A model generated the notes under the pieces. It searched no databases and had not been told where the DNA came from. It was given only the letters and a program-made list of their open reading frames with translations. From Patescibacteria group bacterium (GTDB lineage Bacteria > Patescibacteriota > Minisyncoccia > Phycocordibacterales > UBA12079): 51,952 bases of DNA. The DNA lies in NCBI GenBank assembly GCA_034661035.1, contig JAYEKM010000003.1, positions 1 to 51,952 of the forward strand, given 5' to 3'. The translations under genes and the position numbers were made by a program. Below, piece after piece: positions 1 to 51,952 of this stretch; the stretch's first letter is position 1; the number at the start of each line of letters is the position of its first letter.

Positions 1-1
1 A

Positions 2-1921
2 GGTATCTGGTCAGGCACTACCCAAGGACTAATAGGTACCTACACTAATACAGACCTTCGTCTTATCACTAATGGTACATCTAAAGTAACTATCACTGCT
101 GATGGTAATGTGGGGGTGGGGACGACGAATCCAACATCAACTTTTTATACTTCAAGTCCAACTGTATTAGATATTAATTCAGCTTCAGGCTATTCAGGAA
201 TTGTTCTAAGGAGTGGCGGAGACAGTTCTGTAATGAGTATAGGTGTAGCTAATAGTGGCCTCAAATTTTCAACAGAAACTTCTAACGTAACACGTATGTT
301 TATCGGACAGGATGGCAACATCGGCATCGGGACGACGGGGCCAAATAATGCATTTGGTTGGGCCGGTCCAATTTTAGAGGTTAACGGAACGCAACCATCT
401 TTTACTCTAAACCCAAGTGGGAGTGCACAAGAGGCTGATATGTCAAGTAATGCAATGGGATTGTATATACAAGTGTACGGACATGCTACAGCAACAAATA
501 ATGATATCCTATTTTTGACAGAAGAAACAAATAGTCAGGCTACGCCAACAGAACGCATGCGAATAGATAGTTCTGGCAACGTCGGCATAGGTACGACGGT
601 GCCGGAAAGTGTAGGAGGATTTTCTGAAACGGGGTTGGTTGCTTCGGTCGGGAGTTCGGTATCTTCTAGGACATCTCATGTTATATCAGGAGATAGAGCC
701 TTTCTATATTTTGTTGATACTGATGCAAATGCAAACGAACAAATAATGAGAGCTGAAACAAACTCAGGTGTTTTTTCATTTCAGTCAATGACAGATGTTG
801 GAGGTTCTCAAGCGGCAAATATTTTGACGATGGACCATTCTACTGGCAACGTTGGCATTGGCACTACGGCGCCAGGATATAAATTAGAAATTGGAGGTGC
901 CTTAATTGGTGATGCTTTGAAAGTAGTTTCTGTCCATTCAGGAACAGGAAGGTCTGTATTGTTTCAAACTAATTCTGGTAGTATAGATGCGTTTACTATT
1001 TTAGGAAACGGTAATGTTGGTATAGGTATAACGACACCAGGAGAAAAGCTTCATTTATATGATAGTAATTACCCTAAAATTGAAATAGAAGGGAATAAAG
1101 TTGGCGCTGATATTTATGGAGAAATTATTTTTAGTAACACAGATACAGTTAGTTATGATGGAGCAAAAATAGCAGTTAAGAACTTCTCATCTTCTGGTAC
1201 AGGAACTAATTCTGGAGAAATACAGTTCTATACGAATGATGCTAATGGAGGATTAACTCAACAGATGGTTATTAATGCTGATGGTGACGTTGGCATCGGC
1301 ACGACGGGGCCGGGGGCGAAGTTGGAAGTTGAGGGGAGCAGTCTTTTGTTAGACGGAATAGCGACTGCCGGAACTACTTCTCTAATAATAGACACAGCGT
1401 CAGCAAAACATGCAATGATGCATTTTAGGCAGGCAAGTAGTGATGTTTGGAGGATTGTTCTTGATTCGGATGATTCACTTGATTTTGATCAAGGCGGTGG
1501 TCTTGAAAGGATGACTATTCTTGACGGCGGCAACGTCGGCATCGGCACAACGAACCCAACAGACAAACTTCACGTTGTCGGAGATGCTTATTTCTCAGCT
1601 GACGTCTCAGCCCTCTCCTTCACCGACAGAACACCATACCCCAAAGACTTACAAACAGCTTATGATGCAGTTATGTCTATGCAAAGACTACCAATAGGAC
1701 AATATCAAGAAAACAACAAAGAACACCAACTAGATCACTCTAAGTTAAGTTCTTTTATTAAAGCAGGAGAAGGTAGAGATTTATCAGCTACTGTATCTGC
1801 TCAAAATGAGGTGATTAAGGATTTGGTGAAGAAAATTGAGGAAAGGGATGATAAAATAAATAATTTGATTGGAAGAATAGAAAATCTAGAAGTTAAGCTG
1901 AAATCTTTGGAAAGTCAATAA
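2..1921 (+). CDS. Modular fibre/adhesin-like protein with GNVGIGT repeats, a divergent C-terminal chaperone-like region and a coiled coil (5'-partial)
   Basis: Frame is open from base 2 (GIWSGTTQG...ADGNVGVGTTNP), so the gene starts upstream of the window. Seven G(N/D)(V/I)G(I/V)G(T/I)T motifs separate unrelated beta-rich modules. The C-terminus FTDRTP...LDH...GRDLS is followed by a heptad coiled coil. Confidence 0.8.
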   Translation, partial: GIWSGTTQGLIGTYTNTDLRLITNGTSKVTITADGNVGVGTTNPTSTFYTSSPTVLDINSASGYSGIVLRSGGDSSVMSIGVANSGLKFSTETSNVTRMFIGQDGNIGIGTTGPNNAFGWAGPILEVNGTQPSFTLNPSGSAQEADMSSNAMGLYIQVYGHATATNNDILFLTEETNSQATPTERMRIDSSGNVGIGTTVPESVGGFSETGLVASVGSSVSSRTSHVISGDRAFLYFVDTDANANEQIMRAETNSGVFSFQSMTDVGGSQAANILTMDHSTGNVGIGTTAPGYKLEIGGALIGDALKVVSVHSGTGRSVLFQTNSGSIDAFTILGNGNVGIGITTPGEKLHLYDSNYPKIEIEGNKVGADIYGEIIFSNTDTVSYDGAKIAVKNFSSSGTGTNSGEIQFYTNDANGGLTQQMVINADGDVGIGTTGPGAKLEVEGSSLLLDGIATAGTTSLIIDTASAKHAMMHFRQASSDVWRIVLDSDDSLDFDQGGGLERMTILDGGNVGIGTTNPTDKLHVVGDAYFSADVSALSFTDRTPYPKDLQTAYDAVMSMQRLPIGQYQENNKEHQLDHSKLSSFIKAGEGRDLSATVSAQNEVIKDLVKKIEERDDKINNLIGRIENLEVKLKSLESQ

Positions 1922-2003
1922 ATTTAAATTTTAGGGTTTATCATTTAATATGATATCATTAGTTTAAACGAGTGATGAAAATTAAATTTTGATCCCACCC
2001 AAG

Positions 2004-2023
2004 CCTGCCTGCCGGCAGACAGG
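2004..2023. repeat. Short GC-rich palindrome CCTGCCTGCCGGCAGACAGG
   Basis: Imperfect palindrome. A related copy CCCTGCCTGTCCGGTAGGCAGGG lies at ~31874-31896. Confidence 0.7.
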
Positions 2024-2038
2024 GCGGACAAGAAAAAT

Positions 2039-2722
2039 ATGGAAATAATACCAGCAATTTTACCAAAAGATTTTGAGGAATTAGAAAAAAAATTATGTGT
2101 CTTAAAAGAAGCTTTTTCTATCTTAGAAAAAAAAGAAAAACCTCTCGTTCAAATAGATATTTGTGATGGTGTTTTTGTACCTTCTGTAACTTGGCCATAC
2201 CCAGAATTTAGTGCAGTTGATCACCTAATTAATTTTATTGATGACTTTGATTTTGAAATAGACCTTTTTGTAGAAAAACCTGATCATGTAGTTCCTTACT
2301 TACAAAAATTAGGGGTGAAGAGAATAATCTTACATGTTGAAAGTCTTAACGATAAGTCTATTAGTAATTTATCTAAGGATTTCAGTGAAAAAACTGTTCA
2401 GTTTGGTTTTTCGGTTAATCTAGGAACCTCTGTAGATAAATTAAAGCCATTTATGAAAGAAGCTGATTTTTTTCAGTTTATGGGGATTAATAAAGTTGGC
2501 TATCAAGGAGAACGGTTTAATGAAGTTGTATTAGAAAAAATAAAATCTTTTAGGAAAGATAATCCTAGCGCAATTATCTCAGTAGATGGTGGGGTCAACT
2601 TAGAAAATGGCAATAGGTTGAGGGAGGTTGGAGTTAACCGTTTAGTGGCTGGTTCAGCTATTTTTAACAGTGAAAGTGTTGAGGAGGTGGCTGAAAAGAT
2701 AAAGAAGTTTGAAAATGGATAA
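2039..2722 (+). CDS. rpe: Ribulose-phosphate 3-epimerase family protein
   Basis: IIPAIL, QIDICDGVFVP, MGINKVGYQG, SVDGGV and LVAGSAIF motifs. Confidence 0.9.
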   Translation: MEIIPAILPKDFEELEKKLCVLKEAFSILEKKEKPLVQIDICDGVFVPSVTWPYPEFSAVDHLINFIDDFDFEIDLFVEKPDHVVPYLQKLGVKRIILHVESLNDKSISNLSKDFSEKTVQFGFSVNLGTSVDKLKPFMKEADFFQFMGINKVGYQGERFNEVVLEKIKSFRKDNPSAIISVDGGVNLENGNRLREVGVNRLVAGSAIFNSESVEEVAEKIKKFENG

Positions 2723-3563
2723 TAATATAGAACAATTAAAAGCATCAGCGTTAACTATTAGAAAAGAAATAGTTAAAATGCTTACTCAAGCGGGTACAGG
2801 ACATACAGCTGGTTCTTTAGATATGGTAGAAATTTTAGTTTCTCTGTATTTAAATATTTTAAAACATGATCCTCAAAATCCAGACTGGGAAGAAAGAGAC
2901 CGATTGATTTTATCTCATGGACATGTTTGTCCAGCACTTTATGCAACCATGGCGGAAGCGGGGTATTTTTCTAAAACAGAATTACAGACCTTACGAAAAT
3001 TTGGTTCTTCCTTACAAGGACACCCTCATAGAGAGTGGTTAAAGGGTATAGAAACAAGTTCGGGGCCTCTGGGATCAGGACTTTCTCAGGCTGTTGGTAT
3101 GGTATTAGCTGACCGTATAAATTATTTTTCTAATAAGAATTCTTTTAAAGAAAGGAAATTTTTTTATTGTCTGATGTCAGACGGGGAGATACAAGAGGGA
3201 CAGGTTTGGGAAGCTTTAATGTTAGCTGGGAAGGAAAAGATAGCTAACTTAATCGTCTTTATTGATAGAAATGAGATTCAGATTAGTGGTCAAATGGAAA
3301 AGGTTATGCCGTTGGAACCTTTACGTGATAAGTTGGAAGCTTTCAACTGGCAAGTTTTGGAAATAGATGGACATGATTTTGAACAGATTATAGGAGCAGT
3401 TGAAGTAGCCAAAAAAACTATAAATTTACCTTTTGAAGAGAATAAGCCGATTGCTATTATCGCTCACACAATTTCTGGTAAAGGTTACCCTGAATTTGAA
3501 AATGACTATAAATGGCACGGTAAAGTTCCCACCACTTCCGGAGGTCCGACCTCCGGAAATTAG
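2709..3563 (+). CDS. Transketolase, N-terminal (TPP-binding) subunit
   Basis: GHTAGSL, DRLILSHGH, LQGHP, SGPLGSGL, SDGEIQEG and WHGK motifs. Likely start is the ATG at 2715. Confidence 0.92.
   Translation: MKMDNNIEQLKASALTIRKEIVKMLTQAGTGHTAGSLDMVEILVSLYLNILKHDPQNPDWEERDRLILSHGHVCPALYATMAEAGYFSKTELQTLRKFGSSLQGHPHREWLKGIETSSGPLGSGLSQAVGMVLADRINYFSNKNSFKERKFFYCLMSDGEIQEGQVWEALMLAGKEKIANLIVFIDRNEIQISGQMEKVMPLEPLRDKLEAFNWQVLEIDGHDFEQIIGAVEVAKKTINLPFEENKPIAIIAHTISGKGYPEFENDYKWHGKVPTTSGGPTSGN
3536..3558. repeat. REP-like hairpin TTCCGGAGGTC-C-GACCTCCGGAA, left of RAYT
   Basis: Perfect 11-bp inverted repeat with a 1-nt centre. Confidence 0.85.
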
Positions 3564-3584
3564 AATAAAATACCTTATAATATA

Positions 3585-4280
3585 ATGAAAAATCCTCAAT
3601 TTTTAAATAATTATATTTATCATGCTTACAACAGAGGTGTAGAGAAAAGAGATATTTTTGTAGATGATTATGACAGGCTTCAGTTTATACATGATTTATT
3701 CGAATTTAATGACGTTTCTTCTGTAATGGATAAAGTCAAAAATAAAACTCAGACGGACAGTTTTCGAGAAATTGCCAGATACTCCAGAAAAGAAAATAAA
3801 AGAGAAAAATTAGTAGATATTCTTGCTTTCGTTTTGATGCCTAACCATTTTCATTTGTTGTTAATCCAAAAAAAAGATGATGGTATTTCAAAGTTCATGC
3901 AAAAACTGGGAACTGGTTATACAATGAGTTTTAATAAAAAATACAAAAGAGTGGGGAGTTTGTTTCAAGGAGGATATAAAGCTGTGTTAGTAGAAAGAGA
4001 TGAGCATTTGAGATATCTTCCCTTTTATATTCATCTTAACCCATTAAAGATTAAAACTTGTGGAGGTTCAACCCCCACAGATTGGGAATTTTTGAAAAAA
4101 TATAGGTGGAGTAGCTTGTTAGATTATATTGGTAAAAAGAACTTTCCTTCAGTAATTAATAAAGAATTTTTATCAACTACCTTGGGATATGAGGAAGAAC
4201 ATGAGAAAGAAATAAAGAGGTGGTTAAAAAAGGACAGAAATATTAATGAAGAAGTGTTAGAAATAAATTCGGGAGGTTGA
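3585..4280 (+). mobile_element. REP-associated tyrosine transposase (RAYT / Y1 HUH family)
   Basis: YHAYNRG..KRDIF, LAFVLMPNHFHLL (HUH), FNKKY.R.G.LFQG, YIHLNP (catalytic Tyr) and YRWSS. Flanked by REP hairpins. Confidence 0.9.
4059..4079. repeat. REP-like hairpin inside the RAYT ORF (TGTGGAGGTTCAACCCCCACA)
   Basis: Same GAGGTY-N-RACCYC core, read in frame as CGGSTPT. Confidence 0.7.
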
Positions 4281-4290
4281 ACCTCCGGAA
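4268..4290. repeat. REP-like hairpin TTCGGGAGGTT-G-AACCTCCGGAA, right of RAYT
   Basis: Same core in the opposite orientation. Contains the RAYT stop codon. Confidence 0.85.
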
Positions 4291-4394
4291 CTCCTAAATA
4301 CTTCTGAATTTATTAATTATATTATTATATATAATAATATAATAAGTTCTTTAATCAATGTAGATTTTTTTAATAAATTTGTTACACTTGGAAA

Positions 4395-5465
4395 GTGATA
4401 AAAGATAAAAATAAAAAAGTATTTGTGGGGATTTCAGGAGGGGTTGACTCTTCAACTTCGGCGGCTCTTTTAAAGAAACAAGGTTACGATGTAACGGGGG
4501 TTTTTATAAAAGTTTGGCAACCTGACTTTATAGAATGTCAGTGGAAAGAAGACCGTCTGGACGCCATGAGGGTTTGTGCCGATTTGGAGATTCCCTTTTT
4601 AGATTTAGATTTAGAGGAAGAATATAAACGAGATGTTTTTGATTATATGGTAAGTGAGTATAAACAAGGAAAAACTCCTAATCCTGATGTGATGTGTAAT
4701 AAAAAAATAAAGTTCGGTGGTTTTTTAGATTTTGCCAAAAATAAAGGAGCTGACTTTATAGCGACTGGTCATTATGTTCGTTTACAGGACAAAAAACTCT
4801 TGGTGGGAATTGACAAAGGAAAAGATCAATCTTATTTTCTGTGGGCGTTAAAACAAAATCAATTGAAACATTGTCTTTTTCCTGTCGGTCAGTATGAAAA
4901 AACGAAAGTAAGACGACTAGCAAAAAAGTTTGGTTTAGTAACTACCCAGAAAAAAGATAGTCAGGGTTTGTGCTTTGTCGGTAAAGTCAATATGAAAGAA
5001 TTTTTACAAAAATTCATTCCTCAACAAGCAGGTCATGTTTTAAATACGGAAGGGGAGGTAATTGGTGTTCACGAGGGAATATTTTTCTATACCATTGGAC
5101 AAAGGCATGGGTTTGAAATTAGGGAAAAAGGGACAAATGATAAACCTTATTATGTGGTTAAAAAAGATTTGGAAAAAAATGAACTAATTGTTTCTAACAT
5201 AAAAAGGCAAAATATCTTATCAGAAAAATCAGAAGCTTTAGAGATTGAAATCAAGAGTATAAATTGGATTTCTGGTGAGACACCAGATCTTAAGAAAAGT
5301 TATCAGGCAAGGGTAAGGTATCGTCAGACTTTGCAGAAATGTAAATTAATAATAAAAGGGAAAGGAATCTTTGTTGTTTTTGATAAATTTCAAAATGTAG
5401 ATAGTGGTCAATCAGTTGTGGTCTATGATGGGCAGGTTTGTTTGGGTGGTGGAGTAATTGTTTAA
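4395..5465 (+). CDS. mnmA: tRNA 2-thiouridine(34) synthase MnmA
   Basis: SGGVDS, TPNPDVMCN, ATGHY, KDQSYFL, DSQGLCF and GQSVVVYDG..CLGGG motifs. Confidence 0.97.
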   Translation: MIKDKNKKVFVGISGGVDSSTSAALLKKQGYDVTGVFIKVWQPDFIECQWKEDRLDAMRVCADLEIPFLDLDLEEEYKRDVFDYMVSEYKQGKTPNPDVMCNKKIKFGGFLDFAKNKGADFIATGHYVRLQDKKLLVGIDKGKDQSYFLWALKQNQLKHCLFPVGQYEKTKVRRLAKKFGLVTTQKKDSQGLCFVGKVNMKEFLQKFIPQQAGHVLNTEGEVIGVHEGIFFYTIGQRHGFEIREKGTNDKPYYVVKKDLEKNELIVSNIKRQNILSEKSEALEIEIKSINWISGETPDLKKSYQARVRYRQTLQKCKLIIKGKGIFVVFDKFQNVDSGQSVVVYDGQVCLGGGVIV

Positions 5466-5504
5466 CTCATTTTTAAATTTTTTAATGTTTGTTATAATTA
5501 AGCA

Positions 5505-6371
5505 ATGAATGAAGTCAAGAATAAAGATGTCTATGTCATAAAGGCTAATGGGGAAAGGGAAATTTTTGAAAGTAAGAAGCTTGAGAGTTCTTTGAGGAGG
5601 GCTGGTACCTCCCCAAAAGTAATTACAGAGGTTGTTGAGACTATAAAAGGGAGATTGATAGATGAAATGACTACAGCTGAAATATACCGTGAGGCTTTTA
5701 GATTGTTAAAAGAAATAGAAGGAGCAACTATAGCAGTGAAATATTCTGTAAGAAGAGCTGTAATGGAGTTAGGACCTGACGGTTTTTCCTTTGAGGATTT
5801 TGTGGGAGCAATGTTTAGGGCCGCTGGTTATAGGATAAGATTAAGACAGTCTATAAAGGGCTTGTGTGTTTCTCATGAGATTGACGTGATTGCTGAAAAT
5901 GAGGAAGACTTTTTGATGGCAGAGGTTAAATTTCACAACAAACAAGGGATGAAATCGGATTTGAAGGTAATTCTCTATATAAAAGAGAGATTTGATGATA
6001 TCACTAAGGGTGAATTTTGGAACAATGTTAAAAAAGGTTTGAAAAAGAATTTTTGGCTTATTACTAATACAAAGTTTACAAATAAGGCTATTGAATATGC
6101 TGAATGTTGTCCGGGTTTAAAATTGATGAGCTGGAATTATCCAGAGGGAGGAAGTTTGAATGAATTTATAGATAATGAAAAATTATATCCATTAACTTGT
6201 CTTGAGAGTTTGAGTAATTATGATAAAAAATTATTTTTAAAAAATAGGGTTGTTTTGTGTCGAGAGCTTAAACAGGGAGGGGAAAGGTTGTTTAACTTAG
6301 TAGGGATTTCCCCAGAGAAGAGAGAGGCGGTTTTACAAGAGATTGAAAATTTATTAATTAGGCATGAATAA
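5505..6371 (+). CDS. ATP-cone domain plus Mrr-like PD-(D/E)XK nuclease-domain protein
   Basis: N-terminal VIKANGERE.F..KL..SL (ATP cone). GPDGFSFE, HEIDVIA and EVKFH (nuclease), then LITNTKFT. Confidence 0.8.
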   Translation: MNEVKNKDVYVIKANGEREIFESKKLESSLRRAGTSPKVITEVVETIKGRLIDEMTTAEIYREAFRLLKEIEGATIAVKYSVRRAVMELGPDGFSFEDFVGAMFRAAGYRIRLRQSIKGLCVSHEIDVIAENEEDFLMAEVKFHNKQGMKSDLKVILYIKERFDDITKGEFWNNVKKGLKKNFWLITNTKFTNKAIEYAECCPGLKLMSWNYPEGGSLNEFIDNEKLYPLTCLESLSNYDKKLFLKNRVVLCRELKQGGERLFNLVGISPEKREAVLQEIENLLIRHE

Positions 6372-6927
6372 TATTATGGATTACGATTTTAAAAAATTAA
6401 AGGAAGAAACTTTAAATATAGAAAATTGGCTAAAAAAAGAATTTTCCAATATTAGAACGGGTTTAGCTTCCACGGCTATTTTAGATAATGTAAAAATAGA
6501 GAACTATGGTGTCTTGACACCAATTGATCAGGTGGCTAGTATAACAACAGAAGATGCTAAGACGATTAGAATTAAGCCTTGGGACTTATCTCAGGTTAAA
6601 GCTGTTGAGAAAGCCATTGTGGACGCCAATTTAGGAGTATCTGTGGCAGTTGATGATAAAGGGATAAGATTGTCTTTTCCAGAACTAACTAGCGAGAGGA
6701 GAGAAGCTTTTGTTAAAATAGCGAAAGATAAGTTAGAGCAAGCTAAGGTCTCTTTAAGGGGAGAAAGAGATAAGACTTGGAATGATATTCAAATTAAAGA
6801 AAAAAACGGAGAAATTGGTCAAGATGATAAATTTCAATTAAAGGATCTAATGCAAAAGATAACAGATGATTTAGGTCAAGAATTAGTAAGTTTATTCGAG
6901 AAAAAAGAAAAAGAAATAAAGGGTTAA
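6364..6927 (+). CDS. frr: Ribosome recycling factor
   Basis: IRTG.AS..ILD, PELTSERR and AKVSLR motifs. Start may be the ATG at 6376. Confidence 0.95.
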   Translation: MNNIMDYDFKKLKEETLNIENWLKKEFSNIRTGLASTAILDNVKIENYGVLTPIDQVASITTEDAKTIRIKPWDLSQVKAVEKAIVDANLGVSVAVDDKGIRLSFPELTSERREAFVKIAKDKLEQAKVSLRGERDKTWNDIQIKEKNGEIGQDDKFQLKDLMQKITDDLGQELVSLFEKKEKEIKG

Positions 6928-6947
6928 TGGTTAGTTAGAAAACAATT

Positions 6948-8051
6948 ATGTCAATTTTAATTTTTATAATAGTGTTGGGGATACTTATCTTTGTCCATGA
7001 ATTGGGGCATTTTATTTTTGCCAAGAAAACAGGGATGCTAGTAGAAGAATTTGCGATTGGATTTCCTCCACGAGCTTTTAGTTTTAAAAAGGGAGAAACA
7101 AAGTATTCGATTGGACTTATCCCTATTGGTGGTTTCGTAAAGATTTACGGAGAAGAATATGGGGAAGATGGAAGTAAAAAATCTAAAAATTACAATAGAA
7201 GATTTACGAATAGACCTAGATGGGCACAAGCGATCGTTTTAATTGCAGGTGTTTCTTTTAATTTCTTGTTGGCTTGGGTCTTTATTTCAATTGGTTTTAT
7301 GTCTGGCTTGCCGGTTTCAGTTGACCAGTTTGAAGGGGAAGTTATCGAAGACCAAAAACTTGTTTTAGTGGATGTTTTACCTGATTCACCTGCCAGTCAA
7401 GCTGGTTTAAAACCTGGTGATGTTCTTCTCTATTTAGAAACGAAAGGGAGTTTAGATTCAATCCAAGGTTTTGAGGACTCTAAAATAGTAGAAGATTTTA
7501 TTTTTTCTCATGGTGGTCATAAATTAGAGATTTTATATAAAAGAGGATCAGAAAGTATTTTGGCTGAGGTTACACCTGAAGAAGGAATTGTTGATGGTAA
7601 ACCAGCTATTGGCGTTTCTTTTGGGATGATAGGGAATGTTAAGTTCCCATTTCTAAGAGCTAGCTGGGAAGGTTTAAAAACAACTTTTTCTTTGACCATC
7701 GCGACAGCCGTAGGACTTTATTATTTTATAACAGGACTTGTTGTAGGTTCCGCTGATTTGTCTCAAGTTTCTGGTCCAGTTGGGATTATTTCCATGGTAG
7801 GTGATGCCTTTAATTTTGGTTTCGTTTATCTACTCAGTTTTGTGGCTCTTATTTCTATAAATTTGGCAGTTATAAACTTGATTCCTATTCCTGCTCTAGA
7901 TGGAGGTAGATTACTATTTGTTTTGATTGAGGCTATTAAAGGTTCTCCTATAAAAGCTAGAATAGCTAACTGGCTTAATTTGATTGGTTTTGCAGCTTTA
8001 ATACTTTTTATGCTATTTATCACTTTTAGTGATATCCTAAAGTTTTTCTAA
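6948..8051 (+). CDS. rseP: RIP metalloprotease RseP (M50, PDZ)
   Basis: HELGH, PIGGFVKI, a PDZ segment (SPA..AGL.PGD) and NLIPIPALDGG. Confidence 0.95.
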   Translation: MSILIFIIVLGILIFVHELGHFIFAKKTGMLVEEFAIGFPPRAFSFKKGETKYSIGLIPIGGFVKIYGEEYGEDGSKKSKNYNRRFTNRPRWAQAIVLIAGVSFNFLLAWVFISIGFMSGLPVSVDQFEGEVIEDQKLVLVDVLPDSPASQAGLKPGDVLLYLETKGSLDSIQGFEDSKIVEDFIFSHGGHKLEILYKRGSESILAEVTPEEGIVDGKPAIGVSFGMIGNVKFPFLRASWEGLKTTFSLTIATAVGLYYFITGLVVGSADLSQVSGPVGIISMVGDAFNFGFVYLLSFVALISINLAVINLIPIPALDGGRLLFVLIEAIKGSPIKARIANWLNLIGFAALILFMLFITFSDILKFF

Positions 8052-8146
8052 GTGAGATTATCTTGTTTGTGGCCAGTGTCGTTTGTGGGGTTATCTTAGC
8101 TTTTGCTTTTTTGACCAAATCTGTGGAATAGGTTATTATAAGGGTA

Positions 8147-9385
8147 ATGCGACAAACTAACTTATTTACAAAGACAAGGAAAGAAGCTCCTAGGGATGAA
8201 ATCTCAAAGAATGCTAAGTTGCTTATTCAAGCTGGTTATATAAGTAAAGAAATGGCGGGAGTGTATTCTTTTTTGCCTCTAGGTTTGAGAGTTTTAGAAA
8301 ACATAAAAGATATTGTACGAGATGAAATGAGTAAAATTGGTGGTCAGGAAATTTTAATGACAGCTCTACAAGGGAAAGAAGTTTGGGAAAAGACAGATAG
8401 ATGGGATGATGAAAAGGTTGATGATTGGTTTAAGACAGATTTAAAGACAGGAACAGAACTGGGTTTAGCCTTTACTCATGAAGAACCTCTTACTCAAGTA
8501 ATGAAAAATTTTATTTCTTCATATAAAAATTTACCTTGTTCGGTTTATCAATTCCAAACTAAATTTAGAAATGAATTAAGAGCAAAGTCAGGTATTTTAA
8601 GAGGGAGAGAATTTTTGATGAAGGACTTATATTCTTTTTCTAAAAATAAGGAAGAACATGAAGAATTCTACGAAAAGATGAAAGATGTTTATATGAATAT
8701 TTTTGAGAGATTAGGTTTTGGTGATGTTACCTACACAACTATATCGTCAGGAGGGAGTTTTTCTAAGTATTCTTACGAATTCCAGACTCTAACAGAAGCA
8801 GGAGAAGATATCGTTTACATCATTGATGATGTTAAGAAAATTGCTGTAAATAAGGATGATTTCAATGATGAGGTTCTAAAGGATTTCAATCTAGAAAATG
8901 TTAAAAAGGAAGATTTGGAGCAAAGAAAATCTATTGAAGTAGGGGATATCTATTCTTTAGGGGAAAAGTATTCAAAAGCTTTAGGTCTAAGTTATAAGGA
9001 TGAAAATGGAGAAGAAAAATTTGTTTATATGGGTTCTTATGGGATTGGAGTAACTAGGTTAATGGGAACTATTGTTGAAATTTTTTCCGATGAAAATGGA
9101 ATTGTTTGGCCAGAAACTGTGGCTCCTTTTCAAATCCATTTATTGAGTTTGGGTAAAAATGAAGAAGCCGATAAAATTTATGAAAAATTAATAGCAGTTG
9201 GAAAAGAAGTTCTTTATGATGATAGAGAGGTGAACGCTGGTCAAAAATTTGCGGATGCAGATTTGATTGGTATTCCAAACAGAGTGGTGGTAAGTGAAAA
9301 AAGTTTGAAAGAGGGAGGTGTTGAATTAAAGAAAAGGAACGAAGAAGTTTCGAAGATTGTTAGTATAGATGAACTATCTAATTAA
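8147..9385 (+). CDS. proS: Proline--tRNA ligase (short form, no INS editing domain)
   Basis: THEE, QTKFRNELR, GREFLMKD, MGSYGIG, GIVWP and KFADADLIGIP motifs. Confidence 0.95.
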   Translation: MRQTNLFTKTRKEAPRDEISKNAKLLIQAGYISKEMAGVYSFLPLGLRVLENIKDIVRDEMSKIGGQEILMTALQGKEVWEKTDRWDDEKVDDWFKTDLKTGTELGLAFTHEEPLTQVMKNFISSYKNLPCSVYQFQTKFRNELRAKSGILRGREFLMKDLYSFSKNKEEHEEFYEKMKDVYMNIFERLGFGDVTYTTISSGGSFSKYSYEFQTLTEAGEDIVYIIDDVKKIAVNKDDFNDEVLKDFNLENVKKEDLEQRKSIEVGDIYSLGEKYSKALGLSYKDENGEEKFVYMGSYGIGVTRLMGTIVEIFSDENGIVWPETVAPFQIHLLSLGKNEEADKIYEKLIAVGKEVLYDDREVNAGQKFADADLIGIPNRVVVSEKSLKEGGVELKKRNEEVSKIVSIDELSN

Positions 9386-9415
9386 ATTCTGAGATTTTTA
9401 TATAAGATTGATTTA

Positions 9416-9470
9416 CTTTGTTAAATAGCTTATTTCTTCAAAATAAGATTAAGATTTAACAGAGAGTAAA
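9416..9470. repeat. CCCTGTTAAA...TTTAACAGGGTAAA-family hairpin element (degenerate)
   Basis: CTTTGTTAAAT...ATTTAACAGAG-AGTAAA. TGTTAAATAGCTT is identical to the copy at 36200. Confidence 0.6.
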
Positions 9471-9495
9471 TATAAATAAAATAATTGAGGAAGTA

Positions 9496-9537
9496 TCGTT
9501 AACTAGATAAGAGTCAAATCTTATTTAACAGGGTAAA
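9496..9537. repeat. CCCTGTTAAA...TTTAACAGGGTAAA-family hairpin element
   Basis: TCGTTAACTA...TTTAACAGGGTAAA, immediately followed by the mreB ATG. Confidence 0.65.
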
Positions 9538-10617
9538 ATGAAAAAAATAAACATTACTGGTAATTTAAAAAAAAGGTTCAAGAATTTATTTTCCAATGAT
9601 ATTGGAATAGATTTAGGTACAGCGAATACTTTGGTGTATGTCCGTGGTAGAGGAATTGTTTTAAATGAACCTACAGTGGTAGCTTTAAATGAAAAGACTG
9701 GTCGAGTGGTGGCTGTTGGGAGTCAGGCTCAAAAAATGATTGGAAGAACCCCTTCTCATATTACAGCTATTAGGCCGTTGGTGGATGGAGTAATTTCTGA
9801 TTTTGAGATAACCGAAGAAATGATTGCTTATCTTATAAATAAATCACAGGAAAACGTAAAGAAGCTAATCGGACCAAGAGTTTTAGTGGGAGTCCCTTCT
9901 GGTATTACTAACGTAGAAACTAGGGCTGTTCGTGATGCTGTAAAAAATTCTGGTGCTAAGGAAGTTCATTTAATAGAGGAACCAATGGTGGCTGCTATCG
10001 GGAATAGATTACCAATTAAAGATGCTATCGGAAGTGTAGTAATTGATATTGGTGGAGGAACTACTGACATTGCGGTTATTTCCTTGGGAGGGATTGTTAA
10101 TTCAAAAAATTTGAGGATTGCTGGTGATAGATTTAATGAAGACATCATTCAGTATGTTAGAAATAAATTTAAGATTTTAATTGGAGAGAAAACTGCGGAA
10201 AGATTAAAAATTGATATTGGTTCAGTTTTACCTTTGGATGAGCCTCTGGAGGCTACTATGAGAGGACGGGATTTAGTTACAGGTTTACCCAGAGAGATAA
10301 AAATAAATGATACACATATAAGAAAAGCTATTTCTCAGTCTTTAGTTTTGCTATTGGATGGAATAAAAGAGGTTCTAGAGATAACTCCTCCAGAAATTGT
10401 TTCTGATATATTAAACAGAGGTATTTTTATTACGGGGGGAGGTGCTATGATAAAGCAATTGGACACATTGATAAGTGAAGTGGTCAAGGTCCCTGTTTAT
10501 ATAGCTGATGATCCATTAACTTCTGTTGCTAGAGGAACAGGAATTGTACTAGAAGATTTATTAGATTATAGGGAAGTTCTCATTCAAGACGAAGATGGCA
10601 TACCTCTTAAAGAATAA
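9538..10617 (+). CDS. mreB: Rod shape-determining protein MreB
   Basis: IGIDLGTANT, RPLVDGVI, IDIGGGTT and TGGGA motifs. Confidence 0.97.
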   Translation: MKKINITGNLKKRFKNLFSNDIGIDLGTANTLVYVRGRGIVLNEPTVVALNEKTGRVVAVGSQAQKMIGRTPSHITAIRPLVDGVISDFEITEEMIAYLINKSQENVKKLIGPRVLVGVPSGITNVETRAVRDAVKNSGAKEVHLIEEPMVAAIGNRLPIKDAIGSVVIDIGGGTTDIAVISLGGIVNSKNLRIAGDRFNEDIIQYVRNKFKILIGEKTAERLKIDIGSVLPLDEPLEATMRGRDLVTGLPREIKINDTHIRKAISQSLVLLLDGIKEVLEITPPEIVSDILNRGIFITGGGAMIKQLDTLISEVVKVPVYIADDPLTSVARGTGIVLEDLLDYREVLIQDEDGIPLKE

Positions 10618-11389
10618 TAAAAACAAAAGTGGTAAAAAAAGATGGTTGTTTTTTAGCTTAATTTTATTGTTGATGTTATCTTTTTATTTTGGAGGTCTTT
10701 TTATTTTTACAGAACCTTTACATTATGTTGGACGTCCTGTTTGGTTTTTAAAAAATTATTCTATGGATGCTATCTCTAGTTTTACTACTGCTATTAAAAC
10801 TAAGAAAAATCTAACAGAAGAAAATGAATCTTTAAGAGATGAACTGAGTAGAATTAACTCAAAATTTCTTTTATTGAAACTTTTAGAAAAAGAAAATTAT
10901 GAGTTAAAAACTATGTTAGGGAGGAAAGATGAAGATCAAGAATTCATTTTGGCAAATATTTTAGCTAAACCTAACTTATCTCCATATGATTCTTTAATTC
11001 TAGATATTGGAAAAAGTGAGGGAGCGAAAAAAGGAGCTAAAGTTTTAATTAATGACAATATTATTTTAGGAGAGTTGGAAGAAGTTTATTCTAAGACTTC
11101 CAAAGTTCGTATGTATTCTTTCCCCAGCGATAAGTTAGAGGTGGCAGTTGGTTTTAATAAAATCATTGGAACAGCTGAAGGAAAAGGAGGTGGTAACTTT
11201 GAAATTAAATTTCCTCGGGATGTAATTTTTGAAAAAGGTGATGTGGTCGTTTTACCTGACATGGATTTATTGATTTTAGGGACCGTAGAGAGTATTCTGA
11301 CTACCCCTGAAGATCCCTTACAGACTCTTTTATTTAGGATACCAATAAATATTTTCGAATTAAGATGGGTTCAAATTCTTCAAGAATAA
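10595..11389 (+). CDS. mreC: Rod shape-determining protein MreC
   Basis: N-terminal TM, coiled coil (EN..L...EN.EL), ILDIG..EG. Follows mreB. Confidence 0.88.
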   Translation: MAYLLKNNKNKSGKKRWLFFSLILLLMLSFYFGGLFIFTEPLHYVGRPVWFLKNYSMDAISSFTTAIKTKKNLTEENESLRDELSRINSKFLLLKLLEKENYELKTMLGRKDEDQEFILANILAKPNLSPYDSLILDIGKSEGAKKGAKVLINDNIILGELEEVYSKTSKVRMYSFPSDKLEVAVGFNKIIGTAEGKGGGNFEIKFPRDVIFEKGDVVVLPDMDLLILGTVESILTTPEDPLQTLLFRIPINIFELRWVQILQE

Positions 11390-11634
11390 TAACAGACGTT
11401 GTTTTATTACTCAGTATTTTTGTATTGCCTTGGTGGTTATCTTTGTTTTTAATTATTCTCTCTTTTTATGTTTTCAAACCATTTTATGAAGGTCTATTTT
11501 TTGCTTTAGCGATTGACTTAATCTATTCCGCTCCGAGGGAACTATTTCATAATCTTCCTATTATCTTTATAATATCATTAACTTTCTTTTTGGTGTTAAA
11601 CTTATTAGGTCGTCAATTAAGAGGGAGAAATTAA
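11365..11634 (+). CDS. Small membrane protein in the MreD position
   Basis: Hydrophobic 89 aa with G...DL, lying between mreC and pbp2. Confidence 0.6.
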   Translation: MGSNSSRIITDVVLLLSIFVLPWWLSLFLIILSFYVFKPFYEGLFFALAIDLIYSAPRELFHNLPIIFIISLTFFLVLNLLGRQLRGRN

Positions 11635-11635
11635 A

Positions 11636-13342
11636 ATGATTTTTAGAAGGAAATCAAAATTGTTTGGAAAACCAAGAAAATCTAGTGGGGAGATTACACC
11701 GGATAATATTTTTCTGGATTCAAAAAATTTACCTAAATTTGATGAGGATCAATTTGAAGGAAGAGTAGAAAAGTCTATTTCTAAAAGAGTAGTCACTTTG
11801 GTCGGCTGTTTTTTTATTTTGGTTGTTTTAGTTTATTCATATAAAATATGGGGATTACAATTGGTTAAAGGAAAAAGTTTTTTGTCCAGTAGTGAAAATA
11901 ATCATCTTCAACATTCCATTGTTTTCGCTAAGAGAGGAATTGTCTATGATAGAAATGGAATTGAATTAGTTTGTAATTCATCTGATCAAGAAGAAGGGCA
12001 GTTATTTTTTGAAAGAGAATACCATGACTATGTTGGATTGGCTCATGTGTTAGGGTATGTTAGTTATCCTCTAAAAGATAAAAATGGAAATTATTATCAA
12101 GATGAATATATTGGAAAGAGTGGTGTAGAGAAATTTTTTAATGAAAAATTAAGTGGCAAAAATGGTTTAAAAATTGTTGAGAAGGATGCTCTCTTGAACA
12201 CTAAATCAGAATCGGTTGTCCAGTTATCAGAACAGGGTGATAGTATTTACCTTTCCATAGATATTCGAGTTCAAGAAGCTCTCTATGGTTTTATTGCTGA
12301 TTTGAGTAAAAAGATTGGCTTTAACAGTGGAGCTGGGGTATTGATGGATGTGCATAATGGTGAAATTTTAGCCTTGGCCAGTTACCCAGAATATGATTTG
12401 GATGTTATGTCTAACGGTAATGACCAAAATGAGATTGCTAGATATATTATGGGGGAAGGCGAACCTTTCTTGAATAGAGTAACTATGGGTTTGTATACGC
12501 CCGGTTCCATAGTTAAACCTTTTTTAGCGATCGCAGCTTTAAACGAGGAGATTATTAGTCCTAATAAGAAGATTTTAAGTACTGGTTCGATTTCAATTCC
12601 TAATCCTTATTTCCCAGAAGAAGAATCTGTTTTCAAGGATTGGAAAGCACACGGTTGGGTAAATATGAGAGATGCTATTGCTGTTTCTTCTAACGTTTAC
12701 TTTTATGCAGTTGGTGGTGGTTATGAGGATCAGGTTGGTTTGGGGATTGATAATATAAATAAATATATTAAATTATTTGGTTTTAGTGAGGAGACAGGCA
12801 TCGAAGGTTTTTTGGAAGAAAGGGGAGTTGTTCCCAACCCTCAGTGGAAAGCCGAAATGTTTGGTGGTGAAAATTGGAGAATTGGAGATACCTATCACAC
12901 CTCAATTGGGCAATATGGGTTCCAAGTAACACCCTTACAAACTGTTAGGGCTGTAGGAGCCATTGCCAATAGCGGTAAACTTTATCGTCCAACAGTTGTT
13001 AAGAAAAATAATAATGACAAAAATTATGAGGTGATTTCTATTAGTGATGATTATTTTCAAATTGCTAGGGAGGGAATGAGACAAGCAGTCACTGATGGAT
13101 CAGGAGCTGGTTTGTTTCTACCTTCCCTTAAAGTTTCAGCTAAAACAGGAACAGCTGAGAGGGGAGTTACCAAAGAAAAAGTTAATTCATGGGTGACTGG
13201 TTTTTTCCCGTCTGATAATCCGAGATTCTCTTTTACCGTCATGATGGAAGAGGGTCCAAGAGATAATCAAATTGGAGGTTTGTATGTGATGAGACAATTA
13301 TTAGAGTGGATGCAAGTTAATACCCCAGAATATCTTGAATAG
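11636..13342 (+). CDS. mrdA: Penicillin-binding protein 2 (class B transpeptidase)
   Basis: RG.VYDRNG, G.SGVE, PGSIVK (SxxK), SSN and KTGTAE motifs. Confidence 0.92.
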   Translation: MIFRRKSKLFGKPRKSSGEITPDNIFLDSKNLPKFDEDQFEGRVEKSISKRVVTLVGCFFILVVLVYSYKIWGLQLVKGKSFLSSSENNHLQHSIVFAKRGIVYDRNGIELVCNSSDQEEGQLFFEREYHDYVGLAHVLGYVSYPLKDKNGNYYQDEYIGKSGVEKFFNEKLSGKNGLKIVEKDALLNTKSESVVQLSEQGDSIYLSIDIRVQEALYGFIADLSKKIGFNSGAGVLMDVHNGEILALASYPEYDLDVMSNGNDQNEIARYIMGEGEPFLNRVTMGLYTPGSIVKPFLAIAALNEEIISPNKKILSTGSISIPNPYFPEEESVFKDWKAHGWVNMRDAIAVSSNVYFYAVGGGYEDQVGLGIDNINKYIKLFGFSEETGIEGFLEERGVVPNPQWKAEMFGGENWRIGDTYHTSIGQYGFQVTPLQTVRAVGAIANSGKLYRPTVVKKNNNDKNYEVISISDDYFQIAREGMRQAVTDGSGAGLFLPSLKVSAKTGTAERGVTKEKVNSWVTGFFPSDNPRFSFTVMMEEGPRDNQIGGLYVMRQLLEWMQVNTPEYLE

Positions 13343-13401
13343 GTATTGGTAATTAGTTGTTTAGATACTAGGTTTTCAAAAAACTCAATTTCATTGAACC
13401 A

Positions 13402-13554
13402 CTGGAAAAAGTCTCCTACCTATTAATTATTGGGGATAAAGAATTAGAAGATAAGAAAGTAACAGTTGAAAGTAGAGATAAAGGGGACTTAGGTCAATCA
13501 TCTTTAGATGACTTTTCGGAAAAAGTCGAAGATGAAATCGAAGACAAAAAATAA
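13402..13554 (+). pseudogene. Orphan 3' fragment resembling the threonyl-tRNA synthetase anticodon-binding C-terminus
   Basis: Hand translation gives LEKVSYLLIIGDKELEDKKVTVESRDKGDLGQSSLDDFSEKVEDEIEDKK*, matching the ThrRS tail pattern K.PY.L..GDKE.E...V.V..R...DLG...L..F. There is no ATG after the in-frame TAG at 13369. Confidence 0.75.
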
Positions 13555-13609
13555 CACCTAAACAAAAATAAAAAACTTAAAATAAAAAGCACTAAATAAA
13601 ATAAACCCC

Positions 13610-13714
13610 ACTAAAATAAACAGTACTAAAATAAAAAATACTAAAATAAAAAACACTAAAATAAAAAATACTAAAATAAAAAACACTAAAATAAAAAATA
13701 CTAAAATAAAAAAC
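13610..13714 (+). repeat. 15-bp tandem repeat ACTAAAATAAAAAAY x7
   Basis: Units start at 13610, 13625, 13640, 13655, 13670, 13685 and 13700. The last base alternates T/C from unit 2. Degenerate copies extend back to ~13560. Confidence 0.9.
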
Positions 13715-13735
13715 AAAAAGATGTAGAACACATTC

Positions 13736-13770
13736 TTACCCTTTTTTTGACGGTCGTCACAAAAAGGTAA
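13736..13770. repeat. Hairpin TTACCCTTTTTTTGACGGTCGTCACAAAAAGGTAA upstream of the PaaX/Cas2-like gene
   Basis: Imperfect inverted repeat. It is an inverted counterpart of 14360-14389. Confidence 0.8.
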
Positions 13771-13800
13771 AGACATATTAAAAAATAAATTTAAAAAATT

Positions 13801-14352
13801 ATGAAAAGAATTCCTGTTCAAAAGATAATTTTAACAACGGTGGCTACCGCTGGTGTTTTAAGTGTTGCTTTATTAGCACCTAATGCCCTGCAGGTCATTA
13901 GGCAATTTTCAGGAAAACAAAATTATAATAAGAAAAATTATTTGAATAATTCAATAGGAAATTTATTAAAAAAAGGTTATCTAAAGTTTGAAGTTAGTGA
14001 TGATGGTAAAAAATTTTTTAGTTTAACTAAAAAAGGGGAAGATCAATTAGTTAAATATAAAATAGGAGACTTGGAAATAAAAAAACCTAAAAAATGGGAT
14101 AAAAAATGGAGAGTAGTTATCTTTGATATAAAAGAAAAAAGAAGGGAGGTTAGGAATTTATTAAGGTCACTTTTGAACAGATTAGGTTTTATAAAATTAC
14201 AAAATAGTGTTTGGGTTTTCCCTTATGAATGTGAGGAATTAGTGATAATGCTTAAATCAAGTCTTTTCTTAGGAAAAGATGTCTTATATATGACAGTAGA
14301 TAAAATAGAGAATGACAAATGGCTAAAAGAGACTTTTGGTTTGGTTAAATAA
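13801..14352 (+). CDS. Stand-alone PaaX-like / Cas2-fold protein (wHTH-like region plus WD.KWR.V.FDI...LGF..LQ.SVW)
   Basis: Motifs LTKKG, WDKKWRVVIFDI, LGFIKLQNSVWV.PY. No cas1, CRISPR array or paa genes nearby. Confidence 0.8.
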   Translation: MKRIPVQKIILTTVATAGVLSVALLAPNALQVIRQFSGKQNYNKKNYLNNSIGNLLKKGYLKFEVSDDGKKFFSLTKKGEDQLVKYKIGDLEIKKPKKWDKKWRVVIFDIKEKRREVRNLLRSLLNRLGFIKLQNSVWVFPYECEELVIMLKSSLFLGKDVLYMTVDKIENDKWLKETFGLVK

Positions 14353-14359
14353 ATAATTA

Positions 14360-14389
14360 ACCTTTTTTGGACGACCGTTCAAAAAAGGT
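14360..14389. repeat. Hairpin ACCTTTTTTGGACGACCGTTCAAAAAAGGT downstream of the PaaX/Cas2-like gene
   Basis: Near-perfect inverted repeat beginning 8 bp after the stop codon. Confidence 0.85.
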
Positions 14390-14556
14390 ACTAAGTGTTT
14401 AATTAAATAGTGTGATTATTTCTTGGACCTTAAAGGGTAAAAAGTTTGATATTTGATGTTTTACTGGTATTATTCATTTTAGTAATTTGTTGTTTTTTAT
14501 AGAGATTTCCATCAGAAATGGTCTGGAAAAAATTAATCTTTTTAGGAGGAGAGAAA

Positions 14557-14940
14557 ATGAAAAAGTTAGTATCCTTGTTGGTTATGGTTATTGTAGTAGG
14601 TGGATTTTCCACAGTAGTGACAGGCGAAGAAAAACCTTTTATTAATAACAGGTTTGTTCTTGAGAGAGGTTTTACCTTGATGGAAGAGATTAAGGAAACT
14701 TGCCCCTCTCAAACAGACGATGTCGAAGAATTTGCGATTTGTCAATATCTTCGGCGTCTTGCTGAAGAAGCAATGAAAAGGCTTCTAGAAGATATTGGTA
14801 ACGAGGAGTTTTTTGTCTCCTTGCATTTGTTTATTAAGGAGATAGAAGAAATTCTTTCAAATGATTGTTGCCTGATAGAAAGAAATCTGAATTTTTCCTC
14901 GGATAACAAAGATCTCCAGCGGTGGACCAAAGGATTTTGA
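14557..14940 (+). CDS. Hypothetical secreted protein
   Basis: AGGAGG SD before the ATG at 14557, signal peptide MKKLVSLLVMVIVVGG, and its own terminator. Confidence 0.7.
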   Translation: MKKLVSLLVMVIVVGGFSTVVTGEEKPFINNRFVLERGFTLMEEIKETCPSQTDDVEEFAICQYLRRLAEEAMKRLLEDIGNEEFFVSLHLFIKEIEEILSNDCCLIERNLNFSSDNKDLQRWTKGF

Positions 14941-14964
14941 CTTTTTTGTGCAGACAGAATCCTT

Positions 14965-15004
14965 AAGGGTGAAATGATTAGCTTAATCATCTTCGCCCTT
15001 TTTT
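14965..15004 (+). terminator. Intrinsic terminator
   Basis: AAGGGTGAAATGATTA-GCT-TAATCATCTTCGCCCTT stem followed by a T-run. Confidence 0.75.
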
Positions 15005-15065
15005 ATTTGTTTTTTTTGCTCTGGTATATTAGAATGTAATGGAAATATAAATATAAATAAATAAT

Positions 15066-15533
15066 ATGGAAAGCGATAAAGAATACTTAACAAAAGAAAA
15101 ATACAGAGAACTTGTTGATGAACTTGATTGGCTTCAAACTGGCAGGAGAAAAGAAGTAGCTGATGAGTTAAGAGAAGCAACTTCTCTAGGTGATTTAAGC
15201 GAAAATGCTGAATACCATCAAGCTCGGGAGGATCAGGCTGGAGTTGAAAAGAGAATTAAGGAACTAGAAGTTATTATAAAAAATGCTGTTATTGTAAAAC
15301 AAAGTAAATTCAATACAGTTAGTGCTGGAGCAACGGTAGTTGTTAAGAAAAAAGGCGATAAAGAAAGCAAAGAATTTTATATCGTAGGAACTCAAGAAGC
15401 AGATATTGATCAGAATAAAATTTCTGTAACATCTCCTTTGGTAAATGCTATGCTAGATAAAAAAGAAGGGGAAACTTTTACTTTTAAATCACCTAAAGGG
15501 ATGCAAGAGTATAAAATAATTAGTGTTAAATAA
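15066..15533 (+). CDS. greA: Transcription elongation factor GreA
   Basis: GDLSENAEY and IS..SP motifs. Confidence 0.96.
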   Translation: MESDKEYLTKEKYRELVDELDWLQTGRRKEVADELREATSLGDLSENAEYHQAREDQAGVEKRIKELEVIIKNAVIVKQSKFNTVSAGATVVVKKKGDKESKEFYIVGTQEADIDQNKISVTSPLVNAMLDKKEGETFTFKSPKGMQEYKIISVK

Positions 15534-15536
15534 ATT

Positions 15537-17000
15537 ATGGCTTCACTAGATGAAATTCGACAAACAAGACTAGACAAAAAGAAAAAATTAGAAGATCAGG
15601 GTGTTAATCCCTATCCTGCTCAAGTTGAATTTGATTTATCTCTAAAAGAAGTTATCGATAATTTTGAAGAAGGTAAGAAGGTTAAGGTAGTAGGAAGGAT
15701 CATGTCTCTTCGTTCCCAGGGTGTTTTGAATTTCTTTGATTTATTTGATGGAGGAGGAAGAATTCAAGGTTTAATTAAAAAAGATGAAATAGAAGAGGAG
15801 AAATTTAATCTTTTTGATGAGACTGTTGATATTGGAGATTTTATTTTAATTGAAGGGGAATTATTTATAACTAAAAGGGGTCAACAAACAGTAGCTGTAT
15901 CTGGTTGGAAAATGTTGACTAAAAGTTTGAGATCTCTCCCAGAAAAGTGGCATGGGATTAAAGATTCAGAAGAAAGATACAGAAAGAGATACTTAGATTT
16001 GTTAATGAACCCAGAGATTAAGGATTTATTTATAAAGAAAGCAAAATTTTGGGATGTAGCGAGGGATTTTTTCAAGAGTAGAGAATTTGTGGAAGTTGAG
16101 ACACCTATTTTGGAAATAACTACTGGAGGGGCAGAGGCACGACCTTTTGTAACTCATCATAATGATTTTGATATTGATTTGTATTTAAGGATTTCAGCAG
16201 GAGAATTATGGCAGAAAAGATTAATGAGTGCTGGTTTTAGTAAAACTTTTGAAATAGGAAAAGTTTTTAGAAATGAAGGCACTAGTGCAGAGCACCTACA
16301 AGAATTTACTAATTTAGAATTTTATTGGGCTTACGCAGATTACAAAAAAGGGATGGAGTTTGTTAAAGAAATGTATCGAAAAATAGCTCAAGAAGTATTT
16401 GAAACTACAAAATTTAAAACAGAAGAATATGAATTTGATTTAGCCGATGAATGGAAAGAGATTGATTATCGAGAGGAAGTTTTGAGACAAGCTAATATTG
16501 ATGTCTTGGTAGCCAGTGAAGAAGAAATGAAGACTAAGTTAGAAGAATTAAAGGTAAAATATTCTGGTGGTGAAAATAAAGAAAGACTAATTGATGCACT
16601 TTGGAAATATTGTAGAAAAAATATTGCTGGCCCTGCTTTTCTAGTTAATCATCCTAAATTGATTGCTCCGTTGGCAAAAGCAAAACCAGAAAATAAAGAT
16701 TTAGTTGAGATGTTTCAACCTATTATTGCTGGTTCAGAAATAGGGAGAGGATATTCTGAATTAAATGATCCCGTTGATCAGCAAGAAAGATTTAATCAGC
16801 AACAAGAATTACTAAAAGCTGGTGACCAAGAGGCCATGATGCCAGACGATGAATTTATAGAAATGCTAGAATACGGAATGCCCCCTACTTGTGGCTTTGG
16901 CTTTGGGGAACGTCTCTTCTGGGTTTTGTCGGGTGTTTCTGGTAGAGAAGGGACACTTTTCCCTCTTATGAGACAAAAAAACGTAGAAAATAAAAAATAG
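15537..17000 (+). CDS. lysS: Lysine--tRNA ligase (class II)
   Basis: RYRKRYLDL, GGAEARPF.TH, FRNEG, YSELNDP and YGMPP motifs. Confidence 0.97.
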   Translation: MASLDEIRQTRLDKKKKLEDQGVNPYPAQVEFDLSLKEVIDNFEEGKKVKVVGRIMSLRSQGVLNFFDLFDGGGRIQGLIKKDEIEEEKFNLFDETVDIGDFILIEGELFITKRGQQTVAVSGWKMLTKSLRSLPEKWHGIKDSEERYRKRYLDLLMNPEIKDLFIKKAKFWDVARDFFKSREFVEVETPILEITTGGAEARPFVTHHNDFDIDLYLRISAGELWQKRLMSAGFSKTFEIGKVFRNEGTSAEHLQEFTNLEFYWAYADYKKGMEFVKEMYRKIAQEVFETTKFKTEEYEFDLADEWKEIDYREEVLRQANIDVLVASEEEMKTKLEELKVKYSGGENKERLIDALWKYCRKNIAGPAFLVNHPKLIAPLAKAKPENKDLVEMFQPIIAGSEIGRGYSELNDPVDQQERFNQQQELLKAGDQEAMMPDDEFIEMLEYGMPPTCGFGFGERLFWVLSGVSGREGTLFPLMRQKNVENKK

Positions 17001-17057
17001 GGTTAGGTAATCCAATGATAGTTGATTTTAAGGAGGGTTTTTGTTAATATACAGGTT

Positions 17058-17486
17058 ATGTTAAAAATCAGATTACAAAGAGTTGGGAGAAAACATGATC
17101 CTTCTTACAGGATTGTTTTAACTGAAGCTAGACAAGGTCCTAAGAGTGGAAACTTTATTGAGAATCTTGGATTTTATGATGCAAGAGCTAATATTAAACA
17201 AGTGAAAGGGGAAAGAGTTAACTATTGGATTGGGAATGGAGCTCAGGTGTCTGATACAGTTCATAATATCTTAGTGAGTGAAAAAGTGATTAAAGGTAAT
17301 AAAATAAATGCTTTACCAAAGAAAACTCCGATTGTTAAAGAAGTGACTGAGGAACCCTCTTCCGCTGAAGTTACAGAGGACAAGGAAGTAGAAGAAGTTA
17401 CACCAGAAAAGACAGAAGATGATCCCGTAAAAGAAGCTGACCCAGAACCAACGGAAGATAAGCCAGAAAAACTTGAAGAAAAATAA
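17058..17486 (+). CDS. rpsP: 30S ribosomal protein S16 with acidic C-terminal extension
   Basis: MLKIRLQRVG.K..P.YRIV and YWI..GAQ.SDTV motifs. Start reassigned to the ATG at 17058. Confidence 0.95.
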   Translation: MLKIRLQRVGRKHDPSYRIVLTEARQGPKSGNFIENLGFYDARANIKQVKGERVNYWIGNGAQVSDTVHNILVSEKVIKGNKINALPKKTPIVKEVTEEPSSAEVTEDKEVEEVTPEKTEDDPVKEADPEPTEDKPEKLEEK

Positions 17487-17493
17487 GGTTTAT

Positions 17494-17530
17494 AATAAAA
17501 AAAACGGTCATATTGACCGTTTTTTTATTT
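17494..17530 (+). terminator. Intrinsic terminator after rpsP
   Basis: AAAAAAACGGTCA-TAT-TGACCGTTTTTTT. Confidence 0.85.
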
Positions 17531-17545
17531 AAAGTAATTCTAAGA

Positions 17546-17574
17546 TTGACATATTAGATCTGATAGAGTAGACT
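17546..17574 (+). promoter_or_regulatory. Sigma70-type promoter of rpoB
   Basis: TTGACA-17 bp-TAGACT. Confidence 0.7.
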
Positions 17575-17771
17575 AATAGTTAGTAGTTTATCTGATCTAT
17601 TGAGTTTTGGTTTAAAGCATAAATTATAAATTAATTTAGTTTAATATTTACCTTCAAAAACACGGTATAGCGTTTTTTGGTGGTATTGTTTTTTGTGTAT
17701 TAGGGTAGTTTGGTTCAAATAGAGTTTTTATATACTTAGTTTTTACTCGCATTATTTAAAATTAATTTTTT

Positions 17772-20700
17772 ATGAGCACACCTAAAAAGAAGAGAGAGAA
17801 AAAGTATTTTAATAAATTTAAAAAATCATTAGTAGAACTCCCAAACTTAGTAGAATCACAATTAATTTCCTATCAGAAATTTGTTGATGGTGGAATAGAA
17901 GATGTTCTTAAAGAATTTACTCCTATTGAGGATTATTCAGGAAAAAAATTCAAAATGGAATTTCTAAATTTTGAATTTGAAAAACCTGATTACGACGAAT
18001 TCTTTGCTAAGGAGAATAAAAAAACTTATCAGGCATCTATTAAAGCAAACGTAAAGTTAACTAACAAAATATTAAAAATAGAAAAAGAACAAGAAATTTT
18101 TCTAACTGATTTTCCTATGATGACTGATCATGGGACTTTTATAATTAATGGAGTAGAAAGAGTCGTTGTGCCTCAACTATCAAGGTCTTTTGGAATGTTC
18201 TTTACTGTTCAGGAATTGAAAGGAGGAAGATATTTTGGAGTTAAAATTATTCCTTATAGAGGAGCTTGGATAGAAATTGAATCAGAACCAGATGGTCTTA
18301 TTTACGTTAAGATTGATAGAAAGAGAAAGTTTTTAATTAGTTCATTGTTACGAGTAATTGCTCCTGAGGGTTCGGACATAACATCTTTCTTTAAAGATAA
18401 AGACACTAAAGAAGTTATTCAAAAATCAATAGAAGCTGATCCTGCTAAAGACATAGATTCTTCATATATTGAAATTCACAGAAGGTTAAGAGATGGAGAA
18501 TTAACGACAGCTAGCCATTCTAAGGTATTTGTCGATGGTGTAGTAAGTGAAGAGAAATATGACTTACACAAAGTCGGAAGATTTTATTTCAATAAGAGAT
18601 TTGGAAAATCATTGGATAAGGAAGAATTAGAGAGAAAGACTATTTCCATTGAAGACTTAGCGACAGCTGTTGAACATGTAGTTGAACTGAATAGGACTCC
18701 TGGTGCTGTGGAAGATGATATTGATCATCTAGGTTCAAGAAGGTTGAGATACTTTGGGGAAATGGTACAACAAAAATTTAGAGTAGGGATGTATCAAGTA
18801 AAGAGAAATGTTCAAGACAGAATGTCAATTATTGGAGTAGATGTGACTTTGCCAGTGCAATTGATTAATCCAAGACCTCTTCAGGCTAGGATTAAAGAAT
18901 TTTTTGCGACCAACCAACTTTCACAATTTATGCTTCAGGATAATATTTTAGCAGAAATAGAGCATCTTAGGACGGTCTCTGCTTTAGGTCCGGGAGGATT
19001 AGTTCGAGAAAGAGCTGGAATTGAGGTGCGTGACGTCCACCCTTCTCATTATGGAAGGATTTGTCCTATTCAAACACCAGAAGGTCAGAACATTGGCTTG
19101 ATATTACACTTAGCTAACTACGCTAGAGTGAATGAATTTGGAATGATTGAGACACCTTACTCTAGGGTTAAGAATGGTAAAATTACAGGTGAAATAGAGT
19201 ACTTAAATGCTGCCGATGAAGAATTATTTAACATTGCTGATGCGACTATTAGTTTAGATAAAAATAATGTAATTCAAGAAAAAGTGGTTGAAGTTAGGAT
19301 TGGTGGAAAACTAGGAATAGTCGAAAAGAAACATGTTGATTTTATTGATATTTCAACTAAGCAAGCTTTCTCAGTGGCAACTTCAATGATTCCTTTCTTA
19401 AATCATGATGATGCCAATAGGGCTTTGATGGGTTCTAATATGCAAAAGCAGTCAGTACCTTGTGTGGTACCTGACGCACCATTGGTATCGACAGGAATTG
19501 AAGAAGAAGCAGCTCGTGACTCCGGAAGATTGGTTATAGCTAAAGAAGGTGGAGTAGTTTCTTTTGTGGATGCAAAAACAATAAAAATAAAGAAAAAGGA
19601 TGGGAAGGAAGATGAATATAAGTTAGTTAGTTTTGTTAGGACCAACAACTTCTCAGCATTGAGTCATCGTCCTTCTGTTAATTTAAATCAAAAAGTTAAG
19701 AAAGGTGAAATTTTAGCTGACATTTCGTCAACTGATAATGGCCAGATAGCTTTGGGACAAAATATTTTAGTAGCCTTCATGTCTTGGTATGGAGCTAACT
19801 ATGAGGATGCTATTATTATTTCTGATAGATTAGTTAAAAAAGATAAATTTACTTCTATTTATATAGAAGAGTTTGTTGAAGATGTAAGAGATACTAAATT
19901 GGGTGAAGAAGTAACTACTCATGATATCCCAAATGTAGGTGAAGCTAAATTGAAAAATTTGGACGAAGATGGAATCATCAGGATTGGATCTGAAGTTAAT
20001 CAGGGGGATATTTTGATTGGTAAAATTACACCTAAGGGAGAGACTCAATTAACTCCAGAAGAAAGATTACTTAAGTCTATCTTTGGTGAAAAAGCTCAGG
20101 ATGTAAAAGATACTTCTTTGAGAGTAAAGGGGGGAAAGAGAGGTTTTGTTAAAAGTGTGAAAGTCTTCTCTCGTGAAAAAGGTGAAATAAATGAACCAGG
20201 GGTTATAAAAAGAATTTATGTTGAAGTGGCTCATTTAAGAAATGTGTCTGTTGGAGATAAGTTGTCTGGACGTCACGGAAACAAAGGTGTTATTTCAAAG
20301 ATTCTTCCTCAAGAGGATATGCCTTATATGAAGGACGGGACACCAATTGATATTATTTTAACTCCTTTGGGAGTTCCTTCCCGTATGAACTTAGGACAAA
20401 TTTTAGAGTTGCATCTGGGTATGGCAGCTAAGTCTCTAAATTATCAAGCAGTAGTTCCACCATTCGCTGGAGCAACAGAAGAAGAAATTAAAGATGAATT
20501 AGAAAAGGCTGGTTATAACAGAAATGGAACAATGACACTCTATGATGGTTTGACAGGGGAACCGTTTGATCAAGATATCGCTGTTGGTTACATGTATATT
20601 CTTAAGCTTCATCACATGGTTGAGGATAAGATGCATATGAGATCAGTTGGTCCATATTCTTTGATTAACCAACAACCATTAGGAGGAAAGGCACAAAAGG

Positions 20701-20933
20701 GAGGACAGAGATTTGGAGAAATGGAAGTCTGGGCGTTATTAGGTCACGGAACGGCCCATATCCTAAGAGAAGTTTTGACAATCAAATCAGATGATATTTT
20801 AGGTCGATCTGCAGCTTTTGATGCAATTGTAAAAGATAAAAGAATACCTGAACCAAATATTCCGGCTTCTTTTAACGTATTATTAAATAATCTTCGTGGT
20901 TTAGCTTTAGATATAGATTTAAAGAAAAAATAA
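17772..20933 (+). CDS. rpoB: RNA polymerase beta subunit
   Basis: GTFIINGVERV, SALGPGGL, GSNMQ, GRHGNKG and GGQRFGEME motifs. Confidence 0.99.
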   Translation: MSTPKKKREKKYFNKFKKSLVELPNLVESQLISYQKFVDGGIEDVLKEFTPIEDYSGKKFKMEFLNFEFEKPDYDEFFAKENKKTYQASIKANVKLTNKILKIEKEQEIFLTDFPMMTDHGTFIINGVERVVVPQLSRSFGMFFTVQELKGGRYFGVKIIPYRGAWIEIESEPDGLIYVKIDRKRKFLISSLLRVIAPEGSDITSFFKDKDTKEVIQKSIEADPAKDIDSSYIEIHRRLRDGELTTASHSKVFVDGVVSEEKYDLHKVGRFYFNKRFGKSLDKEELERKTISIEDLATAVEHVVELNRTPGAVEDDIDHLGSRRLRYFGEMVQQKFRVGMYQVKRNVQDRMSIIGVDVTLPVQLINPRPLQARIKEFFATNQLSQFMLQDNILAEIEHLRTVSALGPGGLVRERAGIEVRDVHPSHYGRICPIQTPEGQNIGLILHLANYARVNEFGMIETPYSRVKNGKITGEIEYLNAADEELFNIADATISLDKNNVIQEKVVEVRIGGKLGIVEKKHVDFIDISTKQAFSVATSMIPFLNHDDANRALMGSNMQKQSVPCVVPDAPLVSTGIEEEAARDSGRLVIAKEGGVVSFVDAKTIKIKKKDGKEDEYKLVSFVRTNNFSALSHRPSVNLNQKVKKGEILADISSTDNGQIALGQNILVAFMSWYGANYEDAIIISDRLVKKDKFTSIYIEEFVEDVRDTKLGEEVTTHDIPNVGEAKLKNLDEDGIIRIGSEVNQGDILIGKITPKGETQLTPEERLLKSIFGEKAQDVKDTSLRVKGGKRGFVKSVKVFSREKGEINEPGVIKRIYVEVAHLRNVSVGDKLSGRHGNKGVISKILPQEDMPYMKDGTPIDIILTPLGVPSRMNLGQILELHLGMAAKSLNYQAVVPPFAGATEEEIKDELEKAGYNRNGTMTLYDGLTGEPFDQDIAVGYMYILKLHHMVEDKMHMRSVGPYSLINQQPLGGKAQKGGQRFGEMEVWALLGHGTAHILREVLTIKSDDILGRSAAFDAIVKDKRIPEPNIPASFNVLLNNLRGLALDIDLKKK

Positions 20934-20974
20934 AAAAATCTATTTAAAATTAAATTTCTAAAATAAAAAATAAT

Positions 20975-23900
20975 ATGTCATTAAACAATAATAAAGAATC
21001 AAATACACAAGACCTTCAATCACCAGATTTCGATATGATTACTTTAAAGTTGGCTTCACCAGAGAAAATTTTAGGGTGGTCACACGGAGAAGTTAAAAAA
21101 CCAGAAACTATTAATTATAGGACACAAAGAAGTGAAAAAGATGGCTTGTTTGACGAGAAAGTTTTCGGCCCTGATAAAGATTATGAATGTTACTGTGGTA
21201 AATATAAAGGGATAAGATATAAAGGTATCGTTTGTGAAAAATGTGGTGTAGAAATAACTAGATCTATAGTGAGAAGAGAAAGGATGGGTCATATTGAATT
21301 AGCGGTACCGGTTTCTCATATTTGGTTTTTGAAATCAATTCCTTCTAGAATTGGTTTGGTTTTGGATATTCCTGCTGCCGATTTAAGAAAAGTTATTTAC
21401 TTTGCTGGTTACATTGTTGTTGGTATTAACGAATCAGAAAAGAAAAGAATTTTGAGTGAAGTAGAAACAGAATATAAAACGAAAGTAAAAAATCTACAAA
21501 GTGCTAAAGATAAAGAAAAAATCAAGGAACTAGTTGTTAATGTCAAAAAGGATATTGAAAATATTCAATCAGGAGTAGTTTTCGATGAAATTACTTATAA
21601 TAAATATTCTCTAAAATATGGGGCAATGTTTGAAGCTGCGATCGGGGCAGAAGCTATTTATGAAATTTGTAAAAAGATTGATTTAGAAAAATTAAAAGAA
21701 GAATTGATTAGTTCTTTAGTAAAAGCTGGTTCTATTAAAACAGAAAAAATAAATAAACGTTTGAAATTAGTTGAATCTCTAATCAGATCTAATACAAGAC
21801 CTGAATGGATGTTCTTAACTAGAGTCCCTGTTATTCCTCCAGCTCTTCGTCCAATGGTTGTTTTGGGAGGAGGAAGACATGCTACTTCAGATGTGAACGA
21901 TTTGTATAGGAGAGTAATTAATAGAAATAACCGTCTTAAAAAATTACAGGAAATAAACGCTCCGGATGTTATTTTAAGAAATGAGAAGAGGATTTTACAA
22001 GAAGCTGTTGATTCTTTAATCGATAATTCTATCAAATACACAGGATCGTCTTCAGTGATGAGTCAAGCCCAAAGAAGACCATTGAAATCTTTATCAGATA
22101 ACCTGAAAGGTAAACAAGGTTTGTTTAGACAAAATCTACTAGGAAAAAGAGTTGATTATTCAGGACGTTCTGTGATTGTGGTTGGTCCTGACTTGAATTT
22201 GGACGAATGCGGTTTGCCTAAATATATGGCTTTGGAATTGTTTAGACCGTTTGTTATTTCTAGAATTCTAAAAGATGAATTAGCTCACAATATAAAATGG
22301 GCAGGTAGATTGATTGAAGAAGGTGGCCCAGAAGTTTGGGCAATTTTGGAAGATGTTATCCGAGATAAATATGTTCTCCTAAACAGGGCGCCGACTTTGC
22401 ACCGTTTAGGTATTCAAGCTTTCCGACCGTTATTGATTGAAGGTATGGCTATTCAGGTTCACCCTTTGGTTTGTTCAGCTTTCAACGCTGACTTCGATGG
22501 AGACATGATGGCTGTTCATGTTCCTCTGACTAAAAAAGCTCAAGCTGAGGCGAGAGAGATTATGGCAGCTGATAAAAATATCTTAAAACCAGGAACTGGT
22601 AGCCCAATTGTTGATCCTAAGATGGATATGGCTTTGGGATGTTATTGGATGACCAAAGTTGTGGAAGAAGGTAAAAAAGCAGATAGATTCTTTTCAAGTG
22701 TTAATGACGCCATTACAGCTTGTGACTTCGGAGTGATTGATTATGGGACTTTGATCAAAGTTTTGCCTTCAGACAGCCCTCGTTATACTGAATTTAAAGG
22801 GGAAGTTTTTGAAACAACAGCAGGAAGATTGTTGTTTAACAGTATTTTGCCTAAAGATTATCCTTTCATAAATGATAAAGTTGGAAAGAAGGAAATCTCA
22901 ATAATCACCAATGATTTGATTAAGAAATATGGAATGAAAAATATAGCACCTGTTTTAGGTAAGATAAAAGATTTCGGATTTAAGTATGCAACTAAATCAG
23001 GTATTACTTGGGGAATTGACAATGTCACTATTCCTGAAAACAAGAGTGATGTGATTGATGCAACTAAAGATAAATCAAGTATAGTTTGGTCTCAATACAA
23101 TGAGGGTCTTTTGACTCAGGATGAAAGAAGGAGAAAGAATATCCAATTATGGCATACTGCTAAGGATGAGATCGAAGGTCTTATCCCAGAGACTTTAGAT
23201 AAACGTGGTTCAGCTTACAATATGTGGATTTCAGGAGCAAGGGGGTCTCTAGGTCAATTTACTCAAATGGCAGGAATGAGAGGTCTTATTCAAAACACAG
23301 CTGGGGAGACTATTGAAACTCCTGTTATTTCTTGTTTGAAAGAAGGGTTAACTCCAATTGAATACTTTACAACGACTCACGGTTCAAGAAAAGGTTTGGC
23401 TGATACAGCCCTGAATACATCCAAAGCTGGTTACTTAACCAGAAAGTTGTTTGATGTTTCTCAGGATGTTGTTATCACTGAAGATGATTGTAAGACAAGT
23501 AATTTTATCACTCTTAAGAAAGAACAATTATCAGGAATTGAAATATCTCTAGCTAAGAATATTAGAGGAAGAGTGTTGGCTAAAAAGATTGAAAATAAAG
23601 AAGGAAAAGTTTTGTACAAAAAAGGTCACTTAGTCACTGAAGATGATGCTAAGGATATTGAAGAATTAGGTATTGAGTCAGTTGATGTTAGATCACCTTT
23701 GACCTGTGGAACTTTTAGAGGTATTTGTCAGAAATGTTACGGAACTGATTTTGGAACTAACGAATTGGTTGATCTCGGTGAAGCAGTTGGAACAATTGCT
23801 GCTCAAGCTATTGGTGAACCAGGGACACAGTTAACTATGAGAACTTTCCATACTGGTGGTACAGCTTCTGTCGGAGGTGACATCACAGCTGGTTTGCCTC

Positions 23901-24670
23901 GAGTAGAAGAAATTTTTGAAAGAAGAATACCAAAATCAGCTGCTATTGTAAGTAAGGTTAACGGTATTGTTTCTGATTTGGATGAACAAGATCTTAATGA
24001 TAGAAAAATAGTGATTATGCCTGATATTGACAGTCGTTCAAATAAGGCCAAGGGTAAACAACAAGTCTCTTATTCGGTTCCATATAGTAGAATCTTTATG
24101 GTTAAGGTTGGGGATAAGGTTAAAAAAGGTGATATTTTAACAGATGGTTCTGCTGACATTGCTGAATTATTTAAATATGCTGGCAAGGAAAAAGCCCAAG
24201 AGTATATTATCAAAGAAACAATTTCTATTTATGAGTTGCAGGGAGCTTCTACCTCAAGGAAACACGTTGAGGTGGTCATTAAACAAATGATGTCACGTAA
24301 GAAGGTTAAGTCATCAGGAGAAACAACCTTGGCTGTAGGTAGTGTAGTAGAAGATTCTGAATTAGATAAAGAAAACAAAAAGGCTAAAGAAGCTGGTTTA
24401 GAAGAAGCTAAGGGAACTCCTTTGGTATTGGGGATTACAGAGACATCTTTAACTAGAGAAAGTTTCTTGTCCTCTGTTTCTTTCCAAAACACAACAAAAA
24501 TGCTTATCGATGCTTCTATTAAAGGAGCTCAGGATGAATTAGTTGGTTTGAAAGAAAATATTATTATAGGAAGGTTAGTTCCTGCTGGATCCGGTTTTGA
24601 GGGGAGTGAAAAATGGAAGATGATAGATGCCATTGAAGAACCAGAGGATGATACTGCTGAAAGGGAATAG
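20975..24670 (+). CDS. rpoC: RNA polymerase beta' subunit
   Basis: Zn-ribbon CYCGKY..CEKC, GKRVDYSGR, NADFDGD and GEPGTQLTMRTFH motifs. Confidence 0.99.
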   Translation: MSLNNNKESNTQDLQSPDFDMITLKLASPEKILGWSHGEVKKPETINYRTQRSEKDGLFDEKVFGPDKDYECYCGKYKGIRYKGIVCEKCGVEITRSIVRRERMGHIELAVPVSHIWFLKSIPSRIGLVLDIPAADLRKVIYFAGYIVVGINESEKKRILSEVETEYKTKVKNLQSAKDKEKIKELVVNVKKDIENIQSGVVFDEITYNKYSLKYGAMFEAAIGAEAIYEICKKIDLEKLKEELISSLVKAGSIKTEKINKRLKLVESLIRSNTRPEWMFLTRVPVIPPALRPMVVLGGGRHATSDVNDLYRRVINRNNRLKKLQEINAPDVILRNEKRILQEAVDSLIDNSIKYTGSSSVMSQAQRRPLKSLSDNLKGKQGLFRQNLLGKRVDYSGRSVIVVGPDLNLDECGLPKYMALELFRPFVISRILKDELAHNIKWAGRLIEEGGPEVWAILEDVIRDKYVLLNRAPTLHRLGIQAFRPLLIEGMAIQVHPLVCSAFNADFDGDMMAVHVPLTKKAQAEAREIMAADKNILKPGTGSPIVDPKMDMALGCYWMTKVVEEGKKADRFFSSVNDAITACDFGVIDYGTLIKVLPSDSPRYTEFKGEVFETTAGRLLFNSILPKDYPFINDKVGKKEISIITNDLIKKYGMKNIAPVLGKIKDFGFKYATKSGITWGIDNVTIPENKSDVIDATKDKSSIVWSQYNEGLLTQDERRRKNIQLWHTAKDEIEGLIPETLDKRGSAYNMWISGARGSLGQFTQMAGMRGLIQNTAGETIETPVISCLKEGLTPIEYFTTTHGSRKGLADTALNTSKAGYLTRKLFDVSQDVVITEDDCKTSNFITLKKEQLSGIEISLAKNIRGRVLAKKIENKEGKVLYKKGHLVTEDDAKDIEELGIESVDVRSPLTCGTFRGICQKCYGTDFGTNELVDLGEAVGTIAAQAIGEPGTQLTMRTFHTGGTASVGGDITAGLPRVEEIFERRIPKSAAIVSKVNGIVSDLDEQDLNDRKIVIMPDIDSRSNKAKGKQQVSYSVPYSRIFMVKVGDKVKKGDILTDGSADIAELFKYAGKEKAQEYIIKETISIYELQGASTSRKHVEVVIKQMMSRKKVKSSGETTLAVGSVVEDSELDKENKKAKEAGLEEAKGTPLVLGITETSLTRESFLSSVSFQNTTKMLIDASIKGAQDELVGLKENIIIGRLVPAGSGFEGSEKWKMIDAIEEPEDDTAERE

Positions 24671-24675
24671 TATGG

Positions 24676-24773
24676 AGTCTGTAAAGTTCATAAAGTCTGC
24701 TAAGTCAAAAGCCTGAAAAGTTATAAAATTTGTGAAGCAAATTTTCGACTTTCGACTTTATGGACTTTTGACC
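24676..24773. repeat. Long imperfect hairpin built of AAAGTC/GACTTT submotifs (rpoC-dnaG spacer)
   Basis: AAAGTTCATAAAGTC ... GACTTTATGGACTTT arms around a central AAAATTTG-TGAAG-CAAATTTT. Confidence 0.65.
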
Positions 24774-24784
24774 AATTTTATATT

Positions 24785-26524
24785 ATGGATAATGTTGAGA
24801 AAATAAAAGGTCGGTTGGATATTGTTGATGTAGTTGGAGCCTACATCAAACTAGAAAAAGCCGGTTTAAATTTGAAAGCATGTTGTCCTTTTCATAATGA
24901 GAAGACGCCTTCTTTCTTTATATCTCCTACTAGAGGAACTTATAAATGTTTTGGTTGTGGTGAAGGGGGTGATATTTTTTCTTTTGTGGAAAAATATGAG
25001 GGAGTTGATTTTAAAGGAGCTTTGAAAATTTTAGCAGAGAAGGCAGGGGTTACTTTAGAAAGAGAAGACTTCAAAAAAGTGAATGAGGGTAAAAGAATTT
25101 ATGATGTTTTAGAGACAACCACTAGTTACTTTGAAGACGGTTTAAAGAAAAAGAAAGAAGCTCAAGAGTACTTAAAAGATCGTGGCATAACGGAAAAAAC
25201 TATTGAGCAGTTTCGGCTAGGGTTTGCGAAGGAAGGTTGGCAGAATCTGTATAATTTTTTGAAACAAGAGAAATTTAGTGATTTGGATATGGATAAGGCT
25301 GGTTTGGTTAAGAAAAGTGAGAAGGGTAATCGGTTGTATGATAGGTTTAGAGAAAGAATAATTTTTCCGTTATTTGATAATTCGGGTCGTCCAGTAGCTT
25401 TTTCAGGAAGATTTTTCGGGAAAGATGAAAAAGATGGAATGGTGACGGCTAAATATTTAAATAGTCCTGAAACAGTGTTGTTTAACAAATCAAATATTCT
25501 GTATGGATATAATCTTGCTAAGAATGGAATCAGGAAAAAAGATTTCTCAATTTTAGTAGAAGGACAGATGGATTTATTGATGTGCCATCAGGCTGGTTAT
25601 GATAATACTGTGGCTAGTTCAGGGACAGCTTTTAGTCAGGGTCACGTAAAACTATTAAAGCGTTTATCTAATAGAATAGTAATTGCTTTTGATGGTGATA
25701 ATGCGGGATTTCTTTCGGCTGGTAAGGCCACTAAAATAGCTTTAGCTGAAGGGATGGAAGTTCGCTTAATGTCTATTCCTGATGGTCAGGATCCAGCTGA
25801 TTTTATTCTGAAAGATAAAGAAGGCTGGCAGAAAGCTCTAAAAGAGGCTAAACATATTGTTGATTTCTATTTAAATAAATTAATTAATGAAATTGACGAT
25901 AAAAGAAAATTAGGTAAAGAAGTTCAAGAGAAAGTTTTACCCTATGTTACTTTGATTGAAAGTGAAATAGAAAAAGCTAATTTTATAGATGATATCGCTG
26001 AAAAGTTAGGTGTAACAGCCAAAGTGATCTGGGTTGAATTAGGAAAAGTAGATAGAGAAGATTTTATGAGATCTACTATACCGCAGGTAAGACAGGGTTT
26101 GTCTGAGAAATTGTCAGCCAAAGGTAAGAAAAATAGACGGCAGATTATTTTAAGACAGATATCAGGGATATACTGGTGGCAAAAGAATTTCGACAAACCA
26201 GTTCTTAATTTAGAAAATTTTGAAAAAGAGATTAAGGAGATTATCGGTGATGAAATTTTTGAGAAAATTGAAAATTTAAATGAAAAATTAAAAGATGAGA
26301 TAATTTTTGAGGCAGAGATATTATATGGGAATCTTGAAAATACAGATAAAAAAATTGAAGAGTTATTTAAAAATTTAAAAATTGAGTTAATAGATGAAAA
26401 GATAAAAGATGTTATTTTAGAACAGAAGAAGGCTGAAAAATCAGGTGACAAAGAAGAGGCCTTGAAGGATTTAGAAATATATGACAAGTTATCAAAACAG
26501 AAGAGTAAATTATTAAGTAGTTAA
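24785..26524 (+). CDS. dnaG: DNA primase
   Basis: CPFHNEKTPSF..CFGC, DRFR.RI.FP, KYLNSPET, VEGQMD and FDGD.AG motifs. Confidence 0.98.
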   Translation: MDNVEKIKGRLDIVDVVGAYIKLEKAGLNLKACCPFHNEKTPSFFISPTRGTYKCFGCGEGGDIFSFVEKYEGVDFKGALKILAEKAGVTLEREDFKKVNEGKRIYDVLETTTSYFEDGLKKKKEAQEYLKDRGITEKTIEQFRLGFAKEGWQNLYNFLKQEKFSDLDMDKAGLVKKSEKGNRLYDRFRERIIFPLFDNSGRPVAFSGRFFGKDEKDGMVTAKYLNSPETVLFNKSNILYGYNLAKNGIRKKDFSILVEGQMDLLMCHQAGYDNTVASSGTAFSQGHVKLLKRLSNRIVIAFDGDNAGFLSAGKATKIALAEGMEVRLMSIPDGQDPADFILKDKEGWQKALKEAKHIVDFYLNKLINEIDDKRKLGKEVQEKVLPYVTLIESEIEKANFIDDIAEKLGVTAKVIWVELGKVDREDFMRSTIPQVRQGLSEKLSAKGKKNRRQIILRQISGIYWWQKNFDKPVLNLENFEKEIKEIIGDEIFEKIENLNEKLKDEIIFEAEILYGNLENTDKKIEELFKNLKIELIDEKIKDVILEQKKAEKSGDKEEALKDLEIYDKLSKQKSKLLSS

Positions 26525-26613
26525 AAGTTTTTAATGTCTATAAAGTCCATAAAATAAAAGATCGCAAAGCGATTTTTTACAAAAAAGACTTTTGACTTTA
26601 CAGGCTTTAGACC
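26524..26613. repeat. Second AAAGTC/GACTTT imperfect hairpin (dnaG-rpoD spacer)
   Basis: GTCTATAAAGTCCATAAA ... GACTTTTGACTTTACAGGCTTTAGAC around a central ATCGC-AAA-GCGAT. Confidence 0.6.
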
Positions 26614-26623
26614 AATATATAAT

Positions 26624-27940
26624 ATGCCAAAGAAAACTAAAAAAATAATAAAGAAAAAGCCAATCAAGAGGAAGATTGTTAAAAAATCTGTAAAGAAGGT
26701 AATAAAAAAGAAATCTGTAAAAAAGGCAGTGAAAAAAACACCTGTAAAAAAGAAAAAGGTTGTTAAAAAGGTAGTGAGGAAAAGGGTGAAAAAAAAGAAA
26801 TCTATAAAAAAAGCAGTGAAGAAAAAGACTGTTAATAAGACTTCAATAAAGAAGTTAACTAAAAAAGATACTGAAAAAGAAGAAAAAATAAATAATCTCC
26901 TGAAAAGAGGAAAGGAAATGGGTTTTATTACTTTTGATAATATTCTTAAGGAATTTCCTTATGTTGAAAATGATTTATTTTTATTGGAAGAAGTTTATGA
27001 GAACTTTGAGAGGATGGGGATTGATGTTTTGGAGAACAAAGGAATTTTAGATTCAGAGCCTGAAGAAACATTACCTAAACCTGAAAAATACGGAAGGAAT
27101 ACTGGTGATTCTATTCAAATGTATCTAAAAGAAATTGGAAGATATGAATTATTAACTCAGCCTCAAGAGAAATCTTTGGCACAAAGGATTGAAAGAGGAG
27201 ATGAAGAAGCTAAAAATTTACTAGCTCGGGCAAACCTTCGTTTAGTTGTATCTATTGCTAAGAAGTATATGGGGAGAAGTTCTGATTTAACTCTACTTGA
27301 TTTAATTCAAGAGGGAAGTTTAGGTTTATTCAAGGCTGTGGAGAAATTTGACTGGACTAAAGGCTTTAAATTTTCTACCTATGCGACTTGGTGGATTAGA
27401 CAAGCTATCACTCGTGCTTTAGCCGATCAATCTAGAACGATTAGAATTCCTGTTCATATGGTGGAGACAATTGCTAAATATAAGCAGACAGTTAGGAGAT
27501 TGTCTCAAGATTTGGGGAGAAAACCTTTGCCAGAAGAAATTGCTGTGGAGATGGATTTAACCATAGATAAGGTCCATAATATCCTAAGAATAGATAGAAA
27601 AATTGTTTCTTTGGAAAATCCAATTGGAGGTGAAGATGGAGATGGAAAATCAACTTTAGAAGATTTTACTCCTGATGATAAAATTGATTCCCCCGAACAG
27701 AGAGTCTCTCAGAGGATTTTGGCCGACCAAATTAGGGATGTGTTGAATGATCTAACCTTTAAAGAGAAAAAGATTTTGGAAATGAGAAATGGGATAGGAA
27801 ATGGTGTTTACTGTACTCTGGAGGAAGTTGGGAAGGAGTTTGGTGTGACTAGGGAAAGAATTCGTCAAATTGAGGCCAAGGCTCACGAAAAGATTAGACA
27901 GAATGAGAAGATTAATCGCCTTCGTGATTTTGATTTTTAA
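26624..27940 (+). CDS. rpoD: Primary sigma factor RpoD with Lys-rich N-terminal extension
   Basis: [32 protein letters not shown] and TRERIRQIE motifs. Confidence 0.96.
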
Positions 27941-27955
27941 TAACAAGAATACTTG

Positions 27956-27984
27956 TTGACAACGTAGTTGTTTTTAGGTAATAT
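27956..27984 (+). promoter_or_regulatory. Sigma70-type promoter of the porin-like gene
   Basis: TTGACA-17 bp-TAATAT. Confidence 0.65.
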
Positions 27985-28103
27985 TTAATTAATTACCCTT
28001 TGGGTGATTTTTTGTTTATTGACAAAAAAATAATAAAGGAGGTGAAAAAACTGGCTAGGGAGGAAAGTAAACCAACAACTCTTAACTTGAAGGAGAAAAT
28101 TCC

Positions 28104-29315
28104 ATGAAAAAGTTTTTTGTTATTTCGTTCGCGATGTTGATGTTGTCCATATTTGCAATACCCGCCATGGCAGGAGTGAAAATCGGAGGAATTGTCTTTA
28201 CCGATTTTTATTATTTGGACAGAGACAAGAAAAATGCTGAGGATTGGGGATTAGGTAACGGTACCTGCTCCTATAATACTACTGCAATCCAAGTTCCCAA
28301 TATCACTCGATTGAATGTCCGGTGGACCAATGAGGATAACGTGGGAATGTACATAGAGCTTGGCGTTGGTCAACAATGGGGTAATGTTGAATGGGGCTGG
28401 GATGATGGAGTTGAACTCCGTCACGCCTACGGCTGGTGGGAAGTAAATTCAAATTTGAAGTTAACCGCTGGAAAAACAACAACCCCGTTTTCTCCCTTGC
28501 ACCCCTCACAATTGTTAGGTACCCGATCGGGTAGCTATAATGTCATTGGGGCTGGCTTTGGCGATATTTATCCCAGCAGGGTTGCCCAAGTAAGGGGGAC
28601 TTATAAGTTTAATAAAACGGTAAAATTAGCCCTTGCTTTAGTTGATCCGAACGGCGTAGCTGATGTAGTCGGTGATAAAGGACCTTGGTCATCAAGGGTT
28701 GAATATTCCACAAAAATCCCTCGAGTAGACATTGGTGTGCCAATAACATTAAGTTGGATAAAGTTTTATCCCAGTTTGATGTGGCAACGTCGGACAGTGG
28801 ACAACCTCAGGCAATCGGATTATGCGAAGGAACATGGGTATCCTACTGATGATGCCATGACCACCTATGTTGCTTCGTTGGGTTTCAAGACTGGATATGG
28901 TCCATTATCTTTTTCAGCAGAAGGTAATTGGGGTAAGAATTGGGGGAATGCCGCTGGTTTTATGGGATACACCTATCCGGCAATATTTTCATCCGCTGGG
29001 TATAAAGATGGAAATATCAACGATGCCGACAGTCATTCTTTCTGGCTTGACCTGTCTTATAAGGTTGGTATAGCCACCCCTCACCTGATGTATGGGGAAA
29101 TGAAAACAAGCAATGCTTACGGGGATATTGACCTCGATTCCAAAGCTTCAATGTATGGGGTGAGTTGCCCTATAGAAATAGCCAAGGGTTTTAGTATACG
29201 GCCTGAGGTTATGTTTTACGACGAGGGAATCGTTCAAGTTCGTGGCTCGGAAGAAGAAGACTACGATGCTGGTAAGTACATGATTGCCGGCGTTCAATTC
29301 CAAATCACCTTCTAA
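28104..29315 (+). CDS. Outer-membrane porin-like beta-barrel protein
   Basis: Signal peptide ending AMA, porin-type LRHAYG.W, amphipathic strands, and C-terminal GVQFQITF (terminal Phe). Visibly more GC-rich than the flanks. Confidence 0.75.
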   Translation: MKKFFVISFAMLMLSIFAIPAMAGVKIGGIVFTDFYYLDRDKKNAEDWGLGNGTCSYNTTAIQVPNITRLNVRWTNEDNVGMYIELGVGQQWGNVEWGWDDGVELRHAYGWWEVNSNLKLTAGKTTTPFSPLHPSQLLGTRSGSYNVIGAGFGDIYPSRVAQVRGTYKFNKTVKLALALVDPNGVADVVGDKGPWSSRVEYSTKIPRVDIGVPITLSWIKFYPSLMWQRRTVDNLRQSDYAKEHGYPTDDAMTTYVASLGFKTGYGPLSFSAEGNWGKNWGNAAGFMGYTYPAIFSSAGYKDGNINDADSHSFWLDLSYKVGIATPHLMYGEMKTSNAYGDIDLDSKASMYGVSCPIEIAKGFSIRPEVMFYDEGIVQVRGSEEEDYDAGKYMIAGVQFQITF

Positions 29316-29343
29316 ATTTTGTTCTTTGCTCATAACGAGTGAC

Positions 29344-29376
29344 AAGGTCGAAAGCTTTTTAGCTTTCGGCCTTTTT
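29344..29376 (+). terminator. Intrinsic terminator
   Basis: AAGGTCGAAAGCT-TTTT-AGCTTTCGGCCTT followed by a T-run. Confidence 0.85.
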
Positions 29377-29514
29377 ATTTTTTTGAGTTAGTTTGTTCCA
29401 GATAGAAAGTATTAAGTATTTTTCTAACATTTCTCAGTTAAGGTATAGTAAATTTCGCGGTTGTGAGTTTCTCTTTGAATGATTTTTTAATTGGCTTCTA
29501 GTTGGTTGAAATAT

Positions 29515-30072
29515 TTAATCTCTATTTACTAATTTTGTAAAAGAATAAAGAATGATTGTTATTACTAGGTAAAATAGGTAATCAAAGATGACGTAATGGT
29601 AGAAGCTACCAAAGTTAACAATCCATTCATTGATAGGGATATTATCTATAACATCTTTGATTTGGTGATTTAAAAGGGGATAAGGCCAACCGTGGAGGGT
29701 ACTCATAATAGTACCACCGATTTTGGCTTTGGTGATAAATAAGGAAAGAGCGACTAAAAGGAAAGGAATAAAAAGGATTGTCCGGATATCAATTCCTAAA
29801 TTTATTTGATCGATAGTTATCCTGTTAGTTGGTGAAGTCTTGATAACTGGAGTGTGGGGAGTTTGGGCTTGCCCAGATGTTTGAACCTTATTTTTTTTAA
29901 GATTAACAAGTTCTTGCTGACGCTCCATTTCTTTCTTATAGTATTCAACAATATTTTCAAATAGGTTTTTAGGACGTGTTTTGGCTTTCACCCCCAAAGG
30001 AGCTTTCTTTTTCTTCTTATTATTCAAAAAGATCGTAAAGAAAACAGCTATTACAATTGGTAGAATCTCCAT
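29515..30072 (-). CDS. Hypothetical membrane protein
   Basis: 185-aa ORF with an N-terminal anchor, two further hydrophobic segments and HGWPYP. Confidence 0.6.
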   Translation of the reverse strand: MEILPIVIAVFFTIFLNNKKKKKAPLGVKAKTRPKNLFENIVEYYKKEMERQQELVNLKKNKVQTSGQAQTPHTPVIKTSPTNRITIDQINLGIDIRTILFIPFLLVALSLFITKAKIGGTIMSTLHGWPYPLLNHQIKDVIDNIPINEWIVNFGSFYHYVIFDYLFYLVITIILYSFTKLVNRD

Positions 30073-30192
30073 ATAAAAAGTATAGCATATTAGATGTATA
30101 TTTTTGTTTAAAAATCTTTTTTACTACAGCTGATTCAATATTTAAATGGAGAAAGAGGGGTAATTATGGGGAAGGTAGATTAATGATATAAT

Positions 30193-31671
30193 ATGAAGAT
30201 GAAGTTAACCAAAACAGATTTTAAAAAATATCTAATTTGTCCGGAGTGTTTATGGTTGGAGAAAAAAGCTCCTGATGAATTTGAAAAAGCAGAAATTTCT
30301 GATTTTTTACAAAAATTAATCCAAGATGGTTATGATGTTGAGGAAGAAGTTCAGAAGTTGTTTCCCTCTGGAGTTTTTTTAGATGATAAAAAAGATGAAG
30401 TTTTAATTCAGAAAACTCAGGAAGAATTAAAGAAGAAGGGAACGATTTTTCAAGCCACCTTTAAATCAAAAAGAAATTTATTTCTTAAAGCTGATGTTTT
30501 TAGATTCAATGAAGAAACCTCAAAGTGGGATTTATATGAAGTAAAATCTAGCTCAGGAATTAAGACTGATTTGATGCATAATCACATTAAAGATATTTGT
30601 TTCCAAAAAATAGTGCTCGAAGAATGTGAAATAGATATTGGGGAGTGTTATATTGTTCATCTTAATAGAGATTATATAAGAAAAGGGGAGTTAGATTTAA
30701 TTAAACTTTTTGTCTTTGAAGAAGTTTCAGAAAAAATTAATGAAGTTCACTCCGAAACCTCTTTTCATATTAGTGAGGCTTTAAAATTATTAGAAGAAGA
30801 CGATTTAATAATCAATTTTTGTTCTTGTCTATATAAAAGTGCTGGACAAAGATGCGATTGTTTCGCTAAATTTAATCCACAGGTCCCCGAATACTCTACA
30901 GCTCATATCTTACGAGGTAAGAAATTAGCTGAGTTGGTGAATGACGATATTTTTGACCCTAAAGATATCCCAAGTAGTTTTAAATTAACTGAACCTCAAA
31001 AAATAAAAGTTGACTTGCAAAAGATAGGGAAGCCGGTGATTGATGTTGTTAATATCAGAGAGACTTTGGGGGAATTGCAATACCCTTTATATTTTTTGGA
31101 TTACGAAACACTTCTAAAACCAATTCCTCAGCTAGATGGGTATAATCCTAACTCACAAATTGTTTTTCAGTATTCTCTTCATATTATGCAAGAAAATGGC
31201 GAAATAGAACACCGTGAATATTTAGCTAGTGATTTGGCAAACTCTACCTCCGAATTAGTAAAATCTTTAAAAAAAGATATTGGTGATAAGGGTTCAGTTT
31301 TGGTTTGGTATGAGCCTTTTGAAAAAACTAGAAATAAAGAATTAGGAAAATTACATCCAGAATATGAATTGTTTTTTAATGATATAAATAATAGGGTTTT
31401 TGATTTAATGAAGATTTTTAAGAAAGATTATTTAATGCCTGAATTCAAAGGAAGTGCTTCCATAAAAAAAGTTTTACCAGTGTTAGTACCAGAGCTTTCA
31501 TATAAAGAATTAGAGGTGCAAGATGGAACTATGGCGATGTCTGTTTGGGAAAAAATGCTAGAGACTGATGACGGACAAGAAAGACAAAAACTTCGTAAAA
31601 GTCTCTTAGATTATTGTAAATTAGATACTTGGGCAATGGTCAAAATTTTTAAAATAATCAATGACCTCTAG
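30193..31671 (+). CDS. DUF2779-like protein (PD-(D/E)XK nuclease-like N-terminus, RNase H-like C-terminus)
   Basis: LTKTDF..Y..CP..LWL, KAD...YEVKSS, PLYFLDYET, FQYSLH, GSASIKKVLP and L.YC.LDT.AM motifs. Confidence 0.8.
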   Translation: MKMKLTKTDFKKYLICPECLWLEKKAPDEFEKAEISDFLQKLIQDGYDVEEEVQKLFPSGVFLDDKKDEVLIQKTQEELKKKGTIFQATFKSKRNLFLKADVFRFNEETSKWDLYEVKSSSGIKTDLMHNHIKDICFQKIVLEECEIDIGECYIVHLNRDYIRKGELDLIKLFVFEEVSEKINEVHSETSFHISEALKLLEEDDLIINFCSCLYKSAGQRCDCFAKFNPQVPEYSTAHILRGKKLAELVNDDIFDPKDIPSSFKLTEPQKIKVDLQKIGKPVIDVVNIRETLGELQYPLYFLDYETLLKPIPQLDGYNPNSQIVFQYSLHIMQENGEIEHREYLASDLANSTSELVKSLKKDIGDKGSVLVWYEPFEKTRNKELGKLHPEYELFFNDINNRVFDLMKIFKKDYLMPEFKGSASIKKVLPVLVPELSYKELEVQDGTMAMSVWEKMLETDDGQERQKLRKSLLDYCKLDTWAMVKIFKIINDL

Positions 31672-31828
31672 CCGTGTTTATTACTAAATATTGACTATAA
31701 AACGGGTAAAATTCGCTCTAGAAACGATTTAGAAGGAAAAACGAAGAATGCCACAGGAGACTACAAAAGATAGCTTATTTTCTATAAATTACTGTTGGAT
31801 AGATACAATAAAGACTGTGAATTTTGCC

Positions 31829-31847
31829 ACTTGCGAGAGGTAATGAG
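31829..31847 (+). repeat. 19-bp direct repeat copy 1 (ACTTGCGAGAGGTAATGAG)
   Basis: Exact copy at 32443-32461. Confidence 0.85.
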
Positions 31848-31858
31848 AGATAAATAAC

Positions 31859-31911
31859 CACTCAGAGGCCCAACCCTGCCTGTCCGGTAGGCAGGGTTGG
31901 GTCTCTAAGTG
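31859..31911. repeat. 53-bp GC-rich hairpin containing the CCTGCCTG.CCGG.AGGCAGG palindrome
   Basis: Arms CACTCAGAGGCCCAACCCTGCCT / AGGCAGGGTTGGGTCTCTAAGTG. Confidence 0.8.
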
Positions 31912-31920
31912 ATGGGGAAT

Positions 31921-31958
31921 AAAAAAGCCACTCAAACAGACGTGGCTGTTTGAGTGGT
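31921..31958 (-). terminator. Intrinsic terminator of the 31997-32323 ORF
   Basis: CCACTCAAACAG/CTGTTTGAGTGG stem with a T-run on the minus strand. Confidence 0.8.
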
Positions 31959-31996
31959 AATGTGGTGAGAATTAGAATTCTCATCAGTTCCACCTA

Positions 31997-32323
31997 TTAG
32001 GGGAAGATTTTATCGACTCTTTCCCGAGTGAGGATCTCGATAAAAATGATTGCTCTGATCGGGTTAATCTCAATTTCCTTTGAGATTTTTCTTATTTCTT
32101 CAGTTACATCTTTGTGGATTGGTATTATTTTTTCAATATGTATTCGAATGTTTGTTAGGGCCATATCCTGAAGAACAGTCTCAGTCACTTCTCCATCTAG
32201 AGGAGAAATTTTCTGAAAGAAATCTCTTTCAGGTTTACTCCCCTTAATTCTATAATAGGCTAGAGCGATTTCTCCCATTTCTTCTTCTGACATGTTGATG
32301 GATCTTGCTTTAAATTCATACAT
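31997..32323 (-). CDS. Hypothetical protein
   Basis: 108 aa with AAGGAGG SD, its own promoter and its own terminator. Confidence 0.75.
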   Translation of the reverse strand: MYEFKARSINMSEEEMGEIALAYYRIKGSKPERDFFQKISPLDGEVTETVLQDMALTNIRIHIEKIIPIHKDVTEEIRKISKEIEINPIRAIIFIEILTRERVDKIFP

Positions 32324-32400
32324 GTTTTTCCTCCTTTTGACAACGAACTATATCGTAAAACCTACGACTAGGTTGGCTAAAACTATTTCTAACCGATGAT

Positions 32401-32429
32401 ACTATACGTCTATAAACAAAATTAGTCAA
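32401..32429 (-). promoter_or_regulatory. Sigma70-type promoter of the 31997-32323 ORF
   Basis: Minus strand TTGACT-17 bp-TATAGT. Confidence 0.7.
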
Positions 32430-32442
32430 TAAATATGATATG

Positions 32443-32473
32443 ACTTGCGAGAGGTAATGAGTTAAGGTATAAC
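32443..32473 (+). promoter_or_regulatory. tsaC promoter overlapping direct repeat copy 2
   Basis: TTGCGA-17 bp-TATAAC, ending 8 bp before the ATG. Confidence 0.6.
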
Positions 32474-32481
32474 TGAGTTTA

Positions 32482-33078
32482 ATGGTAAAAACAAAGGCAG
32501 ATATAATAAAAATTCTGAAAAATGGAGGAGTCGGAGTTATTCCAACAGATACTATTTATGGATTGGTTGGAAGTGTTTTTTCTCGAGAAGTTGTAGATAG
32601 AATTTATCAAATCAAGGAAAGAGATGAAAAGAAACCTCTGATTGTTTTGATTAGTTGTTTAAAAGATTTAGAAGAATTTGGAGTGATTGTTGATAAAGAA
32701 ATGTTTAAGTTTTTAGAGAAATTCTGGCCTGGTAAAGTTAGTATTATTTTACCTTTTTCAAATTCAAGATTTACTTACTTAAACAAGGAGGGTCAGACTT
32801 TAGCTTTTCGGTTTCCTAATGATGAAAGATTATTAAGTATTCTAAAACAAACTGGTCCTTTAGTGGCTCCCAGCGCTAATCCTGAGGGATTAGAATCAGC
32901 TAGTAATATAGAAATGGCTAATGAGTATTTTGGGAGGGAAGTTGATTTTTATTTAGATGGTGGGGAATTAGAATCGTTACCATCAACTTTATTGGAAATA
33001 GAGTATGGAACGATCAAGATTTTACGTGAAGGCGAAAATATTGAAAAAATTTTAGCTCGTTTGGAAGAAAAAAAATAG
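32482..33078 (+). CDS. tsaC: Threonylcarbamoyl-AMP synthase (YrdC/Sua5)
   Basis: PTDTIYGL, K.R...KPL, WPG, APSAN, PST and LREG motifs. Confidence 0.95.
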   Translation: MVKTKADIIKILKNGGVGVIPTDTIYGLVGSVFSREVVDRIYQIKERDEKKPLIVLISCLKDLEEFGVIVDKEMFKFLEKFWPGKVSIILPFSNSRFTYLNKEGQTLAFRFPNDERLLSILKQTGPLVAPSANPEGLESASNIEMANEYFGREVDFYLDGGELESLPSTLLEIEYGTIKILREGENIEKILARLEEKK

Positions 33079-33210
33079 CCAAAAGCCCATAAAGTCCAAA
33101 AAGTCAGAAGCCGAAATTAAAAAATCGCAGTGTATTCTTGCGGTTTTTTGGTGAATGTTTTCCGTTAAGTCTACTTGGAGGAGTTGGGTCTTGGTGGATT
33201 TGAGGTAAAT

Positions 33211-33234
33211 AAAAAATACCCCTAGAAAGGGGTA
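33211..33234 (-). terminator. Intrinsic terminator after the DsbA-family gene
   Basis: TACCCCT-AGAA-AGGGGTA with a minus-strand T-run. Confidence 0.6.
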
Positions 33235-33250
33235 ATCGGAGGTTGTTGGT

Positions 33251-33991
33251 TTAATTTCCTTGGAGGATTAGATCAATAATTGGTTGGATAACATTGTAGG
33301 GTTGAGCTCCATTAATAGGATAAGTTTTTCCTAGTTTGGTTGCAATTAAAGTAAAGGGTGTGCCACCTTGTGCATTTGAAGTTCCTAAAACACCAGCATC
33401 TATTCCAGTTTGATATTCCTGTTGGAGTATTTCTAAGATAGCCTTGCTGTCTAGGCAAGCTAAGAATTTTTTCTCATCTATATTCATCCCTCTAGCTAAT
33501 TCTCCTAGTTGTTCTACGACAAATTTTTCTTCATTACTGAATTCTGTTTGGAAAATTTTATCAGACATTTCCCAAAATTTAGTATTTCCTCCTAGTTGAC
33601 CTGCACATTTAACAGCAGCAGATTTTTTTTCTGAAGTAACGCCATGAAGAGGAAATTGTCTAAAAATCCAAGCAACTTTTCCCTCCTTTCCATATTCATC
33701 TATGATGCGATGCATGGTTTGGTGAAATATTTTACAAAAACTACATTCAAAATCACTGAAGTTAACAAAGACTAAATTTGCATCAGGGTTTCCTAAGATG
33801 TAGTCAGTTTTTCTTATAGAATAAGGTTTTATTGTGGTTGTCTGGGTAGTTGATTGCTCGCGCTCAGTGACAACTAGTTGGTCTTCTATAAATTTCGGTT
33901 CTTTGTTAGTTGAGATGATTCCCCAAACAATTAAACCAGCTGCTATGACAATAGCTGTTGGTATTAAAAATTTGTTTGATTTCTCTTCCAT
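33251..33991 (-). CDS. DsbA-family thioredoxin-fold protein
   Basis: GNPDA, SDFECSFC (CxxC), FPL, GTP and GAQP motifs. N-terminal TM. Start set at MEEKS. Confidence 0.9.
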   Translation of the reverse strand: MEEKSNKFLIPTAIVIAAGLIVWGIISTNKEPKFIEDQLVVTEREQSTTQTTTIKPYSIRKTDYILGNPDANLVFVNFSDFECSFCKIFHQTMHRIIDEYGKEGKVAWIFRQFPLHGVTSEKKSAAVKCAGQLGGNTKFWEMSDKIFQTEFSNEEKFVVEQLGELARGMNIDEKKFLACLDSKAILEILQQEYQTGIDAGVLGTSNAQGGTPFTLIATKLGKTYPINGAQPYNVIQPIIDLILQGN

Positions 33992-34067
33992 ATTTTTGAA
34001 AAATAATTTGACTTCTCTTAATAAGAGTAACAAGTAATAATTTTATTATCAATTAATTCAATTGGAT

Positions 34068-34640
34068 TTAAAATAGAGTGTGAGTGATTGAGTTGCCATC
34101 TTCTTTTTCCCAGTGGGAAGTATCAAGGGGGATTTTTTTTATTTGAGAACCATCTTTATATTTTAGGTAGCCGTTTTTTAGAGCAAAATCATAAACACCT
34201 TTTGTGACACGAACATCATCTAGACAATACTTACGGATTTTTTCTATCTCTCCATTCTTCCACCAAGTAATAGCTTCTAGTCCATTACCACTTTTTCCTT
34301 CACCTAAAGTAGCTTGAGCAACACTGTCTAATTTGAATCTTTTCCCATAGTTGCTCTTAATTTCTTTAAGAATATCCAAACTTTTTATGGCTGTTAAATC
34401 ACCCGGGTAATGTTTGTCTAAAAGGGGAATATCAAAGTGGTCAGAGTTATAGCCAATTAACATGTCAGCTTTTTCTAAAATTGGCCACAGTCTATCAAAA
34501 TCATCTTCTAAGAAACTATCATAGGTATTTGTTTCTGAATCATGAATACAAACAATAGAGATATCTAAAAGCGCTGGATTATTTTCACCGATGTCTTCAA
34601 AAGTATTTTTTGTTTCAATGTCAAAAGTAATTTTTCTCAT
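34068..34640 (-). CDS. RNase H-like / DEDD exonuclease-domain protein (YprB-like)
   Basis: FDIET, GYN..FD.P.L, KLD.VA..TLG and YC..DV..T motifs. Confidence 0.85.
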   Translation of the reverse strand: MRKITFDIETKNTFEDIGENNPALLDISIVCIHDSETNTYDSFLEDDFDRLWPILEKADMLIGYNSDHFDIPLLDKHYPGDLTAIKSLDILKEIKSNYGKRFKLDSVAQATLGEGKSGNGLEAITWWKNGEIEKIRKYCLDDVRVTKGVYDFALKNGYLKYKDGSQIKKIPLDTSHWEKEDGNSITHTLF

Positions 34641-34652
34641 AAAATTTTTAAA

Positions 34653-34732
34653 AAGAGGTCCGACCTCTTAATTAAGATGACAACAATCTTTAGTTGTTAA
34701 ATTTTGTTTTACCGCTACTGAGGTCGGACCTC
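34653..34732. repeat. REP doublet (REPIN-like)
   Basis: AAGAGGTCCGACCTCTT (34653-34669) and inverted GAGGTCGGACCTC (34720-34732). Confidence 0.8.
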
Positions 34733-36007
34733 CTTGACAACTTCTTGTCCGTCAACTTCTTGTTCCTCACCAGTTTGGAGATTTTTTAATTGGTATTTAT
34801 TATTTTTAACTTCATTTTCTCCAATACAAATAACAAAAGGTATTCTCTTTTTGTCAGCTATTGCAATTTGATCACCAATTTTTTTGTTAGAATAATTTAC
34901 CGCTATATTAAGCCCTTGTTTTCTCAGATTGTCTGCTAGTTGGTTAGCATTTTCGAAGTAATCAGAAGATAAGGTACAAAGGTAAAGGTCTGTTTTAGAT
35001 TGATATTGAGGTAGTAGATTTCTTGATTCTAAGAAGTCTTTAATGGTGACATCTCCCATTCCAAATCCAACAGCAGGCATTTTTTCTTCTCCAAAAATGT
35101 CTAGAAGCTTGTCATAACGACCTCCTCCAAAGAGAGAACGGTTATTATCTGGGTTGGTATCAAAAAACTCAAAGACGATGCCTGTGTAATAATCAAAACC
35201 TCTAATTAGATATACATCTATCTTTGCTTGTATCCCAATTGTTTCTAGTTTATTTTTTAAATCTTTACAAATTTGTAGGTTAGGGTCTTTTTCAAATAAT
35301 TCTTTAATACTGTCTTTATCATCTAGTTTATTTTTTAATATCTGGGATTTTTCTCCTCCCAAAGCATCATCAAGCCTTTTGTTAAATTCTTCTTCAGGGA
35401 TTTTTCCAAATCGGTCAATAACTTTAATTGTTTTATTTATTTTTTCTTCATCTTCTTCGTTTAGTATCTCACGAAGAACTTTAGCTAACATTCCAGAGTA
35501 ATTTATCTTAATTTCAAAATCTTCATCCTTAGCTCCTAAAGATTTCATAATTTCATAGCCTAAAGAAATAATTTCAACCTCCGCTTCAATACCCTCTACA
35601 CCAAAAATATCAGCGTTAAGTTGCCAAAATTCTCTCAACCTCCCTTTTTGTGGTCTTTCGTAACGGAAAAAGTTTTGAATAGAATACCAACGAAGGGGAT
35701 AAGCCAATTCTCTTTTTCTCTTGGCCACCATCCTAGCTATGCTAGGAGTCATTTCTGGTCTTAAAGTTACGTCTCTCTCACCTCTATCCATGAAGGAATA
35801 AGTCTGCTCGTTGATGATTTCTTCACCTGATTTAGCTTTATATAATTCAGTTGGCTCTAAAACAGAAGTATTATATTCTTCATAGCCAAATTTTTCGGTT
35901 ATTTGTCCAGCTTTGTCAAAGATAAAATTTTGCACAGCTAAATCTTCAGGATAGAAATCCCGAGTGCCTTTGTATGGTTCTTTAGATATATTTTGTTTTT
36001 TGTTCAT
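34715..36007 (-). CDS. hisS: Histidine--tRNA ligase
   Basis: KGTRDF, LRPEMT, RYERPQKGRLREF.Q, RGFDYYTG and GGGRYD motifs. Confidence 0.97.
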   Translation of the reverse strand: MNKKQNISKEPYKGTRDFYPEDLAVQNFIFDKAGQITEKFGYEEYNTSVLEPTELYKAKSGEEIINEQTYSFMDRGERDVTLRPEMTPSIARMVAKRKRELAYPLRWYSIQNFFRYERPQKGRLREFWQLNADIFGVEGIEAEVEIISLGYEIMKSLGAKDEDFEIKINYSGMLAKVLREILNEEDEEKINKTIKVIDRFGKIPEEEFNKRLDDALGGEKSQILKNKLDDKDSIKELFEKDPNLQICKDLKNKLETIGIQAKIDVYLIRGFDYYTGIVFEFFDTNPDNNRSLFGGGRYDKLLDIFGEEKMPAVGFGMGDVTIKDFLESRNLLPQYQSKTDLYLCTLSSDYFENANQLADNLRKQGLNIAVNYSNKKIGDQIAIADKKRIPFVICIGENEVKNNKYQLKNLQTGEEQEVDGQEVVKEVRPQ

Positions 36008-36199
36008 AATCCTTAATTTTAACGAAAATATAAGGAATAAACAAGTTACTTTTTAAAATAGACATTCTAATAACCTGCAAAATACAGCTGTTGCATAGCT
36101 GTATCTTTACGATAACAATAAATTAAGTTTTAGTTATTTTTTGATGGATTGGTTTTTGGGTATTTGATTTTGCTTGATTAATTTTTGTGCTACAATTAA

Positions 36200-36407
36200 C
36201 CCTGTTAAATAGCTTTAAATTTTAAGATAAAACTTCTATATCTATGTGATATAATATAGTCAGCAATATAAGGAGATTTTGTAGAATATAAGAAAATTTA
36301 AAGTTAAAATTTGGTAGAAAAATGCTGAAAATAGCAAAATAGGGGGTAATGGTTATAAATATTTAATCAAATTAAGGTAAAAACCAAATTTTATTTAATA
36401 GGGTAAA
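36200..36407. repeat. 208-bp element bounded by CCCTGTTAAATA ... TATTTAATAGGG-TAAA
   Basis: 12-bp terminal inverted repeat (1 mismatch) plus a TAAA tail, ending 5 bp before the tyrS ATG. Confidence 0.7.
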
Positions 36408-36412
36408 TAATT

Positions 36413-37627
36413 ATGCAGATAAATACAAATGAAAAAGCAATAGATGAGGTGTTAACTCGGGGTGTGGAGCAAGTTTTTTCAGATAAAGAAGAGTTAAAAA
36501 AGTTGTTGATGTCAGGAAAACAAATTAAGTTATATTGTGGTTTTGATCCAACGGCTCCTTCCCTACATATTGGAAATGCTATTTTAATCAATAAATTAGC
36601 TCAATTTCAAAAACTTGGACATAAAGTGATTTTCTTGGTGGGCGATTTTACTGCTTTAATTGGCGATCCAACAGATAAAAGTGCTGTTCGTCCTAAATTA
36701 ACTAAAGAAGAAATTGAAAACAACGCTAAATATTACCAGCAACAAGCTTCAATTTTCTTGGATTTTGAAGGAGAGAATCCAGCCGAAATTAAATACAATT
36801 CAGAATGGAGTGATAAATTAAACTTTAGAGATTTGATTGAATTATCTTCTAATTTTACTGTGCAACAAATGATCCAAAGAGATATGTTTCAAAAAAGAAT
36901 AGAAGAAGAAAAACCAATTTATCTTCATGAATTTTTGTACCCGTTAGCTCAAGCCTATGACTCAGTGACTATGGATGTTGATTTGGAAATTGGTGGGAAT
37001 GATCAAATGTTTAACATGATGAGGGGAAGGGATTTGCAAAAAATAATTAATAATAAAGAAAAATTTGTCTTAACTCTGAAACTTCTAGCTGATGATGGTG
37101 GTAAGAAGATGGGCAAGTCAGAAGGTAATGCTATTTTCTTAGATCAGGCTCCTGAAGATATTTATGGAGCAGTAATGTCATGGCCAGATGGTTTTATTGC
37201 TAATACCTTTGAATTAATGACAAGTAAGCCTTTGGAAGAGATAGAAGAAATTAGGGCTCAAATCAAGGATAATTTAGTAAATCCTCGCGATTTAAAAATG
37301 CAATTAGCTTTTGAATTAGTGAGGACATTTTATGATGAAGAAAAAGCTGAGAAGGCTCAACAAGCCTTTGTAGAGCAATTTCAAAAGAAGGGAGTTCCAG
37401 AAGATATGAAAGTACAGAAGGTTCAGGGGAAAGAAATTTTAGATATTTTAGTTGAGACTGGTTTGAGTGATTCAAAAAGTGAAGCAAGAAGAAGTGTTGA
37501 GGAGGGCGCTGTAAAAATAAACGATGTAAAGATTGAAGATTATAAATATAATCTTGAATTAAAGAAGGGAGAAGAATTAATATTAAAGCTTGGTCGGAAA
37601 ATTATTAAAATTAGCCCCATTAAATAA
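36413..37627 (+). CDS. tyrS: Tyrosine--tRNA ligase
   Basis: YCGFDPTAPSLHIGN, IGDPT, GGNDQ.FN, KMGKS and an S4-like C-terminus. Confidence 0.97.
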   Translation: MQINTNEKAIDEVLTRGVEQVFSDKEELKKLLMSGKQIKLYCGFDPTAPSLHIGNAILINKLAQFQKLGHKVIFLVGDFTALIGDPTDKSAVRPKLTKEEIENNAKYYQQQASIFLDFEGENPAEIKYNSEWSDKLNFRDLIELSSNFTVQQMIQRDMFQKRIEEEKPIYLHEFLYPLAQAYDSVTMDVDLEIGGNDQMFNMMRGRDLQKIINNKEKFVLTLKLLADDGGKKMGKSEGNAIFLDQAPEDIYGAVMSWPDGFIANTFELMTSKPLEEIEEIRAQIKDNLVNPRDLKMQLAFELVRTFYDEEKAEKAQQAFVEQFQKKGVPEDMKVQKVQGKEILDILVETGLSDSKSEARRSVEEGAVKINDVKIEDYKYNLELKKGEELILKLGRKIIKISPIK

Positions 37628-37692
37628 CTTCATTTTTTAAAAAATGAAGTTAAAATTTGACAGAAAAATCAGATTTTAATTAACGGGATAAA
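37615..37692. repeat. CCCCATTAAATA ... AATTAACGGGA-TAAA element overlapping the tyrS stop
   Basis: Degenerate family termini with an internal hairpin AACTTCATTTT-TTAA-AAAATGAAGTT. Confidence 0.55.
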
Positions 37693-37889
37693 GTAGAAAA
37701 TAGTGAAGGTATGTCGATAGGTGATATTAAAGATATGTTTAAGTCCTTCACAAAGTTCTGGCTTCTTTCTCCAGAGGCGATTATTGATACCTGTCAGGGG
37801 AAGAGAGAAAGTCAGGAAGATTATGACGAATCAGCCACAACCAGTTTAAGTATTCATCGTCACTATTACAAAAAATAATAAAATAATTT

Positions 37890-38879
37890 ATGAGAGATTC
37901 ACAAAATAAAAAGATACTTTTATCTGGATTAAAGCCAACTGGTCGTCCACATATTGGGAATTATTTTGGAATGATGAAACAAATGGTTGATATGCAGGAC
38001 GAATATGAAAGTTTTCCTTTTATTCCTGATTATCATGCTTTGACCTCTGTTCAATCAGCTGAAGATATGCAGAATGACATTATTAATGTGGTAATAGATT
38101 TTCTAGCGATTGGTTTGGATCCTGAAAAAGTTAATTTGTTTAAACAATCTGATGTTCCTCAAGTGACAGAGTTAATGTGGATTTTTAATTGCATCACAAC
38201 AATGCCTTATTTGATGAGAGCTCACGCCTTCAAAGATGCTGAGGCCAAGAACAAAGATATCAATGTGGGGGTTTTTAGCTATCCTATTTTGATGGCAGCG
38301 GATATTTTAATTCAAGATACTGATGTAGTACCTGTTGGGAAAGACCAACGACAACATGTAGAAATGGCAAGAGATATTGCAGAAAAGTTTAACCGTATTT
38401 TTGGTGAGACATTTAAATTACCTCAATCTAAAATTTTGGAAAATGTAGAAGTTATTCCTGGAACTGACGGACAAAAGATGAGTAAAAGTTATGGTAATAT
38501 AATTAGTTTATTTGCCGAAGATGATGAAATAGAAAAAGCAGTTATGGGAATTCCCACAGACTCTAAAGGTGTGGAGGAGTCAAAAAATCCAGAAGAATGT
38601 AATATTTTTGCTTTACATAAATTATTTAGTTCAGAAGATGAAATAGGAGAGATAAGAAAAAGATATGTCGAAGGTGGCTTAGGTTATAAAGAATCAAAAG
38701 ACATTTTAGTCAAGAATATTAAAAATTTTATTACTCCACTGAGAGAAAAGAGAAAAGAATTTGCTGATAATAAAGAATTAGTTTTGAAAATTTTAAAGAA
38801 GGGTGGGGAAGTTGCTAGCCAAAGGGCTGAAGAAAAAATGGAAGATGTTCGTAAGAAAATTGGTGTAGAGTTAAGTTAG
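37890..38879 (+). CDS. trpS: Tryptophan--tRNA ligase
   Basis: SGLKPTG..HIGNY, YPILMAADIL, VPVGKDQ.QH and KMSKS motifs. Confidence 0.97.
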   Translation: MRDSQNKKILLSGLKPTGRPHIGNYFGMMKQMVDMQDEYESFPFIPDYHALTSVQSAEDMQNDIINVVIDFLAIGLDPEKVNLFKQSDVPQVTELMWIFNCITTMPYLMRAHAFKDAEAKNKDINVGVFSYPILMAADILIQDTDVVPVGKDQRQHVEMARDIAEKFNRIFGETFKLPQSKILENVEVIPGTDGQKMSKSYGNIISLFAEDDEIEKAVMGIPTDSKGVEESKNPEECNIFALHKLFSSEDEIGEIRKRYVEGGLGYKESKDILVKNIKNFITPLREKRKEFADNKELVLKILKKGGEVASQRAEEKMEDVRKKIGVELS

Positions 38880-38909
38880 TTGACTTTAAGTTTACCTTAA
38901 GATAAACTT
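38880..38909 (+). promoter_or_regulatory. TA promoter with overlapping operator palindrome
   Basis: TTGACT-17 bp-TAAACT. Inverted repeat AAGTTTACC-TTAA-GATAAACTT. Confidence 0.7.
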
Positions 38910-38912
38910 TAA

Positions 38913-39167
38913 ATGATGAAAATTTTAAATAAAAAGCAAATTATTGGGGTTAAAGAATTAAGAAACAATCTTGATAATTATATCTCTCTCGTTGATAAAG
39001 GAGAATCTTTTACTGTGGTGAAAAGGTCTCGTCCAGTTTTTAGAATAACTCCTGTTGATGAAGAAGACCAATGGGAAACTATCGTTGATTTTACTAAAAT
39101 TAAAAAAGGAGGGGTTGATATAAAAGAAGTTATTGATTCTTTGGTTCGTTTAGAAAAAAATGCATAA
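38913..39167 (+). CDS. Phd/YefM-family antitoxin
   Basis: IGVKELR.NL..YI..V..GE.F.V.KRS.PVF.I.P. Confidence 0.85.
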   Translation: MMKILNKKQIIGVKELRNNLDNYISLVDKGESFTVVKRSRPVFRITPVDEEDQWETIVDFTKIKKGGVDIKEVIDSLVRLEKNA

Positions 39168-39399
39168 AATTGACAAATTTTTATCTAAATTAGGTAAAAA
39201 ACGGAGGAAACAAATTTTATCAGTTTTAAAAAAAATTGAAATAGGAGAGTTAAATGACCTAGATTTAAGAAAACTTAAAGGTTTTGAAAATCTTTTTAGA
39301 GTGAGAAAAAGTGAAATTAGAATAATATACCAAAAAATAGGAAGAAAAATTGAGATATTGATTATAGATAAGAAAAAAGATGATACTTATAAATTATAA
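39160..39399 (+). CDS. RelE/ParE-family toxin
   Basis: KLKG..NLFRVR...IRIIY. Overlaps the antitoxin stop. Confidence 0.85.
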   Translation: MHKIDKFLSKLGKKRRKQILSVLKKIEIGELNDLDLRKLKGFENLFRVRKSEIRIIYQKIGRKIEILIIDKKKDDTYKL

Positions 39400-39410
39400 A
39401 AATTAATTGT

Positions 39411-40829
39411 ATGCGAACATATATAAAAGATTTAAAAGACAAAATGGATGGAGAAGTTCAAATTTCTGGGTGGGTGAATATCAGGCGTGATCACGGTAAA
39501 TTAATTTTCATAGATTTTCGTGATAGAACAGGTTTGGTCCAGATGGTGGTTTTACCAAATCACAAAGAAGCTCATGAATTGGCCGGTCAGGTTCGTCCAG
39601 AATGGGTACTTGAAGTTAAAGGCAAGGTCAACAAAAGACCAGATAATATGGTGAAAGAGGATGAACTTAACGGAGACCTTGAAATTGAGGTTTTAGAGAT
39701 AAATGTATTAAATGAAGCTAAGACTCCACCTTTTGACGTTCTGACTGATGGGAAGGAAATTGGGGAAGAAAATCGTCTAAAATATCGTTATTTAGACCTA
39801 AGAAGACCCCGTTTAACGAATAATATAAGGACAAGGGGAAAAATTGTCAAATTTCTCAGAGATGAATTAGAAAAGTTGGATTTTACGGAAATAGAGACTT
39901 CAATTTTATCTAAATCAAGTCCGGAAGGGGCGAGAGATTTTGTAGTGCCTTCTAGAGTAGATAACGGAAAATTCTATGCCTTACCACAGGCTCCTCAACA
40001 ATATAAACAGCTTTTGATGATGGCTGGTTTTGAGAGGTATTTTCAAGTAGCTAAATGTTTTAGAGATGAAGACACTCGTAGTGATAGACAGCCTGAGTTT
40101 ACTCAGATTGATATGGAAATGAGCTTTGTTAAAAAAGAAGAAGTGATGGCCCTTAATGAGAAATTACTTATTGATTTAGTAGAAAAACATTTTCCAGAGA
40201 AAACCATTCAAGAGAAACCATTTCCAATTATTTCTTACAAGGAAGCAACGGAAAAATATGGAACAGATAGACCTGATTTAAGAAAAGATAAAGAAGATCC
40301 GAATTTGTTAGCTTTTTGTTGGGTGGTTGATTTCCCTTTCTTTGAGAAAGTTAGTGATTCTGATAACCCACAAGCTCAAGGTGAGTGGACATTTACGCAT
40401 AACCCTTTTTCTGCTCCACAAGATGAATGGATGGATAGTTTGATGGATAAAAAGGAAATTGGAAACATTATAGCTACTCAGTATGACATTGCTTTAAATG
40501 GTTTTGAGATTGGTGGTGGAAGTATTAGAAATTATAAATCAGATAGATTGAGAAAGGTTTTAGAAATCATAGGTTATTCAGAAGATCAAATAGAAAAAGA
40601 TTTTGGTTATTTTATAGAAGCTATGGATTATGGAACACCTCCTCATGGAGGGATTGCTTGGGGATTAGATCGGTTAGTTACAATCTTATTAAATGAATCT
40701 TCAATCCGTGAGGTTATTCCTTTTGCCAAGACAGGTGAGGGAAGAGATTTGATGATGGATTCTCCTGCTAAGATTGGAGGAGAACAACTAAAAGAATTAG
40801 GTATTAATATTTCTAAAAAAGGTAAATAG
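39411..40829 (+). CDS. aspS: Aspartate--tRNA ligase (bacterial type lacking the GAD insertion)
   Basis: RDHG, RLKYRYLDLR, PEGARDF, FRDED.R.DRQPEFTQ and PPHGG motifs. Confidence 0.96.
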   Translation: MRTYIKDLKDKMDGEVQISGWVNIRRDHGKLIFIDFRDRTGLVQMVVLPNHKEAHELAGQVRPEWVLEVKGKVNKRPDNMVKEDELNGDLEIEVLEINVLNEAKTPPFDVLTDGKEIGEENRLKYRYLDLRRPRLTNNIRTRGKIVKFLRDELEKLDFTEIETSILSKSSPEGARDFVVPSRVDNGKFYALPQAPQQYKQLLMMAGFERYFQVAKCFRDEDTRSDRQPEFTQIDMEMSFVKKEEVMALNEKLLIDLVEKHFPEKTIQEKPFPIISYKEATEKYGTDRPDLRKDKEDPNLLAFCWVVDFPFFEKVSDSDNPQAQGEWTFTHNPFSAPQDEWMDSLMDKKEIGNIIATQYDIALNGFEIGGGSIRNYKSDRLRKVLEIIGYSEDQIEKDFGYFIEAMDYGTPPHGGIAWGLDRLVTILLNESSIREVIPFAKTGEGRDLMMDSPAKIGGEQLKELGINISKKGK

Positions 40830-40916
40830 ACTCTTTATTTACTGACTATATTATGATAATCTAGTTACAGGTAGTTTGTTATTTAAATTTTAATCTAGAG
40901 AGCAAGGGAGGAAACG

Positions 40917-41240
40917 ATGACAATCCATAAAGGCGCTTGTATTATTTTTGTTAAACTAACTTTAATGGTTCTTTTGGGTTTTTTGTGGATTTTTTGGCTT
41001 TTCTCGGAGGCTATAATGGAAAAAAGTGAATATTTATTGATTGGAGTTTACTTGTGCGTTTTAGGATTTGCCGTACCACTAACTGTTGTAATAGTTGATT
41101 TTGTGGTTTATGAAGCGACTTTCATAGACTCTTTTTTAGCAGGTTCTGTAATTTATTTAGTAATTGGATTATTTTCTAATTTTTATATAAAAAAACAGTA
41201 TGGGAAGGGATTCCTTCCCGTTAATATTAGTGATAGTTAA
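40917..41240 (+). CDS. Hypothetical membrane protein
   Basis: GGGAGG SD and three hydrophobic segments. Confidence 0.65.
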   Translation: MTIHKGACIIFVKLTLMVLLGFLWIFWLFSEAIMEKSEYLLIGVYLCVLGFAVPLTVVIVDFVVYEATFIDSFLAGSVIYLVIGLFSNFYIKKQYGKGFLPVNISDS

Positions 41241-41262
41241 ATTCTTTAAAGGGAGAAGTGAG

Positions 41263-41451
41263 ATGAGAGATTTTCTGTATCGTGGAGGTATGTTGATTAG
41301 CGTGGTGATTACTACTTGTCTTATTTTAGGGTATTATCTGGTTTGTCTCGCTTGGAATAAAATTTCCTATTGGGTTCTTACTTTTGTTAAAGTTTTTTGG
41401 TTTAATTTTTGTTGGTCTAGAACAAAAAGTTATTTTTTCTTAAAAACTTGA
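41263..41451 (+). CDS. Small hypothetical membrane protein
   Basis: GGGAG SD before the ATG at 41263. Hydrophobic. Confidence 0.45.
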   Translation: MRDFLYRGGMLISVVITTCLILGYYLVCLAWNKISYWVLTFVKVFWFNFCWSRTKSYFFLKT

Positions 41452-41467
41452 TCTAGAAATTTTGCAA

Positions 41468-41499
41468 AAGGGCACGTCTCTGACGTGTCCTTGTTTTTT
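41468..41499. terminator. Terminator between convergent genes
   Basis: AAGGGCACGTC-TCT-GACGTGTCCTT with an A-run before and a T-run after. Confidence 0.7.
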
Positions 41500-42658
41500 A
41501 TTTAGTATCTTTAATAGTTAGTCCGTATCTTAATCCAAAAAGAATGGTTATTCCTAAAACAATAAAAATAAGGTTGAAGCTTATGAAATATAATATAATA
41601 AAAGCGGCTAAAGGAGCTAAAGAATAGGCTAGAGGGCTGGTAATTCTAAAAAAACTAATGATATCAGCTTCCTTAGCATCAACATGTTTAAAGAAATAAC
41701 TTTCAGAGGCTATTTCTATAGCGCTAGCCCCTGCTCGTGTCATAAATAAAATTATTGCCCAAACCCAGAAAGTAGAAGTACTCAAAAAAGATAACATTAT
41801 GGTTGATAAAGCCATAATTATTATTCCTGTATTTAATATTTCCTTTTCCCCGTATTTTTTATCAGCTAAATTACCTAGTGGTAGTTCAAATAAAATGAAA
41901 GGAAGAAGCATTATTGTAAAAATAATACCAATTGTTTGCCAATCAAAACCTATATATTTATGTAAATAAAGTGGAGTATAAATGACCATCCAAGCATAGA
42001 AAAAATTCAATAAAAATCTAACCATAAATATTTTATAGACATTCTTTCTTTCTTTAATTTTTTTAAATGTTCTTAAGAAAGGGGGTGTTTTATATGACGG
42101 ATCTTTAAATTTTCTAACTCCTCCTAACATCAGTAAGAAAACAAAAGGGACAGAAAGGAAAGAAGCTGTTAGATAAATTTTCCAATAATCTCCGTTTGTT
42201 AACAACAAGCTAGCTATTAATGGTGATATTACCCAAGCGACATTTATTATAGATAGATGTATCCCTCTAATATTTCCAGTATGTTCATCATCGGACTGTT
42301 GTTCTAGAAATATATCTAGATTGAAAAAAATAATTGAGCTTAGGATCAGATAGATGATAAATGATGACAAGACAAAATGTAAACTATGAGAAAAAGTTAA
42401 AATCAATAAAGCTATTCCACTAAGGAGAGAAATAAAAAGAGTTGCCGTAAAATTGCCAATTTTCTTGAGGAATATTGGAATCAATAACAAACCCGCTACA
42501 GTTAAAATCGAAGCAATTGTATATAACAACCCTGTTAATTTTTCAGATGAAAGATATTGTTCAATAAAACTTGAGTTAATATAAGCAGGAATAGCCGCCT
42601 GTAAAGCAATAATGAAACTTAAAATGTATAGAACAGGGCGTAGTTTGTCTTTTCTCAT
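41498..42658 (-). CDS. MFS transporter
   Basis: About 12 TM segments and G.LADKKYGEK (motif A). Confidence 0.88.
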   Translation of the reverse strand: MRKDKLRPVLYILSFIIALQAAIPAYINSSFIEQYLSSEKLTGLLYTIASILTVAGLLLIPIFLKKIGNFTATLFISLLSGIALLILTFSHSLHFVLSSFIIYLILSSIIFFNLDIFLEQQSDDEHTGNIRGIHLSIINVAWVISPLIASLLLTNGDYWKIYLTASFLSVPFVFLLMLGGVRKFKDPSYKTPPFLRTFKKIKERKNVYKIFMVRFLLNFFYAWMVIYTPLYLHKYIGFDWQTIGIIFTIMLLPFILFELPLGNLADKKYGEKEILNTGIIIMALSTIMLSFLSTSTFWVWAIILFMTRAGASAIEIASESYFFKHVDAKEADIISFFRITSPLAYSLAPLAAFIILYFISFNLIFIVLGITILFGLRYGLTIKDTK

Positions 42659-42760
42659 GGTTCTAATTATAACATAATTAAAATTAAATTAAGTTCTGGT
42701 TACTTTTTGATGGGATCATTGCCAGACTAATGGTTATTAATAATCGATTGTCTTAGCTTT

Positions 42761-42900
42761 GTACACAAACTCAGCGACCGTTGAGTTTGTGTACGATTTA
42801 CAATTTATGTACAGTGCAGAAGTTTATGTACAACCACTTGGACGTCCAAGTGTGGAGGTTCAACCTCTATAAGTTCTCTAAAATTGGAAGGTTCAATCTT
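42761..42900. repeat. Cluster of mixed palindromes
   Basis: GTACACAAACTCA-GCGACCGT-TGAGTTTGTGTAC (42761-42794), CACTTGGACGTCCAAGTG (42835-42852), GAGGTTCAACCTC (42855-42867) and AAGGTTCAATCTT (42888-42900). Confidence 0.8.
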
Positions 42901-43139
42901 TGGAAACAACCTGTCAGCTATGCGATAACCAATAAATCTGGAAACAATTTTTGGCTATCAGATATCTGTAAATATATCTATATAATTTATCTCCAATATT
43001 TATGATAGACATAGACTAATTGATGATATTATCACTTTTAGACCACAGAGAAGTGATGTGTTGTCATATGATAGACATACATATAGATAAAAATAAAAAT
43101 CCTAGAGGAATTAAGTAAAAGAATTGAAGTATTAGAAAA

Positions 43140-43301
43140 ATCGTTAAGTCCTTAGGATAGCAGGTATAACAACAGGTCTCTTATTAGTGCTTTGGAAGAG
43201 ATAGCGCTCAACATTGTCAGTAACTTCTTTTTTTATGGTGTCAAAATCAATCGGTTTTGCACCTTTAACCATTTTTTTCTATAGTTTGTTTAGTGACATA
43301 A
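43140..43301 (-). pseudogene. Degenerate duplicate of the 3' end of rnj
   Basis: Manual alignment to 44027-44187 shows about 12 substitutions and one 1-bp insertion over ~161 bp. Confidence 0.92.
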
Positions 43302-43339
43302 GGAAGAAAAAAGATCAGGAGTTTTATTAGTTGCAAAAT

Positions 43340-43364
43340 ATAATATAATATAATATTATATTAT
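43340..43364. promoter_or_regulatory. Candidate TA operator
   Basis: ATAATATAAT-ATATA-ATTATATTAT inverted repeat upstream of the antitoxin (low complexity). Confidence 0.4.
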
Positions 43365-43393
43365 CATATATTAAAATTTAATTAAATAATATT

Positions 43394-43618
43394 ATGACTA
43401 CCTTATCTGTTCCCCTAACTCCTAAATTGGAGAATATAGTTAACTCTTTTGTAAAAGAAGGGTATGCTCCTAATAAAGCAGAAGTTATGCGAAAAGCCTT
43501 GATCCGCTTATCAGAGGAAGAAGCGATAAAGGATCTTTTAGAGGCAGAACAAGAGGTTAGAGATGGGAAAATTCTTCGTGGAGATTTAGATGAACTAACT
43601 AAAAAAATATGCAAATAA
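43394..43618 (+). CDS. Ribbon-helix-helix antitoxin (ParD/CopG-like)
   Basis: TLSVPL...V..GY..NKAEVMRKAL. Confidence 0.8.
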   Translation: MTTLSVPLTPKLENIVNSFVKEGYAPNKAEVMRKALIRLSEEEAIKDLLEAEQEVRDGKILRGDLDELTKKICK

Positions 43619-43866
43619 ATTATACTGTTAGATTCGTAAAACAATATAATAAATTTGATTTTGAACTTAAAAAAGAAATAAAAGAAAAGATAGAATTTTT
43701 TAAAGATTTTAAAAATCACAAATCTTTAAAAGTTCATAAATTACATGGGGCACAAAAAGATAGGTATGGTTTTTCAGTCAATTACAAAATAAGAGTTGTT
43801 TTTAGATATTTGTCTAAACAGGAAGTAGTTTTTTTGGTAATTGGAGATCACGACATTTATAAATAA
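43609..43866 (+). CDS. RelE/StbE/YafQ-family toxin
   Basis: YT.RF.KQY, SLKVHKL.G, FSVN..IRVVF and IGDHDIY motifs. Confidence 0.88.
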   Translation: MQINYTVRFVKQYNKFDFELKKEIKEKIEFFKDFKNHKSLKVHKLHGAQKDRYGFSVNYKIRVVFRYLSKQEVVFLVIGDHDIYK

Positions 43867-43911
43867 TTGCGGAAATGGGTTTCGTCATCTTTTTATAAAA
43901 ATTTAACAGAT

Positions 43912-43960
43912 AAAAAAGTAAAAAACTTGAGTATTCTATTCTCAAGTTTTTTACCTTTTT
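43912..43960. terminator. Bidirectional terminator between the TA pair and rnj
   Basis: GTAAAAAACTTGAG/CTCAAGTTTTTTAC stem with A/T runs on both sides. Confidence 0.75.
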
Positions 43961-44030
43961 ATTCATCGCCCTATTTTAATTTTATTAGTGATGCCTTCTC
44001 GTCCAATGAGTTGTTAGATATGGAGGATCG

Positions 44031-45890
44031 TTAAGCCCTTAGGATAACAGGTATAACAACAGGTCTCTTATTAGTGCTTTGGAAGAGATAGCGACCGACA
44101 TTATCAGTGACTTCTTTTTTTATAATGTCAAAATCAATCGGTTTTGCACCTTTAGCCATTTTTTCTATAGTTTGTTTAGTGATGTAACGAGCTTGTTTTA
44201 GTAAGTCTTGAGATTCCCTTAAATAAATAAATCCACGGGAAATTATATCTGGTGACTTTTTTAATTTTCCTTTTCCTAAATCAACCATGGCAATTACGAC
44301 AAAGATCCCGTCTTGAGCAAGAGTTTGCCTGTCCCTGATAACCACTTCTTGGATATTACCAATTGAAAAGCCGTCCACCATAGCTATACCAGATGGAGCT
44401 TTTTCTTTTAGAATAGTTATCTTCTTACCCGTGTTTTGGATTTCTATAATTGACCCATCGTCTGGAATTACGATATTTTCTGACGGGAATCCAAGAGATT
44501 TAACAATTTCGGCATGAACTTTGAGCATAGAGTGATGTCCATAGGAAGGCATAAAAAATTTAGCTCCAACCTTTTGATTGATCCACGCTAACTCTTGAGC
44601 ATTTCCGTGACCAGTTGAGTGCACATCGGAAGTTCTATAATGAATAACTTTTAGATTATGTCTATAAAGGTTGTCTTCTAATCTTCTGACAGAAATTTCA
44701 TTTCCTGGGATAACAGATGAAGATAAAACAACAGTGTCTCTTTCATTTAGAAAAATATGCTTATGTTGTTTAATTGCCATACGCATAAGAGCTGCAAATT
44801 CTTCACCTTGGGATCCTGTGGCAAGAACAACAATTCTATCGGGCGGGTAGTTTTCTATTTCTTTAGCGGAGATTACAGTTCCTTTTTTAGGCTCAAATAA
44901 TTTAATTATTTTAGCAATCTCTATGTTTACTTTTATACTTCTTCCTTCGGTTACTATTTTCTTTCCATATTTTTCAGCGATTTGGATGATTTTTATCATT
45001 CTTTCAAATTGGGAAGCAAAGGTTCCTATAATTAAACGACCTTTAGTGTTTTTTATAATTTGTTCGATATTATCATAAACAACTTTTTCTGGCATTGAGA
45101 AACCTGGCTTCTCTACATTAGTAGAATCAGCAATTAAGAGCAAATTATTATCTTTGCTAAGTTCCTCCCATGTTTTAGCTTCTTTTTCAGAAGGAATTCC
45201 ATCATCATGTTCTAATTTTATATCACCAGTGACAATTATATTACCGTGAGGTGTTTCTATGGATGTTCCTAGGGCTCCTGGAATAGAGTGGGTAACAGGA
45301 AAAAATTTAACCTTTAATTCTCCTATCTTCATTTTTTCTCCGGGTTCTACATTTTTAAAATTGAGGGGTGGGTGAGTAGGGAAGTCTTCCATCTTTTTTT
45401 GAATCATAATTGAAGTTAATTCACTAGAATAGATAGTTGGGTTTCCGATTTTTTCTATTATATAGGGAATTCCTCCAATGTGGTCTAGGTGACCATGGGT
45501 AACTATTAATCCTTTTATTTTACCTTTCCTCTCTTCTAGATATTTAGTATTAGGGATGATGTAGTCCACCCCAGGAGCTTCTTCTTCGGAGGTGAATTGA
45601 ACACCTGCATCAAAGACTAGAATATTATCCTTATATTCTATTAACGTCATATTTTTACCAACTTCTTCAACTCCACCTAGGGGAATAATTCTTATATTTT
45701 CAGAAGATAAATCAGGGAGTTTCTTGTCAGGCTGAATTCTCTTAATAGGTTTCTTTCTTTGAAAAGGCTTAGGTTTTATGTGGGATGTATTTTTTGAACC
45801 CCTGGTTGATATAGGGGTGATTTTCCTTTTTGTTTTAAGTGGTTTATTTCTAGCAGGACTAGTTTTTTTTGTCGTTGTTTGTTTAGTCAT
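44031..45890 (-). CDS. rnj: Ribonuclease J
   Basis: PLGGVEEVGKNM, THGHLDHIGG, HSIP, DSTN, TGSQGE, HSTGHG and RPVVIPVI motifs. Confidence 0.97.
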   Translation of the reverse strand: MTKQTTTKKTSPARNKPLKTKRKITPISTRGSKNTSHIKPKPFQRKKPIKRIQPDKKLPDLSSENIRIIPLGGVEEVGKNMTLIEYKDNILVFDAGVQFTSEEEAPGVDYIIPNTKYLEERKGKIKGLIVTHGHLDHIGGIPYIIEKIGNPTIYSSELTSIMIQKKMEDFPTHPPLNFKNVEPGEKMKIGELKVKFFPVTHSIPGALGTSIETPHGNIIVTGDIKLEHDDGIPSEKEAKTWEELSKDNNLLLIADSTNVEKPGFSMPEKVVYDNIEQIIKNTKGRLIIGTFASQFERMIKIIQIAEKYGKKIVTEGRSIKVNIEIAKIIKLFEPKKGTVISAKEIENYPPDRIVVLATGSQGEEFAALMRMAIKQHKHIFLNERDTVVLSSSVIPGNEISVRRLEDNLYRHNLKVIHYRTSDVHSTGHGNAQELAWINQKVGAKFFMPSYGHHSMLKVHAEIVKSLGFPSENIVIPDDGSIIEIQNTGKKITILKEKAPSGIAMVDGFSIGNIQEVVIRDRQTLAQDGIFVVIAMVDLGKGKLKKSPDIISRGFIYLRESQDLLKQARYITKQTIEKMAKGAKPIDFDIIKKEVTDNVGRYLFQSTNKRPVVIPVILRA

Positions 45891-46029
45891 ATAATTTAAA
45901 GTGGTGAATTATAAAAACGTTTTTTATAATAATATGTTTTTACAATCCTAACGAGAGAGCTATAGATTCATTTTATACCTCTGTTGTTTTTATAGAGTTT
46001 TGATAATTAATAATATTTTAAAAATGAGT

Positions 46030-47805
46030 TTATTGATTTAGAAAAAATTTCCAGACTTTATCTGTCCTTATATACCATTCGCTGATATCAAGAAATCTTT
46101 CTGAGGGTATTGTTATTTGGTTTATCCAGATATTTTTTATTTCTTTGGGAACAATATAAATAAATTTAGGTGAGTAGAGAAAAACAGCTGGTTTGTCATT
46201 AGCTATTTCTTCTTGGAAAGACTGAAACTTTTCCTTTTTACTTTCTTCGCTTGTTGTTACTCTGATTTCCTCCAATAGGCTATCGGTTGTTATATTTGCA
46301 TACATAGCTATGTTTAGACCAGGGTCATTTCTCTGGGAAGAATGCCAAAAAGCGAATAAATCCATATCTCTTCCAATAACTTCACCAAAAAGTAACGAGT
46401 CATACTTTCTTGGTCTAATAACATTTTGATTTAAATCACCTGTTTCAAATATTTTTAAATTAACTTTAGCTCCCATTTCTTCCCATTTAGTTTTAAGGAG
46501 ATTTGCAATGGCTTTTAATTCGGGTGTATTAGCTGTAGAGATGGAAAAAGTTAAAAGAGTTGTAGTTTTTTTAGTAACTTTTTCCCAAACTCCTTCTTCT
46601 TCATTCATTTCCCAGCCGTTTCCTCTTAGGATTTCTCTAGCTAATTCTATTCGACTATCAGAACCTTCCATTTCGTTAGGTTCTTCTGTGTTAAAATAAT
46701 ATTTAGATTTAGATGGGACGGGGCTATTAATTGCTACTCCGTAATTATTTAAAATATCTTTTACGATTTGTTCTCTATCAACAGCTTGGTTAAGGGCAGA
46801 GCGGACTTCTTTGTGAGTAAAAACAGCTGCTTCGTCCTGATTAAAAAAAATTCCAAAAATCCTTGGGAGGGGAGTTGAAAGTATCTGTACACCATCTTTT
46901 TCCTCTAGAGTCGGTATATTCTCTGGACTAATAGAAGCAATATTTCCTACTTCATTTTTTTTGTATTTTAACAAAAGTGTTTCTTCATCGGAATATAATT
47001 TTATATATATTTTTGAGATATAAGGTTCTCCTAGTGAATAATTCTCGAATGATTTAAGGGTGTATTTTTCTAAAACCTCGGAGGAATTTCTCTTTATTTC
47101 GTCTACCTTGTATGGACCAGAACCGATGGGCATAATATTAAAGTGGCTGAAAGCAAATTGCTCAGGACTAATTTCTCCCCAAATATGTTTAGGCAAGATA
47201 CCTATTGTTAAGTTTTCCAAAAAAGGAGAGTAGGGTTGGGTTAGGATAAATTGAATTTCTTTGTCATTTAATCTTTTAACTTCCACACCGTCCCAGTTTG
47301 CTCTTTTGGGACTTTTTATAATATCATTCTGGGTAGTGTTGATTGTAAACTCGATGTCTTCTGTCGTTATAGGATGTCCATCGTGAAAAAACAAATTATC
47401 TTTTATCTTAAATACATAAACAAAACCGTCTTCTGATATTTCATAGCTTTCAGCTAAATCAGTAATTAATTCTCCATGAGAGTCTGCCTTTAAAAGACCT
47501 GAGTAAATCAGAGAACAAAGATCTTTGTCTGTGTTAGAAGTTGCTAATACAGGGTTAATAAATCTTGGTGGACCAATAATTCCTTCTGTGACAGATCCAC
47601 CGTAGGTTGGAATCTCAACTAAAAATGATTGATTGATTTTATGTAAAACAAGAAAGCTGCTAACTATAAAAATAATTAATACTGTATTGAAAACAACTTT
47701 CTCAATTAAAGAAAAAGATTTGATTGTATTTGATATTTTAGATAAAACGTAAGGAAAAAACTTCCTTAGTTTTTCTAGTTCTTCTTTTATTTTTTGCATA
47801 AGCAA
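46030..47805 (-). CDS. ABC transporter substrate-binding protein, family 5 (peptide/nickel)
   Basis: P.FINP, DLAESY..S.DG..Y.F, FHDG.P.T.ED and PIGSGPY motifs. Confidence 0.9.
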   Translation of the reverse strand: MLMQKIKEELEKLRKFFPYVLSKISNTIKSFSLIEKVVFNTVLIIFIVSSFLVLHKINQSFLVEIPTYGGSVTEGIIGPPRFINPVLATSNTDKDLCSLIYSGLLKADSHGELITDLAESYEISEDGFVYVFKIKDNLFFHDGHPITTEDIEFTINTTQNDIIKSPKRANWDGVEVKRLNDKEIQFILTQPYSPFLENLTIGILPKHIWGEISPEQFAFSHFNIMPIGSGPYKVDEIKRNSSEVLEKYTLKSFENYSLGEPYISKIYIKLYSDEETLLLKYKKNEVGNIASISPENIPTLEEKDGVQILSTPLPRIFGIFFNQDEAAVFTHKEVRSALNQAVDREQIVKDILNNYGVAINSPVPSKSKYYFNTEEPNEMEGSDSRIELAREILRGNGWEMNEEEGVWEKVTKKTTTLLTFSISTANTPELKAIANLLKTKWEEMGAKVNLKIFETGDLNQNVIRPRKYDSLLFGEVIGRDMDLFAFWHSSQRNDPGLNIAMYANITTDSLLEEIRVTTSEESKKEKFQSFQEEIANDKPAVFLYSPKFIYIVPKEIKNIWINQITIPSERFLDISEWYIRTDKVWKFFLNQ

Positions 47806-47866
47806 ATGTATCTGCAGTTTTTAGTGTAATCTTTAAAAAAGATTTTCTGTAAATTTTTTTTTCAAT

Positions 47867-48097
47867 TTAGATAATAAGAGCTAAAAATGTTGAAGCAACA
47901 AAGAGTATTCCTAGGACAATAGTTAAATTAAATAGCATTTTTTCTGCACCTCTTCTGGTATGACCACCTGACATGTCATCAGCTCCTCCAAAAGCACTAC
48001 CTAGACCAGCATCTGATTTCTGTACTAAAACAACAATCATCAATAATATTGATAATATTATCTGTATATAAGGTAATAAATTAGATAGGTTTTCCAT
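47867..48097 (-). CDS. secG: Preprotein translocase subunit SecG
   Basis: VLVQ...GLGSAFGG...TRRGAEK with two TMs. Confidence 0.92.
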   Translation of the reverse strand: MENLSNLLPYIQIILSILLMIVVLVQKSDAGLGSAFGGADDMSGGHTRRGAEKMLFNLTIVLGILFVASTFLALII

Positions 48098-48279
48098 GTC
48101 TGTTAGTTTACCACCTTTTGGGTAGGTAAAACTTTAATTTCTTAAATTATACTAAAAACTGATAATAAAGCAAGGTTTTGCTTGGCTGTTGAAATTTATC
48201 ATAATCCGTGTTATTTTTAAATATAGGTTGTTATTTGATAGTAAGTTAGACATTTGAATTCTTTTTAGGAGGAAAAACT

Positions 48280-48513
48280 ATGAGACTTTCAGGTTTTATT
48301 TTTATCTTTTTGGCTGACGTTATTCTTTGGGTGGTCGCTTTTGTATGTTTTTACAGTGACTGGGTACCTTTATCTTATGAAATTCCAATAATGGCTTTTG
48401 GTGTTATCACTGGTTTTGTTGGTGGTTACGTATTGTTAACCTTGATTTTGATGGTTAAAAGGGGAGAAATTCCCTCCATCTATAACAAAGATTTCGGGAG
48501 AGGTCTAAGCTAA
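48280..48513 (+). CDS. Small hypothetical membrane protein
   Basis: AGGAGG SD and two TMs. Confidence 0.65.
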   Translation: MRLSGFIFIFLADVILWVVAFVCFYSDWVPLSYEIPIMAFGVITGFVGGYVLLTLILMVKRGEIPSIYNKDFGRGLS

Positions 48514-48571
48514 ACGATTATTGTTTTTTAGGAAAGTCCTAAACCCTAAAGGTCGGGCAAAGGAGGAAAAA

Positions 48572-48823
48572 ATGAAATTGAATAGATGGTTTTTTTGTGC
48601 ATTAGTTGTAATTGATGGGGGAGCTATTTTCCTATTTTGGGTTTGTTTATATCTTCTCCATCTTAACCTGAAAACTCCTGATTTCCTTGTCCCTGATGAA
48701 ATTATCTTTGCCTTGGTGGGGGAAGTTATGGCTGGGATTTCCATGTTTTTCATTACCCTTTTTCTAATCAATAGTATTAGGGCCTCACTGAAGGAACCTT
48801 TTACTTTCACGAAGGGAGAATAA
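48572..48823 (+). CDS. Small hypothetical membrane protein
   Basis: AAGGAGG SD before the ATG at 48572, and two TMs. Confidence 0.65.
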   Translation: MKLNRWFFCALVVIDGGAIFLFWVCLYLLHLNLKTPDFLVPDEIIFALVGEVMAGISMFFITLFLINSIRASLKEPFTFTKGE

Positions 48824-48826
48824 CCT

Positions 48827-49042
48827 GTGTCAGCTTATTATTCAATCATGGTTTCAGTGATCGGGATTTTTATCCTTGCTCTTAGTGGCTTATTTTTTTA
48901 TATTGCTGCTAACGTTAGTAAGTGGGTTAGGGTATTTAATCCTAAACTCGATGCTTGGTTTTTTTCTACGATAGGAGGACTTCTTGTTTTCGCAGTAATT
49001 TGTCTCTTTTATGGACTTTTTTCCAATTGGAGGGCAAAGTAA
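48827..49042 (+). CDS. Small hypothetical membrane protein
   Basis: GGGAG SD, GTG start and two TMs. Confidence 0.55.
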   Translation: MSAYYSIMVSVIGIFILALSGLFFYIAANVSKWVRVFNPKLDAWFFSTIGGLLVFAVICLFYGLFSNWRAK

Positions 49043-49067
49043 GTTTCTTCAAAGATAGAGTTTTTTT

Positions 49068-49120
49068 AAAACGATTTTGGTTTTAGTGTGTATCAGCTAA
49101 AACCAAAATCGTTTTTTATT
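49068..49120. terminator. Terminator between the orphan operon and topA
   Basis: 19-bp stem AAAACGATTTTGGTTTTAG/CTAAAACCAAAATCGTTTT. Confidence 0.8.
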
Positions 49121-49125
49121 TTTGT

Positions 49126-51348
49126 TTATTTTACTAACTTGTGGGGATTATGGTTAGGACAAGATTTGTCACTACACCTTTCCGGAATAGTTTTCGTTCC
49201 TTCCATCATGAGAGCTCCGCAGATTTGACCACCTTTTTCATCACGAATATAATCACAAACTTTGCCAGTTGGTTTAGCTTTAATAGCATTTTTGCATTTA
49301 GGATAATCAGAACAACTATAAAAAACACCAAAACGACCATTTCTCTCCATCATTTCTCCTTTTCCGCACATAGGGCATTCTACCCCTGTCATTTTCTTTT
49401 TCTTCTCCTCCTCATCTTCTTTAATAAATTTACATTTTGGATAATTAGAGCAGGAGACAAATTTTCCAAACCGTCCTTCTCGGATAACTAATTTACCGTC
49501 TTTACAGTCAGGACATTTTTCACCTGTTTCCTTAGGTCCTTCTATCTCAACCCCCTCAAGAGTAAGAGCTCCATCACAATCTGGGAATTTTTCACAACTT
49601 ATAAATTTACCTATTTTTCCTAATTTGTAAACCATTTTACCCTTACATTTTGGACATTTGTATTTATTTTCAGCAGGGCCAAGGTTAGAAATCTTTTCAA
49701 TACTCTCTTTATCTTTGATGGCTTTTGTAAATGGTGTATAAAATTTACTTAATAACTTTTCATAAGTATTTTTACCTTCAGCAATGTCATCTAAATTATT
49801 TTCCATTGTGGCAGTAAAATCATCGCTAATATAATTATCAAAATGATTTTCTAAAAATGAACTAACCACATCACCTGTATCTGTTGGGTGAAGAGCTTTA
49901 TTAATTTTTTCTACATAACCTCTGTCATAGAGAGTTCTTGTGATAGTAGCATAGGTACTTGGGCGACCGAGACCTCTTTTTTCTAATTCTTTAATTAAGC
50001 TAGCTTCTGAATAACGTGCTGGGGGTTGAGTTTCTTTAGCCTCTGTATTGATTTCAAGCAAATCTAAAATATCATCAGCTTTAACTTCAGGTAATTCTAC
50101 ATCATCGCTTTTGGCAATAGGGTCAGCTTTTAACCAACCGTCAAAAAGTAATCGTGAACCATTGATGGAAAAAAAAGGAAAATCTTTATCGTCGGCTTTA
50201 GTTCTTTTTCCAATCCGAACAATTATTTTTGTTTTCAATAACTTAGCATCACTCATTTGGGAAGCTAAGGTTCTACTGTGAATAAGTTGATAGAGTCGTT
50301 GTTGCTCTTTGTTTGTACCTGCTGACATAATAGCAAGGTTACTGGGGCGGATAGCTTCGTGAGCTTCTTGAGCATTTTTACTTCGCCCTTTAAATTTTCG
50401 CGGACTTAGATATTCTTTCCCATATTCTTTTTCAATAACAGTCCAAGCTTGTTTTTCGGCATTAGTGCTTAGATTAACACTATCGGTTCTCATATAAGTA
50501 ATTAAACCTGCTTCATAAAGTCTTTGAGCATGCATCATGGTTTGACTAGGAGAAAAACCTAACCGTGAGCTGGCAGTTTGCTGGAGAGTGGAAGTGATAA
50601 AGGGAGCTCGGGCTGATCTTTTAGTTTCAGTTTCTTTTACTTCGGAAACTTTCCAATCCTCTTTTTTACCAGTAGTCAATATTTTTTCAACCCTCTCTTT
50701 ATTTTTTGGTTCTTCTGAACAAGTTAGAGAAAACATTTCTCCTACTTTTGTTTTGACATTAGCCGTAATAACCCAAAAATCTTCTGGGATGAAGGCGCGA
50801 ATAAGTCGCTCTCTTTCCATTAGAATACGAAGGGCAGGGGACTGTACTCGTCCAGCAGAAAGTCCATATCTTAACTTTTTCCATATCAGACCACTTAGAC
50901 CATAACCGAAGAGTCGGTCTAAAATTCTTCGTGCTTCTTGGGCTTTTCTTAGATTTTGGTCAATATCTCTTGGATTGAGGATAGCTTTCTGAACAGCTTC
51001 TTTAGTGATTTCATTAAAAACTACTCTTTGGGCATTAGGTAATTTTAAAACTTCAGCAATATGCCAAGCAATAGCTTCTCCTTCGCGGTCGGGGTCCATT
51101 GCTAGTAGGACTTCGTCGGCTTTTTTTGCTCCACTTTTTAAATCAGCGATAACTTTTTCTTTACCAACGATGGTTTCGTAATTTGGTTTAAAATTATTTT
51201 CAATTTCTACAGCATTAGCTTTTTTTGAATTTGATTTTGGGATATCACGAATATGACCAACAGATGCTTTGACTGTATAGTCTTTACCTAAATATTTTGA
51301 AATTGTTTTTGATTTTGCCGGAGACTCGACAATTAGTAATTTAGTCAT
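49126..51348 (-). CDS. topA: DNA topoisomerase I with C-terminal Zn ribbons
   Basis: IVESPAK, DPDREGE, SAGRVQS, LITYMRTD, AHEAIRP and GRPSTY motifs. Confidence 0.98.
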   Translation of the reverse strand: MTKLLIVESPAKSKTISKYLGKDYTVKASVGHIRDIPKSNSKKANAVEIENNFKPNYETIVGKEKVIADLKSGAKKADEVLLAMDPDREGEAIAWHIAEVLKLPNAQRVVFNEITKEAVQKAILNPRDIDQNLRKAQEARRILDRLFGYGLSGLIWKKLRYGLSAGRVQSPALRILMERERLIRAFIPEDFWVITANVKTKVGEMFSLTCSEEPKNKERVEKILTTGKKEDWKVSEVKETETKRSARAPFITSTLQQTASSRLGFSPSQTMMHAQRLYEAGLITYMRTDSVNLSTNAEKQAWTVIEKEYGKEYLSPRKFKGRSKNAQEAHEAIRPSNLAIMSAGTNKEQQRLYQLIHSRTLASQMSDAKLLKTKIIVRIGKRTKADDKDFPFFSINGSRLLFDGWLKADPIAKSDDVELPEVKADDILDLLEINTEAKETQPPARYSEASLIKELEKRGLGRPSTYATITRTLYDRGYVEKINKALHPTDTGDVVSSFLENHFDNYISDDFTATMENNLDDIAEGKNTYEKLLSKFYTPFTKAIKDKESIEKISNLGPAENKYKCPKCKGKMVYKLGKIGKFISCEKFPDCDGALTLEGVEIEGPKETGEKCPDCKDGKLVIREGRFGKFVSCSNYPKCKFIKEDEEEKKKKMTGVECPMCGKGEMMERNGRFGVFYSCSDYPKCKNAIKAKPTGKVCDYIRDEKGGQICGALMMEGTKTIPERCSDKSCPNHNPHKLVK

Positions 51349-51492
51349 CAGTTTTTAACTGTACAATATGTATTTAAATTATGCAAATTTTATTTGGAAC
51401 AGATTTATTTAACAAATAATTTATCCCCAAACCCACCTCCTCTAAAACGATATTTAAGCTATAATAATATAGTTAAGTCTGTCAAAAAACAG

Positions 51493-51657
51493 CCCTGTTA
51501 ACTAATAAACTGTGAACAGGGTAAACCCTGTTAACTAATAAACTGTGAACAGGGTAAACCCTGTTAACTAGTAACCTGTGAACAGGGTAAACCCTGTTAA
51601 CTAGTAACCTGTGAACAGGGTAAACCCTGTTAACTAAACAAAGGTAAACAGGGTAAA
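51493..51657. repeat. Tandem array of five 33-bp hairpin units CCCTGTT-N15-AACAGGG-TAAA
   Basis: Units start at 51493, 51526, 51559, 51592 and 51625. Unit 1=2, unit 3=4, unit 5 is divergent. Confidence 0.95.
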
Positions 51658-51780
51658 GCAAATTTAACTATATAAAACCCTAAACCATCAAAGATGGTCA
51701 GGTAAAGCAAAAATAAATCCCATTAGAGCTAACAGAAATTTTCAATTTCTTACCTCTAACAGGACAAGCAAACTAAAACA

Positions 51781-51952
51781 ATGAAAATTAATCTAATTAA
51801 AACTAAATTAATAACCATCATTGTGTTAACAATGATGGTTATTACAGCAACCTGTCTGCCGTCAGACACCACCAACGCAGCCTTCACAGAACCCACCACA
51901 GCACCCTCAGCCTCAGACCAAGACTTCACCCAAAACATCCTAGGCGCTAACA
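51781..51952 (+). CDS. Secreted/surface protein, 3'-partial
   Basis: Open to the window end: MKINLIKTKLITIIVLTMMVITATCLPSDTTNAAFTEPTTAPSASDQDFTQNILGAN. Signal peptide followed by a Pro/Thr linker. Confidence 0.7.
   Translation, partial: MKINLIKTKLITIIVLTMMVITATCLPSDTTNAAFTEPTTAPSASDQDFTQNILGAN

What the first reader, a model, noticed from the sequence alone, without database searches (positions are those of the whole stretch)
13736..14389. Stand-alone PaaX/Cas2-fold gene bracketed by inverted copies of a specific hairpin: candidate new single-gene mobile element
Seen: the 183-aa gene is enclosed by two ~30-35-bp hairpins (CCTTTTTT..ACG-GT-CGT..AAAAAGG) that are near reverse complements of each other, 30 bp before the start and 7 bp after the stop. 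A third hairpin with the same CGACCG centre but different arms lies alone at 42761-42794. This is the same layout as the RAYT-REP locus 10 kb upstream, but the protein has no HUH motif. It has a wHTH-like region and a Cas2/VapD-like fold with the beta-1 Asp (VIFDI). There are no paa catabolic or cas genes. Inference: these proteins, usually labelled regulators or Cas2, may bind or nick their flanking hairpins and form a REP-like selfish or defence system.
Basis: partly seen in the sequence, partly recalled or inferred. Interest (0 to 1): 0.78.

Follow-up and report, generated by a model that had tools for sequence, protein, structure and literature searches.

The report
Palindrome-flanked Cas2-fold gene with dispersed palindromes
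A small DNA-binding-type protein gene of an ultra-small bacterium sits between two copies of a long DNA palindrome, and the same palindromes are scattered through genomes that carry the gene, so the pair looks like a previously undescribed selfish or domesticated repeat system.

Summary
The 183-aa gene (13801-14352) encodes a winged-helix domain plus a PaaX_M/Cas2-fold domain. It is bracketed by two near-identical palindromes with a CGRYCG centre.

- In 80 homologous loci such palindromes are about 100 times denser within 300 bp of the gene than farther away: 22 of 80 loci have them on both sides, and 58 of 80 have at least one under looser rules.
- Arms differ between loci but match within a locus. 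The centre is invariant.
- Solo copies lie in intergenic DNA. Their presence and number track the gene across 41 related genomes (both present 14, gene only 4, palindrome only 4, neither 19). The three same-genus genomes have neither.
- In one genome a 38-bp palindrome occurs six times identically, while its paralogous proteins are only 52-82% identical.
- The window gene, and all three own solo palindromes I checked, are missing from the same sites in same-genus genomes.

Best reading: a REP/RAYT-like protein-plus-palindrome system built on a non-HUH protein that probably binds as a PaaX-type dimer. Binding and cleavage are untested. I found no prior description. Interest is high.

The parts
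13740..13767 (.). Upstream palindrome H1 (arm type CCTTTTTT, centre CGGTCG); weak pairing extends to 13734-13773
13801..14352 (+). 183-aa gene: winged helix (about residues 6-89) plus PaaX_M/Cas2-fold domain (about 97-178, FDI Asp109)
14360..14389 (.). Downstream palindrome H2 (same arm type, centre CGACCG)
42761..42794 (.). Solo CGACCG-centred palindrome of the second arm type (ACACAAA..GCG). This type also lies upstream of the genome's second paralog on contig C20.
13343..15020 (.). Stretch between pbp2 and the conserved greA promoter that is missing in 5 of 5 related genomes examined (their spacers are 127-328 bp)
13403..13576 (+). Fragment resembling the 3' end of a class II aminoacyl-tRNA synthetase gene; 81% identical in DNA to own contig C25:7526-7698. 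It lies inside the inserted stretch but outside the hairpin-bounded unit.
   Evidence: the synthetase reading is from the translated frame and my own knowledge
13565..13713 (.). A-rich tandem repeat (15-bp unit, about 7 copies) just upstream of H1
14557..14940 (+). Orphan 127-aa ORF with a hydrophobic N-terminus, outside H2. It has no Pfam hit and no homologue in the genome or in the fetched loci.

Best explanation
The gene and its palindromes are one member of a protein-plus-palindrome system of Patescibacteria that works like REP/RAYT but uses a different protein.

**What the protein is (shown).** It corresponds to the N-terminal two-thirds of a PaaX-type repressor: a winged helix plus the Cas2-fold middle domain. 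It lacks the effector-binding C-terminal domain.

**How it probably binds (inferred).** It binds as a dimer on double-stranded DNA to its own 38-40-bp palindrome. The two winged helices would read the paralog-specific outer arms. The Cas2-fold pair would sit over the invariant CGRYCG dyad.

**What the palindromes do (shown by comparison).** They have multiplied as miniature elements into intergenic DNA, mostly behind gene ends, where many look like two-way terminators. They occur in arm families that match the resident paralogs.

**How the gene behaves (shown by comparison).** The gene with its two palindromes is gained and lost as a small cassette.

**What the protein does (inferred).** At the least it occupies these sites, which would give autoregulation at the upstream copy. 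It is also the prime suspect for copying them, possibly by cutting at the dyad with the conserved Asp109/Glu112 site. No catalysis has been shown.
For: 1. **Flanking palindromes are general.** CGRYCG-centred palindromes of at least 9 pairs run at 63 within 300 bp of the gene against 5 farther away in 80 loci (1.33 against 0.013 per kb). Of the 80 loci, 22 have them on both sides, 18 on one side and 40 on neither. Allowing up to 3 mismatches, 58 of 80 loci have at least one.
2. **Arms vary, centre does not.** 16 of 17 arm pairs show changes on both sides, while the centre C, G, C, G columns are invariant in 54 of 54 sequences.
3. **The gene and the palindromes occur together.** In 41 genomes both are present in 14, the gene alone in 4, palindromes alone in 4 and neither in 19 (Fisher p 1.5e-4). 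Counts scale with each other: 10 genes with 97 matches, 8 with 61, 2 with 28. Spearman correlation is 0.69 overall. Within the family it is 0.72 for this gene against 0.34 for the Y1 transposase.
4. **Palindromes multiply without the gene.** G013 has 50 distinct sites, about 15 of them next to genes. One 38-mer is identical in 6 places (2 flanking a gene, 4 solo), and identity stops at the core. The 9 paralog proteins compared are 52-82% identical.
5. **A complete genome shows the same.** G009 has 18 sites, 4 of them flanking its 2 genes. Several solos carry the arms of one or other paralog.
6. **Own genome.** It has two paralogs and two arm groups covering 10 sites.
7. **Insertions.** The window gene lies in a spacer that is 127-328 bp and holds no such gene in 5 of 5 relatives. 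The C22 solo sits in about 112 bp that are absent where argS and the helicase gene abut in 2 of 3 same-genus genomes. The C12 and C25 solos are absent at the same sites in 3 of 3.
8. **The unit is hairpin-bounded.** Similarity to a homologue in a different context runs from H1 to H2 only.
9. **It is a DNA palindrome.** G.T mismatches number 41 and A.C 46.
10. **Fold and geometry fit PaaX.** The best structural match is E. coli PaaX 8a39, E 5.4e-5. The E. coli PaaX operator is given as TGATTC(N27)GAATCA, a 39-bp span (passage of PMC9493321).
Against: - No binding, cleavage or transposition has been measured.
- There is no HUH motif and no invariant histidine. Cas2 nuclease activity is dispensable in its own system (passage of PMC11980593).
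- In 22 to 40 of the 80 loci, depending on stringency, no palindrome was found; these are mostly the more distant homologues.
- 4 gene-bearing genomes gave no model hit, and 4 genomes have hits but no gene. One of the latter, G016, has 15 matches at 87% completeness.
- Every palindrome-positive genome (18 of 18) also has a Y1 transposase, so a helper from that family is not excluded.
- The genomes are related, so the tests overstate independence. The model was trained partly on hairpins from these same genomes.
- Solos could be scars of deleted cassettes.
- Arm types can be swapped relative to the gene: L043 has different types upstream and downstream, and L045 has a close gene with other arms.
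- Contigs of the only holding run showed no excision joint.
Confidence: 0.55

Rival explanations
1. Plain autoregulated transcription factor. The palindromes are only its operators and terminators. The solos are a small regulon or ordinary terminators, and the protein plays no part in their spread, which is done by replication template-switching or another enzyme.
For: The protein has the PaaX-type fold, and PaaX represses its own promoter through a long-spaced inverted repeat. The upstream palindrome ends 26-110 bp before the start codon in most paired loci. Many solos carry A- and T-tracts and lie behind gene ends. A Y1 transposase is present in 18 of 18 palindrome-positive genomes.
Against: - Identical 38-mers at up to 6 unlinked sites need a copying process.
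- 5 of 14 solos in G009 and 2 of 6 in the own genome lie between convergent genes, where there is no promoter to regulate.
- Perfect 2 x 16-29 bp symmetry is far more than an operator needs.
- Within the family, palindrome number follows this gene (rho 0.72) and not the Y1 transposase (rho 0.34).
Confidence: 0.25
2. Integrating cassette. The gene moves by recombination at pre-existing CGRYCG palindromes, which are target sites. Solos are empty targets or scars left when the two flanking copies recombine. The palindromes do not move on their own.
For: The gene is gained and lost at varied sites. Chimeric arrangements occur: L043 has different arm types upstream and downstream, and G009:646113 has two different half-arms. 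The central two bases are flipped in about half of the pairs.
Against: - Arm type travels with the gene into different contexts: window H2, L042 and L043 downstream copies.
- No two paralogs in G013 are more than 82% identical, while their palindromes are identical in several solo copies.
- The three own solos examined are insertions absent from same-genus genomes, which have no such palindromes at all.
Confidence: 0.1
3. Toxin-like or defence module. A VapD/Cas2-fold nuclease is fused to its own DNA-binding domain and kept in the genome by addiction or anti-phage benefit. The palindromes serve for autoregulation only.
For: The protein has a Cas2/VapD-type fold with the conserved beta-1 Asp. 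The gene is patchy, multicopy and often on short contigs. VapD-like proteins are toxins of type II systems (abstract and passages of PMC11980593).
Against: There is no partner gene inside the hairpin-bounded unit, and no fused longer forms were found. No known defence genes were seen beside it in the loci examined. This reading does not explain the dispersed solo palindromes.
Confidence: 0.07
4. Coincidence. The two hairpins are ordinary terminators that happen to resemble each other.
For: The genome is AT-rich and has 448 hairpins of at least 10 pairs.
Against: 0.01 matches were expected and 2 seen. Enrichment next to homologues is about 100-fold. 19 of 23 gene-less genomes gave zero model hits.
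Confidence: 0.02

Closest known systems
REP/REPIN elements with their RAYT transposases (the IS200/IS605-derived HUH Y1 family)
   Same: A gene flanked by its own palindromes. The same palindromes are dispersed in extragenic DNA, mostly behind genes. Separate repeat families exist for separate paralogs in one genome. Repeat presence tracks gene presence. A true RAYT with its REPs lies in the same window for comparison.
   Different: The protein is unrelated: no PF01797 hit, no HUH motif, a winged helix plus a Cas2 fold. The unit is a single perfect palindrome of 38-60 bp with a conserved centre and variable arms, not a REP doublet. The gene is patchy and multicopy (up to 10 per genome), not single-copy and vertically inherited. 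The mismatch pattern gives no sign of a single-strand-specific structure.
PaaX, the repressor of phenylacetate catabolism (E. coli structure 8a39; TIGR02277)
   Same: Winged helix followed by the PF20803 Cas2-like middle domain. It is the best structural match. PaaX binds an inverted repeat spanning 39 bp and represses its own promoter (passage of PMC9493321).
   Different: The C-terminal effector domain is missing. The score is 32 bits against the 264.55 needed for TIGR02277. PaaA/PaaC was not found in the genome. The beta-1 FDI Asp is invariant here, as in Cas2.
Cas2 of CRISPR-Cas adaptation modules
   Same: It passes the TIGR01573 cut-off, and public records often label the family as Cas2. 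It has the ferredoxin-like fold with the beta-1 Asp and is associated with partly palindromic repeats.
   Different: The genome has no Cas1 and I saw no array. It carries an extra N-terminal winged helix. PF09827 scores below its cut-off (21.2 against 23.8). The repeats are dispersed singly or flank the gene, not arrayed with spacers.
pdif modules of Acinetobacter plasmids and integron cassettes (recalled; not tested here)
   Same: Small gene units bounded by palindrome-like recombination sites, found in varied contexts.
   Different: In those systems the arms are conserved and the centre varies, and host or integron tyrosine recombinases act on them. Here the centre is conserved and the arms vary, and no recombinase lies in the unit.

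Membership tests
PaaX family regulators (TIGR02277) | Central Cas2-like domain PF20803 | tested here: met
   1.4e-19, 70.4 bits against a cut-off of 24
PaaX family regulators (TIGR02277) | Whole-protein equivalog score, including the C-terminal effector-binding domain | tested here: not met
   32.4 bits against a cut-off of 264.55. The match covers model positions 37-133 of 279. The protein ends at residue 183 and has no PaaX_C hit.
PaaX family regulators (TIGR02277) | Context of phenylacetate catabolic genes | tested here: not met
   PF05138 PaaA/PaaC gave 0 matches in the own genome (93% complete). The neighbours are pbp2 and greA.
Cas2 (CRISPR-associated) | Cas2 sequence model | tested here: inconclusive
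   TIGR01573 scores 28.9 bits, above its 24.5 cut-off, over residues 103-141 only. PF09827 scores 21.2, below its 23.8 cut-off.
Cas2 (CRISPR-associated) | Partnership with Cas1 next to a CRISPR array | tested here: not met
   PF01867 gave 0 matches in the own genome, with controls positive in 7 of 14 genomes. I did not run a dedicated CRISPR array finder.
REP/RAYT systems | HUH Y1 transposase (PF01797) | tested here: not met
   The protein has no PF01797 hit and no invariant His among 48 sequences.
REP/RAYT systems | Gene flanked by its cognate palindromes | tested here: met
   Window. 22 of 80 loci on both sides at high stringency, and 58 of 80 with at least one at lower stringency.
REP/RAYT systems | Dispersed extragenic copies that occur only with the gene | tested here: met
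   Table of 41 genomes: 14, 4, 4, 19. About 35 of 50 sites in G013 and 14 of 18 in G009 are not next to a gene. There are 8 exceptions among the 41 genomes.
REP/RAYT systems | Protein binds and cleaves the repeat | not testable with these tools
   Needs biochemistry.
VapD-type toxin-antitoxin pairs | Adjacent antitoxin gene | tested here: not met
   There is a single ORF between H1 and H2. I saw no conserved second gene in the loci I read.

The most novel reading that the evidence does not exclude
The winged-helix plus Cas2-fold protein is itself a new kind of DNA transposase or nuclease, with no HUH, DDE, tyrosine- or serine-recombinase motif. It would cut its cognate palindrome at the CGRYCG dyad and copy it, and occasionally its own gene, into new sites. 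That would make it a stand-alone Cas2 relative that handles palindromic repeats without Cas1. It would also be a living model for how a Cas2-like protein first came to work on repeats.
Probability: 0.25. Interest if true: 0.92.

Novelty: new variant of a known kind. Interest (0 to 1): 0.78.

Why it matters
- **A second route to REP-like repeats.** Genome-wide palindromic repeat families tied to a dedicated protein were known essentially from REP/RAYT, where the protein is an HUH transposase. Here a system of the same kind is built on an unrelated protein, in tiny, streamlined genomes of 0.6-0.9 Mb that would be expected to shed such DNA.
- **It may explain a published oddity.** A survey reported that Candidatus Campbellbacteria have the highest inverted-repeat density of any phylum (passage of bioRxiv 10.1101/2024.09.29.615628).
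- **It corrects annotation.** The family is large: 598 clusters at 50% identity at E up to 1e-30. Public records label it 'CRISPR-associated endonuclease Cas2', 'PaaX regulator' or 'hypothetical'.
- **It is testable.** It offers a tractable case of protein-DNA specificity evolving in paralog families. If the protein cuts DNA, it also bears on where Cas2 came from.

Tried and rejected
- **Sequencing runs.** Only one run, probably the source, holds the stretch, and it is kept as contigs. No RNA holder is listed. Laying three runs showed no joint that skips the gene. The one joint seen (14001 to 14180, with 175 other letters between) comes from a 12,935-base contig that I take to be the second paralog.
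- **Dimer prediction.** Two copies scored 0.20 against a mark of 0.42: no verdict.
- **Fused forms.** No proteins of 322-2000 aa scored.
- **Promoter scan.** No sigma-70-like site between H1 and the ATG. Hits overall were not above shuffles.
- **Empty-site comparison for a G013 solo against G009.** The middle of the region is not homologous, so nothing could be read.
- **Cargo.** In 2 of 80 loci (L056, L072) the second palindrome lies 0.9-1.2 kb downstream. One holds a 235-aa ORF that I did not characterise.
- **Literature.** 'PaaX' with 'Cas2-like', 'Patescibacteria', 'Cas2', or 'Cas2' plus 'winged helix' gave 0 papers each. No paper listed by the searches for REPIN/RAYT with Patescibacteria, or for extragenic palindromes in these phyla, describes this system. 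Subscription journals and supplementary files are not covered.
- One search was a mistaken query with irrelevant DNA and gave nothing of use.
- **RNA hairpin reading.** I considered an RNA hairpin that the protein cleaves as an RNase. I set it aside because G.T (41) is not favoured over A.C (46) among mismatches.
- **Telomere-resolvase-type sites.** These have long perfect palindromes with a 6-bp centre and flip/flop forms. I considered them and found no support: no tyrosine-recombinase domain is present.

Full report
**1. What is at the site**

The ORF at 13801-14352 (+) encodes 183 aa. It matches Pfam PF20803, the central Cas2-like domain of PaaX, over residues 97-168 (1.4e-19). It also passes the NCBIfam cas2 model (28.9 bits, cut-off 24.5), but only over residues 103-141. 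It is far below the PaaX equivalog (32.4 bits against 264.55).

An AlphaFold model built on 48 homologues (pLDDT 78.5) shows three helices and a beta wing (residues 6-75), a linker helix, and then a beta-alpha-beta-beta-alpha-beta fold (103-178). Its best match among solved structures is E. coli PaaX (8a39, E 5.4e-5). After that come winged-helix proteins (PadR, MukE), with Cas2 chains further down. Invariant residues include Asp109 and Glu112 in the FDIKE stretch, Gln134-Asn-Ser-Val-Trp138, Asp160 and Tyr163. No histidine is invariant.

**2. The association is a property of the family**

In 29 homologous loci from 17 related genomes, most genes lie between two long palindromes. The two copies match each other, but the arms differ from locus to locus. 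All share a CGACCG or CGGTCG centre. More distant homologues have CGATCG, CGGCCG, CTATCG or CTATAG.

I repeated this on 80 loci taken from named species-representative genomes. These were the best 80 of 221 relatives found, so the sample leans towards closer relatives.
- Palindromes of at least 9 pairs with at most one mismatch: 63 within 300 bp of the gene, 5 in the remaining 379 kb of flanks, none inside the gene. That is 1.33 against 0.013 per kb.
- Of the 80 loci, 22 have one on each side, 18 on one side and 40 on neither.
- Alignments of the closest loci show degenerate copies that this rule misses.
- Allowing three mismatches, 58 of 80 loci have at least one, for 97 palindromes in all.

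An ungapped alignment of 54 such palindromes has the four C/G centre columns invariant. 16 of the 17 arm pairs show changes on both sides. The sequences were chosen for being palindromic, so the 96% pairing is by construction. The diversity of the arms is the informative part.

Among mismatches, G.T (41) is no commoner than A.C (46). An RNA hairpin read from one strand should favour G.U. This points to symmetry kept at the DNA level.

The two central bases are flipped between the flanking copies in roughly half of the pairs (my count: about 10 inverted, 8 direct).

**3. The palindromes also live alone, and they track the gene**

*Own genome (684 kb, 30 contigs).* It holds a third copy of the window's palindrome on contig C22 and seven more CGRYCG-centred palindromes. 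It also has a second paralog, cut by a contig end (C20:2-214, 76% identical), with its own palindrome about 130 bp upstream. By eye the ten sites fall into two arm groups:
- CC(C)TTTT..GACG: the two copies flanking the window gene, plus C22 and C12.
- ACAC(A/T)AA..GCG: the copy upstream of the C20 paralog, plus window 42761, C24, C25 and C30.

*Survey of 41 genomes.* I built a covariance model from the 54 palindromes and searched the same 41 genomes that I had searched with the protein. Gene and palindromes are both present in 14, the gene alone in 4, palindromes alone in 4, and neither in 19 (Fisher p 1.5e-4). Matches rise with gene number:
- G013: 10 genes, 97 matches.
- G018: 8 genes, 61 matches.
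- G009: 2 genes, 28 matches.
- The three other genomes of the window's genus: no gene, no match.

*Caveats.* The genomes are related. A site often matches on both strands. Part of the model's training set came from these genomes.

*Other candidate enzyme.* A Y1 transposase is present in 31 of 41 genomes, including all 18 with palindromes. Within the family, however, its copy number does not follow palindrome number (rho 0.34 against 0.72 for this gene).

**4. The palindromes have been copied**

G009 is a complete 753-kb genome, named Candidatus Campbellbacteria in the record title printed. It has 18 sites: 4 flank its two genes and 14 are solo. One solo is identical in its arms to one paralog's palindrome, and several are close to the other's. 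Five or six have arms seen next to genes only in other genomes.

G013 has 50 distinct sites at E up to 0.001 (my count), about 15 of them next to genes. The palindrome flanking the gene at C33:3669-4211 recurs, identical over 38 bp, at four unlinked sites, and identity stops at the core. Two other paralogs have similar sets. The nine G013 paralog proteins I compared are only 52-82% identical. So the palindromes have multiplied recently and without the gene.

Solos lie in intergenic DNA:
- Own genome: 2 between convergent genes, 4 between tandem genes, none between divergent genes.
- G009: 5 convergent, 1 divergent, 7 tandem, 1 unclear.

Many have an A-run before and a T-run after, like two-way terminators.

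**5. Gain and loss**

*The window gene.* In five relatives (three of the same genus) the order mreC-mreD-pbp2-greA-lysS is kept. The pbp2-greA spacer is 127-328 bp and holds no such gene and no CGRYCG palindrome. In the window that spacer is 1.7 kb. Besides the hairpin-bounded gene it holds a fragment 81% identical to the 3' end of a gene on C25, a 15-bp tandem repeat, and an orphan 127-aa ORF. So the polymorphism here is not cleanly hairpin-bounded.

*Homologues elsewhere.* Close homologues sit in other places. Two lie between the orthologues of own C20:404-1696 and the end of C18, where the own second paralog lies. Two lie between two genes that are adjacent in the own genome. One lies between two genes adjacent on own C29.

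*Extent of the shared unit.* Against the homologue in the first of these contexts, DNA similarity starts at H1 and ends at H2. Arm type can go with the gene: the window, L042 and L043 downstream copies share CCTTTTTT arms. It can also be exchanged: L043 has another type upstream, and L045 has another type on both sides.

*Solos.*
- The C22 palindrome lies in about 112 bp between argS and a PIF1-type helicase gene. In two of three same-genus genomes the stop and start codons of these genes are 1-2 bases apart. The third has an unrelated 94-bp spacer.
- The C12 and C25 palindromes are likewise missing from the same positions in three of three.

**6. How it most likely works**

*Shown.* The fold, the flanking arrangement, the covarying arms with a fixed centre, the dispersed copies, the co-occurrence with the gene, and the insertions.

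*Inferred: binding.* The protein binds the palindrome. PaaX has a winged helix, a dimerisation motif and an effector domain. Its E. coli operator is given as TGATTC(N27)GAATCA, a 39-bp span, and it represses its own promoter (passages of the review PMC9493321). The shared core here is 38-40 bp. The parts that differ between paralog families include the outer six bases. In one clade the start of the predicted recognition helix changes with them:
- RETYYM goes with AATTAC.
- REKYY goes with AATACC.
- NERYYL goes with AATCTT.

Each of these is seen in two loci. Gene and flanks are linked, so this alone does not prove specificity.

In such a complex the Cas2-fold pair would lie on the dyad, above the invariant CGRYCG. 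Its Asp109/Glu112 site could cut there.

*Open.* Who copies the palindromes is unknown. This protein is the only factor found that tracks them, but no catalysis is known for PaaX_M domains. Cas2's own nuclease activity is dispensable for its role (passage of PMC11980593).

**7. Unexplained**

Beyond the shared 38-bp core, the two flanks of a given copy are often complementary to each other, with sequences that differ from copy to copy. The mean extension is 3.35 bp, against 0.71 bp when flanks are paired at random; none of 2000 shuffles reached the observed mean. An extension of at least 6 bp occurs in 10 of 54 sites, against 0.36 expected. Either the element inserts into the centre of existing short palindromes, or palindromes grow outwards by template switching at replication. 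The C22 and C12 comparisons favour the second explanation, or a longer insert, because nothing of the outer arms is present in the relatives.

**8. Comparison and novelty**

The system works like REP/RAYT but fails the defining protein test. It is not a PaaX regulator: it has no effector domain and no paa genes. It is not a CRISPR Cas2: there is no Cas1. My searches of the open literature found no paper linking PaaX-type or Cas2-fold proteins with dispersed palindromes. One preprint reports the highest inverted-repeat density of all phyla in Candidatus Campbellbacteria, but in the passage I saw it names no protein.

The family has 1064 hits in one protein search and 598 clusters at E up to 1e-30 in another. 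Nearly all are 170-220 aa, and public labels include Cas2, PaaX regulator and hypothetical.

I rate it a new variant of a known kind. If the protein proves to be the enzyme, it would be categorically new.

Noticed in passing
window 3540-4287: An IS200-like Y1 transposase (RAYT-type, 231 aa, PF01797 1.8e-10) is flanked by GGAGGTCCGACCTCC upstream and GGGAGGTTGAACCTCC downstream. Hairpins with GTCCGAC or GTCCAAC centres are among the commonest in the genome (6 each). So a classical REP/RAYT system coexists with the CGRYCG system.
   Followed up: partly
window 13403-13576: A fragment resembling the 3' end of a class II aminoacyl-tRNA synthetase gene, 81% identical in DNA to own contig C25:7526-7698. 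It lies just after pbp2, inside the inserted stretch.
   Followed up: partly
window 13565-13713: A-rich tandem repeat (15-bp unit ACTAAAATAAAAAAT, 6.9 copies, 93% matches). Depth in the source run's contigs rises about tenfold in this bin, so similar repeats occur elsewhere in that sample.
   Followed up: no
window 14557-14940: Orphan 127-aa ORF with a hydrophobic N-terminus. It has a good ribosome-binding site and a promoter-like site at 14446-14473. It has no Pfam hit and no homologue in the genome or the fetched loci.
   Followed up: partly
window 51493-51634 and 51809-51844: Near the window's end there is an array of overlapping inverted repeats built on GTGAACAGGGT/ACCCTGTTAAC. There is also a 16-bp-arm palindrome, TAATAACCATCATTGT..ACAATGATGGTTATTA, that recurs near the end of contig C11 (16825-16864). 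These are probably the ends of another repeated element that breaks the assembly.
   Followed up: no
own genome C5:19000, C5:19712, C10:75, C27:77: Another palindrome family, CCACAGATTTGAATTCAGT(AA/TT)ACTGAATTCAAATCTGTGG, in four copies. Three of them are within about 120 bp of a contig end.
   Followed up: no
G009:C1:646113-646150 (L136): A CGACCG-centred site whose two half-arms belong to two different arm types. One is that of a resident paralog; the other is a type seen next to a gene in G013. It looks like a recombinant between two palindromes.
   Followed up: no
G016 and G008 (related genomes): These have palindrome model hits (15 and 5 matches) but no homologue of the gene. G016 is 87% complete and G008 97%. 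Either the gene was lost and the repeats persist, or the assembly has gaps.
   Followed up: no
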